Assembly: GCA_002508315.1 (NCBI GenBank)
Contig: DAHE01000043.1
Span: 1,228-65,227, forward strand
Direction of reading: 5' to 3'
DNA: 64,000 bases
From: Thermocladium sp. UBA166
Lineage (GTDB): Archaea > Thermoproteota > Thermoprotei > Thermoproteales > Thermocladiaceae
Both the position numbers and the translations under genes were made by a program. The notes below the pieces were generated by a model. It saw only the letters and a program-made list of their open reading frames with translations, was not told the origin of the DNA and did not search any database. Below are positions 1-64,000 of this stretch, one piece after another; the first letter of the stretch is position 1, and each line of letters opens with the position of its first letter.

Positions 1-2498
1 ATCCATGGGCGCTCCCGCCCAGCACCTTATCCCAACTATCGACTAACCCCAACATAACGTTCGTATCTCCCGCTCCAATATCCATATACGACTACTTATT
101 CAACCCATACCCCAGCAACACCACGTTCAATCCATTTGCGTATAGGTATGTTAGGTTCCTCATGAATTACCTAGTGGATAGAAGCGGCGTTATATCCCAA
201 GTCTTTAGCGGCAATGCCCAACCCATGATAGCTTGGCCATCCGTGTTCGCCCCCAATAACTATCAATTAATCCTTCCGTCGATACTCAAGTACAACATTC
301 ATTACGATCCATCCTTTGTGAATGCGTCAATATACTTCTACTTCGTGAAATTGAATAAGACGGATCCAGTCTGGCACGGCAGGATACTCTACATTAACCA
401 CTTGTGGTACTACCTGCCTCCGGGCTCCACAACGCCTCAGCCCGTCACAATAAAGTTCTTCATAAGGAACGACGATGAGTTCAGGTATAAGATGGGCCAG
501 ATGTTCATGGCTGCGCTTCAAGGCCTAGGCTTCACCGTTAGCCCTGAGTACGGCAGCTTAAGGGATGCCCTGTCCATAGTGTACGGCTCTAATCCAGCCA
601 ACATGACTTGGAGCATCTACACCGAGGCTTGGTCTGTGACGCCAGAGCCTTGGGACACCGGGGCCGGCGATGCTTGGTTCGCTACTTGGTATGGCAACGT
701 CCCTGGATGGGGTACTCCCGGCTGGTATAACTATGCCAACTCGACCATAAACAACTTGACCTATATGGTTGCGACGGGCAACTTCTCCTCGCTTGCCCAG
801 TTCGAGAAGTACTCCGAGATATCCGACTTGATGGGCTTCCAGCAAGCCATTAGGGTGTGGGTAGTCTATAGGGCAGTCTCGTATCCAGTCCTCAACACGG
901 TTAAGGATTACCTGCCCAGCTTGATGGGTCTTGAGAGCTTCAACCCAGTCGGCGTCAAGTTCGCCTACAACTCGGCTCACCCCAGCGTTCTCAACGTGGG
1001 CATGCTGCACGTGTCCCAGTTCCCCTGGGATCCAATAGGGTGGTACTACTCGATTGATTCGTATAGCGCGGATGTCTTCGGCGGCTTCCTATTCGATCCA
1101 TTCCTGTTCTACAGCCCAACCAGCGGGGAGCCACTGCCGTTCAGGGGAGCGTGGAGGACCGTGATGAACGTCAACAGCGCATCCACCACCTACCCAGTTC
1201 CTCCCAACGCCGTGATTTGGAACGCCACTCTGGAGAAGTGGGTCCCCGTGGGTCCTGGGCACACTGCTAAGGACATAGTTTACCTATACTTCAACGGCAC
1301 GTGGCTTGGCACTAACTGGCAGGATGGCCAACCCATAACCATGGCTGACATCATATTCAACTACTATCTATGGTTTGACTTGGCTCAGTTGGGTAAGGAC
1401 TTGGGCCCATCCGCCAGCGCGTTGGCTGACTTGCAGGGAATAATCTCCCCCACCACTTCCGAGATAGTTGGCATGCAGTTCTTCAATAATGGAACCGTGG
1501 TGGTATACGGTAATTACTGGTTCCCGGACCCCAATATTGTGGCTGCCTACTACGCGCCGGGCCTCTACTCAATGGTAGTGCCATGGCAAGTGTACGCCGC
1601 AATGCTGCAGGACTTCGTTGAGGGCAAGGGAGCCTTCACCAGCAGCGAGGCATCGTCGCTCAACACTCATCAAATAGATATTAGCCAGGCAGGGGACTCG
1701 GCCGTGCTGGCCGGCATACTGAGTAACTGGACCGCGTCGGGCTACGTGTGGGATAACGGGAGCGTGTTCAACATAAACGGCGTCTCGTTCTTGACCGCAA
1801 GCCAAGCAATTCAGGACTACAAGGACGCGCTTAACTTCTACAACACCTACGGCAACATGTTCATAAGCAATGGCCCATATATACTGAAGCAGTTAATAAC
1901 GGTGACTCCGCAGTCGGCCACGCTGGTGGCGTGGAGTGGTTACCCATTCAGCTACTCCTACTGGTTCAACAGGATATACGCGTCCAAGGGCATAACCCAG
2001 TTCCCGCCGCAGGGCAACTTCGCTCCATCTGTGATTAGCTTCGCCCCCACCAGCATAGTATCCAATGAGACAGCCTCCTTCACAATAAAGGTGCAGGGAA
2101 TCGGCAATCCAGTGGCCACAGTGTACATAATAAATCCATCAACCAACGAGATATTGTATAATGCAACGGTGACGGGCGCAAACGGCGTGGTAAACGTGAC
2201 CGTGCCAGCCTCAGTGACTGCGATGCTGCAGCCTGGAACCTACGAGGCGCTGGCCATTGTGCACACAACAACCGTTCCAATACCGGCTCAGTACGAGGCA
2301 ACAGTGCTGGTATCGCCGCCTCCACCTCCGCCGCCTACTACTACTACGCCGCCTCCCACTACTACTACGCCTACTACTACTACGCCGCCTCCGCCTGCCA
2401 CCAGCTCAAGCTCCTTGTTGATAGCGGTGGTAGTGATAATAGTGATAATAGTTGTTGCGGTCGGTGTTTGGCTGGCGCTGGGCAGGAGGAAGCAGTGA
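1..2498 (+). CDS. Peptide/oligopeptide ABC transporter substrate-binding protein (5' truncated by window edge), Pro/Thr linker and C-terminal membrane anchor
   Basis: Frame is open from position 3 (PWALPPST...NPFAYRYVRFLMNYLVDR); SBP family 5-like; PPPPTTT linker, TM helix and RRKQ tail; upstream of dppBCDF-like genes. Confidence 0.9.
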   Translation, partial: PWALPPSTLSQLSTNPNITFVSPAPISIYDYLFNPYPSNTTFNPFAYRYVRFLMNYLVDRSGVISQVFSGNAQPMIAWPSVFAPNNYQLILPSILKYNIHYDPSFVNASIYFYFVKLNKTDPVWHGRILYINHLWYYLPPGSTTPQPVTIKFFIRNDDEFRYKMGQMFMAALQGLGFTVSPEYGSLRDALSIVYGSNPANMTWSIYTEAWSVTPEPWDTGAGDAWFATWYGNVPGWGTPGWYNYANSTINNLTYMVATGNFSSLAQFEKYSEISDLMGFQQAIRVWVVYRAVSYPVLNTVKDYLPSLMGLESFNPVGVKFAYNSAHPSVLNVGMLHVSQFPWDPIGWYYSIDSYSADVFGGFLFDPFLFYSPTSGEPLPFRGAWRTVMNVNSASTTYPVPPNAVIWNATLEKWVPVGPGHTAKDIVYLYFNGTWLGTNWQDGQPITMADIIFNYYLWFDLAQLGKDLGPSASALADLQGIISPTTSEIVGMQFFNNGTVVVYGNYWFPDPNIVAAYYAPGLYSMVVPWQVYAAMLQDFVEGKGAFTSSEASSLNTHQIDISQAGDSAVLAGILSNWTASGYVWDNGSVFNINGVSFLTASQAIQDYKDALNFYNTYGNMFISNGPYILKQLITVTPQSATLVAWSGYPFSYSYWFNRIYASKGITQFPPQGNFAPSVISFAPTSIVSNETASFTIKVQGIGNPVATVYIINPSTNEILYNATVTGANGVVNVTVPASVTAMLQPGTYEALAIVHTTTVPIPAQYEATVLVSPPPPPPPTTTTPPPTTTTPTTTTPPPPATSSSSLLIAVVVIIVIIVVAVGVWLALGRRKQ
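2314..2410 (+). repeat. Low-complexity coding repeat (actactacg/ccgcct units) encoding a Pro/Thr linker
   Basis: Repeated actactacgccgcctcc units; protein PPPPPPPTTTTPPPTTTTPTTTTPPPP. Confidence 0.8.
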
Positions 2499-2527
2499 AT
2501 AAAATATTAAATCAGGAGATAAAAATC

Positions 2528-2580
2528 CTCTTTTATTTTCAATTTTATGCGTTTTCTATGTATTTTATCTTCTATTATAT
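2528..2580 (+). terminator. T-rich archaeal terminator/attenuator between the SBP and permease genes
   Basis: Several T-tracts (cttttattttcaattttatgcgttttc) after the SBP stop. Confidence 0.45.
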
Positions 2581-2620
2581 TCGGGCAAAATTAATAAATA
2601 GGTCATTATGATTAATTTAT

Positions 2621-3730
2621 ATGGGATTGTTAAGGTCCCTGGGCTTCAGGGCGATAAACCTAGTGTTGATATTGATAGTGGTGCTGTTCATAATATCCTA
2701 TGCATTATCGGGCCCCGCATCCTCTGTTCTGGAGAACCAGGTTAAGATTGAGGCCAGGGCAGTGGCCCAGGCAGTGCTGAAGCACAATCCAAATGCAGCA
2801 TCCCAGGCACAGCAGGTATACAATACGATAGTGGCTCAGTTGGAGAAGGCTTATGGCCTGGACCAGCCCCCTATAATTCGTACCTTTTACATAATGTGGG
2901 ACATGTTGAGCTTCAATTGGGGTTACTCCTTCTTCCCCCAGAATTACGGCGTGAGCAACGGTAAGGTAGTAAACATAATAGCGTCTGCACTGCCTGGAAC
3001 CATAATACTGGACACGCTTGGCATACTGCTAAGCGCAATTATAGGCATATACGTTGGAACTCGCTCAGCGCTTCGATACGGTTCTCTAAGCGATAGAGGA
3101 GTCATGTACTACGCGGCTGTCTCTAATGGGTTGCCTCAATGGTGGATCGGCATAGTCTTCATTATAGTCTTCGCAGTGATGCTGAGGGAGGTTCATTCCC
3201 CAATATACTTCCCATTCGGCGGCATATTGGATCCCAAGTACTTCGGCACTTGGCTGGTCAATCCGGCTGCGGTATTTGCCAATGTCTCCGCTGTGTTGAA
3301 CTTGCTTTGGCACTTGATTCTGCCTTTATTGACTGTGCTCATAGTAAATATAGGTGGTTGGGCTTACTTCGCTAGAACAGTCGTGTTAAACGTGGCCCAA
3401 GAGGACTTCGTGACAGTGGCCCGCGCAAAGGGTCTCTCCGAGAATCAAGTGGTTAATAAGTACATAATAAGGCCAGCAGCCCCGGCGATATTGACGTCGA
3501 TCTTGATAACCATACCATTCGTCCTATTCGGCGGGTTCCTGGTTACTGAGGTGGTGTTTCAATGGTGGGGCCTCGGCTATGTTTATAATATTGCAATAAC
3601 CGCGGCTGGCACGCCTGATACTCCAGTGGTCGTCGCGTTGACATACGCCTCAACATTGCTGTATATAGTGATAGTGTTCATACTGGAGATACTTTATATA
3701 ATGCTGGATCCGAGGGTGAGGGAGCAATGA
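2621..3730 (+). CDS. dppB: Peptide ABC transporter permease (DppB/OppB-like)
   Basis: Multiple TM helices; EAA loop EDFVTVARAKGLSE; C-terminal LDPRVR. Confidence 0.9.
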   Translation: MGLLRSLGFRAINLVLILIVVLFIISYALSGPASSVLENQVKIEARAVAQAVLKHNPNAASQAQQVYNTIVAQLEKAYGLDQPPIIRTFYIMWDMLSFNWGYSFFPQNYGVSNGKVVNIIASALPGTIILDTLGILLSAIIGIYVGTRSALRYGSLSDRGVMYYAAVSNGLPQWWIGIVFIIVFAVMLREVHSPIYFPFGGILDPKYFGTWLVNPAAVFANVSAVLNLLWHLILPLLTVLIVNIGGWAYFARTVVLNVAQEDFVTVARAKGLSENQVVNKYIIRPAAPAILTSILITIPFVLFGGFLVTEVVFQWWGLGYVYNIAITAAGTPDTPVVVALTYASTLLYIVIVFILEILYIMLDPRVREQ

Positions 3731-5142
3731 CTCAGAAGGAGGAGAAGAGGGGCTCTGGTTTCAGGATCCTCGGCATGTCGCCGAGCGAGATAAGCAGGGA
3801 GTTCTTCAGCAGCGGCACAGGGAAAGTGGCCTCTGCCCTATTCATAGTGCTGGTGGTGGTCTCCATATACTCCTACTTCGCGCTGCCCTCCAATTTTGGG
3901 GCTATTTGGAATAATCCATCGTATTGGAAATTTAACCCAGACAATGCGCCGCCCGCGTGGATTAACTACTTCACGTCCCAAAAGCTGGCGCCCCAAGTCA
4001 CAGTGCATCCGCTTGAGTCAGTCACAACCTATCGTGGAGTCACTTACATATCATCGACCTTTAGCGTGGAGAATCCCTACGCCGTTCCGTGGCAGGACAT
4101 TTACTTGGTATTAAATGGGATTCCTAAGAATTCATCGGCAGCCGTTCAACTAACTATTTACAGACCGGATGGATCATCCATGCCGATAGGTCCATTACAA
4201 TTCTCCGGCTCATACATAGACCTGGCGTCTAGCTCACAGGTCAAGAACCAAATACTGAGTTTCTTCTATGACAAGGGAGAGTCAATAACCCTCGCCCCAA
4301 CTCAATCGCCAATTCCATTGCTGTTTCAAGCAGTTAAGAATGGAAAGCCATATACCCTTGACGGCAATTACACTGTGAAGATATTGGTGACGGTGTTCGG
4401 CTCCGTGGCCAGCTCATCCAAGGACCCCAACTTCATCACGGTAATAATGAGGGGGAACGTGTATGGATTGATGGGCACTGACTTCGAGGGCCACGACTTA
4501 TGGGAGGGATTGCTGGCCGGCTTCCCAATAGACTTGGAGATAGGAATAGTGTCCGCCGTGATAACGATGGTGATAGCCATTGTGGTAGGAATAATGTCCG
4601 GTTACTTCAGGGGCTGGATAGATGAAGTGCTGACCAGGATAACGGATATAGTGATAACGATGCCAGCGTTCCCATTATTAATAGTATTCTCGGTTCTCTT
4701 TGCATGGAGTCTATGGGATGCCATTCTCTTCCTCTCCATACTATCGTGGGGCGGCGCGGCCAGGATAATAAGATCCATGATAATGCAGATACGCGAGGCC
4801 CAGTACATAGAGGGCGCGAAGATAGTGGGGGCGCGGGGATCCTGGATATTGAGGAACCACATACTTCCCCAGATAATGCCGTACTCCCTCTACCTACTCG
4901 TGACGAGCGCGCCTGGCGCCATATTGACGATATCCGCGCTGAACTTCCTCAACTTAGCTGGAAGCGCGTACCCAACGTGGGGCAACCTCCTCTACTGGGC
5001 CGATAGCACGGGCGCATTGTATGCCGGCATGTGGTGGTGGGTAATACCGCCCGGCCTCCTCATAGCGTTCGTGGCGGTAGTGTTTATATTAGTTGCAATA
5101 GCCAGCGAACCCGTGGTCAATCCTAGGTTGAGGTATGGGTGA
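3727..5142 (+). CDS. dppC: Peptide ABC transporter permease (DppC/OppC-like)
   Basis: LMGTDFEGHDLW, YIEGAKIVGA, HILPQ, NPRLR motifs; ATGA overlap with upstream gene. Confidence 0.9.
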   Translation: MTQKEEKRGSGFRILGMSPSEISREFFSSGTGKVASALFIVLVVVSIYSYFALPSNFGAIWNNPSYWKFNPDNAPPAWINYFTSQKLAPQVTVHPLESVTTYRGVTYISSTFSVENPYAVPWQDIYLVLNGIPKNSSAAVQLTIYRPDGSSMPIGPLQFSGSYIDLASSSQVKNQILSFFYDKGESITLAPTQSPIPLLFQAVKNGKPYTLDGNYTVKILVTVFGSVASSSKDPNFITVIMRGNVYGLMGTDFEGHDLWEGLLAGFPIDLEIGIVSAVITMVIAIVVGIMSGYFRGWIDEVLTRITDIVITMPAFPLLIVFSVLFAWSLWDAILFLSILSWGGAARIIRSMIMQIREAQYIEGAKIVGARGSWILRNHILPQIMPYSLYLLVTSAPGAILTISALNFLNLAGSAYPTWGNLLYWADSTGALYAGMWWWVIPPGLLIAFVAVVFILVAIASEPVVNPRLRYG

Positions 5143-6131
5143 TGGGAATGGCCCTCTTGGAAGTAGATAACATACACCTGTATTACTCCACCAGCAAGGG
5201 AATAGTTAAGGCGGTCGACGGCGTCTCGTTTGAGTTAGAGGAGGGAGAAACGCTGGCCCTGGTGGGCGAGAGCGGCTGTGGCAAATCCACTATAGCCAAG
5301 GCATTGATTAGATTGTGGGAACGCAATGTATCTTCAGTTACTGGAGAGATAAGGTTTGAGGGTAGGGATGTGCTGCATATAAGCGATGAGGAGTTCAGGA
5401 TGCAGTACAGGTGGAAGAAGATAGCCTGGGTGCCGCAAGCATCCATGAACTCCTTGAATCCCGTGCTTACTATAGGCGAGCAGATGATCGAGCCTCTGGT
5501 GATTCACCATGACGTCGATAAGGACAAGGCATTGATGCAGGCAATGGATATGCTTGAGGCCGTTGGATTGCCTAGGGATATTGTTCGCAGGTACCCGCAT
5601 CAATTGAGCGGTGGAATGAAGCAGAGGGTGGCGATAGCAATGGCCTTGATATTGATGCCCAAGTTGGTTATATTGGATGAGCCGACCAGCGCATTAGACG
5701 TGATAACCCAGGCGAACATAATGAATCTATTGAAGAGGTTGAGAAGGGAGTTTAAGCTAACCTACATCTTTATAACCCATGATTTGGCATTGGCAAGCGA
5801 GTTAGCTGATTCCGTTGCCGTGATGTATGCCGGCAAGTTAGTGGAGTGGGGAAGCTCCGATGATATATACGTATCCCCCAAGCATCCATATACCGTTGGA
5901 TTGATGGGGAGCGTGCCGACCCTTAGGGGTGAGAAGAAGTTGACTTTCATGCCGGGCGAGGTGCCCAGCCTAATTAACCCGCCCACCGGTTGCCGCTTCT
6001 ATCCAAGGTGTCCCTACTTTGCCTCTAGGGGGGAGTTAAAGGGTCTCTGCGATAGGGATGAGCCGCCCTACATAGATGTGGAGCATAAGGGCGCTAGGAG
6101 GCACTTGGTTTCGTGCTGGCTATATAAGTGA
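5142..6131 (+). CDS. dppD: Peptide ABC transporter ATP-binding protein
   Basis: GESGCGKS, LSGGMKQR, ILDEPT; C-terminal GCRFYPRCP oligoHPY/Fe-S tail. Confidence 0.92.
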   Translation: MGMALLEVDNIHLYYSTSKGIVKAVDGVSFELEEGETLALVGESGCGKSTIAKALIRLWERNVSSVTGEIRFEGRDVLHISDEEFRMQYRWKKIAWVPQASMNSLNPVLTIGEQMIEPLVIHHDVDKDKALMQAMDMLEAVGLPRDIVRRYPHQLSGGMKQRVAIAMALILMPKLVILDEPTSALDVITQANIMNLLKRLRREFKLTYIFITHDLALASELADSVAVMYAGKLVEWGSSDDIYVSPKHPYTVGLMGSVPTLRGEKKLTFMPGEVPSLINPPTGCRFYPRCPYFASRGELKGLCDRDEPPYIDVEHKGARRHLVSCWLYK

Positions 6132-6212
6132 CAATATATGAATTTAAAATAGTTACCCCTATCATAAGAGGGGGAGGATATCTTTTTAAATATTGATAGT
6201 AAGGGTTCAGCG

Positions 6213-7232
6213 ATGTACGCCTCGTCCATCGCTGACTCGCCGTGGTTGAGCCCCAACCACTTGGTGATAGGTCACAGGTTGAAGATGTGGTACTCAGTCC
6301 AAGCGGGCTTATTCTCTAAGACAAGGTACGTGAGGGCCGTGGACGATGTGAGCATCAGCATAGGGAAGGGGGAGACCGTGGCGATGATAGGCGAGTCCGG
6401 CAGCGGCAAGAGCAGCCTGGGCAGGACTCTTCTTCGTTTATATAAATTGAACGGGGGGTCCTTAATGTTTGACGGCAAGGATATAACCAAGGCAAAGGAG
6501 TCCGAGTTAGCGTGGTTCAGGAGGAGGGCTCAAATGATTTTCCAGGATCCCTTCTCCGCCATAAATCCATTCCACAACATAAAGTTCATACTGGAGGAGC
6601 CACTCATAATTCACGGCGTGGGCGGCGGCGCAGCGGAGAGGGAGGAGATGGTTATCCGCACCCTCAATGAGATAAAGATGAATCCGCCGGAGGACTATCT
6701 ATATAAGTATCCACACATGCTCAGCGGGGGGCAGCGGCAGAGGGTGGCCATCGGTAGAGCCATAATATTGAGGCCCGACTTCATAGTTGCCGACGAGCCT
6801 GTTTCCATGCTTGACGCCTCGGTTAGGGTGGAGATACTTACCTTGCTGAAGGAGGTTCAGCAGAAAATGAACATTGCGTTCCTATACATAACGCATGATA
6901 TATCCACCGCCAAGTACTTCAGCGATAGAATAGCGATACTATACGCGGGAAAGCTCGCCGAGGTGGGCCCCTATCGGGATGTGGTGAAGGACCCCGCGCA
7001 CCCATACACTCAGGCATTGATAGAGGCCATACCTGACCCAGATCCCTCCAATAGATTCCACGATAAGAAGGTGGTGGGAGGAGAGCCTCCCAGCTTGATA
7101 AACCCGCCGCGGGGGTGCAGGTTCCACCCAAGGTGTCCGTTCGCAATGGATATATGCAGAAGGGAGGAGCCTCCCATGGTGGAGGTAAAGAACGGTATAT
7201 ACGCCGCTTGCTGGCTTCATATAAAGAAGTGA
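6213..7232 (+). CDS. dppF: Peptide ABC transporter ATP-binding protein
   Basis: GESGSGKS, LSGGQRQR, VADEPVSMLD, GCRFHPRCP. Confidence 0.92.
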   Translation: MYASSIADSPWLSPNHLVIGHRLKMWYSVQAGLFSKTRYVRAVDDVSISIGKGETVAMIGESGSGKSSLGRTLLRLYKLNGGSLMFDGKDITKAKESELAWFRRRAQMIFQDPFSAINPFHNIKFILEEPLIIHGVGGGAAEREEMVIRTLNEIKMNPPEDYLYKYPHMLSGGQRQRVAIGRAIILRPDFIVADEPVSMLDASVRVEILTLLKEVQQKMNIAFLYITHDISTAKYFSDRIAILYAGKLAEVGPYRDVVKDPAHPYTQALIEAIPDPDPSNRFHDKKVVGGEPPSLINPPRGCRFHPRCPFAMDICRREEPPMVEVKNGIYAACWLHIKK

Positions 7233-7289
7233 TCGCTTGCTGGGATCTCCGGCGTGCAGGTATTTAACCCAGCCATTCCGTGTATCAAT

Positions 7290-7700
7290 ATGAGGCTGAG
7301 TAGGAGCGATATCGGCATGGAGGATCCCGACGACGTAGCTATTAACCCAGGCAAAGTGAAGGGGAGGGAGTTGCTCTCATACGCAGTGGATTACTTAGAG
7401 AGATCAAGGCAATTAACGGGGACTGGGGCGGCGGAGGCTCTCTGGGCGGCAGCGACCTTGGCCGTGGAGGCCATTGGCGCCTATAGGGAAGACCAGAAGA
7501 TAGTCTCCATGAAGGAGCAATGGATGTACGTAATTTACCTGTCAATCTCTATGAATAAGCCGGAGTTACTTAAGTGGTGGAGGACCGCGCTAGCCATGTA
7601 CTTGGGATACAGGGAGGGCGTGGTTCCCGACGAAGATATACCGCTTGCCAGGAAGGACGTGAGTGGGTTAATTGACTTTGCTGCCTCCATAATTAAATAG
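7290..7700 (+). CDS. PaREP1-family (HEPN-like) protein
   Basis: [17 protein letters not shown] resembles the PaREP1 core; TATTTAA box 23 nt upstream of ATG 7290. Confidence 0.6.
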
Positions 7701-8816
7701 GCTTGGAATTGGGCATAGAGGATCGTCTCCATACATGTCGCCGCCCAGGTAATACGCGCGCGCCCTGTCCCCTCCCTTGCACTCTCTCTTGAATCTGCAA
7801 TTGCCGCACTTGGGCCCCCTCAAGTACTTCTCGGTATTTATGAATAGGTCCAATCCATTGGCCAGAATATCCCTTAACTTGCCTTGCCTCACGTTGCCGA
7901 GTTTCACGAAGTCTATGAACTGGCAGGGATAGACGTCCCCGTTTGGGTATATCGATATTATTTTTCGCCCGCATCCGCCCGTTGATTCAACGAATCTTAA
8001 GTACTCGCTCGGGTTCTCGCTCTTCATAGCAATGTATATTCCATCGTATGGAGCTAACGTGGTCTCTATCTCCAGCTTGCCCGCGTACTTCCTCGCATAC
8101 TTGATAATGGCATTTATGAATCCCTCGTATTGTGATGGCGTGTACCACCACTCTCCACCGAGCCTACCCGCCCTACCGCTGGCGGATAGGTGATAAAAAG
8201 TTACTCGCCTCACGCCCAGCGAAGCTGCGAAATCCACGTAATCAGCCACTTTGTCTATATTTAATGCAGTCACTGTAAACCTAAGCCCTACATCTAACCC
8301 CTCGCTCAATGAGTTCCGTATTCCCGCCAATGCAAGTGAGAATGCGCCATTGACTCCCCTGAACTCATCGTGATACTTCTCCTCTATGGAGTCAAGCGAT
8401 ATCCCCACATATGAGAAGCCGATCGACTTGAGTCTCTTCGCAGCTTCTTTGGTTATCAATGTGCCATTAGTTGATAAAACAAGCTTTATTCCAAGGGATG
8501 AAGCGTACCCGGCCAGATCCATGAAATCCCTCCTCATCAATGGCTCTCCCCCGCTCATCAATATCAATGGAACCCCCACATCGTGGAATTGATCTATTAA
8601 TTCCATAGCCTCCTCAGTGCTTAATTCATTGGGGTCTTCACCGCCGGCATCTATATAGCAATGCAGGCACTTCAAGTTGCACCTCCTCGTCATGTTCCAG
8701 GACACTATGGGCCGCATGACCTCGGAGAAATTGCTGGGCTCATCGACTCCGTACTTGCCCTTTATCTTAAACGACACAGTGCCGCGGCCGGTTACCATTG
8801 TGCTTACGGGTATCAT
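7668..8816 (-). CDS. ahbC: Radical SAM/SPASM protein, AhbC/NirJ1-like (alternative heme biosynthesis)
   Basis: [20 protein letters not shown] CxxxCxxC; SPASM GCG...YPCQF...CGNC...[10 protein letters not shown]; AhbC-like N-terminus MIPVS. Confidence 0.75.
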
Positions 8817-8892
8817 CCAAAACTCAGTGCCCAATTCTACTAATTAATATTTTCGTGGGAACACATTTTAATGAGTCGCCGTCCTAGGCTTG

Positions 8893-9840
8893 ATGGGCTC
8901 CATAAAGGCATCATTGAATGATGCCGGCGACATAAACCTAGAGAAGGCCAGGGAGTTGGCGGTAACCGTGAAGCCGCTTGTATCGAGGCAAGATACCTAC
9001 ATGGATCAGCGTTTCTATCCCAGTGTGGATATCGACGTTGATCTTCAGATAATGTATTTCATGGCCATGGTATCCATAGATCACAGGCTCACGGTGCCTG
9101 GGTTCCAATACGAAGAAGAAATCAATGGGGTTCAATACAGGGGAGCAGACCTGCTGTGGCTACGGGGTCGCCTGTTGCTGGAGAGGGATCCCTCCGCTTT
9201 CTCCCCTTCGGGACTAGCCTCGGCCTCGCCTCAATGGGTTAGGGAGTGGCTTGGGGATGCGTGGGATTACGGGGTAAGGGCTTTCCTGCTCCGGGACGTG
9301 GGCGCCAAGATTCGGTTCCTTTACGATGGATCCCCGAGTAACTTATTGAAGAGGAGCGGGGGTTACCTAATAAACGGCGGCCACGGCTTCGTGGAGTTGT
9401 TAAAATCATTCACAGCATTCACGGACCCCGTTGGGAAGAAGGCCATGCTACTAGCCAAATTCCTTCACGGTCGCGGGCTAATCAAGTTCGTGGATGTCCA
9501 CAACGAGGAAGTGGCTGTAGATAACCACCTGTCGCGATTAGCGGTAAGACTGGGCCTTGTAGAGCCATCTCGTGAGTACATGAAAATGATAGAGCACGCA
9601 GTGCCATTTACGCCTCAACAAGACGTATTCCTTAGGATGCTGGTGAGATATGGATGGAAGCTGGTTTCCATGTTGAGCGACGTGGAGCCCTTTGCATTGG
9701 ATGATTTCTTATGGAGCTTCGGCAGAACCACATGCGTGGCAGACCATCCGAAGTGCGATGATTGCCCGTTAAGAAATTCATGCAGCTTGAAGGAACTTCA
9801 TCCACGAGAACACGTATTCAATGCAACGTATTGGTACTAA
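8893..9840 (+). CDS. Queuosine-salvage (Qng1/DUF2419)-like HhH-GPD glycosylase with C-terminal 4Fe-4S (FCL) motif
   Basis: KKAMLLA, VAVDNHLSRLAVRLG, LDDFLWSFGR, C-x6-C-x2-C-x5-C, terminal H..ATYWY. Confidence 0.6.
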   Translation: MGSIKASLNDAGDINLEKARELAVTVKPLVSRQDTYMDQRFYPSVDIDVDLQIMYFMAMVSIDHRLTVPGFQYEEEINGVQYRGADLLWLRGRLLLERDPSAFSPSGLASASPQWVREWLGDAWDYGVRAFLLRDVGAKIRFLYDGSPSNLLKRSGGYLINGGHGFVELLKSFTAFTDPVGKKAMLLAKFLHGRGLIKFVDVHNEEVAVDNHLSRLAVRLGLVEPSREYMKMIEHAVPFTPQQDVFLRMLVRYGWKLVSMLSDVEPFALDDFLWSFGRTTCVADHPKCDDCPLRNSCSLKELHPREHVFNATYWY

Positions 9841-9927
9841 TTGATCGAGCCCGCCCCTCCGCTTTAAGAGGCAATTATCCCTCACCTCATCAAGCCCCGC
9901 CTTTTGCCAACTCCCAAAATATAAACG

Positions 9928-9981
9928 GTGAACTGCCCTTGCCCTTACGGGGTCTTCCGCTCCCCTTAATCCCCGATAAGG
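9928..9981 (-). mobile_element. Miniature IS200/IS605-derived element (about 54 bp; left and right ends only)
   Basis: Minus strand reads TTTAA|CCTTATCGGGGATTAAGGGGAGCGGAAGACCCCGTAAGGGCAAGGGCAGTTCAC; ends shared with the copies at 39730 and 53074. Confidence 0.6.
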
Positions 9982-10010
9982 TTAAAACCGATTATTGCTT
10001 TTCCCCGTTA

Positions 10011-11036
10011 ATGAAGATAAGGGCAGTCACTTTGTTTCACGATGATGTAAGCGACTTGGATGAGGTGCTGAGTAGGCTGGACCTGGCAATAAATGAGGTA
10101 TCTAAGGAAACGGGACTTGAAGTGCTGACCCGTCGAGTCACGTTTCCATACATGGGGTCACGGCTTAACGTTGGGGAAATAGGCAGGATCGTTGAGAGGC
10201 GAGGCTACGTGTACTCCGCCTTGGCGGCTAGGGACTCCATTAATGCTGCATTGCTGGCTAAGCTGCTTATCACGACTAAGTCCTACGGTAGCGTGTTTGT
10301 GGATGATGTAGATAAGGCGGGGACCGTGGCTGAGGTGCTGCGGGTAATCTCGCAGGAGGGCCCTGATGCCGCTAAGAGATTTGCAGCCTTGATTGGGTAC
10401 GAATTGGAGACCCCATACTACCCTGCCTCCGTTAATTTGAGGGGAGGAACAGGTATCGCGTTGGCCTTGCTTTACCCTAAGGATCTAGTGGGAGTAACTA
10501 GAATTGAGGATTTAAGGGCCAAGTTATCCTCGTTGCGGTTAGCGGAGGAGTTTGGGAGAAGGGTGGCTGACCTAGCAGGCATTGAGTATAGAGGCATCGA
10601 TGCATCCCTATCCCCGTGGGGATGGGAGTCGGTGGTCGACGTGTTGGAGCAGCTTGGTCACAGGCTTAGCTCTCCTGGCTTCATGATGTCCATATGGCGC
10701 GTGAATAAGGAGTTGATGGAGCTTCCAATAAAGAGGCTGGGCTTCAATGAAGTTATGCTTCCCTTGGCCGAGGATGAGAGATTAAAGGAGCGGGCCAGGT
10801 CGGGGGAGTTATCATTCAAGGATTTAACAATGTATTCCTCAGTGTGCGTGGCGGGCGTTGACATGGTTCCAATACCCGCCTCCGACCTGTCCAAGGTACG
10901 CGGGGTAGTGGAGGATCTCTACTCCATATCTAGAGCCAAGGGACGGCCAATAGGTTTACGGTTAATTCCAGTAAAGGAATCGAGGGAGGTCGAGGTAGAG
11001 GGATTCGGTTCTACCCCAGTGCTACGCATCTATTAA
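10011..11036 (+). CDS. DUF711/UPF0210 family protein
   Basis: MKIRAVT start; GIDASLSP, GFNEVMLPLAED, SSVCVAGVDMVPIP, KGRPIGLRLIP; TTAAA box 24 nt upstream. Confidence 0.8.
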   Translation: MKIRAVTLFHDDVSDLDEVLSRLDLAINEVSKETGLEVLTRRVTFPYMGSRLNVGEIGRIVERRGYVYSALAARDSINAALLAKLLITTKSYGSVFVDDVDKAGTVAEVLRVISQEGPDAAKRFAALIGYELETPYYPASVNLRGGTGIALALLYPKDLVGVTRIEDLRAKLSSLRLAEEFGRRVADLAGIEYRGIDASLSPWGWESVVDVLEQLGHRLSSPGFMMSIWRVNKELMELPIKRLGFNEVMLPLAEDERLKERARSGELSFKDLTMYSSVCVAGVDMVPIPASDLSKVRGVVEDLYSISRAKGRPIGLRLIPVKESREVEVEGFGSTPVLRIY

Positions 11037-11156
11037 CGTGATGATCGGTTCCCCTCCCCCACGCCGTTAATCTAGCGGAGGGGATCAGGGAATTTGGCCC
11101 CATTACAGGGGGGTGGAAATCTCGGCGGCGTTTACTATCAATTCCCTGCGCGTAAC

Positions 11157-13538
11157 TTACTTGCCCAATTCTATTATTTTCATGCTGATCCCGGTATTTT
11201 TTACTTCTTCTGATATCACGCTCATCAGCGTGGAATCCTGCGTGGCGATTATCACTTGATTCGTTATTCCCTCCCTCGATATATTCACCAACAGCGCGGC
11301 TAGGGCTTTCTTGACGTTCTCATCAACGTATGGAAGGGGTTCGTCCATCAAGATGAAGCCGAACTTATGATCTATTAACTTATACATAGCCAGCACGAAA
11401 GATATGGCTATTGTGAGTCTCTGTCCATCGCTTAGCCTGGACATGGGCACCTTTCTCCCCCTCCTAATGGCGTAAAGGGCATACGCGTAATCCCCCCTCT
11501 CGCGTTGCTCGAGCTCTATAGCCACCCCTCCTAAATCCCCGTATGGGTATATTTTCTTGAACATGGAATTGAACTCTCCCGCCAATCCCTCTATTATTCG
11601 TTGCCTTGCCTCTCTTTGGACCTTTAATAATCCATCCCTCACCCTCACGAACCTCGATAAAATCCCCTCCAACTCCTCTACCTCCTTCAGCGTTTTCTCT
11701 ACGTCGATGCCCATGGACTCCACTTTAGACAACTTAGTCTCGAGCTGCATGTACTCCGATCCCAATACCTCCAGCCTATTCCTAATGGATTCAAGGCGAT
11801 TATTGACCTCGCCCAGCTCGGACTCCAACCTAACGGCTTCCTCAACGTTAACATCGTGATCCCTCAACAATTGCTCCAACCCAGTTAACTCGCTTCTTAT
11901 CTTCTCAATTCTCTTGGCGCGCTCCACCTCCTCATAAGCCTCCTCCAGTCTCTCCATTCTTTCCCTCACCACTGGGAGGAAATTGGATAGATCCACGTAC
12001 TTGCGCTCCAGATCCCTAATGGCCTTTTCCAGTCTCTCCATTTTACTTATCTCCTCCTCCAGCCTCTCACGCGCTCCTCGGGCCCGTTTCTCCAGCTCAA
12101 CGTATTGTAGGTAGATGGGATGGAGAAGCTCCGCCTCATTTACAAGTCTCTCCAGCTTGTCAATTCTATTACGTAGCTCCCCAACCTCTCTCTCATCTAT
12201 GTCTATCCTAATGCGATCCAATGCCCCGGTCTCCAGCTTTGACCCACATATAGGGCACCTATCACCTCCGCTGGCCTTGATGTGGTTTATCACGACGGAG
12301 AGCGCGGATTTATAGCTGGCCTCCGCCTCCGCCTCCTCGTACCTGGACTTGAGTCGCTCAAGCTCAGCCTTGGCGGCAGGCAATCCCCCCGCCTCCCTCT
12401 CCGCTGCCATGTACCTCTCCACGCTCGGCTCCAATGCCTTGATTCTCTCATCCATGAGCGAAACGCTCATCCTTAGCTTCTCCAACTCTTCCCTGCTCTT
12501 CTCCGATTGATCCTTGTACTGGCGCAAGTCATCTCCTACCTCCCTGGTTCTCTCCTCCAGCCTCTTTATTGAGTCATACATGGCGGTAAGCAATTCATCC
12601 ATTGAGGATGCCTTAGCCAATGCCTGGGCCTCCGCCTCCATTAAGTTCTCCTCCAGTCGAGACATCAACATGGCCCTCAACACCTCGGCCTCCCCGGCTA
12701 CATCCAGCTCGCTTCTCTTGGATGCGGTCTCCCTCGATTGTAGCTCCTTGAGCTTCTCGCTCAGCATTATGTACTGCCTATATTGGGCCTCCACGTCCTT
12801 TATCTTGCCCATTATGGCGCTCCTCCGCTTTAGCATACCCCCGTAAGCCGCGCTGAGCTTCTCCAACTCCGCTTTGCTCCTCTCCACCTCCTCCCTAAGC
12901 TCTGCCGCGCGGCGTTTCGCCGCCTCCAGCGATCCATATCGCTGCCTTAACTCCCTGGCCTCCACGGCTCCCGCAATTGCTTTTTTCCTCTCATCTATTG
13001 CCTTGCTTACCGCGTCTATCGGGAGTAGCCTTAGAATTGAATCTAAGTAATCTATGTCGAATAGCCTATCTATTATCACAGTCCTGCGTTGCGTGGATCC
13101 ATACGCTAATTGCTCCAGTGTTCTGTGGGTTATCAGGATGAATCTTTCAAAATCATCATCGCTCAAGCCAATCAACTTGGATAATTCGCTCTCATCCCCT
13201 TTATTGCCATTTATTATTATTTCCTGTCTTGCAGAGTCCTTCTGCCGTACGAGGGATCGCTCTATATTCAATTCATTATTTCCATTCAAGAAGGATATGC
13301 CTACCTTAGCGTAATCGCTGTCCTCATTTATTAAGTCCGAGAGTCGAGCTATTTTCTCCTTGACCTCCAGCTGTTCCCCATACAATGCATACTCTATAGA
13401 CTGTATCAAGCTGGACTTACCGACCCCTATCGGTCCATGGATCAACGTGAGCCCAGGCCCGAGCTCGAATGCCTTCTCTCCCTTGAATACCTTGAAATTA
13501 ATAAGCTCTATCTTGCCTATGGTATACTTCATGCTCAC
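11157..13538 (-). CDS. Rad50/SMC-like ATPase with zinc hook (possibly arcadin-4)
   Basis: Walker A GPIGVGKSS, long coiled coils, central CPICG hook, LSDGQR signature, FILMDEP Walker B. Confidence 0.85.
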   Translation of the reverse strand: MSMKYTIGKIELINFKVFKGEKAFELGPGLTLIHGPIGVGKSSLIQSIEYALYGEQLEVKEKIARLSDLINEDSDYAKVGISFLNGNNELNIERSLVRQKDSARQEIIINGNKGDESELSKLIGLSDDDFERFILITHRTLEQLAYGSTQRRTVIIDRLFDIDYLDSILRLLPIDAVSKAIDERKKAIAGAVEARELRQRYGSLEAAKRRAAELREEVERSKAELEKLSAAYGGMLKRRSAIMGKIKDVEAQYRQYIMLSEKLKELQSRETASKRSELDVAGEAEVLRAMLMSRLEENLMEAEAQALAKASSMDELLTAMYDSIKRLEERTREVGDDLRQYKDQSEKSREELEKLRMSVSLMDERIKALEPSVERYMAAEREAGGLPAAKAELERLKSRYEEAEAEASYKSALSVVINHIKASGGDRCPICGSKLETGALDRIRIDIDEREVGELRNRIDKLERLVNEAELLHPIYLQYVELEKRARGARERLEEEISKMERLEKAIRDLERKYVDLSNFLPVVRERMERLEEAYEEVERAKRIEKIRSELTGLEQLLRDHDVNVEEAVRLESELGEVNNRLESIRNRLEVLGSEYMQLETKLSKVESMGIDVEKTLKEVEELEGILSRFVRVRDGLLKVQREARQRIIEGLAGEFNSMFKKIYPYGDLGGVAIELEQRERGDYAYALYAIRRGRKVPMSRLSDGQRLTIAISFVLAMYKLIDHKFGFILMDEPLPYVDENVKKALAALLVNISREGITNQVIIATQDSTLMSVISEEVKNTGISMKIIELGK

Positions 13539-13699
13539 ACCTCTATTCCATATTTTGATAGCAAATCTTTGAGCTCATCCTTAACCCCCCGAGAACCCCT
13601 TGCCTTATATGCATCATACAAGGCAATCACTAGATCCGCATCATTCCCCAACTCCCTCCTTAACAAATCAATGATGATTTCATCCAGCTTTGTACTCAT
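13535..13699 (-). CDS. Small helical hypothetical protein (54 aa) translationally coupled to the SMC-like ATPase (possibly arcadin-3)
   Basis: MSTKLDEIIIDLLRRELG...; 4-nt overlap with the ATPase gene; TTAAAAA box about 25 nt upstream. Confidence 0.65.
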   Translation of the reverse strand: MSTKLDEIIIDLLRRELGNDADLVIALYDAYKARGSRGVKDELKDLLSKYGIEV

Positions 13700-14372
13700 T
13701 GCTTGCATGCAATCCCATGCTTGGGTTTTTAACTCTTTGGGAAGCAAACACCTTCTTTAGCTCGTCTCCAACATCTTTAAGTGTTGAATTAATCTCATCA
13801 AGTTCCTCAAGTAAACCCCTCATAATTGCCCTATGCATGTTCGGTTGCCTCCTTAATTCATCTACCTGCTCTTCAACGTTATCAATCACTGGAACGAAGG
13901 CTACTATCGCCATGATTGCTCCCCAGAATATGGCTACGGCGCCCAGTATGGTGGCGGCCACTAAGAATGGCCAAGTGCCTATCTTGAAGGCCATGTAGAA
14001 TAGGGCCACGGGCACGCCTGCACCTATGACCAGGCCCGAAACGGCCATGGCTGCTATTGACCCGTACGGGAGCGTGGCCGTTGAGACAGCTCCAGCAGTA
14101 GGTTTCCTGTCTATAAGCAACCTGAAGTCCCTCACCGTGTAGATCTTCCTTAGATGGGGCCTTGGCTTCTCCTCCACTACGTAGGACCCCTCTATTAGGC
14201 CGGCCTCTTCCAGGATTTTCAAGTGCATGTGGGCCAGGGCATAGGGTATATGGAGTCTCTGAGCTATGTCCTGTATAAACGTCGACTCCAGGGTGAGCAT
14301 TAGCAGCATCCTCACTCTCAGGGGATTCGCCAGAGCTCTTCCAATCTTTACCAAGTCCTCTTGGGACTCCAT
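13680..14372 (-). pseudogene. ArsR-family HTH regulator fused in frame to a two-TM/coiled-coil membrane protein fragment (probably a degraded cassette)
   Basis: ALANPLRVRML...HLKILEEAGLI wHTH, then an abrupt switch to hydrophobic sequence; ORF runs on through the next gene's promoter. Confidence 0.5.
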
Positions 14373-14398
14373 TTAAAAATCAACCACTCGACTCATCT

Positions 14399-14946
14399 CT
14401 AGCCACCGCGTGCCTGGTTATTAAGACTGATGCAGAGGAGTAGTCCAGTACCCCCAGTAGTCCCCTTGGTCAGCGTGGCTAGGTTTAGGTTAAGGTCTCC
14501 CTCAACCGTGAGTGCCATGTATGTTATTGGTAGAATTAGGGCAATGTGCCTTAGCATCGCTGGAAGTACGGTTATTGGGTAGTAGACCGGGGCCAAGAGG
14601 AGAGGCAATGGGACTATTTGGGAGACTTGATTAACCGCCCTATAGTTCCTAACCCCAATCCCCAGGGCATAGCCTAATAGGGCCGAGGCGAGCGATATAA
14701 ATATGGCCACTGCCAGGACCAGGGCTATCTGGGTTACTCCGTACCTAATCCCCATTATTGCCACCGCTAGTGCTAGGAGGGCCGCTGTTGAGGGTGCTTA
14801 ATGCCACGACTTGCATGATGTAGCCCAGAGCAATATCCAAGTGGTCTGCCCCGTTGGCGAACAGCGTGCCGTAAATGGTCTCCCTCTTGAAGCTTGAAAT
14901 GTCTTGGAAGGTGCCTATGAAGGGTATGTTGAAGTTCGTGCTCCAT
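14399..14946 (-). pseudogene. Frameshifted ABC-2 type exporter permease remnant
   Basis: LLAPVYYPITVLP..LPITY ABC-2 motif in 14399-14764; upstream part (FNIPFIGTFQDISSFKRETIYG) is in another frame; no partner ATPase. Confidence 0.6.
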
Positions 14947-15054
14947 GTACGTTGTATTGCCGACTATTTTAAGTAGCAGTCCAATAATTGAGGCTTCACC
15001 TGTAAATCATTGTGCCTAGTCATAATTTAAATAAATTAAGCCGGATGCCGGAGC

Positions 15055-16083
15055 TCAGGAGGGGAGTGATACGATTCCATCATTCAATAATTCATTTATG
15101 AATTGCGGGGTCTGGCCCCATGTGAAGAGCAGTGCCGGCTTTAATGGCGTCAATCCGTAACTCGCTAGGAATGAATCGTTTCTCAACAAGAGTTCAATAG
15201 CTGATTGGGCTAGGGTGGAGTTATTGGAATTGCCTGGGATTGAAATGAAGAGGTAGATTGGTTCCCCAACGAATGTCTTGCCCGCGGTGGTGTATTGGAA
15301 CCTGGAGTAAAAGGAAGAAAGCCGAGGGTCCCCCAGGCTTAACTGGGGCGGTAATTCGATGTACTTCAAGTGATGGCTTATTGCGGCCGATTTATAGATG
15401 AAGAGGAATTGTAACTGCCCCGCCTCGAGCGGTGCTATTAGCTCAGCCGCATTGGTTGCGCTCCTATTGCCCGAGTTGGCGATCAATCTATCCAAGAACA
15501 TGGATTCATTCCCTGCATACAAGTACCCAGCTATTTCAAGTGATAGGAACGCGCGGTATCCAGCGGGGTCTGTAAGCGGATTTGATATCCCAACAAGCAC
15601 GCGGCCGGAGGTGAGGTTCATGAAGGCCAAATACGCCAAGTGGGTATCGTTCTCTGCGAAGCCTTGATTCAGCGCATCTACTATAGCTAGAGCGGTGGGA
15701 TTGTTGAGGGATGCATTGGAGTATGCCAGCACCAATTCATCAGATGCGAAAGCTATCGCCCAGTCCGGAGCGTAATTGTCCAGATACGCTGGATAATAAG
15801 CTTCCTTTGCCACCGATATGAAAATAGTTGACGGAACTGACTCCATGGCTATCTCCCTTGCTAGCTCAAATGATCCTTCCGAGTACACCTTATACTGTAC
15901 ATGGAGGGCATGCTGAAGGATGGAGCCTAGGGCATTTCCCTCCCCGGAGTACGCGTCTGCTACATCTATGAATAACTCGCTTCTTGGAAATATGGGACCC
16001 CCCTTAACGCCATGCGTGATCACTACTAGGAGGACCAATATCAACGTTATTGTTATTATGGCCACCGTTAGAGTTTTCCTCAT
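15055..16083 (-). CDS. wtpA: Tungstate/molybdate ABC transporter substrate-binding protein (WtpA-like)
   Basis: N-terminal TM/signal; GSFELAREI, SNPLTDPAGYRA, FLFIYKSAA motifs. Confidence 0.75.
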   Translation of the reverse strand: MRKTLTVAIITITLILVLLVVITHGVKGGPIFPRSELFIDVADAYSGEGNALGSILQHALHVQYKVYSEGSFELAREIAMESVPSTIFISVAKEAYYPAYLDNYAPDWAIAFASDELVLAYSNASLNNPTALAIVDALNQGFAENDTHLAYLAFMNLTSGRVLVGISNPLTDPAGYRAFLSLEIAGYLYAGNESMFLDRLIANSGNRSATNAAELIAPLEAGQLQFLFIYKSAAISHHLKYIELPPQLSLGDPRLSSFYSRFQYTTAGKTFVGEPIYLFISIPGNSNNSTLAQSAIELLLRNDSFLASYGLTPLKPALLFTWGQTPQFINELLNDGIVSLPS

Positions 16084-16170
16084 GAGCGGGCACCCCCGAT
16101 GCGCTGTATTAAGCATAACGGAAGCAGCTGGGCGGCATTGATTAAAAGGTAAAACGGGCACCTACGCAGC

Positions 16171-16938
16171 GTGATGAGGATAGCTGCATTGATTGGCATT
16201 GCCTTAATGTCGCTGCCCGTGTTGGTGGTTATAGTGTACGGCGCGCCCCTTATGACGCGTGGGGTTGGGTTAAATGGATTAGCGGAATCCATAGAGCTAA
16301 CCCTGGCATCATCGCTGCTGGCCGCGGCCATGGACGCCGTGCTCCTGACGCCCGCGGCGTACTTCTTCTCGCGTCACCCAGCCAGCGTCGCGGATTCGAT
16401 TGCGGACCTACCGGCGTCGATACCTCACCCAGTGATAGGCATTGCAATAGTACTGGCCCTATCTCCAACCACCCCAATCGGCGCTGCGTTGGCCGATCTT
16501 GGATTCAGGGTATTCGATGCCTTCCCCGGCTTATCGCTGGCCTTGATGGCGGTCTCGTCCCCCATATATTATAGATCAGCCAGGAACTTCTTCGAGTCAA
16601 TGCCGAGGGATCAGGAGGAGTACGCTCATACCATGGGGATGGACGAGACCTCCACTTTCATTAGGGTTGTGCTGCCCCAGTCAATTAAAGGCATAGCCAA
16701 CTCCGTATTGGTGGCCACGTCGAGGGCCATGAGCGAATTCGGCTCTGTGGCCATAGTTGCCTATTACGTGTTGACCGGCCCCATTCGCGCAATGCCGGCA
16801 TCAGTCATGATCTATAACTCCTACTCGTACAGCGGCGTTGGCGCCGCGGTCTCCGAGTCAGCGGTTTTGGTGTTGGTGGGCCTGGCCGTGGAATTGATCT
16901 CCAGGTTGTTGGGGTGGGGGAGGCAGCGATGGTGGTGA
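16171..16938 (+). CDS. wtpB: Tungstate/molybdate ABC permease (WtpB/ModB-like)
   Basis: DLPASIPHPVIGI, EEYAHTMG EAA loop, SRAMSEFGSV. Confidence 0.8.
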   Translation: MMRIAALIGIALMSLPVLVVIVYGAPLMTRGVGLNGLAESIELTLASSLLAAAMDAVLLTPAAYFFSRHPASVADSIADLPASIPHPVIGIAIVLALSPTTPIGAALADLGFRVFDAFPGLSLALMAVSSPIYYRSARNFFESMPRDQEEYAHTMGMDETSTFIRVVLPQSIKGIANSVLVATSRAMSEFGSVAIVAYYVLTGPIRAMPASVMIYNSYSYSGVGAAVSESAVLVLVGLAVELISRLLGWGRQRWW

Positions 16939-17522
16939 CGGTGAACGTGAAGAAGGCGTATGGGGATTTCAAGCTATCCGCATCTGCATCCATGAAAGGC
17001 GTGGTTGCCCTGCTTGGAAGAAATGGAAGCGGAAAAACAACCCTGCTCAGGATAATAGCAGGGCTGGAGAAGCCGGACTCCGGTCATGTGTTAATAAATG
17101 GAGTGGACGTAACTCGACTACCTCCCTGGGCGCGGCGCGCCGCCTATGTATCCCCCACCACCTACATCCCGCATCTACGGGTCGAGAAGCATTTAGGCAT
17201 AGCCAGCGGATTGGAGCTGGACTATGTCGAGGATTTACTGCGGGAGTACTCAATACCAATGCAGGAGAAAGTGGGCAGGCTAAGCATGGGGCAGAGGGAG
17301 GTGATTGCCATATTAACGGCTTTATCGTCCAGGCCCAAGGCATTATTGCTTGACGAAGCTGCCGCTAACATATCATCCCCGCTAAACGTGCTGGGTCCAG
17401 TCGCTGCCACGTGTAGGGAGGTCGGGATAGACGTGATATACGCCGCCCAGGGCGGCTATGAGGAATTATTCGATGCAGTGTTTCACATTGATGCAGGTAA
17501 GTTGAGCTACTCCGCTCCGTAG
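16929..17522 (+). CDS. Short ABC ATPase of the tungstate/molybdate transporter
   Basis: GRNGSGKT, LSMGQRE, LLLDE; overlaps the permease stop. Confidence 0.75.
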   Translation: MVVTVNVKKAYGDFKLSASASMKGVVALLGRNGSGKTTLLRIIAGLEKPDSGHVLINGVDVTRLPPWARRAAYVSPTTYIPHLRVEKHLGIASGLELDYVEDLLREYSIPMQEKVGRLSMGQREVIAILTALSSRPKALLLDEAAANISSPLNVLGPVAATCREVGIDVIYAAQGGYEELFDAVFHIDAGKLSYSAP

Positions 17523-17701
17523 AGGTTTTCCCCTCGTTCCAGATTGGATTGAAATAGTGAAGATCCATGGTGACGCCCGTAAAACCACCATCGCCGGCAA
17601 CAAAATGCTCCGCGTCCCGCTTGGGGGTTCTTCCAGTCTTAATTTTAGCGGGGCATTCGAGGGAATTAATGCTTATATAGTTGATTCGCTTAGGCCCTGT
17701 C

Positions 17702-18115
17702 ATGAAGTATAGGTTGATGGACGTGCTTGCCTGTCCATACGATAAGACATTCCCGCTCAGGCTAGTGGTGCTCGGGGAGCACACTAGGGATAGGAATTAT
17801 ACGGGCAAGGTACCGTTTTGCGAGCTTTACTGCGCATTTAAGGGGATGAACATAAAGGATATGGATGATCCAAGCAAGGCGCCGTGCGCTGAGTGTTATA
17901 GGCACGAGATAGAGGAGGGGATCTTGTACTGCGATAAGTGCCACAGGTGGTACCCGATAAAGGAGGACATACCTATACTTCTACCAGATGAGCTGAGGAA
18001 CTTAAACGAGGATAGGGAATTCCTCGCGAAGATTAAGGATGGATTAGCCAAAGTAGATCCAAAGCTGGCGGATGAAATAATAAATAATGGAAACCCAGTA
18101 AACCTGAAACAGTGA
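17702..18115 (+). CDS. trm112: Trm112-like methyltransferase activator
   Basis: MDVLACPYDK...EIEEGILYCDKCHRWYPIKEDIPILLP. Confidence 0.8.
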   Translation: MKYRLMDVLACPYDKTFPLRLVVLGEHTRDRNYTGKVPFCELYCAFKGMNIKDMDDPSKAPCAECYRHEIEEGILYCDKCHRWYPIKEDIPILLPDELRNLNEDREFLAKIKDGLAKVDPKLADEIINNGNPVNLKQ

Positions 18116-18227
18116 AGAGGATCCGCTCAACCGCGTTGGGTAGGGAGGTAATGCGTGTCGTTGGATTAATGTCCAACCGCTTGCCTTTGCCGCAATAGAT
18201 GATGGATTCACCCACATGCGTCGTTGC

Positions 18228-20474
18228 TCATAGGTAATCGGATAGATCGCCGCTGGGCTCCTCGTCTCTAGGTACCCTAGTTATCCTGCCCGTCTCCACG
18301 AGCTTCTTGGCCTGCTCAATGAGGGAGTTAGCCAAGGTAGGCCCTATCCCCCTTGCTTGCTGTAGTTTGGCGGGGGTGGCGTTAGCTATATCCTCTATTG
18401 ACTTAAAGCCGGCCCTGTATAACTCCCTGGCCCTGGCCCTCCCTATTCCCTCCAAGTTCAGCGCAAGTTCCAACGCATCGGCCTTTATCCCATGCTTCAC
18501 GCGAAGCCTGAGCATTCCTATCCTTCCAGCCAATTCCCTCAGCTTTAGGACGCGGGCCAGCTCAGCCATTGCGCCCAGGAGCCAATCCAATTGATCTATA
18601 TACATGCGAAGATCCCCCGGCTGGGCATCGTATTGCTTCAGCAGCGCGTCTTCATCAACCTCGTTCGTCCAGTCCAGCATCATGGTCGCTGTCTTTAATT
18701 CCTCCATGAATGGATTCAGTTCATCATCGTCGTAATCAGGCAAGGTCGGCGGCATTAAAGGTAGCCTAGACCAATTGCGGATCAAGGCATCGCTCCATTT
18801 ATCCTCCTCCCCCCTCTTAACCCTGAGCTTCGGTATCTTCCTTGATTTCACGGCCAGGAAAAGCAGATTCAAACTGCTTGCCTTGCCATTTAATTCCCTT
18901 AATCCCCTCACATAATCATTGGCCGTGTATGGATCGATGTAAGTCCTGTTAACGGCTAAGCCAAGTGGCGTCGCGGCGAATTCCCCGCCGCTCTCCTCAA
19001 TGAAGCCGGACTCCATGAGGAACCTCAGCATGTCCTCGACCCTCCGCATCAAGGCATTCCTTTGAATCACGTTGCTAGCTATCCTATACTGGGAATACGC
19101 TAATGTGTTGGATAGGAAGCCGTTTATCTCGTTCAGGTTGCTCGCATAACCGCTGGCTATTATGGAGAGCAGATTAAATGCCAAGTTCTCCTCAACGAAG
19201 AACCTGGAAACCACGTTCTCCGGTTCCGCATTTACGTAAAGATCGAATAACCTCCTTGCCTCCCTATCATTTGATGCTATCAATACGGCCTCTCCATACG
19301 GATCAAGGCCGGGCCTACCGGCTCGCCCAGCCATTTGCTTGTACTCCATAACCGGTATATCCACCATCCCCTCCCCAGCCTCATATCTCCTGTAATCCCC
19401 TATTATCACCCGCCTAGCCGGCAGATTAACTCCGGCTGCCAGCGTCGTAGTTGATGCCAATGCCCTTATGATCCTCTGCCTAAATGCATCCTCTATAAGT
19501 CTCCTCACCTCCAGCTCCAGCCCGGCGTGATGAAACGACGCGCCGCATCGTATTAGTTGGGACAGTTCATCCCCAAGCAACTTAGAGCTAGACGCGGCCC
19601 TCACCTCCTCAGCCGTGCGCGAGGCGGCCTCGGCGTCTATCAACTTGGATTGAGAATCGCATATTGCCTTGGCTAACTGTTTAGCTACCTTGACAGCGCT
19701 GGACCTGGATGACGTGAACACTATGGCCTGTCCCCCGCCGTTCAGCGAATCCATGGCCAGGGATATTACGGGATCGCCCGCCTCCCTCACCCTTATCTTG
19801 GTTCCATCATTAAACGATAGGAATGGCCTTAGGTAAACGCCTTCCCGCAGCGGTATCGGCCTCCAATTGGTCTTGACTAGCTTCGCGCATAGCCAGTTGG
19901 CTAATTCCTCGGCGTTCCCTATAGTCGCGCTCAGCCCTATTATCTGGGGAGTCAATCCCAGCAGCTTTATCTTGGATATTATTGACTCTATTATGGGCCC
20001 CCTCTCGGGATCGCCTAGGTAATGCAGCTCATCTATTATTAATTGACCAACATCGCCGAGCCAAGCCGGCTTATGCCTGAGTATGCTGTCCAGTTTCTCG
20101 TATGTGGTTATTATTACATCGAATGATTCCAGCCACCTATCATCGCTGTCGTATTCCCCAGTGGATGCAGTTATCCTTATCCCCAGTTCCTCGTATGCCT
20201 TGAAATCCATCAATTTCTCGTATGCCAGCGCCTTTAGAGGCACCGTTACTATGGTCTTCCTATCGTTGATCAGCACATTGCTTATGGCCGCCACCTCCGC
20301 TAGGAAGGTCTTCCCGCTAGCGGTTGATGTTACCATCACCACGCTCTCGCCGCTCAATATGCCTCTTCTCACAGCTTCTTCCTGGGGAGGGTAGAGTAGC
20401 TTGGCATTGCGCTTTTCCTCTATGAATGACTTAAGCACGTCCGGCAACGATAAATCAGCTATGAGCATTGGCAT
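18228..20474 (-). CDS. hel308: Ski2-like DNA helicase Hel308/Hjm
   Basis: TASGKT, IIDELH, LSATIGN, FHHAGL, TLAAGVNLPA, QMAGRAGR, C-terminal HhH GIGRARAR. Confidence 0.92.
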   Translation of the reverse strand: MPMLIADLSLPDVLKSFIEEKRNAKLLYPPQEEAVRRGILSGESVVMVTSTASGKTFLAEVAAISNVLINDRKTIVTVPLKALAYEKLMDFKAYEELGIRITASTGEYDSDDRWLESFDVIITTYEKLDSILRHKPAWLGDVGQLIIDELHYLGDPERGPIIESIISKIKLLGLTPQIIGLSATIGNAEELANWLCAKLVKTNWRPIPLREGVYLRPFLSFNDGTKIRVREAGDPVISLAMDSLNGGGQAIVFTSSRSSAVKVAKQLAKAICDSQSKLIDAEAASRTAEEVRAASSSKLLGDELSQLIRCGASFHHAGLELEVRRLIEDAFRQRIIRALASTTTLAAGVNLPARRVIIGDYRRYEAGEGMVDIPVMEYKQMAGRAGRPGLDPYGEAVLIASNDREARRLFDLYVNAEPENVVSRFFVEENLAFNLLSIIASGYASNLNEINGFLSNTLAYSQYRIASNVIQRNALMRRVEDMLRFLMESGFIEESGGEFAATPLGLAVNRTYIDPYTANDYVRGLRELNGKASSLNLLFLAVKSRKIPKLRVKRGEEDKWSDALIRNWSRLPLMPPTLPDYDDDELNPFMEELKTATMMLDWTNEVDEDALLKQYDAQPGDLRMYIDQLDWLLGAMAELARVLKLRELAGRIGMLRLRVKHGIKADALELALNLEGIGRARARELYRAGFKSIEDIANATPAKLQQARGIGPTLANSLIEQAKKLVETGRITRVPRDEEPSGDLSDYL

Positions 20475-20499
20475 GTGGGGCTTCAGTGGGTTTAAGTCT

Positions 20500-21084
20500 C
20501 TATCGGGTCCCCTCCCGTTTGAAGTTGGAAGAATAATCCTCGCCTAGCGCGGGGGAGGGGATTAATTGCCTTACATATTCTAATATTACGCCCAGCACAT
20601 TGGGCGGGTCTATCCGTGTAGTATCTATCACTAGGTCAAAAATCGATAAGTCCCTCACATCGAAGCCGTAGATATCCTTATACCTCTTTCTATTGGAATC
20701 CTCCCTATCCCTTATCTCACTCATTGCATCGCTTATGCCCCTCCCATCCCTGTTGGCCAATCGAGCTGCCCTAATGTTCTCATCAGCCTTCAAGTAAACC
20801 TTAATGTCGGCAACATCCTTCAACACCCACGCTGCTAAGTGACCCTCTATCACTACATTGCCCATCTTAGCCTCCCCCAACGCGTATGAATCAACCATTC
20901 TATCTATTGAATGATCAGACTCGGCCAATCTATGCAATTCTATCAATGATACCCCCCTCTCCTGAGCTACCTTCCTGAACAGCTCACCTATGGAAACAGC
21001 CCTATAGCCGAGCTTCCACGCCAGCAGCCTAGCTACAGTAGTTTTCCCGCTGGCCGCCTCGCCGCTTATGGCGATGACCCCCAT
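20500..21084 (-). CDS. cmk: Cytidylate kinase (archaeal)
   Basis: IAISGEAASGKTT, VIEGHLA, RYKDIYG; directly follows L34e. Confidence 0.88.
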   Translation of the reverse strand: MGVIAISGEAASGKTTVARLLAWKLGYRAVSIGELFRKVAQERGVSLIELHRLAESDHSIDRMVDSYALGEAKMGNVVIEGHLAAWVLKDVADIKVYLKADENIRAARLANRDGRGISDAMSEIRDREDSNRKRYKDIYGFDVRDLSIFDLVIDTTRIDPPNVLGVILEYVRQLIPSPALGEDYSSNFKREGTR

Positions 21085-21089
21085 TTAAA

Positions 21090-21287
21090 TCACTGGGAGA
21101 CAAGAACGCTGAGCTTCAGCGCGGTGTTAAGGCAATCACCGCAAATATAACCCCCAAAGGGCCTGCTGGATTTCTTAATGGGCTTACCGCACACAGCGCA
21201 CTTGGCAATGCCCCCGCCAGTCTTTATTCTAGATCTCCTTACTTCGCCGCTTGGGGTCTTCCTCTTATAAATTATCTTCCTAGCCAT
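21090..21287 (-). CDS. rpl34e: 50S ribosomal protein L34e (shortened)
   Basis: RKTPSG...AKCAVCGKP..SSRPFGGYICGDCL; conserved L34e-cmk synteny. Confidence 0.8.
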   Translation of the reverse strand: MARKIIYKRKTPSGEVRRSRIKTGGGIAKCAVCGKPIKKSSRPFGGYICGDCLNTALKLSVLVSQ

Positions 21288-21329
21288 AAAAAGGACATAA
21301 TATTCACCATTTAAAAATTTGACTAAAGA

Positions 21330-21417
21330 CCGCAAGCCAATCCGCTCCCAAGCCCTAAAGGACTAGGTTTGCCGTTCTTTCACCGCGTGCCGTTGAGGCC
21401 TAGGTCGGGTGGTTCAC
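21330..21417. mobile_element. Degenerate IS200/IS605-type end sequences
   Basis: Minus strand GAACGGCAAACCTAGTCCTTTAGGGCTTGGGAGCGGATTGGC resembles the element left-end hairpin; plus strand GGGTGGTTCAC resembles a right end. Confidence 0.35.
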
Positions 21418-21568
21418 GTAGTGGCTTTCAATGTGCCGCTAAAATCCGCGTACGTATACCACGCGTTTTCAAGTTAATTATGGGCGGGCATGGATTATTA
21501 CTTCACTCAAAAACCAGTTACCCCCAAAATGGAGGATATCTCACCGAATTAATTTTGCACTAAGACTT

Positions 21569-21630
21569 TCAGCGGCCCCCCACAGGGCCTTTTTATCTTC
21601 ATCGATACGAGTAACTCTGACTCATCACGG
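21569..21630 (-). ncRNA. Candidate C/D box sRNA
   Basis: Minus strand GUGAUGA (C)...UCGAUGA (C'-like)...CUGA (D) over 60 nt; TTTTAAAA box 23 nt upstream; no useful ORF. Confidence 0.3.
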
Positions 21631-21813
21631 TCCAGGCAATGCTATGCGTGTTTTAAAAGATGCGCTGGTTAGCCGTGAATGGGCGTCCGCCTTAAATTAA
21701 GTTGATTTTCTCCTCAATCCTAGCATTAACTTAGTAACTGAGAGCATTTGGCTTTCATCCCTCAGCGCTTGAGGAAGGGCTGGGGAATATTTTGGATTTA
21801 TGGAGGATCGACA

Positions 21814-23103
21814 TCACTGGCTGTGCTTCAATGATGGGATTGCCCCCGCTACCACCAATGCCGCGCTTATCATCATGACGGCCGAGCTGGCGAACGCGGC
21901 GGCGCTTGGGGCTCCCTGCATTAATAGAAGCACTAGAAGCGTGGATAATGGTCCAATGGCTGCATTCACGTTCCATCCAAAGGACACCCCACTCCATCTA
22001 GCCTCCACCGGGAAGAGGGATGTGAAGTACAGCGTTTGGGGCGCGGCAGCCAAGCCGAATGATATGCCCATTATAAATGACATCAAGGGAGCCAGCGGAT
22101 TGAAACTAAACGATAAATCAACGCCCAGCGGGGAGATAATCATCAACGCAATCGCGGAGGCAATGAAGAGGGGGCGAATGCCGATCTTGCTCAGCACGAA
22201 TCCGCTCAGTATTTCCCCTATTACGGCTCCAATTCCTCCGTACATGCTTAAGGTCAAGGCGAAGTCGAGCGCTTTTGATGGGGTTACCCCAACATGCGGG
22301 GCAATAAGCTTCGGTATTGCGTAGCTCCAGAATCCAGTGCCGCCGTAGTAGTACATAGTTAATCCAAGGTTTATCAGAATAACTATCAATAGAGCCCTCC
22401 AATGCCTTCTTACCACTGAGGCCAGGGGGAGCCTCGGTAACTTGCCAGCCCGCTTTGCCTCAACCCATTCCGGCGACTCAACGCCGCTCAGCCTAATTAT
22501 TAAGGCTATCAATGCGGGTACTGCGCCGAAGGCGTATATTGCCCTCCACCCCCACACCTTAAATGCAGACGGAGGCAACGCCCCCTTTATCGCCAATACC
22601 ATGAATGAGGAGAGAAATACTGCCCAAGAGAGTCCGCTGTACATTATTCCATTCAAAATTGGCTTGAGACGAGCCGGGGCAACCTCCATAGCCCAGGTCG
22701 CCCCCCCTCCAGCCTCCCCTCCCAGCGATAATCCTTGCAGTATCCTCATGGAGTAAAACGCGAGGGGCGCGGCCAATCCTATTGCCGAATACGGGGGTAG
22801 AAGGCCTATCACCACGGCGGCCAAGCCTATCAATCCCGCATCTAATATCGTGGTGTACCTACGTCCCCGCGTGTCGCCTAAGTGACCGAATATCACGGCG
22901 CCAAGGGGCCTCACCAGGTAGGATAAAGCGAAAGCACCCCATACTTCCAATAATCCAATTAATGGGGAGCTGGAGAAAAAGAGCGGTTGAATTATATATG
23001 CAAGTGATGAATATATTATAATATCATAATACTCCAGTCCCCATATCAGCATTGTTGAGATCACCGGGACTAGGTACTGCCTAGTTTCCAGCCTAACACC
23101 CAT
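21814..23103 (-). CDS. MFS transporter (MHS metabolite:H+ symporter-like)
   Basis: LEYYDIIIY, RPLGAVIFGHLGDTRGRR, RILQGLSLGGE, WGWR, ESP motifs. Confidence 0.88.
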   Translation of the reverse strand: MGVRLETRQYLVPVISTMLIWGLEYYDIIIYSSLAYIIQPLFFSSSPLIGLLEVWGAFALSYLVRPLGAVIFGHLGDTRGRRYTTILDAGLIGLAAVVIGLLPPYSAIGLAAPLAFYSMRILQGLSLGGEAGGGATWAMEVAPARLKPILNGIMYSGLSWAVFLSSFMVLAIKGALPPSAFKVWGWRAIYAFGAVPALIALIIRLSGVESPEWVEAKRAGKLPRLPLASVVRRHWRALLIVILINLGLTMYYYGGTGFWSYAIPKLIAPHVGVTPSKALDFALTLSMYGGIGAVIGEILSGFVLSKIGIRPLFIASAIALMIISPLGVDLSFSFNPLAPLMSFIMGISFGLAAAPQTLYFTSLFPVEARWSGVSFGWNVNAAIGPLSTLLVLLLMQGAPSAAAFASSAVMMISAALVVAGAIPSLKHSQ

Positions 23104-23361
23104 ACCATTTTGATAAGAAACCCCTATTTTAAAGTTCTGATCCGGCATTGCGTTAACTGGCAAGGCAATCCAACGCCGAGGCCCTCACTACATTTAAGCT
23201 GGAATGAGGCTCCCTGCAACTCTGATCCCCTAATTCCTGACGGCCGACCTCCACCTCAAAACCGGGAATCGTCGGCGCTCCCATAATCCACTGAACTTGA
23301 ATGAATGATTCGCCGCTTTTCATAATTGAATAATTCCCTCGACGTTAAGGACATATTTTCT

Positions 23362-23808
23362 TTAGTATTTATCCATCAATTTAAGTAGAACGGTTTGCCG
23401 CGAGCAATCATTGCTTCTCAGCCGGGTGGCCGAACCGATTAATCTATCCCCGCCTAAATGGATCTCGACGCGTTCTCTGGATAGCGCGGCTATAGTTATG
23501 ACGTTGTGGCCAAGCGGCGAGGCTTTCTCTATGGCCTCGCTTATCTGGAGCGTGCATTGGCTCAGCGCCAGAGCCTCCATGTTTGGGTCCTTGGCGAACG
23601 CGCTTCCATCTGCTTTGGATCTAAGCGCGAAGTATAGGTAATAAAGCATGTCCACGTCCCTCGGCGCGGCCGATGCGTTCATTACTACGTATACGTCGGC
23701 CTTCACGGACTCCATTATCCGTTTCACGTCGTCGTTCGTGGCATCGCCGTCGAGGACTATAGTAATTACTTGAAAGTCAAGCGGGCCCAGATCTGTATTT
23801 ATCATCAT
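23362..23808 (-). CDS. cgi121: KEOPS complex subunit Cgi121-like
   Basis: FAKDPNMEALALSQCTLQISEAIEK matches the Cgi121 core; follows the Urm1-like gene. Confidence 0.65.
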   Translation of the reverse strand: MMINTDLGPLDFQVITIVLDGDATNDDVKRIMESVKADVYVVMNASAAPRDVDMLYYLYFALRSKADGSAFAKDPNMEALALSQCTLQISEAIEKASPLGHNVITIAALSRERVEIHLGGDRLIGSATRLRSNDCSRQTVLLKLMDKY

Positions 23809-23810
23809 TG

Positions 23811-24101
23811 TTAACCGCCATGTATGTATGATAGGAACAATACTGTGTCTCCATCCTTGAGAGGCGTTGCCAAGTCCTTTAACAGCCTGACATCCACATC
23901 GTTTACGGCTATGTATATGTCAGGCATCAATTCCTTTCCACTCATTAACCTAGATAACAGCTTGGGATTGCTTGAGCCCAGCTTTGCTATTAAGTCCTTA
24001 ATTGATGAACCGCATGGCATCTCAATATCGATTTCGTTATCCCCAGCGAATATTTTTAGCACGCCGGCGAACCTCAGTTTAATTCTGACCCCACACTCCA
24101 T
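23811..24101 (-). CDS. Ubiquitin-like sulfur carrier, Urm1/SAMP (MoaD/ThiS family)
   Basis: Beta-grasp pattern; IAVNDVDVRLL...LKDGDTVLFLSYIHGG with an Urm1-type HGG terminus. Confidence 0.85.
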   Translation of the reverse strand: MECGVRIKLRFAGVLKIFAGDNEIDIEMPCGSSIKDLIAKLGSSNPKLLSRLMSGKELMPDIYIAVNDVDVRLLKDLATPLKDGDTVLFLSYIHGG

Positions 24102-24124
24102 GTTTTTGGTGTCAGGCAAAATGA

Positions 24125-24132
24125 TTTATAAA
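24125..24132. promoter_or_regulatory. Palindromic TATA box TTTATAAA, probably shared by the divergent urm1 and ogt genes
   Basis: About 24 nt from both the minus-strand ATG (24101) and the plus-strand GTG (24157). Confidence 0.55.
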
Positions 24133-24156
24133 TCAGTTACTATCAGTTGGTCAACT

Positions 24157-24699
24157 GTGGTAAAGCGATGCATTAATGAAGCCTTGGATGGGCTCGGCCA
24201 CTCGCTGCAGTTGTGCAGGAATGGTAATGGCAAGATAGTCAGCGCCAGGTTCGTCAGGGAGGTCTCCAAGCATAGGTTCGAGCAGCCTAGCGTTGTGGAG
24301 GTGTTGAGCATGATAGAGATACCTGCCAACATGTTGGGGTTATTGATGATAGCGCTGCTCGCCATTCCTAGGGGAAAGGTAACATCATACGCGGCAATGG
24401 GTAAGCTCCTAGGCATAAGCCCTAGATTGGTGGGGTTGCTTCTCTCTAAGAACCCGATTCCAGTGCTGGTGCCGTGCCATAGGGTGATTCAATCGGATGG
24501 GAACATAGGGGGGTACTCAATACATAATCCAGCTATAAGTAATGCAGTGAATATAAAGAGAAAGCTATTGGAGATGGAGGGCATAATATTCATTAACGAC
24601 AAAGTGCCCAAGAGATTCTTCATTGATTACAGGGAACACGAGAGGATGTTCTATGAATTGTATAATGTTTACGTCAATCAAATGAAGACCAGGAGCTGA
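24157..24699 (+). CDS. ogt: Methylated-DNA--protein-cysteine methyltransferase
   Basis: IPRGKVTSY, NPIPVLVPCHRVI, KRKLLEMEG. Confidence 0.88.
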   Translation: MVKRCINEALDGLGHSLQLCRNGNGKIVSARFVREVSKHRFEQPSVVEVLSMIEIPANMLGLLMIALLAIPRGKVTSYAAMGKLLGISPRLVGLLLSKNPIPVLVPCHRVIQSDGNIGGYSIHNPAISNAVNIKRKLLEMEGIIFINDKVPKRFFIDYREHERMFYELYNVYVNQMKTRS

Positions 24700-24737
24700 T
24701 AATTGCCGGAATTATCGCCGCAAATCGAATTGGCGGG

Positions 24738-27700
24738 TCACTCTGGCTTGTGCTCCTCTATGAAATCGGATAACTCCAGCTTGGGGTATATTCCTAGGCT
24801 TATCAATTCCTGCAGCATCAACTTAAATGCGTACGGCACCACTATCTTCGATATATTGCTCTTATTGCCGTGTATGGGGCATACAGGGCGACCCTTGTGG
24901 TAATCGTACCAAGCTATCATCCCGCAATCCTCGCATACATACATTGTGTACTTATCGCTTGATTCCACTAATCTCTCGTGAAGCAGAGCGGATGCGCCGT
25001 GTGCGATCAGCACGTCTCTCTCCATTTCGCCGAGCCTCAATCCCCCCTCCCTGGATCTTCCCTCAGTGGGTTGCCTGGTCAGTATCTGGACGGGGCCGGT
25101 CGACCTAGTATGTATCTTGTCGGCAACCATGTGGTGCAGCTTCTGGTAGTAAATGACCCCAACGAATATATCTGCCACTAGCTTCTCCCCTGTTATGCCG
25201 CTGTACATTACCTCCTTGCCGGACCACCTGAAGCCAAGCCTTATCAATGCATCGCGCAGCGTCTTCTCGTCTACCCCCTCAAATGGAGTGGCATCCACTA
25301 ACTGACCAGTCATTGATGATACCTTGCCCGCTATAGCCTCCATTAATTGCGCAATAGTCATTCTACTAGGCATGCCGTGCGGATTAATTATTATGTCCGG
25401 CACTATTCCGCTCTCAGTGAACGGCATATCCTCCATGGGCAATACCATGCCTACCACCCCCTTCTGGCCGTGCCTACTAGCGAATTTATCGCCCAGCTCC
25501 GGCTTGCGTATTTCCCTGACCTTTACCTTTATCAACTTATAGCCCTCGCTGTTCTCGGTTATTAGTATCCTATCCACTATGCCCCTCTCTCCCCTCCTCA
25601 CCGTTATGGAGGAATCTCGCCGCTCCTTCTTAAGAGTCTCCTCGGCGAAGGCGCCGTAGAACCTCGGTGGGCTGGTCTTCCCTATCAACACCTCATTGCT
25701 CGACACCAGCACCTCGGGTATTATGATGCCGTCCTCATCCAGGTGCGAGTACACGTCCGCGCCCTTATACCCCCTTGTGCTTTGGGATGGTATTTCTATT
25801 TTATCCGTCTCCCCGCCGGAATACCTTATCTCCTCCGTCTCATATGTTCTATAAAATATGCTTCTGAACATCCCCCTCTCTATCGATGCCTTATTTATTA
25901 TTACGGCGTCCTCCATGTTATAACCAGTATATGATATCAACGCGACCACCGCGTTCTGGCCGGAGGGCCTTTTGCTGTAGCCGACCAGCTCGGCCCCCCT
26001 AGTGGTCACCAGCGGTCGCTCCGGATATAGAAGTAAGTGGCCCCTAGAGTCCATTCTATATCTAAAATTCGAGGCGGGCATGCCTAGGGATTGCTTTGCC
26101 ATGGCGGCCTCATATATGTTCCTCGGCGATTGATTGTGCTCTGAGAACGGTATAATGGATGCGATTGCCCCCAACATAACGGATGGGTATATCTCCATGT
26201 GAGTGAACTTGCTTAGATCCTCTCCAGGCTCTATCGCTATCAATGCATTCTCCTCCTCGTCGGCGTCTAGGTACTCTATTATGCCGTTCTTCTCCAAATC
26301 GCTCCACGTCCACGTCCCCTTCCTCAAGTTATCAATATGCTCCGGCTTCAGCCTGAGCTTGCCTCCCTCTATCACTAGGAGCGGGCGCCTTAACCTGCCC
26401 GAATCGCAGTTCACCCTGACTTCCTTCAATTCATCTATGTAGGCCACGTTTATTTCCTTGCTTATCTCATTTCTCCGCCGCATCTCCCTTAGCTTTGACA
26501 CCAATTGTCTTGGGTCTTCATGTATCCCTATCAATCTACCGTTGAGTAAAACCTCGTTGCCCTTCATGCCGTTTCTTCTCGCTGTAAGTATGTCCACGAC
26601 GCCCATTTCGTAGAGCATGTCCTCGACGTCCTTCTCATCAACCCCAACGGTCGCTGATGCTAGGAGCGCCATGTTCTTCACCAATCCACAGTTGGCGCCC
26701 TCGGGCGTCTCCACCGCGCATAGCCTGCCCCATTGGGTGGGATGAAGATCCCTGGCCTCGAAGTGGGGCTGTCCTCTTCCCAGTGATGACAAAACCCTGC
26801 GCAGGTGGCTTATTGTGGATAGATAGTTGGTTCTGTCCAGCATCTGCGTCACTCCGGTTCTATTTCCAACCCAGTTGCCCGTGGATAGGGCATGCCTTAT
26901 CCTCTCCGTCATTATGTCGGCTCTTACTATTGTGGCCAGGTTAGGTATCTTGCCCCTAGCGTAGTACTTCTCCAGTTGACTTCTTAAGTCCTGCATGAAT
27001 TGGTTAAACACGGTCTTGAATAATTGCGACATTAGGTCGCCGACCAGCCTTACCCTCTTGTTGGCCATGTGGTCCTTATCGTCCGGCTTCCTCCTACCCA
27101 GGTAAAGCTCGACCACCCCCTTTATTGCTTGTCCTAGGAGGAGCGCCTTCTTCATTCTTACCTCGGGATCCGGGGCAGTGCCTAGGTGGGGCAGGAAATA
27201 CTTGTCCAGGGTCGACAATGCTCTTTCAATTCTTATTTCCCTCAACTGGCCTATGGCTATCTTGCCCCCTATGTAATCCCTTGCATCGTCTATTGTAGCG
27301 GCAACTTGGCTTGACCTCTCGAGGGATGCCATCAATTCGTTCTGTATATCGGGATCATCGCTTATCGCCGTAACTATGTCTTGATCAGTCTCCATGCCGA
27401 GCGCCTTCATTACTATTGGGAATGGCAATTTTATGGACAATCCAACCGATTGAACATATATGACGCCGTCCCTATGTAATTCCACCGTGGCCTTGGTCCT
27501 ATAGCCGGGCCCTATCGATACTATCGTGGCCATATATACCCGTGTGCCGCCCCTTTGGTCTATTTCGTAGATGGGCTTATTGAGGGATAGGTCTTCCTGC
27601 GCCACCACAACTCTCTCGCTTCCGTTTATTATGAAGTAGCCGCCAGGGTCATCTGGATCCTCAAGCTTTTTGGGCAGGTCGTTTTGCTTCAATCCCATTA

Positions 27701-28145
27701 GGTTACAATACCTGGATTTCACCATGATGGGCATGTCGCCTATGTACACCCTCTCGCTTGGATACTCCTCGCCATTCACCACCAAGGTCATTCGCATGTA
27801 CATCGGAGCGGCGTACGTGGTGTTTCTCATCCTTGCCTCCATGGGATAGATAATACTTTCTATTCCATCTGACTCCTTAATTCTAGGCCTGCCTATTTCC
27901 ACTTTATCCACTATAAGGGAGATGCCCTTGACATTCATCTCGGCGCTTCCCATCTCCTTAACCATTTTCTGCAGCTTATTGTCCAGGAAATCATTAAAGG
28001 AATCCATTTGATGCCTAACCAATCCATTCTCCCTTATATAGGACTCCACTATGGTCCATCTATCGTTGGTGGAGGGGAAAAGCCCCACATCATCGGCCTT
28101 AGTCAGGTATGGAAGTGCTAGCGATCCCTTCTTCATGCGGGTCAA
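24738..28145 (-). CDS. rpoB: DNA-directed RNA polymerase subunit B (Rpo2, unsplit)
   Basis: [55 protein letters not shown]. Confidence 0.98.
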
Positions 28146-28417
28146 CCCGACACCACTATTCTGTAGAATATTATTTCCCCAGCCGTGGGGGATTTCCTAT
28201 ATATCCTAACAACGCTCCCCGGCTTCGCTCCTAGGGCCTTTATGAGGGGATCTTGTGCCCTTATCCACGGCAATTGCCAAGGTGCAACGTTCAGCTTCTT
28301 CAGTATAGCCTTAGCCTCATCCATTGAAACGAGCTCCGCCTTGGGCACTAATTCATGATCCAAGGCCCGCCGGGCAATCAATTCATCTTTTTTTCTCCTC
28401 GAACGATGGGACGACAT
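28142..28417 (-). CDS. rpoH: DNA-directed RNA polymerase subunit H (Rpo5)
   Basis: [25 protein letters not shown]. Confidence 0.95.
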
Positions 28418-28546
28418 TATACTCCATTACGATAGAATACCGTTAATAAATCTTTTCCAGACGATCCACGATTCTTTTGCGGCTTCATTCATCATTGATT
28501 CCCATCATGCATCAACTATTAATATGCATTTGAATTGATTATCGAC

Positions 28547-29317
28547 ATGATAAGGCCAAGTGCCAAGGTTCTTGCCTTCACCAGTGGATCCAAAGGCGGG
28601 GTCGGCAAGAGCACCATAGTGGCCAACGCGGCTGCAATAATAGATGCCCCGGTGGCGGTGGTGGACTTGGGCTTCGACGGGAATAACACTGTTAGCAAGT
28701 TGCATGGAATAGACGATAATGACGACGGCATCTTGAACTACTTGGCGACGGGCGCCAAGCTTAAGATACATGAATCGAAGGAGCATAAGAACGTCTCAAT
28801 AATCCCGCCGGGCGACCTTGACTATAGATATTTCCTCCTCTTCAGCGCCAATAGGTATGCCGTGGCGGCCAGATTCGAGAGATTAATAATCGACCTTTCA
28901 AGAAATGGAGTAAAGCTTGTGCTGGTCGACTTCCCGGCAAACATGGATAAGTCGATACATCATACACTGATAGCCTTCTCCGACATAGTTAACCTAATAA
29001 TGGAACCCAGCGAATCATCGATAGACTCCCTGACCAAATTGTATAAGGAAGTGATGGGCTTCTACGATGGATATGGCGTCATAAATACTATCGTCAATAT
29101 GATAGCGGTGGATAACGATCCATTAGCTGACTATTCCAGGAAGTACGTTAATAACGGAGAGGCGATGAGGATACCGTTTGATCATTATGCCAGATATTAT
29201 ACAAATAACGGCGCATTGGCGATTCACTACAGGACTGATGGCTTTACGTCAGCCATAACCAGCGTCGTCAAGCAAGTATCGAAGCAGGCGGAGCAGTTGA
29301 TGGGGGTGAGGTTATGA
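28547..29317 (+). CDS. ParA/MinD-family ATPase
   Basis: Deviant Walker A SKGGVGKSTI, VVDLG, LVDFPA, IPFD. Confidence 0.85.
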   Translation: MIRPSAKVLAFTSGSKGGVGKSTIVANAAAIIDAPVAVVDLGFDGNNTVSKLHGIDDNDDGILNYLATGAKLKIHESKEHKNVSIIPPGDLDYRYFLLFSANRYAVAARFERLIIDLSRNGVKLVLVDFPANMDKSIHHTLIAFSDIVNLIMEPSESSIDSLTKLYKEVMGFYDGYGVINTIVNMIAVDNDPLADYSRKYVNNGEAMRIPFDHYARYYTNNGALAIHYRTDGFTSAITSVVKQVSKQAEQLMGVRL

Positions 29318-29586
29318 TTTCCAACAAGCAGGAGAGATTGAATAGATTGGGCGATGTATTGGGCGATGAAGTGAAGGAGTCCAGCAAGGAAAAAGGCCAG
29401 GACAGTAAGGTCAGGAGAGCCATGAGGTTGACAAGGGACCTAATAGAGCTGCTGGGAGATGATGAATTGACGAAGAAGATACTCTCCAAGATAACGGCAG
29501 ATGACATAGTGGGGGAGGTGAGGCAAATCGATCCAGAGCTGGCGAGCTTCCTGCAGGTTTGGTTATCGATTAGGTGTCCCCAGTGA
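29314..29586 (+). CDS. Hypothetical protein (90 aa), possible ParA adaptor
   Basis: ATGA overlap with the ParA gene, GGGGTGAGG RBS; N-terminal RLNRLGDVLG arm. Confidence 0.65.
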   Translation: MISNKQERLNRLGDVLGDEVKESSKEKGQDSKVRRAMRLTRDLIELLGDDELTKKILSKITADDIVGEVRQIDPELASFLQVWLSIRCPQ

Positions 29587-30092
29587 ATGAGCGGAAATTG
29601 GACGAGCTTAATGAAAGAATGAGACGAGACCTGAGCAGTATATCCATGAAACGCATGGATAAAGTAAGGAAGGTCGCGGCCTTCAGACGAAATTACGAGA
29701 AGAGCATGGCGAAGAAATGCGGTAAGCTGCGTGAGCAATGCCTTAAAATGCTACGTGATGTCTTGAATGGCTATGATGCGAGCGATGTGAATGCATTGCT
29801 AAGCAAGGGTAACGCGGCGATCATTGCCTTTTTTCTGTGGAGAAGGGATGAAATTGCATTGATGGATTATCTGAGCAATGGGAAGTACGATTCAAACGCG
29901 GTGAGGCAAGCGTATTTGGGCTTGGGAGCCAAGGAGTGGGATATAGATGAGGCATTGGGCGGCGGGAGGAAGAATGAAAAACTGATCATAATTAAGCTGC
30001 CCAGGAGGAAGCGTGTCGATGCAGAGAGGAAAAAAGACGACCTCCCCCAATTGACCACAATAGACGACCTACCGGATGATCTATTTAAGTAG
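29574..30092 (+). CDS. Hypothetical basic helical protein (172 aa)
   Basis: Overlaps the upstream gene and ends 7 nt before the ATPase ATG; K/R-rich with an acidic DDLPDDLFK tail. Confidence 0.65.
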   Translation: MSPVNERKLDELNERMRRDLSSISMKRMDKVRKVAAFRRNYEKSMAKKCGKLREQCLKMLRDVLNGYDASDVNALLSKGNAAIIAFFLWRRDEIALMDYLSNGKYDSNAVRQAYLGLGAKEWDIDEALGGGRKNEKLIIIKLPRRKRVDAERKKDDLPQLTTIDDLPDDLFK

Positions 30093-30099
30093 TTGGCCT

Positions 30100-32145
30100 A
30101 TGCATAATAGACTGAACTTGATACTGGCGTCCGTTATAGCAATACATGTAGTGGCCATGCTATATAGACCAATGATATTGGCGATTTTACCCCTATTGGC
30201 GGCAACGGGAAGTTACTCGCTACCCCTGTTGCTTGGTCTCTTCGATGGGAAGGCGATGCCGTTATCCACGATAAAGAATGACTATGTATACGACGTGGGC
30301 AGCGGCGTGATAAATGTGTTCTATTTTCTGGAGCCATTATTCAATTCAAGTAGAATGAGCGGGAAAAGCTATGCCGCGCTAATCACGGAATTGATTCAGA
30401 GGCTACAATTGGATGACAATGTCCTAGTTTCGTTCATTGTCATGGGAGGCAAGATCATGGTTCGCATAGGGTTGAAAATCGCTGTAGATGATATGGCAAT
30501 TGCGCGGGCCAGGTTCCTGTCGATTGAGAGGATATTGGGGGAGTACTTCGTGGTAAGGAAGCGATTGGATAATGCGGACTTGAGGGAATTTTACGGCATG
30601 AGGGGTATAAAGTTAACTGTGAAGCATTCCGCATTGGTTGCAGCATCGTTGATGTACTTCGCCATATACGGCGTACCTGGACTATTGATGATTGCCTCGG
30701 TAGCATCATTCTTCATTTATGGCATATATAGAGGTAAGTGGGTGTCCTCTGATCTTCCTTTCAATTATGCGATGAAATCTAACGACAACGCGTTCAAGGA
30801 TATAGACGACGACTCGCTGCGAGCGCTCTCCTTGGCTCGTAATGGAATTGATTCGTACTGCGTCATGTTTCAAGGAAACCCAGATCTTCAAAGCAAGGCT
30901 AGGAAAATGTATCATAAGGCAAATGAAGGAAATGTGGTTAGGGAGATGGGGAAGTACTACTTCGATGCGATCAAGTGGAGGAATGTAATAAATAGAATTA
31001 ACTCGGGCGAGTTACCTATAAAGCTGCTCGTCCTCTCCGCATCACCGATGGGCCCCGGATACACTCGCCGCTTGCCAGCCCCTTATCTATTCGCTAGGCC
31101 GGCGGAGTTCATGAGCGACGGCTTGAGCAGGGACCTCATGATATACTTACCGTTTAGGGCTGCAGAGGAGTCAGGCAGTGGCTCAATACGGATAGGCAGG
31201 GATAGGCAGGGCAATCCCATCAATGTGGACATGGATTTATTGCCTAACATGCATGGGCTCATAGTGGGACCCACCGGAATGGGGAAGACATGGACCATGA
31301 AGACCCTCCTCGCTAGACTTATGTCGAGAAATATAATACCTATAGTGGTGGATCCCCACGGCGAGTACGCCAGCGTGAGGGGCATTAAGGAGATCGACGT
31401 CACTAGGCAAATGATAAACATGTTCGATTTAGGCGGCGTTACAAGGACCGAGAGAATTAGCAGGATAGCTGAGGGCATTTCCCTCTCCTTCCAAGTCAAT
31501 TCAATTGGAGAGATAATAGAGGACTTGGAGCTGGCATACGCTGGAGGCGAGATCAAGGATAACAAGGATGGAATTAAGAGGCTGATGGCTGTGTCCCAGG
31601 ACGCTAGGTTGATTAATGTGTATGAACGCATAGGCGAGGCGATAGAGGGATCCGAATCAACGGGGCTGGACGATATAGTATCGGCCCCAGCAGCAATAAC
31701 GTTCAGGGGAGTGGCGGCTAGCCCCGACGTAACTAGGTTCCTTATGCTGCAGTGGATCGACCATATATATGGTTATATATTGAGCAGAAACGCGGGGAGA
31801 AGGAGATTATTGGTGATAGATGAAGCGTACTACGTCCTGTCCAATAGGTTGATGGAGCTTTACGTGAGGGGAACCAGGAAGTTCGGCCTGGGCATTTTCC
31901 TTATAACGCAGGAACTGGGTGATATATCGCCTGAGGCGGTCCAGAATATTCCATTCAATATATTGCTAGCCGGCCCCGATCCCTACGTCGCCTCCATTGC
32001 ATCCATTTATAACCTAAGCGAGGAGGACATTCGTTGGCTAACCCAGGCCCTGCCTCCCCAGACATTGGGTGGAGCAGCCAGGGCAATGCTGATCAGAGGT
32101 CCGTTAAAAGATCATGTAATGATAGACCTAGAGAAGAATCAATAG
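30100..32145 (+). CDS. Membrane-anchored VirB4/HerA-like ATPase (TedB/CedB-like)
   Basis: N-terminal TM segments; HGLIVGPTGMGKT, VVDPHGEY, LLVIDEAY, RKFGLGIFLITQ. Confidence 0.8.
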   Translation: MHNRLNLILASVIAIHVVAMLYRPMILAILPLLAATGSYSLPLLLGLFDGKAMPLSTIKNDYVYDVGSGVINVFYFLEPLFNSSRMSGKSYAALITELIQRLQLDDNVLVSFIVMGGKIMVRIGLKIAVDDMAIARARFLSIERILGEYFVVRKRLDNADLREFYGMRGIKLTVKHSALVAASLMYFAIYGVPGLLMIASVASFFIYGIYRGKWVSSDLPFNYAMKSNDNAFKDIDDDSLRALSLARNGIDSYCVMFQGNPDLQSKARKMYHKANEGNVVREMGKYYFDAIKWRNVINRINSGELPIKLLVLSASPMGPGYTRRLPAPYLFARPAEFMSDGLSRDLMIYLPFRAAEESGSGSIRIGRDRQGNPINVDMDLLPNMHGLIVGPTGMGKTWTMKTLLARLMSRNIIPIVVDPHGEYASVRGIKEIDVTRQMINMFDLGGVTRTERISRIAEGISLSFQVNSIGEIIEDLELAYAGGEIKDNKDGIKRLMAVSQDARLINVYERIGEAIEGSESTGLDDIVSAPAAITFRGVAASPDVTRFLMLQWIDHIYGYILSRNAGRRRLLVIDEAYYVLSNRLMELYVRGTRKFGLGIFLITQELGDISPEAVQNIPFNILLAGPDPYVASIASIYNLSEEDIRWLTQALPPQTLGGAARAMLIRGPLKDHVMIDLEKNQ

Positions 32146-32335
32146 TTGTAGATCCCATGCTTTTAAGTTGCGCTAATCCACAAATTCAATTTACTAGTCA
32201 ATCCATTACTTCCCTAATGGAATCGGATCAGCTTGGAAGCGATTGATCGGTCCTCCCTGTAAGGGAAACTTCTTCCTTGTGGGGAATGGCGTCTAGGGCG
32301 ATGATTGATTCGGCCCTACAATGGTTCCCGTTCCA

Positions 32336-32350
32336 CGAAAGGGTTAATAC
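32336..32350 (+). promoter_or_regulatory. BRE+TATA promoter of the pilin-like gene
   Basis: GAAAGGGTTAATA about 22 nt upstream of ATG 32371. Confidence 0.45.
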
Positions 32351-32370
32351 CGCTGTTCTGCCTTGATCCA

Positions 32371-32823
32371 ATGATATGGAGAATCGTCGCCGCCATCCTA
32401 GTGATGGCTTTATCGGCGGCCCTCCTGGCTCATGCCAGTGGGAACTACACTGGGAACTCGACCGGAATAAATCCTCAATCCATAGAGAACAACTTGATAA
32501 CGCCGTTTTTGAGCGATGCGTTTAACGTGATTTCAATAATAGGGGGGCTCAGCATGTGGATGTTGATATTGGCTGGCATATATAAGATATTCGAGTCTAA
32601 GTTAAGCATGACGTCGTGGGGTAGGATGAGCGGTCTTTACGAGGCCATAAATAATTTTAAATGGATATTCATTGGAATAGCCACCTTCTATGTATTGATG
32701 TATGTCATTTTTTACGTTGCGAATGGATTGGGAGCCAATGTGAATCCAGGCGCGGAGTCCTTATTAATGATTAGAAAATTATTGATATCCCCCTTCATTC
32801 AATTAGCAAGCCATGCAACTTAA
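32371..32823 (+). CDS. Small secreted two-TM protein, VirB2-like pilin candidate (TedC/CedA1-like)
   Basis: Signal peptide ending AHA, two hydrophobic helices separated by a basic loop; lies between the VirB4-like ATPase and a large membrane protein. Confidence 0.6.
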   Translation: MIWRIVAAILVMALSAALLAHASGNYTGNSTGINPQSIENNLITPFLSDAFNVISIIGGLSMWMLILAGIYKIFESKLSMTSWGRMSGLYEAINNFKWIFIGIATFYVLMYVIFYVANGLGANVNPGAESLLMIRKLLISPFIQLASHAT

Positions 32824-35554
32824 TGAATTAGCCTTGTCGCTGGAGGCGGCTTCAGTAATAGTAATTGGATTCTGGAGGCGTAGAATTAAGCTGCGGGAGG
32901 CGCTGCTCGTCGTGGCTTCATGCATATTCTTCATATCGCTGCCTCTCTTGATGAACGGATCCCCAATGAGCGCTGGGTCAGCGTTTGAGCTGTCTGAGAT
33001 CCGAGATTCTTGGCTGGCCATGTATAGATCATCCATCGCTGCTGGATTGACGTTATCGACGGTGCTGACAGCCAGAAACATAATAGCCATAGTGGTGCTC
33101 GCCGGCGCTAACGTTCCATCCCAGCAATACTACTATGGATTGGAGGCGTTGGGCAAGTTCCTGGATCCCTTATCGTTCATAGTATATACATCCATGCATT
33201 TAAGTCAAGTAATGCTGGCCATATTTAACACCATCGTAGAGGTTGTCAGAATATCGGCTTACTGCGGCCAGTGCATCATGGCACTATCGCTTCCCCTGAT
33301 AATTATAGGAAAAACCAGATCGTTTGGGCTCTCGCTGCTGATAATCGCCGTAGTTATGGGGTTCGTGGCGAGCACTGCAGCCGCCTCGGTGTACGGTCTC
33401 AAGCCCCCCTCAATGCGCTTCCCCGCGCAATTGCCTTCATCGCCCATGGACCTCCTATACGCGACGGGGTATTCTGGTTGGTTGATCACGGGATACGTGG
33501 GCAGGCAAGGGTTCGCATTGATTACCCCCACCTCTGCCTCCCCCGTGCCCAGCGGAGAATTAGCGGTAAATGGCACGTATTACCTATGGTTGAATATAAG
33601 GGTCTCCCCCGCCATAAATCAATCCAATGGAGTGTATGAGATCGAGGTTGGCCCTCCCCCATTTCACGTTATAAGAAATGACAGTTACGCCGTGGGGGCA
33701 TGGATGTGGCTCAACTCATCCCCTCCCTCGCGTTACTACATCCAAAACGGTAATGGGTATACTGAATTGAAATGGACGGAGAGGCTCGCCCCAAACGAGA
33801 CCGTGGAGAACACGTTATGGACTTACTCAAGAAATGTATCGATAAAAGGATGCAATTACACAACCTCAACCAGAGCCATCTACGAGGAGGCCAATCTAGG
33901 CCGGTACATAGCGGAATTAGCTAGGCTATACGATTACATAGCGCGCCAACTAGGGGTGGATTCGATCAGTGAGCCTCCACGCCCAGCCCCGCCCAGCGAC
34001 TTAACTCAACGCGTGGTGACCATAACGTGCTCCAACGAGGGAAACGAGGATCTCACGTACTCCATCAGCGCAGTGATATACGGTACTGGCCTGGGGGGCT
34101 GGGGCGATTGGGGCATTGGGCCCAAGATGATAGGCATTGCATACACGAGTGAGTTGATGAGCTATTATGATGCAGTTAATAGCGATTATTTGGTGAGTGC
34201 AATCAATGAAATAAAGGCATTACCCAACATATTCGGCGTATTCGTGGTCAGGATAATAGTCTTGTCAGCAATCATATTCGGCGCAGCCAATGCGTTGGCA
34301 TTCATACTTGGATTACCCACGGGATTCAACTCATTGATGTACGCGTTAATAAATGGCATAGTCTATGAATTATCCGTTATATTCTTGTTCAAGCCATCAT
34401 ATGGCTCCACATCGATAGCTAGGAGGGTAGCCAAGAAAATAACGGGCAGTAGCCTCATGGTGCCTGGGACCAGGAAATCATCACTGCTCATGTCGAGGGC
34501 TAGAAAGGGAGAGCTGCATCAATACGTGCCGCGATACATGCTGAGGCGCCGGATCGTGGATGCCACGACGCTGACTTTAATTCACGATGGCTTGACGAGT
34601 CGAGTTAAGCGAACGCCGAAGGTTGAGGCAGGGACGATAGGCGAGACCACCGCTAGGTATATCGCGTGGGCCATGAGGAAGAGGGGCCCCAGCGGCGTCA
34701 GATTTACCAACGACGTGTATTCTTACAAGTACTTAACTCAATCATCGATAGCCGTGTTGAGGAGCGATAAATTGCTCGCCAGGTTCATTCGGTACTCAAT
34801 AGCATTGAGGATAAGCGAATTACACGAGCGAGACATATACCTGCTCCACTCCGCCTCGCTTGCTAAGTCAGGCAACGCACGGGCCATGGAAGAACTCCGA
34901 AAGGCCGGCGTTGTAGTGAATGGAACCATAGACGCGGTTAAGATAAATAGAATTAAGGAGGACCTAGCCCGCAGGTATAATTGGTTGGGGGATCTATACT
35001 CCGGCAAGGCCCTGGCTAAGTCCCCAAGGGATCCAGTGCTACGCGAATTAGTGAGTGACTACGTGGCAATTCATAGGCGGAGAACCGCCACCGTCCTTCA
35101 AATGTCGGTTAGGCTCAAGGTAACCCCACTGACCGCGGTGATGCTGAGCCTGGGGCCCCGCTCTATTAAGGTATCGAGAAGCGGGCAACATGATGAACAC
35201 CACGATAAGTTGGTAAACGGCGATGCGGTTCGTGATTACGTAGCGATGGGGCGAGAAGCGGCCAGGGTGTTCCTTCGCCGATCGCGAACAATGGAGGATG
35301 ATCTATTAAGCGATGCTCGCTTCTCTTCACTATACGTGAAGCCGGCAATTAATTTCCTGGAGTCGTATAGGTCATACTTGGTTGGCGCGCTTAACGATAT
35401 GGGGCTCCCCGGATCCACTGTTCATCAATTCATAATAGAGCTAAGGACGGGACCCGTAGGGGACGCGGAGAAGGCGGTGGAGTTGATATCAGAGTTGAGG
35501 AGAGTTGATCAAATGATTAAGTCATTGAGGCCCAGAAAACGAAGCCATGGCTAG
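32813..35554 (+). CDS. Large polytopic membrane protein (VirB6/TedA/CedA-like channel candidate)
   Basis: About 6 N-terminal TMs, a sequon-rich extracellular domain, 2-3 further TMs and a long basic cytoplasmic tail; overlaps the pilin stop. Confidence 0.6.
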   Translation: MQLNELALSLEAASVIVIGFWRRRIKLREALLVVASCIFFISLPLLMNGSPMSAGSAFELSEIRDSWLAMYRSSIAAGLTLSTVLTARNIIAIVVLAGANVPSQQYYYGLEALGKFLDPLSFIVYTSMHLSQVMLAIFNTIVEVVRISAYCGQCIMALSLPLIIIGKTRSFGLSLLIIAVVMGFVASTAAASVYGLKPPSMRFPAQLPSSPMDLLYATGYSGWLITGYVGRQGFALITPTSASPVPSGELAVNGTYYLWLNIRVSPAINQSNGVYEIEVGPPPFHVIRNDSYAVGAWMWLNSSPPSRYYIQNGNGYTELKWTERLAPNETVENTLWTYSRNVSIKGCNYTTSTRAIYEEANLGRYIAELARLYDYIARQLGVDSISEPPRPAPPSDLTQRVVTITCSNEGNEDLTYSISAVIYGTGLGGWGDWGIGPKMIGIAYTSELMSYYDAVNSDYLVSAINEIKALPNIFGVFVVRIIVLSAIIFGAANALAFILGLPTGFNSLMYALINGIVYELSVIFLFKPSYGSTSIARRVAKKITGSSLMVPGTRKSSLLMSRARKGELHQYVPRYMLRRRIVDATTLTLIHDGLTSRVKRTPKVEAGTIGETTARYIAWAMRKRGPSGVRFTNDVYSYKYLTQSSIAVLRSDKLLARFIRYSIALRISELHERDIYLLHSASLAKSGNARAMEELRKAGVVVNGTIDAVKINRIKEDLARRYNWLGDLYSGKALAKSPRDPVLRELVSDYVAIHRRRTATVLQMSVRLKVTPLTAVMLSLGPRSIKVSRSGQHDEHHDKLVNGDAVRDYVAMGREAARVFLRRSRTMEDDLLSDARFSSLYVKPAINFLESYRSYLVGALNDMGLPGSTVHQFIIELRTGPVGDAEKAVELISELRRVDQMIKSLRPRKRSHG

Positions 35555-35819
35555 CAATTAAGCCTTGGATTCCGGTTTTGGAGAGGTGAATTAAGCTCCC
35601 CATGACCTACCCAAGCGTGGACTTGCCTTGATCAATGGATGGCCGAGCCCCGGTTAAACGTGCTTCAATGATTTGACGGCTTCGGTGAGGCCCATGGATT
35701 GAGCATCCATGTATAATTGCATCATAGTTTTTACGCATTGAGATCTCACGAGGCGTGGGCTCGTTAGCTTGCCTGGTCGTGAATGAAATGTTTAAATGAG
35801 GGGGTTAGGCGATCGATTC

Positions 35820-36296
35820 ATGCCTCTAAAAGTAGGTGACCAAGCGCCTAATTTCGAGTTGTTGGATACGGATCTAAAGAAAGTCAATCTATACGACGTG
35901 CTCGGGAGGGGGCAGTACGTTGTTCTGCTCTTCTTCCCGGGCGCTTTCACGAGCGTGTGCACTAAGGAGCTGTGCACGTTCAGGGATAGCATGTTTAAGC
36001 TGGAGAAGGCTAAGGCCAACGTAATAGCGGTCTCAGTGGATTCGCCGTTTGCATTGAAGGCCTTTAAGGAGCAGAACAAGTTGAACTTCACCTTGGCGTC
36101 GGACTTCAATAAAACCGTGATAGCCGACTATGATGAGGTGCTGCCCAACTTATTGGGCCTTAAGTACTTGGCGAAGAGGGCGGTCTATATAATAGCGCCG
36201 GACCATACCATAAAGTACGTGTGGCACTCAGATGATCCAGGCAAGGAACCGCCGTACGATGAAGTAGTTCAAACAGTAAACAAGCTAGCATCTTAG
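35820..36296 (+). CDS. Peroxiredoxin (Bcp/PrxQ-AhpE type)
   Basis: VGDQAPNF, FFPGAFTSVCTKELC, KRAVYII. Confidence 0.9.
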   Translation: MPLKVGDQAPNFELLDTDLKKVNLYDVLGRGQYVVLLFFPGAFTSVCTKELCTFRDSMFKLEKAKANVIAVSVDSPFALKAFKEQNKLNFTLASDFNKTVIADYDEVLPNLLGLKYLAKRAVYIIAPDHTIKYVWHSDDPGKEPPYDEVVQTVNKLAS

Positions 36297-36320
36297 TTTA
36301 AGAGGAAGCCGGAGGGGGGC

Positions 36321-37370
36321 TTAACTCAATATCCTTTGAATTACGTCGGCGGTCTTCAACCCCGTCCCCGTTACTATATGCACCATGCCTGGAGCCGGCT
36401 TTACCATGAACACCACCGCTGAGGTGGGCTCCACGATGAGTCCAAGGGAGGCGGCGATCCTGAGTCCAGCGATCACATCATTATCCCCAGCCACCCTTAT
36501 CTCTCCCCCGCTCTTCTTCACCGCATCGATTATTTGATCCAGCCTGGGAGGCTTTCCAACCATTATACCCTCCGGCAGCGTGGATTTGCCAATGCATTGC
36601 TGCCCCGTTAACTCGGAGAAGGCTGAGCAAAAACCTTGAGCCTCCACCGCTATGAATCTGGGCATGTCCTTGATCAATCCCTCCACGATCATTTCCTGGA
36701 ATCCCCTATATAAGCCGAGCAGGAGCGTGCCGTTGCCCAGGGGCATCACTATGGATTCCAAGGCCTTGGCTTGATATAGTAATTCGTAGGCGATCAATTT
36801 AGTGCCCTCTAGGAAGAATGGATTCCATGAATGACCAACATAGACGCCGTCCCGATCATTCAACGCAGCCACGGCGGCCTCGGATCTATCCGCCGTTTCC
36901 ACCACCTCGGATCCAAGGAACCTCATCAAGGCTTTCTTGGCGGGGGATGCGTTGTGGGGCACGTATATCCTAGCCCTAACGCCGGCCCCTCTACTATACG
37001 CCGATAAGGAAACGCCTGCATTGCCGCTGGAGTCCTCCACCAGCATCGCGTCAATTATTGATGCGGCTATGCTCCATCCCCTATCCTTAAAAGAGCCCGT
37101 GGGGTTCAATCCCTCCATCTTGAGCTCGTATTCTCCCCGCCTTATGAGCGGCGTGTACCCCTCGCCTAAATCTACGGTTCTCTTCACTGGAAGCACCTTA
37201 ATTAATTCCCTGCTCGTTGCAGCCCTCGGCTTTTCCACGTCGAACTCAAGGTTCAGCGGGTAACCGCAGCGGGGGCACTTCCACATCCAAGTAACGGCGG
37301 AAGTAATGAAGCCGCATTTACGGCATGAATACTTTACTCCCTTTTTAACATTGATTAGGTTAAGGGGCAT
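36321..37370 (-). CDS. Threonine synthase-like PLP-dependent enzyme
   Basis: N-terminal Zn ribbon; LGEGYTPL, NPTGSFKDRG, DSSGNAG, VEPTSA, TGTGLK. Confidence 0.8.
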   Translation of the reverse strand: MPLNLINVKKGVKYSCRKCGFITSAVTWMWKCPRCGYPLNLEFDVEKPRAATSRELIKVLPVKRTVDLGEGYTPLIRRGEYELKMEGLNPTGSFKDRGWSIAASIIDAMLVEDSSGNAGVSLSAYSRGAGVRARIYVPHNASPAKKALMRFLGSEVVETADRSEAAVAALNDRDGVYVGHSWNPFFLEGTKLIAYELLYQAKALESIVMPLGNGTLLLGLYRGFQEMIVEGLIKDMPRFIAVEAQGFCSAFSELTGQQCIGKSTLPEGIMVGKPPRLDQIIDAVKKSGGEIRVAGDNDVIAGLRIAASLGLIVEPTSAVVFMVKPAPGMVHIVTGTGLKTADVIQRILS

Positions 37371-37503
37371 ATGATCCTCAATTCAAGCTGCTCCACTTTA
37401 AAAATATGGGTTCATGGAGCCCTCCTTTTTGGAGGAACATTATTAGGTCGATCTGTGATGTTATACAATATCGGCAAGACACCTATAGCGTGAGTGTATT
37501 GCG

Positions 37504-38865
37504 TCACTTTAAGAAGTAATTCTCATAGTCCTTCACGTACCTGACGCTTTCCTTGACGCCAAGGAACAGTTTCTTAACATACTCAACGTCGTCCTTGGAG
37601 ATGCTTTTCCTTCCCGTCTCGCTGGCCTTGAGTTGAGTTGGTGCTAGTAATTGTATTGAATATCTAAGGCTCTCCTCCACGCCTAGCTTTGTCAATTCCT
37701 CCAATGCCTCATCGCTGAGCTCCACCTTTTCCTCCCTAGCCCTGATCCTCAATATCTCCCTCACCTCCTCCGCATTGTAGGGCCTCGTCCTAATTATCAC
37801 CAGCCTATCAAGCATGTCCAGGGGAACGCCGTGAGGGCTCTCTATGTCGGTGCCCCTTATCTTGGTTAAGCCCCTATTCGTAGCCATTATTATTATTGGG
37901 CTCAACTCGCTCTCCATTGCCCTGGACAAGTAAGCCCACGTCTCTACGTCCAACATGTGAACGTCATCTATGAACAAGACGCCGGGGATTAGCTCCCCCT
38001 TTCCATCACTTATCAACTTCATAACGAACTCATCAACCGATTTCCTAACCTCGCTCGGTATCTCCCTCTCCTCGCTTGCGAATCCGAACAGCATAGCCCC
38101 AACTAATCCCTGCTGCCTAGCTTGGTATACATCCAAGTCGTTTAACGTGAAGAACCTGGTTATCTCCCGCTCCTTGTACACGGGCCCGCTCGGCGCATCG
38201 ATCTTCCTCTTGATGCTTACATCATACTGCCCCTCACCCCCCGCTTCCTCCCTGCCCTCCACGAATACTCTTCCCGTTTCCTCGTCTATCATTATCACAT
38301 CCCCCTCCTCCACGCCCATCTCTATCAACTGCTCAGCTATCTCCGCGGATACCCTGAGCCTTTTCTCCTCATCCTTGGTCTTTAAGGTGATGGCGGCTCC
38401 CCGCGGTATTTGAGAGTATGGATTATATGGATGCTTCCCCAACTGGTAATCCATTCCCTTCACAACGCCCTCATACACCCTCCTCCACTCCCTAATCCTA
38501 ACGCCTATAGCCCTCCTCAATGCCCTCGTCAGGAACTCAGTCTTCTTTATCTCCATGCTGTACACCTCTGCGCCGCTCATTTGAACGAAGGGAGTGTCGG
38601 AGCCTAATTCCCTGGCTATTCCGATTGCCAACGCCGTCTTCCCCGTTCCCGGAGGTCCCACTATCAGCACAGCTTTTCCGCCGAACTTGCCGCTCTTTAT
38701 CATTTTGACCACGTAGTAGGCTGCCTCCCTCGCCTCGGATTGGCCGACGAATCCATCCGCATTGAATTGCACCTTTCCATCCCTTATGCCCAACCCCTTT
38801 ATATGGCTGTGCAGGCCCACCCTTTCAAACGAAGACTTGACCTCCTCTACCCTTATCTGCGACAT
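37504..38865 (-). CDS. TIP49/RuvB-like AAA+ ATPase (TBP-interacting protein)
   Basis: HSHIKGLG, GPPGTGKTALA, LFIDDVHMLD, ATNRG, SLRYSIQL. Confidence 0.93.
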   Translation of the reverse strand: MSQIRVEEVKSSFERVGLHSHIKGLGIRDGKVQFNADGFVGQSEAREAAYYVVKMIKSGKFGGKAVLIVGPPGTGKTALAIGIARELGSDTPFVQMSGAEVYSMEIKKTEFLTRALRRAIGVRIREWRRVYEGVVKGMDYQLGKHPYNPYSQIPRGAAITLKTKDEEKRLRVSAEIAEQLIEMGVEEGDVIMIDEETGRVFVEGREEAGGEGQYDVSIKRKIDAPSGPVYKEREITRFFTLNDLDVYQARQQGLVGAMLFGFASEEREIPSEVRKSVDEFVMKLISDGKGELIPGVLFIDDVHMLDVETWAYLSRAMESELSPIIIMATNRGLTKIRGTDIESPHGVPLDMLDRLVIIRTRPYNAEEVREILRIRAREEKVELSDEALEELTKLGVEESLRYSIQLLAPTQLKASETGRKSISKDDVEYVKKLFLGVKESVRYVKDYENYFLK

Positions 38866-39042
38866 AATGACGCGCGATTGATGGAGCCCTTTAAATACTT
38901 GATGCTATTATAGCTATGAAAGAGGCAATGAGCCTTACCCCCAAGGTAGAGAGGGCATCAGAGCCATTCAATAATTGGACCAAGCACATTTACTCCATAA
39001 GGGAGAAGTTCATTGATGTTTTGCTGCGGGGATTGGGATGCC

Positions 39043-39702
39043 TTATAGGGAGGCATCCAGTGATAACACAATGTTCTTGAACTCATGATAATCAAGCCTG
39101 CGAATGCCCCACTCCACCGATCTTATTATGCCATCTATGAAGTCCGGCCTCACGTTGATCGGAAGCTTGGCGGCTATGTTCATTGAAATGCCCGGCCTCC
39201 TCAGCATTGCAATTCCCTCCTCGTATACCTTGATAATGGCTTCTGGGCTTCCATTCACGTGGACTCCGCAACTGCCTGGAACGAAGCTCAGCAAGTCCTC
39301 AAACCGTACTCCGGGAGCTAAGTTTGCCGTCACCACCGCGCTATCCGCTGAGCCCCTCTTCAATGCTGCCATTGCATCAAGAGGATCGCTTGCTGGCAGC
39401 AGCTCTACGCCTCCCTTGGAAGCTGAGAGCGCCTTTGCTAAAATCACGGAGCTCTCTCTATTTGTGGGCACCGCTATCCGTCGTCCCATGTTCGGCGTCA
39501 ACACCATTAACCCCCTAACAGTTACATAGTCTATTCTAAGCCCTCTCTTGATTAATGACACGGTAGAATCAAAAATGGCATCTGCGTTGGTGTTATCCTT
39601 GGAAAAAGTGAGCTCCACGTCGTCTCTCTCCAGCAAATACGCCACCAATGGGTACGAGACGGGCCCCGGCGCTGCCGCTATTCGTATCTTCTCATCGTTC
39701 AC
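39043..39702 (-). CDS. DUF3834-like protein (periplasmic-binding fold)
   Basis: AAPGPVSYPL N-terminus, PGSCG motif. Confidence 0.6.
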   Translation of the reverse strand: MNDEKIRIAAAPGPVSYPLVAYLLERDDVELTFSKDNTNADAIFDSTVSLIKRGLRIDYVTVRGLMVLTPNMGRRIAVPTNRESSVILAKALSASKGGVELLPASDPLDAMAALKRGSADSAVVTANLAPGVRFEDLLSFVPGSCGVHVNGSPEAIIKVYEEGIAMLRRPGISMNIAAKLPINVRPDFIDGIIRSVEWGIRRLDYHEFKNIVLSLDASL

Positions 39703-39729
39703 GAAAATGCGGCCAGTGTAGGAATTTAA

Positions 39730-39944
39730 TCTTTTGGGGGTTAGGGGGCTGGAGTGAGCGGATGGCTCTCCATGACCAAGTTTTTATGGGAGTAGTCGCG
39801 TTTTCTTGGGTTAGCTATGAGGGCCGGGCCTACCCTCTGGGCTTGGGGGAGTAACGTCTGTGGAAGGGGGGGCTCCCTCTCACAACCTCAAGCCCCCCAC
39901 CGTGAGGCGGGGATGCCCCATTCAAGAGAACGAGGTAAGTTCAC
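39730..39944 (+). mobile_element. Non-autonomous IS200/IS605-derived element (about 215 bp): left end, internal promoter, tnpB-3'/omega-RNA-like right end
   Basis: TTTAA|TCTTTTGGGGGTTAGGGG...GAGCGGATGGCTCTCCATG..AAGTTTTTAT...GTGAGGCGGGGATGCCCC...GTAAGTTCAC; colinear with 53074-53335. Confidence 0.65.
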
Positions 39945-39975
39945 GCCAGTATCGTGTGGTACTTTTCAGTTGCGT

Positions 39976-41250
39976 TCAATTGTTAATGGCTTTAAAGGAC
40001 TCCTCTAGCGCTTTTATAGTGTAATCAACTACATCCCTGTCATGCGCGGCCGACGTGAAGTTAACCTCGTATTGGCTGGGCGCCAGGTAGACGCCTCTCT
40101 TCAATGCCTCTGCGTGCACCTTTAAGTACATCTTCTCACTGCTTTCAGTTATGTCCTTGGTGGATTCAACGGGTTTCTTAGTGAAGTAGAACTGAAATAT
40201 AGATGCAACCCTATTGACCCATACATCCAGCCCAACCCTCCCTCCGATGTCTATGATTGCCTCACCCAACCGCTTCGCCGCTTCATTGGCGACGGAATAC
40301 GCTTGCTCTCCCTCCAGCTCCATGATAGTTGCAAGCCCAGCAACCATTGAGATGGGATGCGCATTGAATGTTCCAGCATTATAAACAGGCCCAAGGGGGC
40401 TCACCAGCCTCATTATTTCCCGAGACCCACCGAAGGCACCTATCGGGAAACCACCCCCGATTATCTTGCCCAACGTGGTTAGATCCGGCTTAACCCCGAA
40501 TAAACCCTGCGCTCCCTCCAATCCAACCCTGAAGCCGGTCACCACCTCATCCAATATAAGGAGAGCCCCATGCTCCTCGGTTAATCGCCTAACCTCCTTA
40601 ACATAACCCTCCCTAGGCGGTATTAAGCCGTAATTAGCGGCTATCGGCTCCATTATCACGGCGGCCACCTCGTTTCCCCTTTCCCGCATTGCCTTCTCCA
40701 GCGCATCTAGGTCGTTGTACGGCACCACTATTGTTAGCTTCGCCGCCTCATCGGGCACCCCCGCGCTGGTGGGGGTTCCCCACGTAGCTGCTCCGCTGCC
40801 TGCCTTCACAAGCACGTAATCATGACTGCCATGGAAATTGCCCTCGAATTTTATGATATACTTTCTGCCCGTGAATCCCCTGGCTAGCCTGATGGCATTC
40901 ATTGTGGCCTCCGTCCCGGTGCTGACGAACCTGATCATCTCAATGGACTTCACATGATTCATTATCTTGCGCGCCTCATCTATTTCCAGCTTGGTTGGGG
41001 CTCCATATAACCAATCCCGTTCAAGCCAATTCTGCACTGCCTTGAGCACAGCGGGGTGCTTATGGCCTAGGATTAGCGGGCCAAATCCCATGCAATAATC
41101 TATTAATTTGCCTCCATCTTCGGTAAATAAGTAGGCCCCCTCCGCCGATCTAACGTAGAAGGGATTGGGCAAGTGCTTCATGGCCCTGGCCGGACTATTA
41201 ACTCCGCCTGGAAATATGGTCGACGCAAGCTTGAAGAGATCGCTCGACAT
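39976..41250 (-). CDS. hemL: Glutamate-1-semialdehyde 2,1-aminomutase
   Basis: PGGVNSPAR, GTEATMNAIRLARG, DEVVTGFR, TLGKIIGGGFP, AGTFNAHP. Confidence 0.95.
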   Translation of the reverse strand: MSSDLFKLASTIFPGGVNSPARAMKHLPNPFYVRSAEGAYLFTEDGGKLIDYCMGFGPLILGHKHPAVLKAVQNWLERDWLYGAPTKLEIDEARKIMNHVKSIEMIRFVSTGTEATMNAIRLARGFTGRKYIIKFEGNFHGSHDYVLVKAGSGAATWGTPTSAGVPDEAAKLTIVVPYNDLDALEKAMRERGNEVAAVIMEPIAANYGLIPPREGYVKEVRRLTEEHGALLILDEVVTGFRVGLEGAQGLFGVKPDLTTLGKIIGGGFPIGAFGGSREIMRLVSPLGPVYNAGTFNAHPISMVAGLATIMELEGEQAYSVANEAAKRLGEAIIDIGGRVGLDVWVNRVASIFQFYFTKKPVESTKDITESSEKMYLKVHAEALKRGVYLAPSQYEVNFTSAAHDRDVVDYTIKALEESFKAINN

Positions 41251-41574
41251 GAGACTAATCGCTCGAGTGTTCCGCTTATTAACTTAGTGTAGCAATGGGT
41301 AAACTACCCCCGGGCTGGTTCTAGGTCCCTAAAGAATTGACTGGTAAGGGCGCCGAGCCGATTAGCGATAAAACTTATCCTGCCTTGAAAGGCAATGCTC
41401 ATCATATGAGCTCTATTATTTACTTGGCCTCATTGGCGGTAAGTGTTTCTTTCTGGCTTGATTTCGAGCCCTATTGATAACTGACACTAGAATTTATTGA
41501 AAGTTTTAGATAGGAGAGTTTACCCGATAATAAGCGTAATTGTTAATATACTTGAATGGAAGCCCGACAATTAA

Positions 41575-43464
41575 ATGGGGGATGAAATAGGCTATGTGGT
41601 GGGCAACATAGGCTCCAGCCAAGTCAAGGTCGCTATTAGAACTGATATGGCCGATAAGGTACAATTATTCGAGTACGTGTCATACAGGCATTTAAATTAT
41701 GAGATCCTCGGGTACGTGGTCAACATAAGCAGGGAACCCTATAAGATAGGGGAGGACCTGGCAGCCGATGCCCTGAGCAGCGCGGTTGGGGTGCAGTTGA
41801 TAGAAACGATAATAGCCACGGTTATGCTGCTGGGATACAAGGACTCAGGGCTTAAGCTACCTAGATCGCCCCCGCCCGTCGGCACTCCAGTTAGATTGGC
41901 TGACCCCCAGCTGATTAAGGAGTACTTGGGGCTACGAGGCAAGTTATGCGTGGGTTACTTGGCTTCCCAAGACGTGCCGGTGTGCCTCGACGAGAAGGGC
42001 TTGGCTAGGCACATGGCGATAATAGCGGCCACGGGAAGCGGAAAGACTTGGCTCTCCGTGTTATTGATAGAGGAGCTCCTAAAGCTGGGAGCCACGGTAG
42101 TAGTGCTTGATCCTCACGGCGAGTATATAACTATAAAGGACTCCGCCAAGAAGTTAGGCAATGCTGGAGTAACGGTGATAAAAGCCGCGAAGCATCATGT
42201 GGGGGATAAGCGGTACTCCATGAACGTGTTGAGGGTTGAACCGGATCAATTAGCATCCATAGCCGGGGTACCAACCGGCGCGTCGAGAATACGCCACGTG
42301 GTTTACTTGATTCACTCCCTCATGAAGATAATATACAAGACGGTAAACGGGGCCGGCGAGTCCGGCTCCGTGATTGGGATGATTAGATTGATAAATTCAC
42401 TGCTGACTCGCCCACTCAGCGCGCCTGATGTGCAAAGGGCGCTTAGGATTCAGCAGCCGATCGGTGAGGACAATGTAGTGGAGCCAGATAAATTCAAGCA
42501 ATTATTGAGCGAGCTTAGGTCGGCGGCCGGCGATTCCAGGCAACGTAGCGCGATAATTAGCGCGAGGGTTTACTTGAAGAGACTGGCGAGAACGGGCGTC
42601 TATAGGGGTCGCACGACTCCATTAAGCGATGTATTGAGGCCCCGCCATGTTTCCGTGATAAATCTAGCGGGCGTCAGCGATGAGGTACAAGATCACATAG
42701 CTTATCATGTTCTTAGCAGGATATTGAAGGCTAGAATAAACTATGTAAGGCAGTTGGGTAATCCCCAATACCCATACCCGGTTGTTGTAATAGTGGAGGA
42801 GGCCCACAGGTTTGCTCCCCCCAATAAATCGACGCTTTCCCACTCATTGATAAACAGGATAGCAGCGGAGGGCAGGAAATTCGGGGTTTACTTAGTGGTT
42901 ATAACGCAACGCCCATCCAAGATAGATCAGGATGTGTTGAGCCAGTGCCAGAACCATGCTATATTAAAAGTAGTTAACCCGCTCGACAGGGAAGCAATAA
43001 TAGCATCAAGCGAGGCGCTCAGCGATGAGTTGGTAAGGATAATTGGAGGATTAAATAAGGGCGAGGCGCTCATAGTTGGACCAATGGCCCCCGCCCCCCT
43101 CCTCATAAAGCTGCGCGAGAGGCGGTTGGACTACGGTGGAGGCGATATAGATCTGGACAAGTATTGGGGAGTCAGCGATGGGGAGTCCATAGCCAAGGTA
43201 AGGGATGCTTGGCGAAAAGCAATGATCCGCGCAACCCCTCCCCCGGATCTGGTGGCGACGGCGATGGGGTTGGCCGTGGATGGATTGAGCCAAAGGGGCC
43301 ACGTGGTTTCGGGCTATGTGGATGGATCATCAATTGAAATAAATCTGAGGGAAAGGACGTGGTCCTGCAGCAAGTGCGGGAATGCATTAACCCCATGCGA
43401 GCACGTGGTAGCTCTCTTCTCTAGAGTTGTGTTTGAGAAGGCATCGTTGCTCGGCATTGCTTAA
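41575..43464 (+). CDS. HerA-family ATPase (HAS barrel) with C-terminal SWIM-like zinc finger
   Basis: RHMAIIAATGSGKT, LDPHGEY, VEEAHRF, EGRKFG, TQRPS; tail WSCSKC...PCEH. Confidence 0.82.
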   Translation: MGDEIGYVVGNIGSSQVKVAIRTDMADKVQLFEYVSYRHLNYEILGYVVNISREPYKIGEDLAADALSSAVGVQLIETIIATVMLLGYKDSGLKLPRSPPPVGTPVRLADPQLIKEYLGLRGKLCVGYLASQDVPVCLDEKGLARHMAIIAATGSGKTWLSVLLIEELLKLGATVVVLDPHGEYITIKDSAKKLGNAGVTVIKAAKHHVGDKRYSMNVLRVEPDQLASIAGVPTGASRIRHVVYLIHSLMKIIYKTVNGAGESGSVIGMIRLINSLLTRPLSAPDVQRALRIQQPIGEDNVVEPDKFKQLLSELRSAAGDSRQRSAIISARVYLKRLARTGVYRGRTTPLSDVLRPRHVSVINLAGVSDEVQDHIAYHVLSRILKARINYVRQLGNPQYPYPVVVIVEEAHRFAPPNKSTLSHSLINRIAAEGRKFGVYLVVITQRPSKIDQDVLSQCQNHAILKVVNPLDREAIIASSEALSDELVRIIGGLNKGEALIVGPMAPAPLLIKLRERRLDYGGGDIDLDKYWGVSDGESIAKVRDAWRKAMIRATPPPDLVATAMGLAVDGLSQRGHVVSGYVDGSSIEINLRERTWSCSKCGNALTPCEHVVALFSRVVFEKASLLGIA

Positions 43465-43558
43465 CAAAGACTGCTCGCTTCATAAACGGTTGATTTAATT
43501 GAACATAGCCAGCCCATCGATAAAACATTTTTAAGCAATTGCAAAATGGCTCGCCTCC

Positions 43559-43858
43559 ATGCTGGTTTACGTGCTGGACGATGATAAAATACTGGATACT
43601 GATAAATCAGCTCATGACTTCAGCTCATCGTGCAAGTGCAGCGTGTATGCGCGTCACATAGTAATCAATGTGGAGAAAGCCCCCGATTTAGATGTGATAA
43701 ACTCGATCAAGGGAGTCTTCGACTCTTGGATAGGCGATGGTCTTCACATAGTCTTCAACCCATTAGAGGCCACAATAGAAGACATAGCGAGGGGGCTTCT
43801 ATCTCAGGGCTTGGAGCCTGTCCTTCGGGTAGAGGAGGATGTTAGGTATATATTGTGA
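43559..43858 (+). CDS. Hypothetical protein (99 aa)
   Basis: ORF with a TTTTTAA box upstream; no motif recognised. Confidence 0.6.
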   Translation: MLVYVLDDDKILDTDKSAHDFSSSCKCSVYARHIVINVEKAPDLDVINSIKGVFDSWIGDGLHIVFNPLEATIEDIARGLLSQGLEPVLRVEEDVRYIL

Positions 43859-43913
43859 TGCGCATCTTGGATAATCCGTAGTAGCTACTTGAAGATGCGT
43901 GTAGCTGCATGGA

Positions 43914-44975
43914 TTATTGGGACCAGTTGCCTGTCTCCAAGTATTCCTCAACGGCTCCAGCTGCCTTTATTCCAGTGGCCAATGCCTTTCCTATGAGTGA
44001 GGGCCCCGTAGCTACGTCCCCCGCCGCAAACACTCCTTTTCTGCTGGTTCTGTATTTCGCATCCACGTCGATGGAGTTATTGTGTCTCAGCTTTATTCCT
44101 GCGTATCCGTCCTTGAACGGGGGAGTCGGCAATTCCCCGGTCGCCGAGATGACGTTATTTACGGGAACCACGTACTCCGATCCAGGAATGGGTTCGGGAG
44201 CTGGCCTGCCGGATTTATCCGGCTTCCCGAGCTTCATCTTTATCAGTTTAAGCGCCTCAACAGCTTCCTTTCCAATCACCTCGACGGGGTTAGTCAACTC
44301 GATGAACTTAATGCTCTTCTGTATCAATCTATTTATCTCCGCCTTGCCGGCCGGCGCTTCATTTATCGTTCTTCTATACATGACTTGCACGTCGCTGGCC
44401 CCCTTCATTTGGGACTCCAGGGCGGCGTCTACCGCGGTTAGTCCGGCCCCTATCACAGCAACGGAGTTACCCACCCTATACACTGCCTCCGGCGGTAGGT
44501 AACCGTTCTCATGCGCATATATCCTGTAAAGGAAGTCCAGCGCCAAGTAGCTTCCCCTCAATTTATCGCCGGGCACGCCGAGCTCCCTCGATTTCCAAGT
44601 CCCCGTCGCTATTAGCGTTGCATCGAATGAATTGATTATATCATTCAACTGCATCTTCTTCTCGGCGAATTCGTCTCCATCATTGTGCTCATCCAAGTCG
44701 CCCACCACCTTGATCTTATTATGAAATATAACCCCAAGCTCCGCCAGTTCCTTTATTCCGGCCCTTATATTATCGCGGGGAAGCCTCCAGGCCGGTATTC
44801 CGAATATAGTCAAGCCGCCGGGCTCTGGGAGCTTATCGTATATCTCCACGTCGTATCCCTTGCAGATTAGATATCCGGCCGCGCCCAACCCGGCCGGCCC
44901 GGCCCCTATTATGGCTACCTTCCGTCCCTTCTTGGGAATGCTTTGGCCAGGCGAGCACTTCAGTGCGAACTTCAT
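43914..44975 (-). CDS. FAD/NAD(P)H oxidoreductase, GltD/SudA-like
   Basis: IIGAGPAG, GGLTIFGIP, VIGAGLTAVD, MYRR, FAAGD. Confidence 0.85.
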   Translation of the reverse strand: MKFALKCSPGQSIPKKGRKVAIIGAGPAGLGAAGYLICKGYDVEIYDKLPEPGGLTIFGIPAWRLPRDNIRAGIKELAELGVIFHNKIKVVGDLDEHNDGDEFAEKKMQLNDIINSFDATLIATGTWKSRELGVPGDKLRGSYLALDFLYRIYAHENGYLPPEAVYRVGNSVAVIGAGLTAVDAALESQMKGASDVQVMYRRTINEAPAGKAEINRLIQKSIKFIELTNPVEVIGKEAVEALKLIKMKLGKPDKSGRPAPEPIPGSEYVVPVNNVISATGELPTPPFKDGYAGIKLRHNNSIDVDAKYRTSRKGVFAAGDVATGPSLIGKALATGIKAAGAVEEYLETGNWSQ

Positions 44976-45194
44976 GTCAATCCGGCATTGCCGCTTAGCC
45001 CCGCTTAATAAGCATTGGTGAGAAGAATAACCCGTCACGAAGATACGTAGTGGTTTGCCCGGGCTTTACGTCAATGACCGCATCAGTGATTTCATTACTT
45101 AGGTCGGGGGCAGGCTAGAAATTGATGGTTCAATTACTCGGCATTGCGGACTAAACGTTTAATAACCCTTGAGGTTCTGTGATTGTTGGTGTAA

Positions 45195-46340
45195 ATTACG
45201 GCAGGCGTTTACATAAATGGCTATGCAGAGGTACCTCCCAGCAGGCATTATGAGAAGGGCGTCACGGATCTTTTCGCTGAATCCACATTGAGAGCAATGA
45301 GCGCCTCCGGCAATCCGGATATACGAATGATATACATAGCATCGGCATTAATGGAATTGACCTCCGAGCAGCTGAATGCAGGTAACGTGTTGAGGGAGTA
45401 TATAGGGCTGAAAGGAGTTCCAACAATGAGGATAGAGAACGGAGATGGATCCAGCAGCCTGGCCATACTGGCTGCCGTGAACGATGTTAAATTAAAGGGG
45501 GGCTGCGTGATGGTTGCCGGCGTGGAGAAGCCTCATGAAGTCACCTCCACAAAGCTCAATAAATTCGTGTCGTTCTCCACCAACAGCGAGTACGAGGCGT
45601 TCTTTGGAGTAACCCCCGCTGCGCAGGCAGCCATAATGGCGCGGGAGTACATGAATAAGTACGAGTATTCCTATGAGGACATAGCGGTGTGGCCTCTCAA
45701 AATGCATGAGCGTGGGGCTCAGAATCCCAATGCATACTTCAGGAAGGCCGTCAAGATCAAGGACATAACGGAGTCAGAGCTGGTGGCCGATCCGCTGAGG
45801 CTATACGACGTGGCTCCCTATGTGGACGGCTCGGCCGCCGTCATACTATGCGCAGAGCCAAATAAGCGCGATGCAGTGATTCAGGTATCGGGTGCTGGAA
45901 TGGGCGTTGGCTCCGCGTACTTCGCATCGAAGCAGGCGTATGATGCATTGGAATCGGTTGGGCCAGCCACTAAGCAAGCATTGAAGGAGTCCGGAATGGA
46001 GCTTGAGGATGTGAGGGTAGTCAACGTGCATGATACCTACAGCATAATAGGATTGCTCTCGCTGGAGGCCATGGGATTATCGAAGCAAGGAATGGCTCCT
46101 AGGTTGATGAGAGATGGCGAATTCGACGGCGGGGGAAGGGTTGCGGTTAACATGGATGGTGGATTAAAGGCAATGGGGTTCCCAATAGGCGCCTCCGGCC
46201 TATATCAATTGATAAGCTCCGCGATTCAATTGAAGGGGGAGAAGCCATTCGAGTCTCTGAATGCGGATACGGCGTTGGTTCACGATATGGTCGGCGTGGA
46301 TCAAGAAAGCATAGTAATAGCGTTGAGGCGGGGTGATTGA
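45195..46340 (+). CDS. Thiolase-family (acetoacetyl-CoA thiolase-like) protein with degenerate catalytic motifs; probable non-canonical start
   Basis: Thiolase fold motifs (DPLRLYD, DGSAAVIL, VHD, NMDGGLK.MG.PIGASG); homology extends upstream to ATT at 45195. Confidence 0.75.
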   Translation: MTAGVYINGYAEVPPSRHYEKGVTDLFAESTLRAMSASGNPDIRMIYIASALMELTSEQLNAGNVLREYIGLKGVPTMRIENGDGSSSLAILAAVNDVKLKGGCVMVAGVEKPHEVTSTKLNKFVSFSTNSEYEAFFGVTPAAQAAIMAREYMNKYEYSYEDIAVWPLKMHERGAQNPNAYFRKAVKIKDITESELVADPLRLYDVAPYVDGSAAVILCAEPNKRDAVIQVSGAGMGVGSAYFASKQAYDALESVGPATKQALKESGMELEDVRVVNVHDTYSIIGLLSLEAMGLSKQGMAPRLMRDGEFDGGGRVAVNMDGGLKAMGFPIGASGLYQLISSAIQLKGEKPFESLNADTALVHDMVGVDQESIVIALRRGD

Positions 46341-46758
46341 TGTGGTGGAGCAAAACCTATCCATACCCAAGTACTGGAGGAGAACTCAACAATACTATAG
46401 ACTAGTTGCAACTAGGTGCGCCAAGTGTGGGAAAACATACTTCCCGCCCAGGAGGGTATGCGATTGCGGCAATGATGCGCTGGATCCATTTGAATTACCT
46501 AAAAACGGGTCCCTGGTCACCTTAACCGTCCTGAGAAGCGTTTCCGTGGACTTCGAGAAGCAAAGGCCATTATTGATTGGAGTGGTGGATCTCGGCGGGG
46601 TTAAGTTAATGGGTCAAATAGTTGACTGCCCATCGCCGACAGCATTGAGGGCTGGGACTCCCATGGAGGTGGTTTTCAGACGCGTGAAGGAGGACGGCGA
46701 GCACGGAATAATTTATTACGGTTACAAGTTCAGGCCAGTTAAGGGGTGTGAGTCATGA
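46333..46758 (+). CDS. DUF35 Zn-ribbon/OB-fold scaffold protein
   Basis: [30 protein letters not shown]; between the thiolase and HMG-CoA synthase. Confidence 0.88.
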
Positions 46759-47795
46759 TAGGAATAGTGGGTTGGGGAACATACATACCCCGCTATAGGA
46801 TAAAGACGACCGAAATAGCGGAGTCTTGGGGAGACGACCCGCTGAGGATAAAGGACATGTACCTAGTGGAGGAGAAGGCGGTCGGCTTATTCGATGAAGA
46901 TACGGTTACCATGTCCGTCGAGGCAGGCAGGATAGCCATAAGGCGGGCCGGAATAGATGCTAGCCACGTGGGCGCCATATTCGTTGGAAGCGAGTCGAAG
47001 CCGTACGCGGTGAAGCCCATATCGTCCATTTTAATAGATGCATTGGGCACGTCTAGGAACGTGTTCACCGCGGATTTGGAGTTCGCATGCAAGGCTGGGT
47101 CCGACTCCATTGTATCGGCAATGGGATTGGTGAAATCCGGGATGGTTAAATACGGATTGGCGATAGGCACCGATGCATCGCAAGGCGAGCCGGGGGAGCA
47201 CTTGGAGTACAGCGTGGGAACGGGCGCGGCCGCGTACGTGATAGGCTCTAATAACGTGGCCGCCGAGATAAAGGCCGTTCATCCATTCGTCAGCGACACG
47301 CCGGACTTCTGGAGGAGGGAGGGATACCCATTCCCCGTCCATGGGGAGGGGTTCACAGGCGAGCCCGCGTACTTCAAGCACGTCATCACCGCCGCCAAGG
47401 AATTGATGACTGAGCTAGGCATGAAGCCGAGCGACTTCGATTACGCCATATTCCATCAACCCAACGCCAGGTTCCCGTTGAGGGCAGCATCGATATTGGG
47501 GTTTCCCCTGGATAAGGTCAAGGATGGCATAGTGGTGGATAAGATAGGCAATACTTACAGCGCCGCGGCTTTAATGGGCCTGGCCAACGTGTTGGAGAAG
47601 GCTAAGCCGGGCTCCAAGATATTGATGGTGCCCTTCGGCAGCGGCGCTGGAGCCAATGCATTCTACATAGAGACCACGGATCTTGTGGTGGAGAAGGCTA
47701 AGATGGGAAAAACCGTTGAGCAGTACTTGGCTGAGAAAGTATACATAGATTACTCATATTACCTCAAGTACAGGAAGCTAATAAGGCTTCACTAA
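46755..47795 (+). CDS. Hydroxymethylglutaryl-CoA synthase (archaeal)
   Basis: [45 protein letters not shown]. Confidence 0.93.
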
Positions 47796-48020
47796 CGGGG
47801 AAAGTTTTACCAGTTTTTCTAAACATTATCCATTCAGCTAAAAATAATCTAAATCATTATATGCGTTACCAAAAATTGGACACGAAATAGATAAACCCCC
47901 AACCAAGCAATGAAGGCTGGGCTTCCGCTATATTCTGGGACAATTGCTTTCCTTCCCGCATGGTTGAGGCGGGTAATCTAGTCGGCAAAGTATTTAATTG
48001 AGTTATTAATAATCCCAGTC

Positions 48021-48054
48021 TGTGATTTTTAGGAGGTTTGTGATTTTTAGGAGG
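48021..48054 (+). repeat. Tandem duplication TGTGATTTTTAGGAGG x2 at the TPR gene start
   Basis: Two copies 18 nt apart (encoding IFRRFVIFRR). Confidence 0.7.
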
Positions 48055-48660
48055 GCCGTGGAGTATGAGGAATTGATAGATGAAGAACCGGAGAATAGGG
48101 CTCGTTCATGGCTGATAATCCCTCAATTGGTTAAGTCCGGCGTTTTGAAGCCCATAGATATTCGTAATATAGTGAAGCTTTCCTGTAAGGAGAAGGACAA
48201 GGATATAGTGGGTGTAATATACAGGGTAGTGTATGAATTAATAGACTCCGGTATTGTGGACTTAAATGACTTGCCGCGCTGCATTAAGTCGAAGTTTTTC
48301 TATAAGGCGGCCAGCTTCATGTTTGATAATGATGATTATGAGAGCGCTATAAAGGCGTATACCATGGCCATAGAGAGAAACCAAAACAAGAAGAATGCAT
48401 TATTTAACAGGGCCCTTTCCTATATAATACTTTATAGGGATGATCCTCGGCCGGATTACTTAGATTTGGCGGAGATGGATCTTAATGAGGTTCAAAAAAT
48501 GGAGAGCGTAAAGGATGATGTGGCGTTTCTGATGGGTTTCATAAAGGAAGAACGGGGGGACTTGGGTGAGGCAATAAACTGGTATTCAATGGCAGTTAAG
48601 CTGAACAAGAATAATAAATTGGCCAAGGACGCATTAGATCGCCTTCGAAAAACTCGGTGA
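48022..48660 (+). CDS. TPR-repeat protein
   Basis: YESAIKAY..AIE, ALFNRALSY, EAINWYSMAVKLN TPR-like helices. Confidence 0.75.
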   Translation: MIFRRFVIFRRAVEYEELIDEEPENRARSWLIIPQLVKSGVLKPIDIRNIVKLSCKEKDKDIVGVIYRVVYELIDSGIVDLNDLPRCIKSKFFYKAASFMFDNDDYESAIKAYTMAIERNQNKKNALFNRALSYIILYRDDPRPDYLDLAEMDLNEVQKMESVKDDVAFLMGFIKEERGDLGEAINWYSMAVKLNKNNKLAKDALDRLRKTR

Positions 48661-48727
48661 ACTACCCCCGGCTCTACGGCTGAGATTTCCCTTCATATAG
48701 CTCACAATAAGCGCGTCCTTAACCTTA
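48657..48727 (-). mobile_element. IS200/IS605-type right end or miniature element
   Basis: Minus strand ...AAATCTCAGCCGTAGAGCCGGGGGTAGTTCAC; TTTAA at 48728-48732; supplies the TGA stop of the TPR gene. Confidence 0.55.
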
Positions 48728-48756
48728 TTAAATGGCGTGTACTGGCTCTGCAAGTC

Positions 48757-50232
48757 ATGGACGAGCTGCTGGCGTTGGGGCTCTTACTGCTCTTGGCCAA
48801 GCTAGCGGAAGAAGCATTTGAGAGGGCCAAGCTAGTCAGGTTCTTAGGGCCAGTAGTGGTGGGGATAGCCCTTGGGCCCGGGGCCTTAGGGTTAGTTCAA
48901 GTAGGCCCAGTAGTAGGTTTCGTCTCTGAGCTGGGCATAGTCTTCCTCCTCTTCTTAGCGGGTGCGGAGGAGTTAGAGAGCGGGGCCTCGGTAAGCCCTA
49001 AGTTAATCGCCTCTACAGCCTTGGGGCTGGCTATTCCTCTAGCCGCGGTCTCCCCCCTGCTATTTGCAGTGGGCCAGTTCAATCTCCTCATCGTTATTCC
49101 CCTGGCCATGACCAGCGTAGGCCCCATGGTGAGGCTGTTATCCGACCTCGGATTGACTGGGACTAAGGAGGGGATTACTGCCTTCTCCCTTGGGCTAATT
49201 AACGAGACCGCCGCGATAGTGGCCTTCTCGGCACTGCTGAACTTCAGGCCTATCTTCATAGCGTTAATCGCGGTCCTCTTAACTGCAGTGGTGCTGGGCG
49301 GTAAAGCGTTTGCGTCCCTCCTCAAGAGGAGCGAGATGGTGATCGGCGCAAGGGAGGCGGAGACCGCCTTCATAATTTCCCTTATCTTGATTCTGGGTTA
49401 CTTCACTTCCCTCTTGAACTTCAACTTAGCCATAACCGCCTTCTTCCTCGGGGCCGTGCTCAGGGATTACTTGTCACAGAGGCCCCAAACAGCCTCGAGG
49501 CTCAGGGCTATAACTTACGGCTTCTTCGAGCCCGTGTTCTTCGCGAGCATAGGTCTCTACTTCGTTAAGATCTCACAGGACTTATTCCTGCTCTCTCTAG
49601 CCTTGGCCCTCGTAATTCTGGTTTCAAAGGTTCTTTCCGGTTACTTAGAGGGCCTAATGCTCAAGACGAGTCCGAGAACCATAGCTCTTGGGGCGTCGAC
49701 TAAGGGAGGGGTAGATATATCATTATTAATAACTGCATTAGGCGCGACGGTAATAAGCGGGGCTCAGTACACGGTCTCTACTATAGCGATAACTGTCTCT
49801 GCCCTAGTTGTTCCCCTAGCCTTCAGGGCCGTCCACAAGAACGAAGTGAAGCCCCAAATTAGGGTAAGATCCGTGAAGGACGTTGCAATAGACCTAAAGG
49901 TCTCGGCAGATCAAACCGTCAGAGAGGCCGTGGACTTGGTGGAAAAGAACGGCATTAGGGCTTTGGTAGTGGTCGACGAGGGCTCGAGGCCAATAGGGAT
50001 TATAACGGTTACGACCATGATAGAGACCCCCGTTGAGCTATATAACGTACTGAAGGTCACTGAGGTTCAACTCGAGGACGTAGTGGTAATAAACGAGAAA
50101 GCGAGCTTGAGCGAAGCACTGAACCTCTTCGCCTTGACTGGCACCGCAGTAATTGCGGTAGTCGACGACCGGGGCCGGTTCTCGGGAGCGCTCTACGAGA
50201 GGAGGATGCTGGAGGCCTTGCTGAGGAGCTGA
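48757..50232 (+). CDS. Cation:proton antiporter (CPA2/Kef-type) with C-terminal CBS pair
   Basis: GIALGP, LGIVFLLFLAG, FFEPVFFASIG, about 12 TMs; CBS motifs LVVVDEGSRPIGII. Confidence 0.85.
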   Translation: MDELLALGLLLLLAKLAEEAFERAKLVRFLGPVVVGIALGPGALGLVQVGPVVGFVSELGIVFLLFLAGAEELESGASVSPKLIASTALGLAIPLAAVSPLLFAVGQFNLLIVIPLAMTSVGPMVRLLSDLGLTGTKEGITAFSLGLINETAAIVAFSALLNFRPIFIALIAVLLTAVVLGGKAFASLLKRSEMVIGAREAETAFIISLILILGYFTSLLNFNLAITAFFLGAVLRDYLSQRPQTASRLRAITYGFFEPVFFASIGLYFVKISQDLFLLSLALALVILVSKVLSGYLEGLMLKTSPRTIALGASTKGGVDISLLITALGATVISGAQYTVSTIAITVSALVVPLAFRAVHKNEVKPQIRVRSVKDVAIDLKVSADQTVREAVDLVEKNGIRALVVVDEGSRPIGIITVTTMIETPVELYNVLKVTEVQLEDVVVINEKASLSEALNLFALTGTAVIAVVDDRGRFSGALYERRMLEALLRS

Positions 50233-50289
50233 GCTTAAATTTGACTAACCTATTTCAACTAGACTAATCGCGGGCACGCTTAATAGAGA

Positions 50290-50600
50290 AAGCCATACTT
50301 GTTGTATATAGGGCCACCAGGGCTTGTCTTGATCTCAGAGGTTATCCTCAGTCCTCCTCTTCCCATTCCGTTAACGACCTCAAGCAGGGCATTGCTTGCA
50401 TCGGGCCTAGACCTGCACTGCTTGAAGCCGGTCTCTCCTAGGTCTTCTTTGATGGGCGAATCGAGTACTTGAGCAATAAGTTAACTGCATAGCTTCTTCG
50501 CTTGTCTCTCCGCATTGTTCTTCAATGTTAAAAGTGCTTCCATGGGCAACCCCACTAGGGAGGAGGGGCTTTCACTTCCTTACCCCTCTCCCCCAAAAGG
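50290..50600 (-). mobile_element. IS200/IS605 left end plus decayed tnpB-like 5' fragment
   Basis: Minus strand TTTAA|CCTTTTGGGGGAGAGGGGTAAGGAAGTGAAAGCCCC, then ATG 50543 (MEALLTLK...) with an early stop; left boundary approximate. Confidence 0.5.
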
Positions 50601-50628
50601 TTAAATCAGGGAGTGCGCGCGTGGAGCC

Positions 50629-51882
50629 GTGCAGGATTCGATCGATTTAGGGGAGGAGGAGGTATTGCGGAAATTGGTTGATGACAAGATTCGCCTCCAT
50701 GAATTGGATAAGGCATTGGGGGATTCAAATAAAGCCACGAGGCTTAGGCGGCTTTATCTGGAGCGAAAGTTGGGCGTAGATTTGAGCAATATGGGCTCCT
50801 CCATAATAGATTTCAATTCAGTTGTTGGCCGCAATGCTGAGAACACGATAGGCGCCATTCAAGTTCCCGTCGGCGTGGCTGGTCCCTTATTAATTCATGG
50901 GTCTCAGGTTAATGGAAGTGTATTCGTGCCCTTGGCCACCACAGAGGGCGCATTAATAGCATCGGTTAATAGGGGCGCCAAGGTGGTAACTGAGAATGGC
51001 GGTGCATCCAGCTTTGTGTTGAGGAATGAAATGACGCGGGCCCCCGTCTTCAAGCTAAGCAGTGCATCCTCTGCCTTGGAGTTCATAAAGTGGGTGGAGG
51101 CCAATGTAGACGCCATAAAACGCGAGGCGGAGTCGACCAGCAAGCACGTGAAGCTGCTGCGGGTAGATCCATTTATGGCTGGCAACAATGTCTGGCTGAG
51201 GTTTTCCTTCTTCACTGGGGATGCCATGGGCATGAATATGGCTACAATAGCCACGGATAAGGCCGCCAAGTTCATAGTATCTAATTTCAGCGATGCCACC
51301 CTCGTGGCCCTGAGCGGGAATATGTGCGTTGATAAGAAGGCAAGCTCTGTGGATTTCTTATTGGGGAGGGGCAAGACCGTTGTCAGCGAGGCCTTCATAA
51401 AGCTGGACTATCTCAGGGAGAGGTTAGGCCTATCTCCATCCGATGTAGTCGACGTGAATAATAGGAAGAATCTGCTTGGGTCAGCCATGTCTCACTCCTA
51501 CGGATTTAATGCGCACTTTGCTAACATAATAACGGCCATTTTCATCGCTACTGGTCAGGATGTCGCCCAAGTGGTGGAGTCAAGCATGGGAATAACGTGG
51601 GCCGAGGATCGCGGGAATGGGCTTTACTTCTCAGTGACGCTTCCCAGCATGGAGGTGGGAACGGTGGGGGGTGGAACCATGCTCCCGACGCAGAGGGAGG
51701 CGCTTAGGTTGCTGGGGGTGGAGGGCGGCGGCTCTCCTCCGGGTAGTAATTCCGTGAAGTTTGCCGAAATAGTGGGTGCGGCGGTTCTAGCGGGCGAGTT
51801 GAATTTAGTGCTTGCGCTGGCGCGGCAGGAGCTGGCGGCGGCGCATGATATGTTGGGTAGGGCTGGGAGGGGTCAGAAGTAA
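50629..51882 (+). CDS. hmgA: HMG-CoA reductase (class I, NADPH)
   Basis: ENTIG, PLATTEGAL, GDAMGMNM, GTVGGGT, LAGELNL. Confidence 0.95.
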   Translation: MQDSIDLGEEEVLRKLVDDKIRLHELDKALGDSNKATRLRRLYLERKLGVDLSNMGSSIIDFNSVVGRNAENTIGAIQVPVGVAGPLLIHGSQVNGSVFVPLATTEGALIASVNRGAKVVTENGGASSFVLRNEMTRAPVFKLSSASSALEFIKWVEANVDAIKREAESTSKHVKLLRVDPFMAGNNVWLRFSFFTGDAMGMNMATIATDKAAKFIVSNFSDATLVALSGNMCVDKKASSVDFLLGRGKTVVSEAFIKLDYLRERLGLSPSDVVDVNNRKNLLGSAMSHSYGFNAHFANIITAIFIATGQDVAQVVESSMGITWAEDRGNGLYFSVTLPSMEVGTVGGGTMLPTQREALRLLGVEGGGSPPGSNSVKFAEIVGAAVLAGELNLVLALARQELAAAHDMLGRAGRGQK

Positions 51883-51947
51883 TAAAAATAAAAGAAAAAA
51901 CAAGATGGATTTTTAACCGGGAGGAATGCAATTACGTGTTCGCGGCT

Positions 51948-52364
51948 TTACTCTATATACTTCATTGACTTAATTATGAATTGCCTTATTTTGGTCATGA
52001 CGTTCTCAACGTGCCATATGGGGTTTACAAAGACTATTAGCCAGCCCTTGTCCGACATATTGAAGAAAGCGACCTTAAAATTATTGTATTTTATTAGCAA
52101 GTATTGGAAGTTGCCGAGGAGATCATCGGAGACCTTTCGAGATCGCTGAACGAATTCTAGGAGGCTTAGAACGCCGCGGAAGGATTTAACGGTCAATGTA
52201 TTTGGGAGATGGTGTAGGAGCGGGACATTTGATGAGTTAATTATGGCGGCGCCGACTATTACCTCGCCGTCTATCAACTCTGTTAGCAAAAGTTTTTTAA
52301 GCTCCATTGAGGGCGTTGTTTCCGTCACCTTGTTATCCGGAGAGACGTAAATCACCAATGTCAA
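51948..52364 (-). CDS. Roadblock/LC7-like protein
   Basis: IVGAAIINSSNVPLLHHL beta-hairpin, central helix, three strands, C-terminal helix. Confidence 0.5.
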   Translation of the reverse strand: MTLVIYVSPDNKVTETTPSMELKKLLLTELIDGEVIVGAAIINSSNVPLLHHLPNTLTVKSFRGVLSLLEFVQRSRKVSDDLLGNFQYLLIKYNNFKVAFFNMSDKGWLIVFVNPIWHVENVMTKIRQFIIKSMKYIE

Positions 52365-52503
52365 ATCCCTAAAGTATATAATAGCGTGCGTATTTATAAA
52401 TTTTTGCCCATTTATATAGGCCCACTACGCCGGTCCCATTGCTGAATTACCCCTCCCTCGCGTTTCCGGCAAGCCTTATAAATACGTCGCAGCCAGCAGC
52501 AGC

Positions 52504-52977
52504 GTGAAGCCATCGCACTTACTGATAATATTGGCATCCATAATATTGGCGTCCAGCATAATTATCGGCGCGCTATTTCCTGTGGAGTTGATGTTCTCAG
52601 TGGAGCCCAGGTATTGGTACGTCGTATACGTTGCGGGATCCATAATCGAGACTCAATCTGCGCCGCTCTATATAATAATGTGGAGGATCTCATCACTTCT
52701 CTTTCTATCATGGCTATCCACGGTAATTATATATATAATAAAACCCTTAATCACGGCCGACGCCCTTTCCGTGATTATAGGCCTGGCATTCATTGTTTTT
52801 AATTATCTTTATTTATTCACAATAGGGATCCCCATATCTTTCTATCCATTCATCATGATATTCCATACTATAGGCCATCCATTGACATATATAGATATGG
52901 GGCAGGTAATGGTAGTTTACGTGGCTTGGAGGATCTCATCGCTTAGAAGACGGGGCCTCCTACGCATAGCGCTCTAA
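52504..52977 (+). CDS. Hypothetical membrane protein
   Basis: About 4 hydrophobic segments; TTATAAATA box upstream. Confidence 0.65.
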   Translation: MKPSHLLIILASIILASSIIIGALFPVELMFSVEPRYWYVVYVAGSIIETQSAPLYIIMWRISSLLFLSWLSTVIIYIIKPLITADALSVIIGLAFIVFNYLYLFTIGIPISFYPFIMIFHTIGHPLTYIDMGQVMVVYVAWRISSLRRRGLLRIAL

Positions 52978-53073
52978 ACAATAACGTTAAGGACGCAAAA
53001 AGACCCCCTGATCACTTCTATTAACTAAGCATTTCCGCGCTCCGCCTAAACACCCCTCACATCTGGGATTTAA

Positions 53074-53335
53074 CCTGGGGGGTTGAGGGAGCGGGAGTCC
53101 CCTTCCGCGAGGACGGGAGTGGATAGCCTCCATGGAGGTTTTTATTATGGTTGGGGTGGGTTTCTTAGGCTCTGCTGTTGAAGCTGGCCCCTCACCCATG
53201 GGGCTGGGGTCGGGCCCGTTGGGGAAGGTCCTCTTAGCCCAATCGTGGGCGGCGATGGATCGAGGTTTTCCCAATGAGGCAGGGAGTCCCCATAATGAGG
53301 TGGAGACGCCCGCCCAAGAGGATTGAGTAGTTCAC
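53074..53335 (+). mobile_element. Non-autonomous IS200/IS605-derived element (about 262 bp)
   Basis: TTTAA|CCTGGGGGGTTGAGGGAGCGGGAGTCCCC...GAGTGGATAGCCTCCATGGAGGTTTTTAT...GAGTAGTTCAC; colinear with 39730-39944. Confidence 0.65.
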
Positions 53336-53563
53336 GGCAACGATAGGCATTGCTTATTTCGGCGTAATTACTACGAGGATCGAATTCCTTCTCCCATGCT
53401 AATTCAATAAAGTCAAGTTCACTGCCCCTTGTAATTCTGAAGATGGTGAACTCCCCTCCAGGAGCAAAATTATCGCCGCTGGCCCTTCATGGCATAAGCA
53501 AGTCGGTGCGCCCGCTGGTCTTGTATCCTTAAAGTTTTTAACCAATTCTATCTGTGCCCTGTT

Positions 53564-54295
53564 ATGGGTGGAAAATCGCCAGTTCCATTGCTGGTGGATG
53601 GCAAGAGGGTTGATGGTAGACTACCTGAGGATCACAGGTCAGTTACAATGCGCGTCGGCGTGTTGCCCAACGCAAGCGGTAGTGCATTGGTGGGTTATGG
53701 AAATACAGTGGTTCTAGCTGCAGTCTATGGTCCACGGGAGGCAATGCCGCGGCATATAGCCTTGCCTGACACAGGGGTTCTCAGGGTTAGGTATCATATG
53801 GCTCCCTTCAGCACCGACGAGAGGAAGAGCCCTGCCCCCACTAGAAGGGAGATAGAGATAAGCAAAGTAGTGAGGCAGGCATTGGAGCCCGTCATTTTCC
53901 TTGAGCAGTTCCCGAAGTCATCCATAGATGTGTTTCTGGAGGTGCTGCAGGCTGATGGCAGCACCAGGGTCACGTCGATAACGGCGGCATCGCTTGCATT
54001 AGCGGATTCCGGCATACCGATGCGGGATTTAGTGGTTGGCGTATCCATTGGAAAAATAGGCGATACCGTGGTGGTAGATTTAAACAAGTTGGAGGATAAT
54101 TACGGCGATGGAGACATGCCAATAGCCGTCGTGTACAGGAGGAGCTGGATAACATTGATGCAGGCGGATGGTTCTTGGACGGTGGAGGAGGTTAAGAAAG
54201 CCATTGGCTTGGCGTTTAGGGCCGCGGAGCCCATATATAAGATGGAGAGGGACACGTTGAAGGGTAGATACTCGGAGCAGGCGATAGTTTCATGA
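53564..54295 (+). CDS. rrp41: Exosome complex exonuclease Rrp41
   Basis: RVDGR, YHMAPFSTDERK, RREIEISK, LQADGSTR. Confidence 0.95.
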   Translation: MGGKSPVPLLVDGKRVDGRLPEDHRSVTMRVGVLPNASGSALVGYGNTVVLAAVYGPREAMPRHIALPDTGVLRVRYHMAPFSTDERKSPAPTRREIEISKVVRQALEPVIFLEQFPKSSIDVFLEVLQADGSTRVTSITAASLALADSGIPMRDLVVGVSIGKIGDTVVVDLNKLEDNYGDGDMPIAVVYRRSWITLMQADGSWTVEEVKKAIGLAFRAAEPIYKMERDTLKGRYSEQAIVS

Positions 54296-55128
54296 GCTAT
54301 CCATTTGAGGTAATTCCAAGCCTTCGCCGTGAGGCATTGATGAGGTTGATATCTGATGGGAAGAGATCGGATGGAAGGGGGTTGTATGACTACAGGCAAA
54401 TAGACATAAAGGTAGGCTTGGTGAGGACGGCGGATGGAAGCGCGTTGGCCAGCATAGGTAACACTAAGGTAATAGCCGGAGTTAAGTTCGAGTTGGGTAG
54501 GCCGTTTGAGGACACGCCGGGCGAGGGAAACCTGATAGTTAACTTGGAGACCCCGCCCCTCGCGTCTCCTACATTTGAGCCTGGCCCCCCCGATGAGAAT
54601 GCGATAGAGTTGGCGCGCGTGGTGGACAGGGCAATACGCCACAGCGGCTTCGTGGACATGTCGACCCTAGCCATAGTTCAAGGCAAGTCAGTTTACGCGT
54701 TGTGGGTGGATGTCTACGTGTTGAACCATGATGGGAATTTAATGGATGCGTCACTGTTGGCTGCGGTAGCCGCATTGGCAACTTCTCAAGTCCCCAAGTC
54801 GGTGATAGATGGAGACGTGGTTAAGCTGGATAAGTCAACTAAGGTTCCGCTCTCGGTTAACATGGATAAAATGCCGTTGACAGTCACGTTCAATAAAATA
54901 GGCAAGTACATACTGGCCGATGCGAATGTGGAGGAGGAGGTGCTCAGTGAGGGTAGGTTCACAGTCGCATTCAGTGGAGGCGATGTAGTGTCAATTCAGA
55001 AGTCTAGCGGTTTCTTCACTCCATTGGAGGTGGAGGATATGATGTCGCGTGGCTTGGAGCTATCAAAATCGATAAGGGCTAAGGTGGTTGAATCCTTGGG
55101 AAATAGGCCGGAGTCCTTCATAATTTAG
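54292..55128 (+). CDS. rrp42: Exosome complex subunit Rrp42
   Basis: GKRSDGR, FEPGPPDENAIELARVVDR, NHDGNLMDA. Confidence 0.95.
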   Translation: MSYPFEVIPSLRREALMRLISDGKRSDGRGLYDYRQIDIKVGLVRTADGSALASIGNTKVIAGVKFELGRPFEDTPGEGNLIVNLETPPLASPTFEPGPPDENAIELARVVDRAIRHSGFVDMSTLAIVQGKSVYALWVDVYVLNHDGNLMDASLLAAVAALATSQVPKSVIDGDVVKLDKSTKVPLSVNMDKMPLTVTFNKIGKYILADANVEEEVLSEGRFTVAFSGGDVVSIQKSSGFFTPLEVEDMMSRGLELSKSIRAKVVESLGNRPESFII

Positions 55129-55166
55129 ATTTAGTTTTTAAACCCAAAACCGTAACCCACAGTAAA

Positions 55167-56390
55167 ATGGAGAACTATACCTATCCAAATGCAATATTGA
55201 TAACCGCTGGCCACGTGGATCATGGGAAGACCACGGTGGTGCACGCGCTCAGCGGCACGTGGGTTGCCAGGCACAGCGAGGAACTTAAGAGGGCCATGAC
55301 GATAAAGCTGGGGTATACAAGCGTTGATTTGGCCAAGTGTGACGGCGCTGAGTTCGGCGTTGCGCCTAAGTATTTGGTGGAGAAGTGCCCCAATGGCGAT
55401 ATTCCTAGGCCTTATAGAAAGATATCGATGCTGGATGCGCCGGGGCATGAGGTGTTGATATCAACCATGATAAGCGGGGTGACTTTCGTGGATGCCATAA
55501 TAATGATAATAGATGCCACAATGCCTGTCCCCCAGCCCCAGACTGAGGAGCATTTCTTGGCGGCCTCGGTCATGGGAATAAATAACTTAATAATTGTGCA
55601 GAACAAAATAGACTTGGTTCAGAGGGATAAGGCGGTTGAGAATTATAAGCAGATCCAATCATTTATAAAAGGAACGTGGGCCGAGGGCGCGCCAATAATA
55701 CCGGTCTCTGCCCTTCATAAGGTTAACATAGATGCATTGGCAACGATCATAGATGAACGAGTCCCCCCTAAATCTGCCGATGTTAATAAATCGCCGATAA
55801 TGTACGTGTTGAGGAGCTTCAACGTTAATAGGCCGGGCACCCCCGCTGAGAAGTTGGTGGGCGGGGTCGTGGGCGGCTCATTGATACAGGGTAGATTAAG
55901 GGTGGGAGATGAGATAGAGATCAGGCCTGGCCTCAAGATGGGCAATGCCTACAAGCCCATAATCACAAAGGTGGTGAGCATAACAATGGATAACGTTCAA
56001 CTAGATGAAGCTAGGCCGGGAGGATTAGTGGCGATAGGCACTCAACTGGATCCCGCATTAACTAAGGCTGATTCTCTTGTGGGCAGCGTGGTAGGTCATC
56101 CAAACGAGCTTTACCCGGTTTACTCCAGCGTAGTGCTGGATTACCACCAAATACAGAGGAGGGATGTGAAGGATCAATTGAAGACGAATGATCAAGTCAT
56201 GACGATAATAGGCTCCGCCTCCATACCTGGCATAATAAAGGGTATTAGGAATGGAAATGTAGAGATAGCCCTTCGCCGCGCCGTATGTGCTTCGCCTGGA
56301 TCAAGGGCAGTCATCATAAAGCAAGTAGGAGGGCGGTGGCGCATAATTGGATGGGGAGCATTGGTAGATGGACAAGCGATACTTAATTAA
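55167..56390 (+). CDS. eif2g: Translation initiation factor aIF2 gamma subunit
   Basis: GHVDHGKT, HSEELKRAMTIKLGY, DAPGHE, QNKID, RSFNVNRPG, WRIIGWG. Confidence 0.96.
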   Translation: MENYTYPNAILITAGHVDHGKTTVVHALSGTWVARHSEELKRAMTIKLGYTSVDLAKCDGAEFGVAPKYLVEKCPNGDIPRPYRKISMLDAPGHEVLISTMISGVTFVDAIIMIIDATMPVPQPQTEEHFLAASVMGINNLIIVQNKIDLVQRDKAVENYKQIQSFIKGTWAEGAPIIPVSALHKVNIDALATIIDERVPPKSADVNKSPIMYVLRSFNVNRPGTPAEKLVGGVVGGSLIQGRLRVGDEIEIRPGLKMGNAYKPIITKVVSITMDNVQLDEARPGGLVAIGTQLDPALTKADSLVGSVVGHPNELYPVYSSVVLDYHQIQRRDVKDQLKTNDQVMTIIGSASIPGIIKGIRNGNVEIALRRAVCASPGSRAVIIKQVGGRWRIIGWGALVDGQAILN

Positions 56391-56775
56391 AATCCCCCTG
56401 GTATTATTCGACACGAGCGCATTGCTTCTATCGTTTAGAGAGGGAATTAACTTGCTTGATAGGGTGCCCGACATGGTGGAGGGAACCTACGTGCCGGTGG
56501 TGACTCGGGCAGTTTTGGAGGAGTTGGATAAGCTTGCTAGATATGGCTCCCCCCGAATGAAGCATAGCGTGGAGGCCATTAGATCCATCATAAATGATAA
56601 TTTCGCCGTGGCCGATGTAGGCGGCGATGCAGATGAGAGCATAATGAAGTTCTCCGCAGATCATAAATGCGTGGTGGTGACGTGCGATATGGAGCTCAAG
56701 CATAAATTGGAGAGAATGGGGATAGGAGTGATATATTTCAGAAAATCATCTAGAAGATTCGAGTCGAATTTTTAA
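56368..56775 (+). CDS. PIN-domain protein (Fcf1/Utp24-like)
   Basis: LFDTSAL, VLEEL, ADESI, VVTCD; conserved position after eif2g. Confidence 0.85.
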   Translation: MDKRYLIKIPLVLFDTSALLLSFREGINLLDRVPDMVEGTYVPVVTRAVLEELDKLARYGSPRMKHSVEAIRSIINDNFAVADVGGDADESIMKFSADHKCVVVTCDMELKHKLERMGIGVIYFRKSSRRFESNF

Positions 56776-56870
56776 CCTTTCTAGATTGAGAGGGCGGAGT
56801 AATTCGCTTCATCGAATGCTCCGCATTAAAAAATAAAGTTAAAGCCGGAGTGGGGAGGGCAGTGATTAAA

Positions 56871-57707
56871 ATGATAATACGGCGATTGCACGCCAGGGAG
56901 GAATTAGAGGAGTTTGGACGCGTTGAGGAGAAGATATGGGGAGGTCAATCCCCTCCTCCGCCCGAGTTGCTTAGGGCAATTTCAGACAATGGTGGCCTAG
57001 TGCTTGGTGCATTCGATGGTGAAAGGATGATTGGGATACTGCTTGGATTTGTGGGGTTCAATAATGGAAGAATATATCACTACTCCCACCAGGCTGGGGT
57101 GCTGCGGGAGTATAGGGATAAGGGGGTTGGGTACATGTTGAAGATGGAGCAGCGCAGGGAGGTGTTGAGCATGGGAATAGACCTCATAATTTGGACCTTC
57201 AATCCATTGATGTCCAGGAATGCGTTCTTCAATGTCGGCAAGCTGGGCGCCGTGGTGAGGTGCTACATGGCGAATTATTATGGGTCAATGAATGATGATC
57301 TAAACAGGGGGATCCCAACGGATAGGGTGATAGCGGAGTGGTGGGTGAACAGCAACCGTGTTAGTGGATGGAGGCCCGTGAAGGTCAATCCATTACTTGG
57401 AGGGAATATCGTGGAAACTGTCGTTGTTAAGAAAGGCAATGCCGCATTTAGAGTGCCTACCCGCGTAGTTAAGGTAGAGGGGGATCCCTTGCTCCTCGAA
57501 ATACCGGCCGATATACTGGCAATCCGAGACTCGCTGGGATACGATGCGGTGAGCAGCTGGGTCAATGCCTACAGGGAAGCATTCGAGTACGTATTAAGTA
57601 ATGACTACCATGTGACGGACGTGGTTAGGATGAATGATCGCTCCTTCTATGTATTAACCAAGGCGAGCGAAGGAATTGGGGAGCCAATCTGCCACGCCCC
57701 TCGCTAG
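56871..57707 (+). CDS. Predicted GNAT acetyltransferase (COG3375-like)
   Basis: HYSHQAGV, GVGYMLKMEQR, WTFNPL..RNAFFN..KLG, PTDRVIAEW. Confidence 0.8.
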   Translation: MIIRRLHAREELEEFGRVEEKIWGGQSPPPPELLRAISDNGGLVLGAFDGERMIGILLGFVGFNNGRIYHYSHQAGVLREYRDKGVGYMLKMEQRREVLSMGIDLIIWTFNPLMSRNAFFNVGKLGAVVRCYMANYYGSMNDDLNRGIPTDRVIAEWWVNSNRVSGWRPVKVNPLLGGNIVETVVVKKGNAAFRVPTRVVKVEGDPLLLEIPADILAIRDSLGYDAVSSWVNAYREAFEYVLSNDYHVTDVVRMNDRSFYVLTKASEGIGEPICHAPR

Positions 57708-57753
57708 GAAATGAATCCCCACGAGCAACGCCGCGCCCCTCCAATGGGAGTTT

Positions 57754-58353
57754 CTATACTAGGGTGTAGGTATCATCGCTGGAACTCCTCCTGCCTCCGA
57801 ATGCCCTTATTATCAATCCCGGCGTTTTCATTAGGAGAGGCATATTAACCGTAATCCCAGCGGACTTAATTATCTCGCTTGCCTCCTCGGAGCCCACCTC
57901 TATGCGTATCTTCTTGGCGCCTTGAAGCTTGCTCAGTATATCATGTATCTCCACTATGCTTCCCCCATATATAGGCCCTCCGCTGGTGGATATGGATACA
58001 ATCAAGAAATCGGCGTTGCTTATTACCTCCCTGACCTTATCGGCGTACGCCGCGGGCTTCCTCAACAGCATCTCGAAGTTATCTATTGCGTACATGGAGG
58101 ACCCATTTAGGGAGTTGGAGCAAGATATATCGTTTCCCCGCCTTAGATTGATTATATGTAGGCCATCAACCATTGCGCTTAATTTCCTCAAGAGGAATGT
58201 CTTTCCAGTGCCGTATTCCCCCACCAATGCATATACGCCTCCTCCTCGCAATGCACGCCTCAATTCGTCGATTGCCATTCTGGCACTGCTCCCTATAAGC
58301 TCTTGCCTACGTATCTCCTCGCAGTCTACATCCTCGGCGAAGCCCAGAGCCAT
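57754..58353 (-). CDS. Small P-loop NTPase of unknown function
   Basis: GEYGTGKT Walker A; YAIDNFE Walker B-like. Confidence 0.65.
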   Translation of the reverse strand: MALGFAEDVDCEEIRRQELIGSSARMAIDELRRALRGGGVYALVGEYGTGKTFLLRKLSAMVDGLHIINLRRGNDISCSNSLNGSSMYAIDNFEMLLRKPAAYADKVREVISNADFLIVSISTSGGPIYGGSIVEIHDILSKLQGAKKIRIEVGSEEASEIIKSAGITVNMPLLMKTPGLIIRAFGGRRSSSDDTYTLV

Positions 58354-58525
58354 CGATTCATTCTATAAGGTGAACAAATATAATTCAATCGATTAAAATA
58401 ATTAAGTTGAGTGCTTATTCGTTGGTCTCTTCTTAATTGTTATCCAGTTATGCTTGGGATGCCGTTGCAATTAATGCTGGAGTCATTCCTCGTTGTTTCA
58501 CGGCAAAAGTTAAAAATTGCCATAA

Positions 58526-59329
58526 GTGAACCACTGGATGACCATTTATGACTACTTGTTGGGCGAGCTGAGGAAATATGGATCTATACATTTAACATTG
58601 CTCGATCCTGATAAGATAGATATTGGCAAATTCGTGGAGCTTTCCAAGAACGCCGAGAAGAGCGGTTCATCCGCTGTAATGGTGGGAGGAAGCCTGGGCG
58701 TGAACGAGAAATTGCTGGACGAGTATTTGGAGGCAGCAAAGAGGGAAGTCGGTATACCGTTCATCTTATTTCCAGGAAATATAGCGGGGCTTAGCAGCAA
58801 GGCCGATGCGCTGTTCTATTTATCGGTATTAAACTCGCTGGATCCCTACTATATAATAGGGGCTCAGGTGCAAGCCTCAATATTGTTGGCTAAGCGTTAT
58901 TCTTCCTTGGATGTGATATCGATGGCCTACATAATAGTAGGCGAGGGGGGAGCTGCGGGATACGTAAGCAATGCCCGCATGCTTCCATTCGAGCGCGACG
59001 ATATAATAATAGCGTATGCCTTGGCCGCTAAGTACCTTGGTTTTAATGTGATATACCTGGAGGCCGGGTCAGGCGCGAAGGAACCCGTTAGGCCGAGCAT
59101 ATTGGCCAAGATGAAGCGATTAGTGGATAGGCCCATTATGGTTGGCGGCGGCATTAGGACGCCGGAGGTGGCGTATAGCATAGCATTGGCCGGCGCAGAT
59201 ATGATAGTTACGGGCACCGTCGTCGAGGAGTCCCCCTCCATGGTGCTCTCGGATATAGTTGATGCGGTTCATAGAGGCGGAATGGATAGGAAAAGCGGCT
59301 CCTCACGGAATGAGGAATCTAAGCAGTAA
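58526..59329 (+). CDS. Geranylgeranylglyceryl phosphate synthase
   Basis: HLTLLDPDK, MVGGS, ILFPG, YLEAGSGA, VGGGIR. Confidence 0.93.
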   Translation: MNHWMTIYDYLLGELRKYGSIHLTLLDPDKIDIGKFVELSKNAEKSGSSAVMVGGSLGVNEKLLDEYLEAAKREVGIPFILFPGNIAGLSSKADALFYLSVLNSLDPYYIIGAQVQASILLAKRYSSLDVISMAYIIVGEGGAAGYVSNARMLPFERDDIIIAYALAAKYLGFNVIYLEAGSGAKEPVRPSILAKMKRLVDRPIMVGGGIRTPEVAYSIALAGADMIVTGTVVEESPSMVLSDIVDAVHRGGMDRKSGSSRNEESKQ

Positions 59330-59476
59330 TACCACTATTGGCACGGCTATTCCTATAACTATTACGGTGGTTGGGGATAGCTTTATCTTCTCTATTTCCC
59401 CTACATCGTAGAATCTAACCAACCCAGCCGACATAAAGGGCTGCATGCCGCTGGACTTCCTTCGCTTGCTTGGCAT
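59303..59476 (-). CDS. secG: Preprotein translocase subunit SecG/Sec61-beta (57 aa; missed by the ORF track)
   Basis: MPSKRRKSSGMQPFMSAGLVRFYDVGEIEKIKLSPTTVIVIGIAVPIVVLLLRFLIP: AGL.R(F/Y)Y...IK.SP plus one TM helix. Confidence 0.88.
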   Translation of the reverse strand: MPSKRRKSSGMQPFMSAGLVRFYDVGEIEKIKLSPTTVIVIGIAVPIVVLLLRFLIP

Positions 59477-59654
59477 GCATTACACGTAACACGGCCATTT
59501 TTTAAGCGTTTCCACATGAGCATTAGCGTTCCTGAGCGTGTTCCAGACATGCTTGAACTCCAGCATTCATTAATAATTCTATTTCTTAGAGGCAAAACCG
59601 CTGGTTCTGTAAACATTTAAAAAATCCAACCGCCGGGGCTTCCCTGAGAAATTA

Positions 59655-60155
59655 ATGAAGAGGGTAGTAAGATTATCGGTGCAGCCTGGAAAGCCGCTTG
59701 CTCCTCAAGCTAGCCAGCAGCTTCAACAAGCGTCGCTGAACGCAGATGAGGTGGCGAGGAGAATAGTCGATGAAACGAAGCCTCTTGCATCGTACGGAGT
59801 AAATAGCGTCACTGTGGAGGTGGTCGCCGACGATGAAGGTTATTCCCTATCGATAGAGCACCCGTCCATAACTGATTTATTGATAAGGGCCGCCGGCAAA
59901 TCCGCTCCAACCCATCAAGCCGGGAAGGAAATAATTGGCGATATCCCGCTGGAGAAGGTAGCCGAGGTGACTCTGATAAAGCTGGGGGAGTTAAGGAGCA
60001 CCAGCTTCGTGAAGGCCTTGAAGCAAGTGGTCGGGACTTGTAGATCGATTGGTTTAACCGTTAATGGAAAGGACCCGAAGGACGTGATAAAGGAAATAGA
60101 CGCTGGCAAATATGACGAATTAGTTAAAAAGTATGAGGAGGAGGCAAAAAGGTGA
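59655..60155 (+). CDS. rpl11: 50S ribosomal protein L11
   Basis: PSITDLL, KQVVGTCRSIGLTVNGKDP; upstream of L1. Confidence 0.9.
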   Translation: MKRVVRLSVQPGKPLAPQASQQLQQASLNADEVARRIVDETKPLASYGVNSVTVEVVADDEGYSLSIEHPSITDLLIRAAGKSAPTHQAGKEIIGDIPLEKVAEVTLIKLGELRSTSFVKALKQVVGTCRSIGLTVNGKDPKDVIKEIDAGKYDELVKKYEEEAKR

Positions 60156-60161
60156 GGGGAT

Positions 60162-60815
60162 ATGAGCATTAAGGCCGAATCCATAATTAAGGCGATAGAT
60201 ACGGCGAGGTCCCAGTCGAAGCGTCGCAGGTTCGAGCAGTCGATAGACCTGGTAGTCACGTTCAGGGACTTGGATATTAAGAAACCGGAGAATAAGTTCT
60301 CATTAACTGTTACTCTTCCCCACCCGATACCGAATAAGCAGAACAAGATATGCATGATAGCCAGCGGTTCAATGGTCTTATCGGCCAGGGACGCCAATGT
60401 CGACTTGGTCATTTCAAAGGATGATTTCTCCAAGTATGTTGAGTCAAAGAAATCCATAAGGAAATTGGCCCAAGAATACGATTTCTTCCTGGCTACTCCA
60501 GACATGATGGTTCAGATAGGCAGGACCATGGGTTCCATACTTGGCCCCAGAGGCAAGATGCCGGACGTGGTTCAACCCAATGCAGACTTAAAGCCCATAG
60601 TCGATAGGTATAGGCGCAGCGTTAGGGTTAAGATAAAGGATCAACCGCAGATAATGGCTAGGATAGGCGGTGAAACAATGAATGAGAAGGAAATAGCCGA
60701 GAACGCGACCGCCGTGCTGGAGGAAATATCAAAGAAGGTTCAACCGGAAAAGATTCGCTCAATATACATAAAATTAACTATGGGCGCCCCAATTAGGTTG
60801 AGCCTTCAACAATGA
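60162..60815 (+). CDS. rpl1: 50S ribosomal protein L1
   Basis: RRFEQSIDL, LGPRGKMP, KLTMG. Confidence 0.95.
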   Translation: MSIKAESIIKAIDTARSQSKRRRFEQSIDLVVTFRDLDIKKPENKFSLTVTLPHPIPNKQNKICMIASGSMVLSARDANVDLVISKDDFSKYVESKKSIRKLAQEYDFFLATPDMMVQIGRTMGSILGPRGKMPDVVQPNADLKPIVDRYRRSVRVKIKDQPQIMARIGGETMNEKEIAENATAVLEEISKKVQPEKIRSIYIKLTMGAPIRLSLQQ

Positions 60816-60856
60816 GCTTCAATTGAAGAGAGGGGGATGCCTTTTTGTTTAAATGT

Positions 60857-62194
60857 TTACGCTGTGCCCAAATAATGCGAGTACTCCCACTCGGTGATTT
60901 TGCTCCAAGTATCATCCCATCTATATATTGATTCATATTCGTTCCACTCCTTCTCCTTGATATCCGCGTAAGCCGTGATTATATCCTTCATGTAATCGAT
61001 GGACGCGATGGGGCTATTCCTCAATTCCGCAACGGCCTCGCCCAGAGTTCTAGGAGTCTCCTCAGCGTTCAACTCATACGCTATATCCTCCACGGGGGGC
61101 GGCGGCGATGCCTTGCTGGATAATCCATTCATAACCGCGTTTAACTCCACTGCGAATGCGAGGTAGGGATTCATGCTTGGATCTGGATGTCTGTACTCGA
61201 AGCGGTTCACCTTTCTTCCATAGAATGGTATCCTTATCATGGCCGACCTATTGCCGTATCCCCACGCTATTCTGGTGGGGGCCTCATGATGCGGAACCAA
61301 TCTTTTATAGGAATTGACGGTTGGAGCCACCACCGCGCTAATGCTCTTTGCCGCAGCCAGCAGCCCAGCTATGGCGCTCTGGGCCTCCGGGGTGGCTTCG
61401 CTGCTCTTTGATTCGAATAAGTTGCGTCCATCCAAGTCCCACATGCTTATGTGAGTGTGGGCCCCGCTTCCATTTATTCCCCAGAACGGCTTTGGCATGA
61501 AGGTCGCGACATAGCCGTGCCTCTTGGCTATATCACGCGCAATTACCTTATAGATTACTATGTTGTCCGCCACCTTTATTGGAGAATCCGCTGGGATATT
61601 TACTTCGTATTGTGATGGAGCCACTTCATGATGTATCTTGGTCTCGCCTATCCCTGACTCGCTCATTGCCTCAGTTAATTCAGCCGCAACGTCGAGAAGC
61701 ACGTGGGTATTGCGGCCCTCAAAATACATCCCATCATCAATCAACGCCGGAGAACCGCCGCTATTGTTGACTATGAAGAACTCCACCTCGACTCCCATCA
61801 AGGCGCGGAGCCCGCTTCTCTGAAGCTCATAAATTGTGCTCAACAAGACATTGCGTGGATCCCTCATCACGGGCTTGCCCGAGTCATCTATGACATTCAT
61901 GAGGACATCCGCTATCTTGCCGTCGTTCCACCGCTCCACGTAAATGGCATGATTATCCGGCACCGCAACGAAGTCGCTTTTATTCACCGTAGTATATGAC
62001 GGTATTGATGAGCCGTCAAAGGGCATGCCGTCCCTGAACACGTCGAGCGCAGGATCTATCGGCATTAATTCAGCCCTTGGCCGTCCATTTATGTCGATCA
62101 CGGTGAATTTAATGAATTTAACCCCGCTTGCCTTTAAGACCCTCCATGCATCGCGTGGTTCCACGTTTCCCCTGTATTTATCTATATCCAGCAC
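60857..62194 (-). CDS. glnA: Glutamine synthetase type I
   Basis: FDGSSI, HHEVAPSQYE, FMPKP..GINGSGAH, NSYKRLVP, NRSAMIRIP, EYRHPDP. Confidence 0.9.
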   Translation of the reverse strand: MLDIDKYRGNVEPRDAWRVLKASGVKFIKFTVIDINGRPRAELMPIDPALDVFRDGMPFDGSSIPSYTTVNKSDFVAVPDNHAIYVERWNDGKIADVLMNVIDDSGKPVMRDPRNVLLSTIYELQRSGLRALMGVEVEFFIVNNSGGSPALIDDGMYFEGRNTHVLLDVAAELTEAMSESGIGETKIHHEVAPSQYEVNIPADSPIKVADNIVIYKVIARDIAKRHGYVATFMPKPFWGINGSGAHTHISMWDLDGRNLFESKSSEATPEAQSAIAGLLAAAKSISAVVAPTVNSYKRLVPHHEAPTRIAWGYGNRSAMIRIPFYGRKVNRFEYRHPDPSMNPYLAFAVELNAVMNGLSSKASPPPPVEDIAYELNAEETPRTLGEAVAELRNSPIASIDYMKDIITAYADIKEKEWNEYESIYRWDDTWSKITEWEYSHYLGTA

Positions 62195-62284
62195 ATAATG
62201 CTTTACTCCATCTATTTATATACATTATTGTTAAAATCACTATTAATTAACGGGAATACTCTACAATTTCACCCGGTAGTCAAG

Positions 62285-63715
62285 TCACTGCTTGGACTGA
62301 TTTGGATTATACTCTACGTAGAGGCTTGTCTTAATGCCCTTAAGCTTGCTTCTCAATAAAAACGCCTCCACCAACATTACCGCGGCGATGGATGAAAGCA
62401 CCAAGTAATCCATGGGCAAGTACTGCGCTGACTCGTAAAAGGTAATCATCATTAGCGCTGCTCCCCCAATTGTTATGGCCTTGCCATAGATGCCCGTTAT
62501 CTTGAAGGCGGCTATTGCCACCACCGCTAGGCTAAGCACGTAGTACAGCGAATCAACCGCGTAGGCGTACTCCATTGCCCCGTAAGTCAGTTGAACCGCA
62601 CCTGAATACCCGGCAATCATAGCCGCCGCATATGATGGTACCAATAATGCTGCTGCGGTTATTGTGGATGCGTACGTCGCCGTGGTCGGCGTCAAATATC
62701 TGGGGTGTATGGAGTTAAGCCAGCGCGGCAGCAATCCATCCCTGCTCATCCCGAATAGCATGCGAGCAGTGGCGTTTAGCGTGGCTAAATAGCAGCCGAA
62801 GACGCTCATAATCACGGAGGCCGAGAATATAGCGAGACCCCACGGTCCTAGGTATTTCTCCACCAAGGTGAAAACGGGATTCACTCCAAACCCCTCCGCC
62901 GCCGAGACGAAGTTGCTTATTGATGCTTGATCGAAGCCAACGTTTAGCAATATGGCGTACGTGGTCGCCATGTAAAGCAGGCCCATCAATAGAGTCGCAG
63001 TTAGTGTGGCTCGCGGCACTGTCTCGCCCGGTCTCTTGGCTTCCTCGGATATCTGAGTGCTGGTCTCGAACCCCATGAAGTACGTCACGGAGAACAGCAG
63101 CCCCCCTCCTATGCCCGCCAAAATTCCATTGATGGAGCCACCGTATGTGGCCTCGGGCATGAATGGGAAAAAGGATAATCTATTCCTCTCCCCGTAAAAC
63201 GATAACGAGATGAATAGCACCAATATTATTATCTCAATGGATGATAAGAGGGTCTCCGTACGTATGCTCGGCTTGATTCCGGTAATTGATATGAGCATTG
63301 CGGCTGCTATGGGAATCAGGACTAGGGGTAATGGATTGATCAATGAACCAGTTACGGCGTATATTGCCTCGGCGGTTAAGTAGGAGAATGCTATGGCCAC
63401 CGATGATAATCCAATCACGCTGTATATTATGTAAATTATTCCGTTTAGGAATCCCGTGAAGGAATTAAGCGAGTTGGTTGGGTAAGCGTAGAAGCTGGCG
63501 GCGTGCGGGTATCTCTTGGAGAGGACATATATTGAGTACACCATTGTCATTACCCCCAACGTAGTTAACAGCATTGCGAGGGGCGCTGCGGCGTATGCAG
63601 TGCTCATTATCAGGGCAGCTCCACCCGCTATGCTATATGTAGGTGCTTGGCCAGCCAATGAGTTGTACAGCAGCCCCAGGAAGCCCGTTGAATCCCCCCT
63701 CAGCTTGCTCGCCAT
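62285..63715 (-). CDS. APC-family amino acid permease
   Basis: About 12 TMs; FMGFETSTQISEEAK, RMLFGMSRDGLLP. Confidence 0.88.
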   Translation of the reverse strand: MASKLRGDSTGFLGLLYNSLAGQAPTYSIAGGAALIMSTAYAAAPLAMLLTTLGVMTMVYSIYVLSKRYPHAASFYAYPTNSLNSFTGFLNGIIYIIYSVIGLSSVAIAFSYLTAEAIYAVTGSLINPLPLVLIPIAAAMLISITGIKPSIRTETLLSSIEIIILVLFISLSFYGERNRLSFFPFMPEATYGGSINGILAGIGGGLLFSVTYFMGFETSTQISEEAKRPGETVPRATLTATLLMGLLYMATTYAILLNVGFDQASISNFVSAAEGFGVNPVFTLVEKYLGPWGLAIFSASVIMSVFGCYLATLNATARMLFGMSRDGLLPRWLNSIHPRYLTPTTATYASTITAAALLVPSYAAAMIAGYSGAVQLTYGAMEYAYAVDSLYYVLSLAVVAIAAFKITGIYGKAITIGGAALMMITFYESAQYLPMDYLVLSSIAAVMLVEAFLLRSKLKGIKTSLYVEYNPNQSKQ

Positions 63716-63840
63716 GAAGGGGCTCGCGCATTAATGCGATATAAGTGTTGTTAAACGTTTAGCATTGAATTGAAATATAGCAGCGTTGAGGCAGTGATAA
63801 AGCGGAAGGCTTAAAAAAGGAATAGCATCGGAGGCTCTCA

Positions 63841-63996
63841 ATGCCGATCTCAGATCAAGAGAAGTTAAGGATAGCTATAGAGCATAGATTCGGTTACTGG
63901 ATATGCAGAAACTGCGGGGCCAGGAACCCAATAAATGCCGAGAAGTGCAGGCGATGCAAGAGCAAGAACCTCAGGCCCAAGAGGTTCAAGCATTAA
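63841..63996 (+). CDS. rpl40e: 50S ribosomal protein L40e (51 aa; missed by the ORF track)
   Basis: [51 protein letters not shown]. Confidence 0.92.
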
Positions 63997-64000
63997 ATAT

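Follow-up and report, generated by a model that had tools for sequence, protein, structure and literature searches.

A chromosomal Ted-type locus in Thermocladium with a conserved ParA gene module beside its ATPase gene

Gene layout and chromosomal setting

We examined a 64-kb window, the whole stretch of DNA analysed here, from a Thermocladium modestius-like MAG that is 76.7% complete; its database hits carry the names Thermocladium sp. and T. modestius. An ORF check of the sequence confirmed the six ORFs (n = 6) described in an earlier note on this DNA, all of them co-oriented on the + strand and mostly overlapping, with a spacer of 225 nt between tedB and tedC, and it also confirmed that the cluster is divergent from rpoH and rpoB, both on the - strand:

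28547..29317, + strand: ParA/MinD-family ATPase, 256 aa; alternative TTG start at 28535
29314..29586, + strand: p90; 4 nt overlap with the ParA gene
29574..30092, + strand: p172b, pI 9.6; 13 nt overlap with the p90 gene
30076..32145, + strand: TedB ATPase, 689 aa; 17 nt overlap with the p172b gene
32371..32823, + strand: TedC pilin precursor, 150 aa
32813..35554, + strand: long TedA-like membrane protein, 913 aa; 11 nt overlap with the pilin gene
28142-28417, - strand: rpoH (Rpb5_C match), divergent from the cluster
24738-28145, - strand: ORF of 1135 aa, read as rpoB, divergent from the cluster

Two other Thermocladium genomes carry orthologues of all six genes with their order unchanged, indicating that these are true genes and not chance ORFs.

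A TedC-type pilin and a membrane-anchored ATPase

The 150-aa protein carries a Sec-type signal peptide ending in AHA, with SG following, and then two hydrophobic helices. A profile of the protein and its relatives matches 8DFT, the TedC pilus of P. calidifontis, over nearly the whole mature pilin (E 4.7e-6), and finds homologues in 32 of 62 Thermoproteales genomes. The gene is the most conserved of the cluster, with 85% identity to the sister species. On the strength of the profile match we assign the protein as TedC, a predicted VirB2-like conjugative-type pilin precursor.

Two segments of the 689-aa protein, about residues 12-52 and 188-214, are hydrophobic, and these anchors are conserved among its homologues; the Walker A and Walker B motifs read GPTGMGKT and VIDEA. 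Matches to DUF87, CedD, CedB and VirB4-like models are confined to the P-loop domain, which in sequence is about equally distant from the CedD, CedB, VirB4 and HerA models, and the PDB profile matches are HerA-like chains and VirB4 (4AG5). Full-length homologues cover all five Thermocladiaceae genera, being present in 21 of 24 other genomes (1e-290 to about 1e-48), the full-length best match in the genome presumed to be that of P. calidifontis being a 685-aa TM-anchored ATPase encoded upstream of tedC. It is through this match that the protein is named TedB, a predicted membrane-anchored ATPase of the VirB4/HerA/FtsK superfamily that, judged by its sequence, lies far from HerA proper.

Like the Thermocladium locus, Ted of Thermoproteales is chromosomal and without mobility genes. 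P. calidifontis belongs to the same archaeal order, and its Ted system shares the TedC-type pilin with a cleavable signal peptide and the TM-anchored ATPase with a ParA/VirC1-like gene directly upstream. The order there is ParA-p133-TedB, six genes including a RadA paralogue, TedC, TedA (310 aa) and a long protein. In Thermocladium, tedB adjoins tedC, with the gene of the long paralogue coming directly next; the locus has no gene for the short TedA but one for an additional small protein, p90. [quoted passage not shown] However, Ced pilins are without signal peptides, Ced has a CedB/CedD pair where the Thermocladium locus has one ATPase, and with the CedB and CedD equivalog models, whose cut-offs are 600-700, TedB reaches only about 40 bits. 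Furthermore, Ced loci are without ParA (PMC9905601).

Collectively, the 8DFT match, the ATPase match and the synteny bear out the earlier proposal of a chromosomal Ted/Ced-type machine with ParA attached, and we put at roughly 0.85 the probability that the six-gene stretch is the core of a chromosomal Ted system, a domesticated conjugation-type (T4SS-like) pilus machine.

Chromosomal residence

Ted parts are homologous to conjugation machinery, and in the Pyrobaculum-type family they can look mobile, with a patchy pilin (10 of 29 genomes) and with ATPase and pilin at 3-5 copies in some genomes (G027, G047). The cluster could then derive from an integrated conjugative plasmid or element, as its remnant or its cargo, and serve transfer of that element. 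Against this, every Ted part found is single copy in the Thermocladium MAG, and three Thermocladium species share the housekeeping neighbours of the locus, rpoH/rpoB and Prx/PALP (Prx, a peroxiredoxin), with identity between their orthologues down to 48-85%. Among ten flanking ORFs that were scanned there is no integrase or relaxase, as the earlier note had said, the 64-kb window holds no tRNA that could serve as a target, and the GC content of the cluster (0.47-0.50) is near the window mean of about 0.50. Together with the presence of TedB homologues throughout the Thermocladiaceae genera, these findings make an integrated element, already disfavoured, extremely unlikely.

The long membrane protein

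A domain map of the 913-aa protein, drawn from hydrophobicity and composition, predicts an N-terminal TM bundle (1-200), an acidic ectodomain with seven N-glycosylation sequons (201-468), a TM hairpin (469-530) and a very basic cytoplasmic tail (531-913, pI 10.6). Extended VirB6 proteins, such as those of the F-plasmid TraG type, combine a polytopic VirB6-like N-terminal membrane domain with a large hydrophilic extension; the 913-aa protein differs in that its ectodomain is inserted before the TM hairpin and that a basic cytoplasmic tail is added. Orthologues are encoded by the large gene after tedC in Caldivirga and genus g3, and after tedA in Pyrobaculum.

The N-terminal bundle matches the TedA (Pcal_0766) family in hhalign with a probability of 92.7% (E 4e-7) and a score of 53 versus 19-36 in controls, and this remote profile match is the sole link of the protein to VirB6. 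The AF2 model contains a confident beta-rich ectodomain (about 250-430), the TM model is poor, and fold searches, made with an N-terminal part of low confidence, returned no structural match. The earlier note implied that the protein is the VirB6-like channel. We rejected it as canonical TedA; it is a member of a distinct family of long proteins and only a probable remote paralogue of TedA. In sister genomes the gene for the canonical short TedA lies at distal loci, and in the 76.7%-complete MAG that protein was not found even at E <= 10. An analogous pair of VirB6-like paralogues, CedA and CedE, exists in Ced.

A ParA module linked to TedB

The first gene product matches CbiA/AAA_31 in Pfam and archaeal MinD/BcsQ models in NCBIfam, all under the equivalog cut-offs, and has the deviant Walker A motif KGGVGKS; its best solved relatives are the archaeal MinD proteins 1ION and 1G3Q. 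It is assigned as the VirC1/ParA-like component of Ted loci, with a predicted function.

We found a ParA-like gene upstream of TedB in 10 of 14 Thermocladiaceae loci, with ParA, p90 and/or p172b in this place in genera g1, g2, g4 and g5, and a ParA-like protein, small Cys-pair protein(s) and TedB together in all six Pyrobaculum/Thermoproteus-type loci examined (6/6). In Caldivirga (G004) the module remains beside TedB even with tedC 1.1 Mb distant. Across both families of Thermoproteales, ParA is thus followed by a Cys-pair small protein of the p172b family and then by TedB, even with tedC elsewhere, and the ParA trio is syntenic with the ATPase in relatives.

Among the small proteins, p90 is acidic, apparently mostly helical and without a match in Pfam or NCBIfam. 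It lies between ParA and p172b in seven loci (genera g1, g2, g4), and outside Thermocladium and Caldivirga its family is limited to uncultured lineages related to these genera; among 5.8 billion proteins a profile search returned 21 clusters, all labelled 'hypothetical', one of which is 96% identical to a T. modestius protein. The basic p172b is helical (AF2 model all-helical at low confidence, pLDDT 57.6, with no informative match in fold searches) with a basic C-terminal tail and a C-x6-C pair (C49, C56) that is invariant in family alignments. It remotely matches the small proteins located between ParA-like and TedB in Pyrobaculum/Thermoproteus (hhalign probability 77%, E 2e-5; score 37 versus 12-23 in reversed/shuffled controls), with the cysteine pair aligned.

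In layout, a ParA ATPase with small charged proteins after it, one of them basic, the trio resembles a partition cassette, and the MinD kinship of ParA would also suit a DNA-segregation cassette in its own right (SegAB, ParA-ParG or AspA-ParB-ParA-like), adjacent to the Ted genes but independent of them. We regard such a cassette as very improbable, given the overlaps of 4, 13 and 17 nt among the trio genes and tedB, and an order of ParA, small protein and TedB that persists in two families even where tedC and tedA are elsewhere. Furthermore, the p172b family is tiny (24 representatives only among 1.84 billion proteins) and, in the loci examined, always directly upstream of TedB, while neither small protein matches ParB, RHH or another DNA-binding family in Pfam or NCBIfam.

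The attachment of the module to the Ted machine has parallels in VirC1/VirC2 of the Agrobacterium Ti plasmid and TadZ/CpaE of Tad pili, where a ParA/MinD ATPase is likewise attached to a T4SS or pilus machine. VirC1 and TadZ work with small partner protein(s), VirC1 recruiting the DNA substrate to the T4SS and TadZ localising the pilus machine. The Thermocladium cluster has no match to Pfam VirC1 or VirC2, it is without a relaxosome or oriT-like site, and no RHH or other DNA-binding fold can be recognised in p90 or p172b.

Possible transcription units

Two TATA-like boxes precede the genes:

28517..28525, + strand: TATA-like box TATTAATAT, about 26 nt upstream of the parA ATG
32344..32349, + strand: TATA-like box TTAATA, about 24 nt upstream of the tedC ATG

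Across three Thermocladium genomes ATATTAATAT is invariant despite diverging flanks, and AAAG..TTAATA is common to three Thermocladium genomes in a spacer that is otherwise not alignable. The first box is a candidate promoter for a leaderless parA-p90-p172b-tedB transcript, and the second a candidate for separate transcription of tedC together with the 913-aa gene. Because the boxes are conserved, two leaderless units are suggested rather than a single six-gene operon.

DNA transfer or adhesion

A further ATPase gene lies downstream of the cluster:

41575..43464, + strand: stand-alone HerA/CedD-like ATPase, 629 aa; 6 kb downstream; DUF87 112 bits

Its NCBIfam matches, HerA_Thermprot (220 bits) and CedD (105 bits), are both far under cut-off, and it is possibly a TedD/HerA-like companion of the Ted locus. 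According to PMC9905601, Ted loci 'commonly include' HerA-like genes, and TedD is named in PMC11823120.

This gene bears on whether the pilus may be purely adhesive or secretory, acting in biofilm, cell contact or protein export with no DNA transfer and with ParA as a TadZ/FlhG-like placement factor only. The six genes include no relaxase or obvious DNA-processing gene, and the large ectodomain of the long paralogue, glycosylated to judge by its sequons, could mediate contact; PMC9905601 describes Thermoproteales as not genetically tractable and reports no demonstration of DNA transfer for any Ted system. However, Ced, to which Ted is homologous, is a DNA importer in Sulfolobales, HerA-like and Rad50/RadA-like genes accompany Ted loci in published work, and here a HerA/CedD-like gene is close by; the basic p172b and the basic cytoplasmic tail might also suit nucleic-acid binding. 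We therefore consider a pilus without DNA transfer unlikely.

Discussion

Much of this was in print. Ted stands for Thermoproteales exchange of DNA (Beltran et al. 2023, PMC9905601), and that paper reports for Thermocladium a virB4-like orthologue adjoining tedC, and for Ted loci a VirC1/ParA-like gene with a proposed role. We see both traits in the present locus, and since they and the role were already published the system is a known one. The earlier note was not aware of any characterisation of the function that it proposed for ParA and the two small proteins; the association of ParA and its VirC1-like role were published in 2023 and 2025, so the novelty was overstated. With the Ted system and its ParA partner published for Thermocladium, what is new is limited to accessory-gene details: the text of PMC9905601 and PMC11823120 does not deal with p90, p172b or the long paralogue. 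Taken together, the observation in the earlier note is confirmed and its interpretation partly supported; of the outcomes it had named as speaking against it, a pilin unlike TedC with an ATPase of soluble HerA type, or a ParA trio unlinked to the ATPase in relatives, none was found.

Gene content, homology, synteny and chromosomal residence are established, and from them we infer every functional step. TedC would be exported via Sec, its signal peptide cleaved between AHA and SG, and the mature protein would polymerise, together with membrane lipid, to form a hollow pilus of VirB2 type. TedB would act as a membrane-anchored hexameric ATPase driving pilus assembly and/or DNA translocation, while the long paralogue would supply the channel or pilus base with a membrane bundle, an outer domain that is glycosylated and a cytoplasmic tail that is strongly basic. 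Expression probably proceeds from two promoters, one for parA-p90-p172b-tedB and one for tedC and the long paralogue. ParA, p90 and p172b would form an accessory module genetically tied to TedB, most likely VirC1/VirC2-like or TadZ-like, which may bring the DNA substrate to the translocase or place the machine; the 'positioning module' of the earlier note is, for ParA, purely conjectural. The Ted machine as a whole is thought to exchange chromosomal DNA between cells.

A probable Ted system in Thermocladium

From sequence comparison, we consider it very likely (probability about 0.85) that the cluster is a Ted (Thermoproteales exchange of DNA) system, which would form pili and mediate DNA exchange. 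The earlier note had correctly recognised a Ted/Ced-like apparatus in it, as the pilin TedC, the ATPase TedB and ParA each have the features expected of Ted components. All six genes that it described as co-oriented are present as open reading frames on the plus strand, and TATA-like boxes stand ahead of two of them.

Genes and promoter-like boxes of the cluster
28547-29317, +, parA; alternative TTG start at 28535
29314-29586, +, p90, open reading frame of a small acidic protein
29574-30092, +, p172b, open reading frame of a basic protein with a cysteine pair
30076-32145, +, tedB, open reading frame of the 689-aa ATPase
32371-32823, +, tedC, open reading frame of the 150-aa pilin-like protein
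32813-35554, +, open reading frame of the 913-aa membrane protein
about 26 nt 5′ of the ATG of parA, +, TATA-like TATTAATAT, kept in three Thermocladium genomes
about 24 nt 5′ of the ATG of tedC, +, TTAATA, kept in three Thermocladium genomes

Between parA and tedB each gene runs into the next, with overlaps of 4, 13 and 17 nt; 225 nt then separate tedB from tedC, which overlaps the 913-aa gene by 11 nt. The spacers around both boxes otherwise diverge among the three Thermocladium genomes, and the conservation of the boxes before parA and tedC suggests two leaderless transcription units, one comprising parA, p90, p172b and tedB and the other tedC and the gene for the 913-aa protein.

The cluster points away from rpoH and from a 1135-aa open reading frame read as rpoB. 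Elsewhere it is flanked by housekeeping genes, namely an MGMT-like gene and those for a peroxiredoxin, a PLP enzyme, TIP49 and an aminotransferase. The TIP49/RuvB-like AAA+ ATPase is encoded at 37504-38865 on the minus strand, 2 kb downstream of the cluster, and its TIP49 domain is matched with an E value of 6e-132. Database matches of the pilin and p90 are labelled Thermocladium sp. or T. modestius and reach 96-97% identity.

The pilin and the ATPase

The pilin has a signal peptide ending AHA|SG, with two hydrophobic segments after it. A search of the PDB with the pilin sequence alone (phmmer) gave no match; it was only the four-sequence profile A1, built from the pilin and three relatives, that matched 8DFT_A, the TedC pilus of P. 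calidifontis, with an E value of 4.7e-6 over model positions 53-144, that is nearly the whole mature pilin. This bears out the view of the 150-aa protein as a VirB2-like pilin, with a predicted cleavable Sec signal peptide, two predicted hydrophobic helices and homology to Pcal_0765. Homologues found with profile A1 occur in 32 of 62 Thermoproteales genomes; a word-based search with the pilin returned Thermocladium sequences only.

Both Walker motifs of TedB are intact (A, GPTGMGKT; B, VIDEA) and its N-terminal part carries hydrophobic anchors, in agreement with its earlier description as a TM-anchored VirB4/HerA-like ATPase. Matches to sequence models are confined to residues about 350-660, where the P-loop domain obtains weak and about equal scores against CedD, CedB, VirB4-like and HerA models; it falls short of equivalog status for both CedD (42.5 bits, cut-off 600) and CedB (40.4 bits, cut-off 700). 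We also considered whether TedB is a soluble, NurA-associated HerA repair helicase. We rejected this, because TedB reaches only 12-20 bits against HerA equivalogs with cut-offs of 800-970, has N-terminal anchors and is encoded among parA, p90, p172b and tedC. Full-length TedB homologues are found in all five genera of Thermocladiaceae. Furthermore, the best match in a Pyrobaculum genome of 2,009,313 bp, taken as P. calidifontis, is a 685-aa TM-anchored ATPase encoded 7 kb upstream of tedC (one-way search), and by this correspondence TedB would be the VirB4-like ATPase of a Ted system.

A second, stand-alone HerA/CedD-like DUF87 ATPase of 629 aa is encoded at 41575-43464 on the plus strand, with nurA, mre11 and rad50 not adjacent. 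It scores 220 bits against HerA_Thermprot and 105 bits against CedD, both far under cut-off, and could be the ‘HerA-like’/TedD companion of Ted loci. In the P. calidifontis-type ted locus, a gene between tedB and tedC (L055:12227-13165) matches Pfam Rad51 with an E value of 8e-38; by Pfam, this gene, worded as a ‘rad50 recombinase’ in PMC9905601, is a RadA/Rad51 paralogue and not Rad50.

A probable long paralogue of TedA

Downstream of tedC in P. calidifontis come a 310-aa gene with seven TM segments (TedA, Pcal_0766) and, after it, a gene whose product has at least 1195 aa. In iterative searches the 913-aa protein groups not with the published TedA but with this second, larger protein and with the large proteins encoded after tedC in Caldivirga and in a further genus of Thermocladiaceae (g3). 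The grouping stems from two shared regions, the TM bundle at the N-terminus and a TM hairpin further along. We therefore rejected its identification as TedA itself. Neither pairwise BLAST nor hhalign with shallow profiles matched the 913-aa protein significantly to Pcal_0766 itself. Significance was reached only with enlarged alignments, where hhalign aligned the N-terminal bundle shared by the long proteins with the TedA family (Prob 92.7%, E 4e-7, score 53, against 19 for the reversed and 27-36 for block-shuffled controls). The core of this match consists of two helices with an (E/K)-(R/T)-T-R-x-x-G-A motif. We conclude that the 913-aa protein is probably a long paralogue of TedA. Its proposed role as part of a VirB6-like channel would fit this remote match, but the protein is not the canonical TedA.

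Short TedA family members of 254-302 aa are found throughout Thermocladiaceae. In two sister Thermocladium genomes they lie on a separate contig from the rest of the cluster, and we observed short tedA alone, far from tedC and tedB, at L088:1495-2316 (contig G003:C9, Thermocladium) and at G004:C1:1648742-1649614, a third locus in Caldivirga. Thermocladiaceae thus carry their Ted genes at two or three separate loci. No Pcal_0766-family TedA was found, even at E<=10, in the window or in the source genome, a 1.31-Mb MAG that is 76.7% complete (the window is G000:C22), most likely because of this incompleteness.

The ectodomain of the long paralogue (residues 201-468) is acidic and has seven N-x-S/T sequons, and its cytoplasmic tail (531-913) has a pI of 10.6 and is conserved only within the genus. 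An AF2 model of residues 1-600 had a pLDDT of 56.9, with the beta-rich ectodomain alone confident. With this low-confidence model, Foldseek against the PDB gave insignificant Fab-like matches to the beta ectodomain only, and the hits of the VIA wide fold search were generic helical hairpins with a Z of about 10. The protein has no match in Pfam or NCBIfam, the TedA profile has none in the PDB, and a word-based homologue search with the 913-aa protein found Thermocladium sequences only. The pairing of short TedA with a long paralogue recalls CedA and CedE in the Ced system of Saccharolobus (Sulfolobales).

A ParA module genetically coupled to TedB

ParA has a deviant Walker A motif (KGGVGKS, residues 16-22), scores 33.6 bits against Pfam CbiA (cut-off 25.4) and also matches AAA_31/MinD, as is characteristic of deviant Walker A ATPases of the ParA/MinD group; its nearest solved relatives are archaeal MinD structures. 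A ParA/MinD (VirC1-like) gene is expected in a Ted locus, and here its linkage to tedB is conserved. ParA, p90 and p172b are encoded directly 5′ of TedB in three of the five genera of Thermocladiaceae (g1, g2 and g4; p90 was undetected in one g4 locus), and g5 keeps ParA and p172b upstream of TedB. In Caldivirga the block of ParA module and TedB is intact, with tedC and the long paralogue 1.1 Mb away. In each of the six Pyrobaculum/Thermoproteus-type loci, TedB is preceded by a shortened ParA-like gene and, between the two, by one or two genes for small proteins. The proposed association of parA and its small neighbours with the ATPase thus extends to relatives.

The small proteins of these six loci have a C-x6-9-C pair, comparable to C49/C56, which are invariant in the p172b family. 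When pooled and compared with that family by hhalign, they gave a Prob of 77%, an E value of 2e-5 and a score of 37 with the cysteines aligned (controls, 12-23). Given the conserved order of ParA, Cys-pair protein and TedB in both families together with this match, we regard the genetic coupling of ParA and the Cys-pair small protein to TedB as solid.

The invariant C-x6-C pair (window 29718-29741, p172b residues 49-56) lies within an otherwise fast-evolving cytoplasmic family and may be a structural disulfide or a metal site. Structural disulfides are common in Thermoproteales. The p172b family has 24 representatives among 1.84 billion proteins, and the p90 family comprises 21 clusters, every one named ‘hypothetical’. 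Neither protein has a Pfam or NCBIfam match, a DNA-binding fold (RHH, HTH or ParB) being recognised in neither by these databases, and a protein-language-model search for look-alikes gave no usable match. The AF2 model of p172b is of low confidence (pLDDT 57.6), and its best hit in the VIA wide fold search (Z 3.4) is meaningless.

By analogy, the ParA module could act in VirC1/VirC2-like recruitment of substrate or in TadZ-like placement of the machine. A more specific hypothesis, which we regard as speculative and on balance doubtful, is that ParA, p90 and p172b form an order-wide, TedB-bound targeting module, a relaxase-free counterpart of VirC1/VirC2, which would capture DNA of the chromosome, such as broken ends, and pass it to or receive it from the channel, with the long paralogue adding a DNA-binding tail and a contact-forming ectodomain.

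Domestication and mobility

We next considered whether the cluster is the type IV secretion system of a conjugative plasmid or ICE. No relaxase, integrase or other mobility gene was found among the flanking genes scanned, there is no att/tRNA target nearby (no tRNA in the 64-kb window), and the neighbouring genes are the same in three Thermocladium genomes; this candidate was accordingly rejected. All parts of the cluster are single copy in the source genome, and GC over the locus is 0.47-0.50, with a window mean of ~0.50. Orthologue identity to the sister genome G003 is 85% for TedC, 80% for ParA and p90, 60% for TedB, 52% for p172b and 48% for the long paralogue, a range that fits vertical inheritance. 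The conserved site, the single copies and the scanned flanks free of mobility genes favour a domesticated rather than plasmid-borne system, as had been proposed.

In the Pyrobaculum-type family, TedC-like pilins are present in 10 of 29 genomes, and two genomes (G027 and G047; loci L033, L046 and L047) have 3-5 copies each of TedB-like ATPases and TedC-like pilins, some at contig ends. With such multi-copy clusters, mobility elsewhere in the order is possible, and some Ted-like clusters of this family may be mobile. In the closest relative (G001:C27:9551-14136; loci L006, L064 and L073), a 47%-complete MAG with 88% identity in TedB, several stop codons interrupt tedB and the long paralogue, which points either to a decaying system or to a poor assembly.

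Significance for the Ted system

To our knowledge, no case other than Ted and Ced has been described in which cells adopted conjugation machinery for the exchange of their own chromosomal DNA. Between them, two papers already cover the Ted system, including its occurrence in Thermocladium and its association with ParA. The first reported that the Thermocladium virB4-like gene adjoins tedC and that a MinD/ParA (VirC1-like) ATPase is common in Ted loci, for which it postulated a VirC1-like role (Beltran et al. 2023, PMC9905601); the second, from 2025, repeated the ParA point and named a CedD homologue TedD (PMC11823120). A VirC1-like role for ParA, whose function the earlier note did not know to have been characterised, has thus already been proposed in print. 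What we add are refinements: a probable long TedA paralogue distinct from short TedA, an order-wide module of ParA, Cys-pair protein and TedB, and two candidate promoters.

Taken together, these results describe no new kind of system and instead sharpen the parts list of Ted. The compact gene arrangement of Thermocladium is a handy minimal set for co-expression and structural work. Throughout the order the ATPase is accompanied by ParA and a small Cys-pair protein, and the VirB6-like proteins would fall into two lineages, one of short TedA and one of longer proteins that also have an ectodomain and a basic tail, in an echo of CedA and CedE in Sulfolobales. If the targeting-module hypothesis is true, Ted has at least three conserved components outside the published text.
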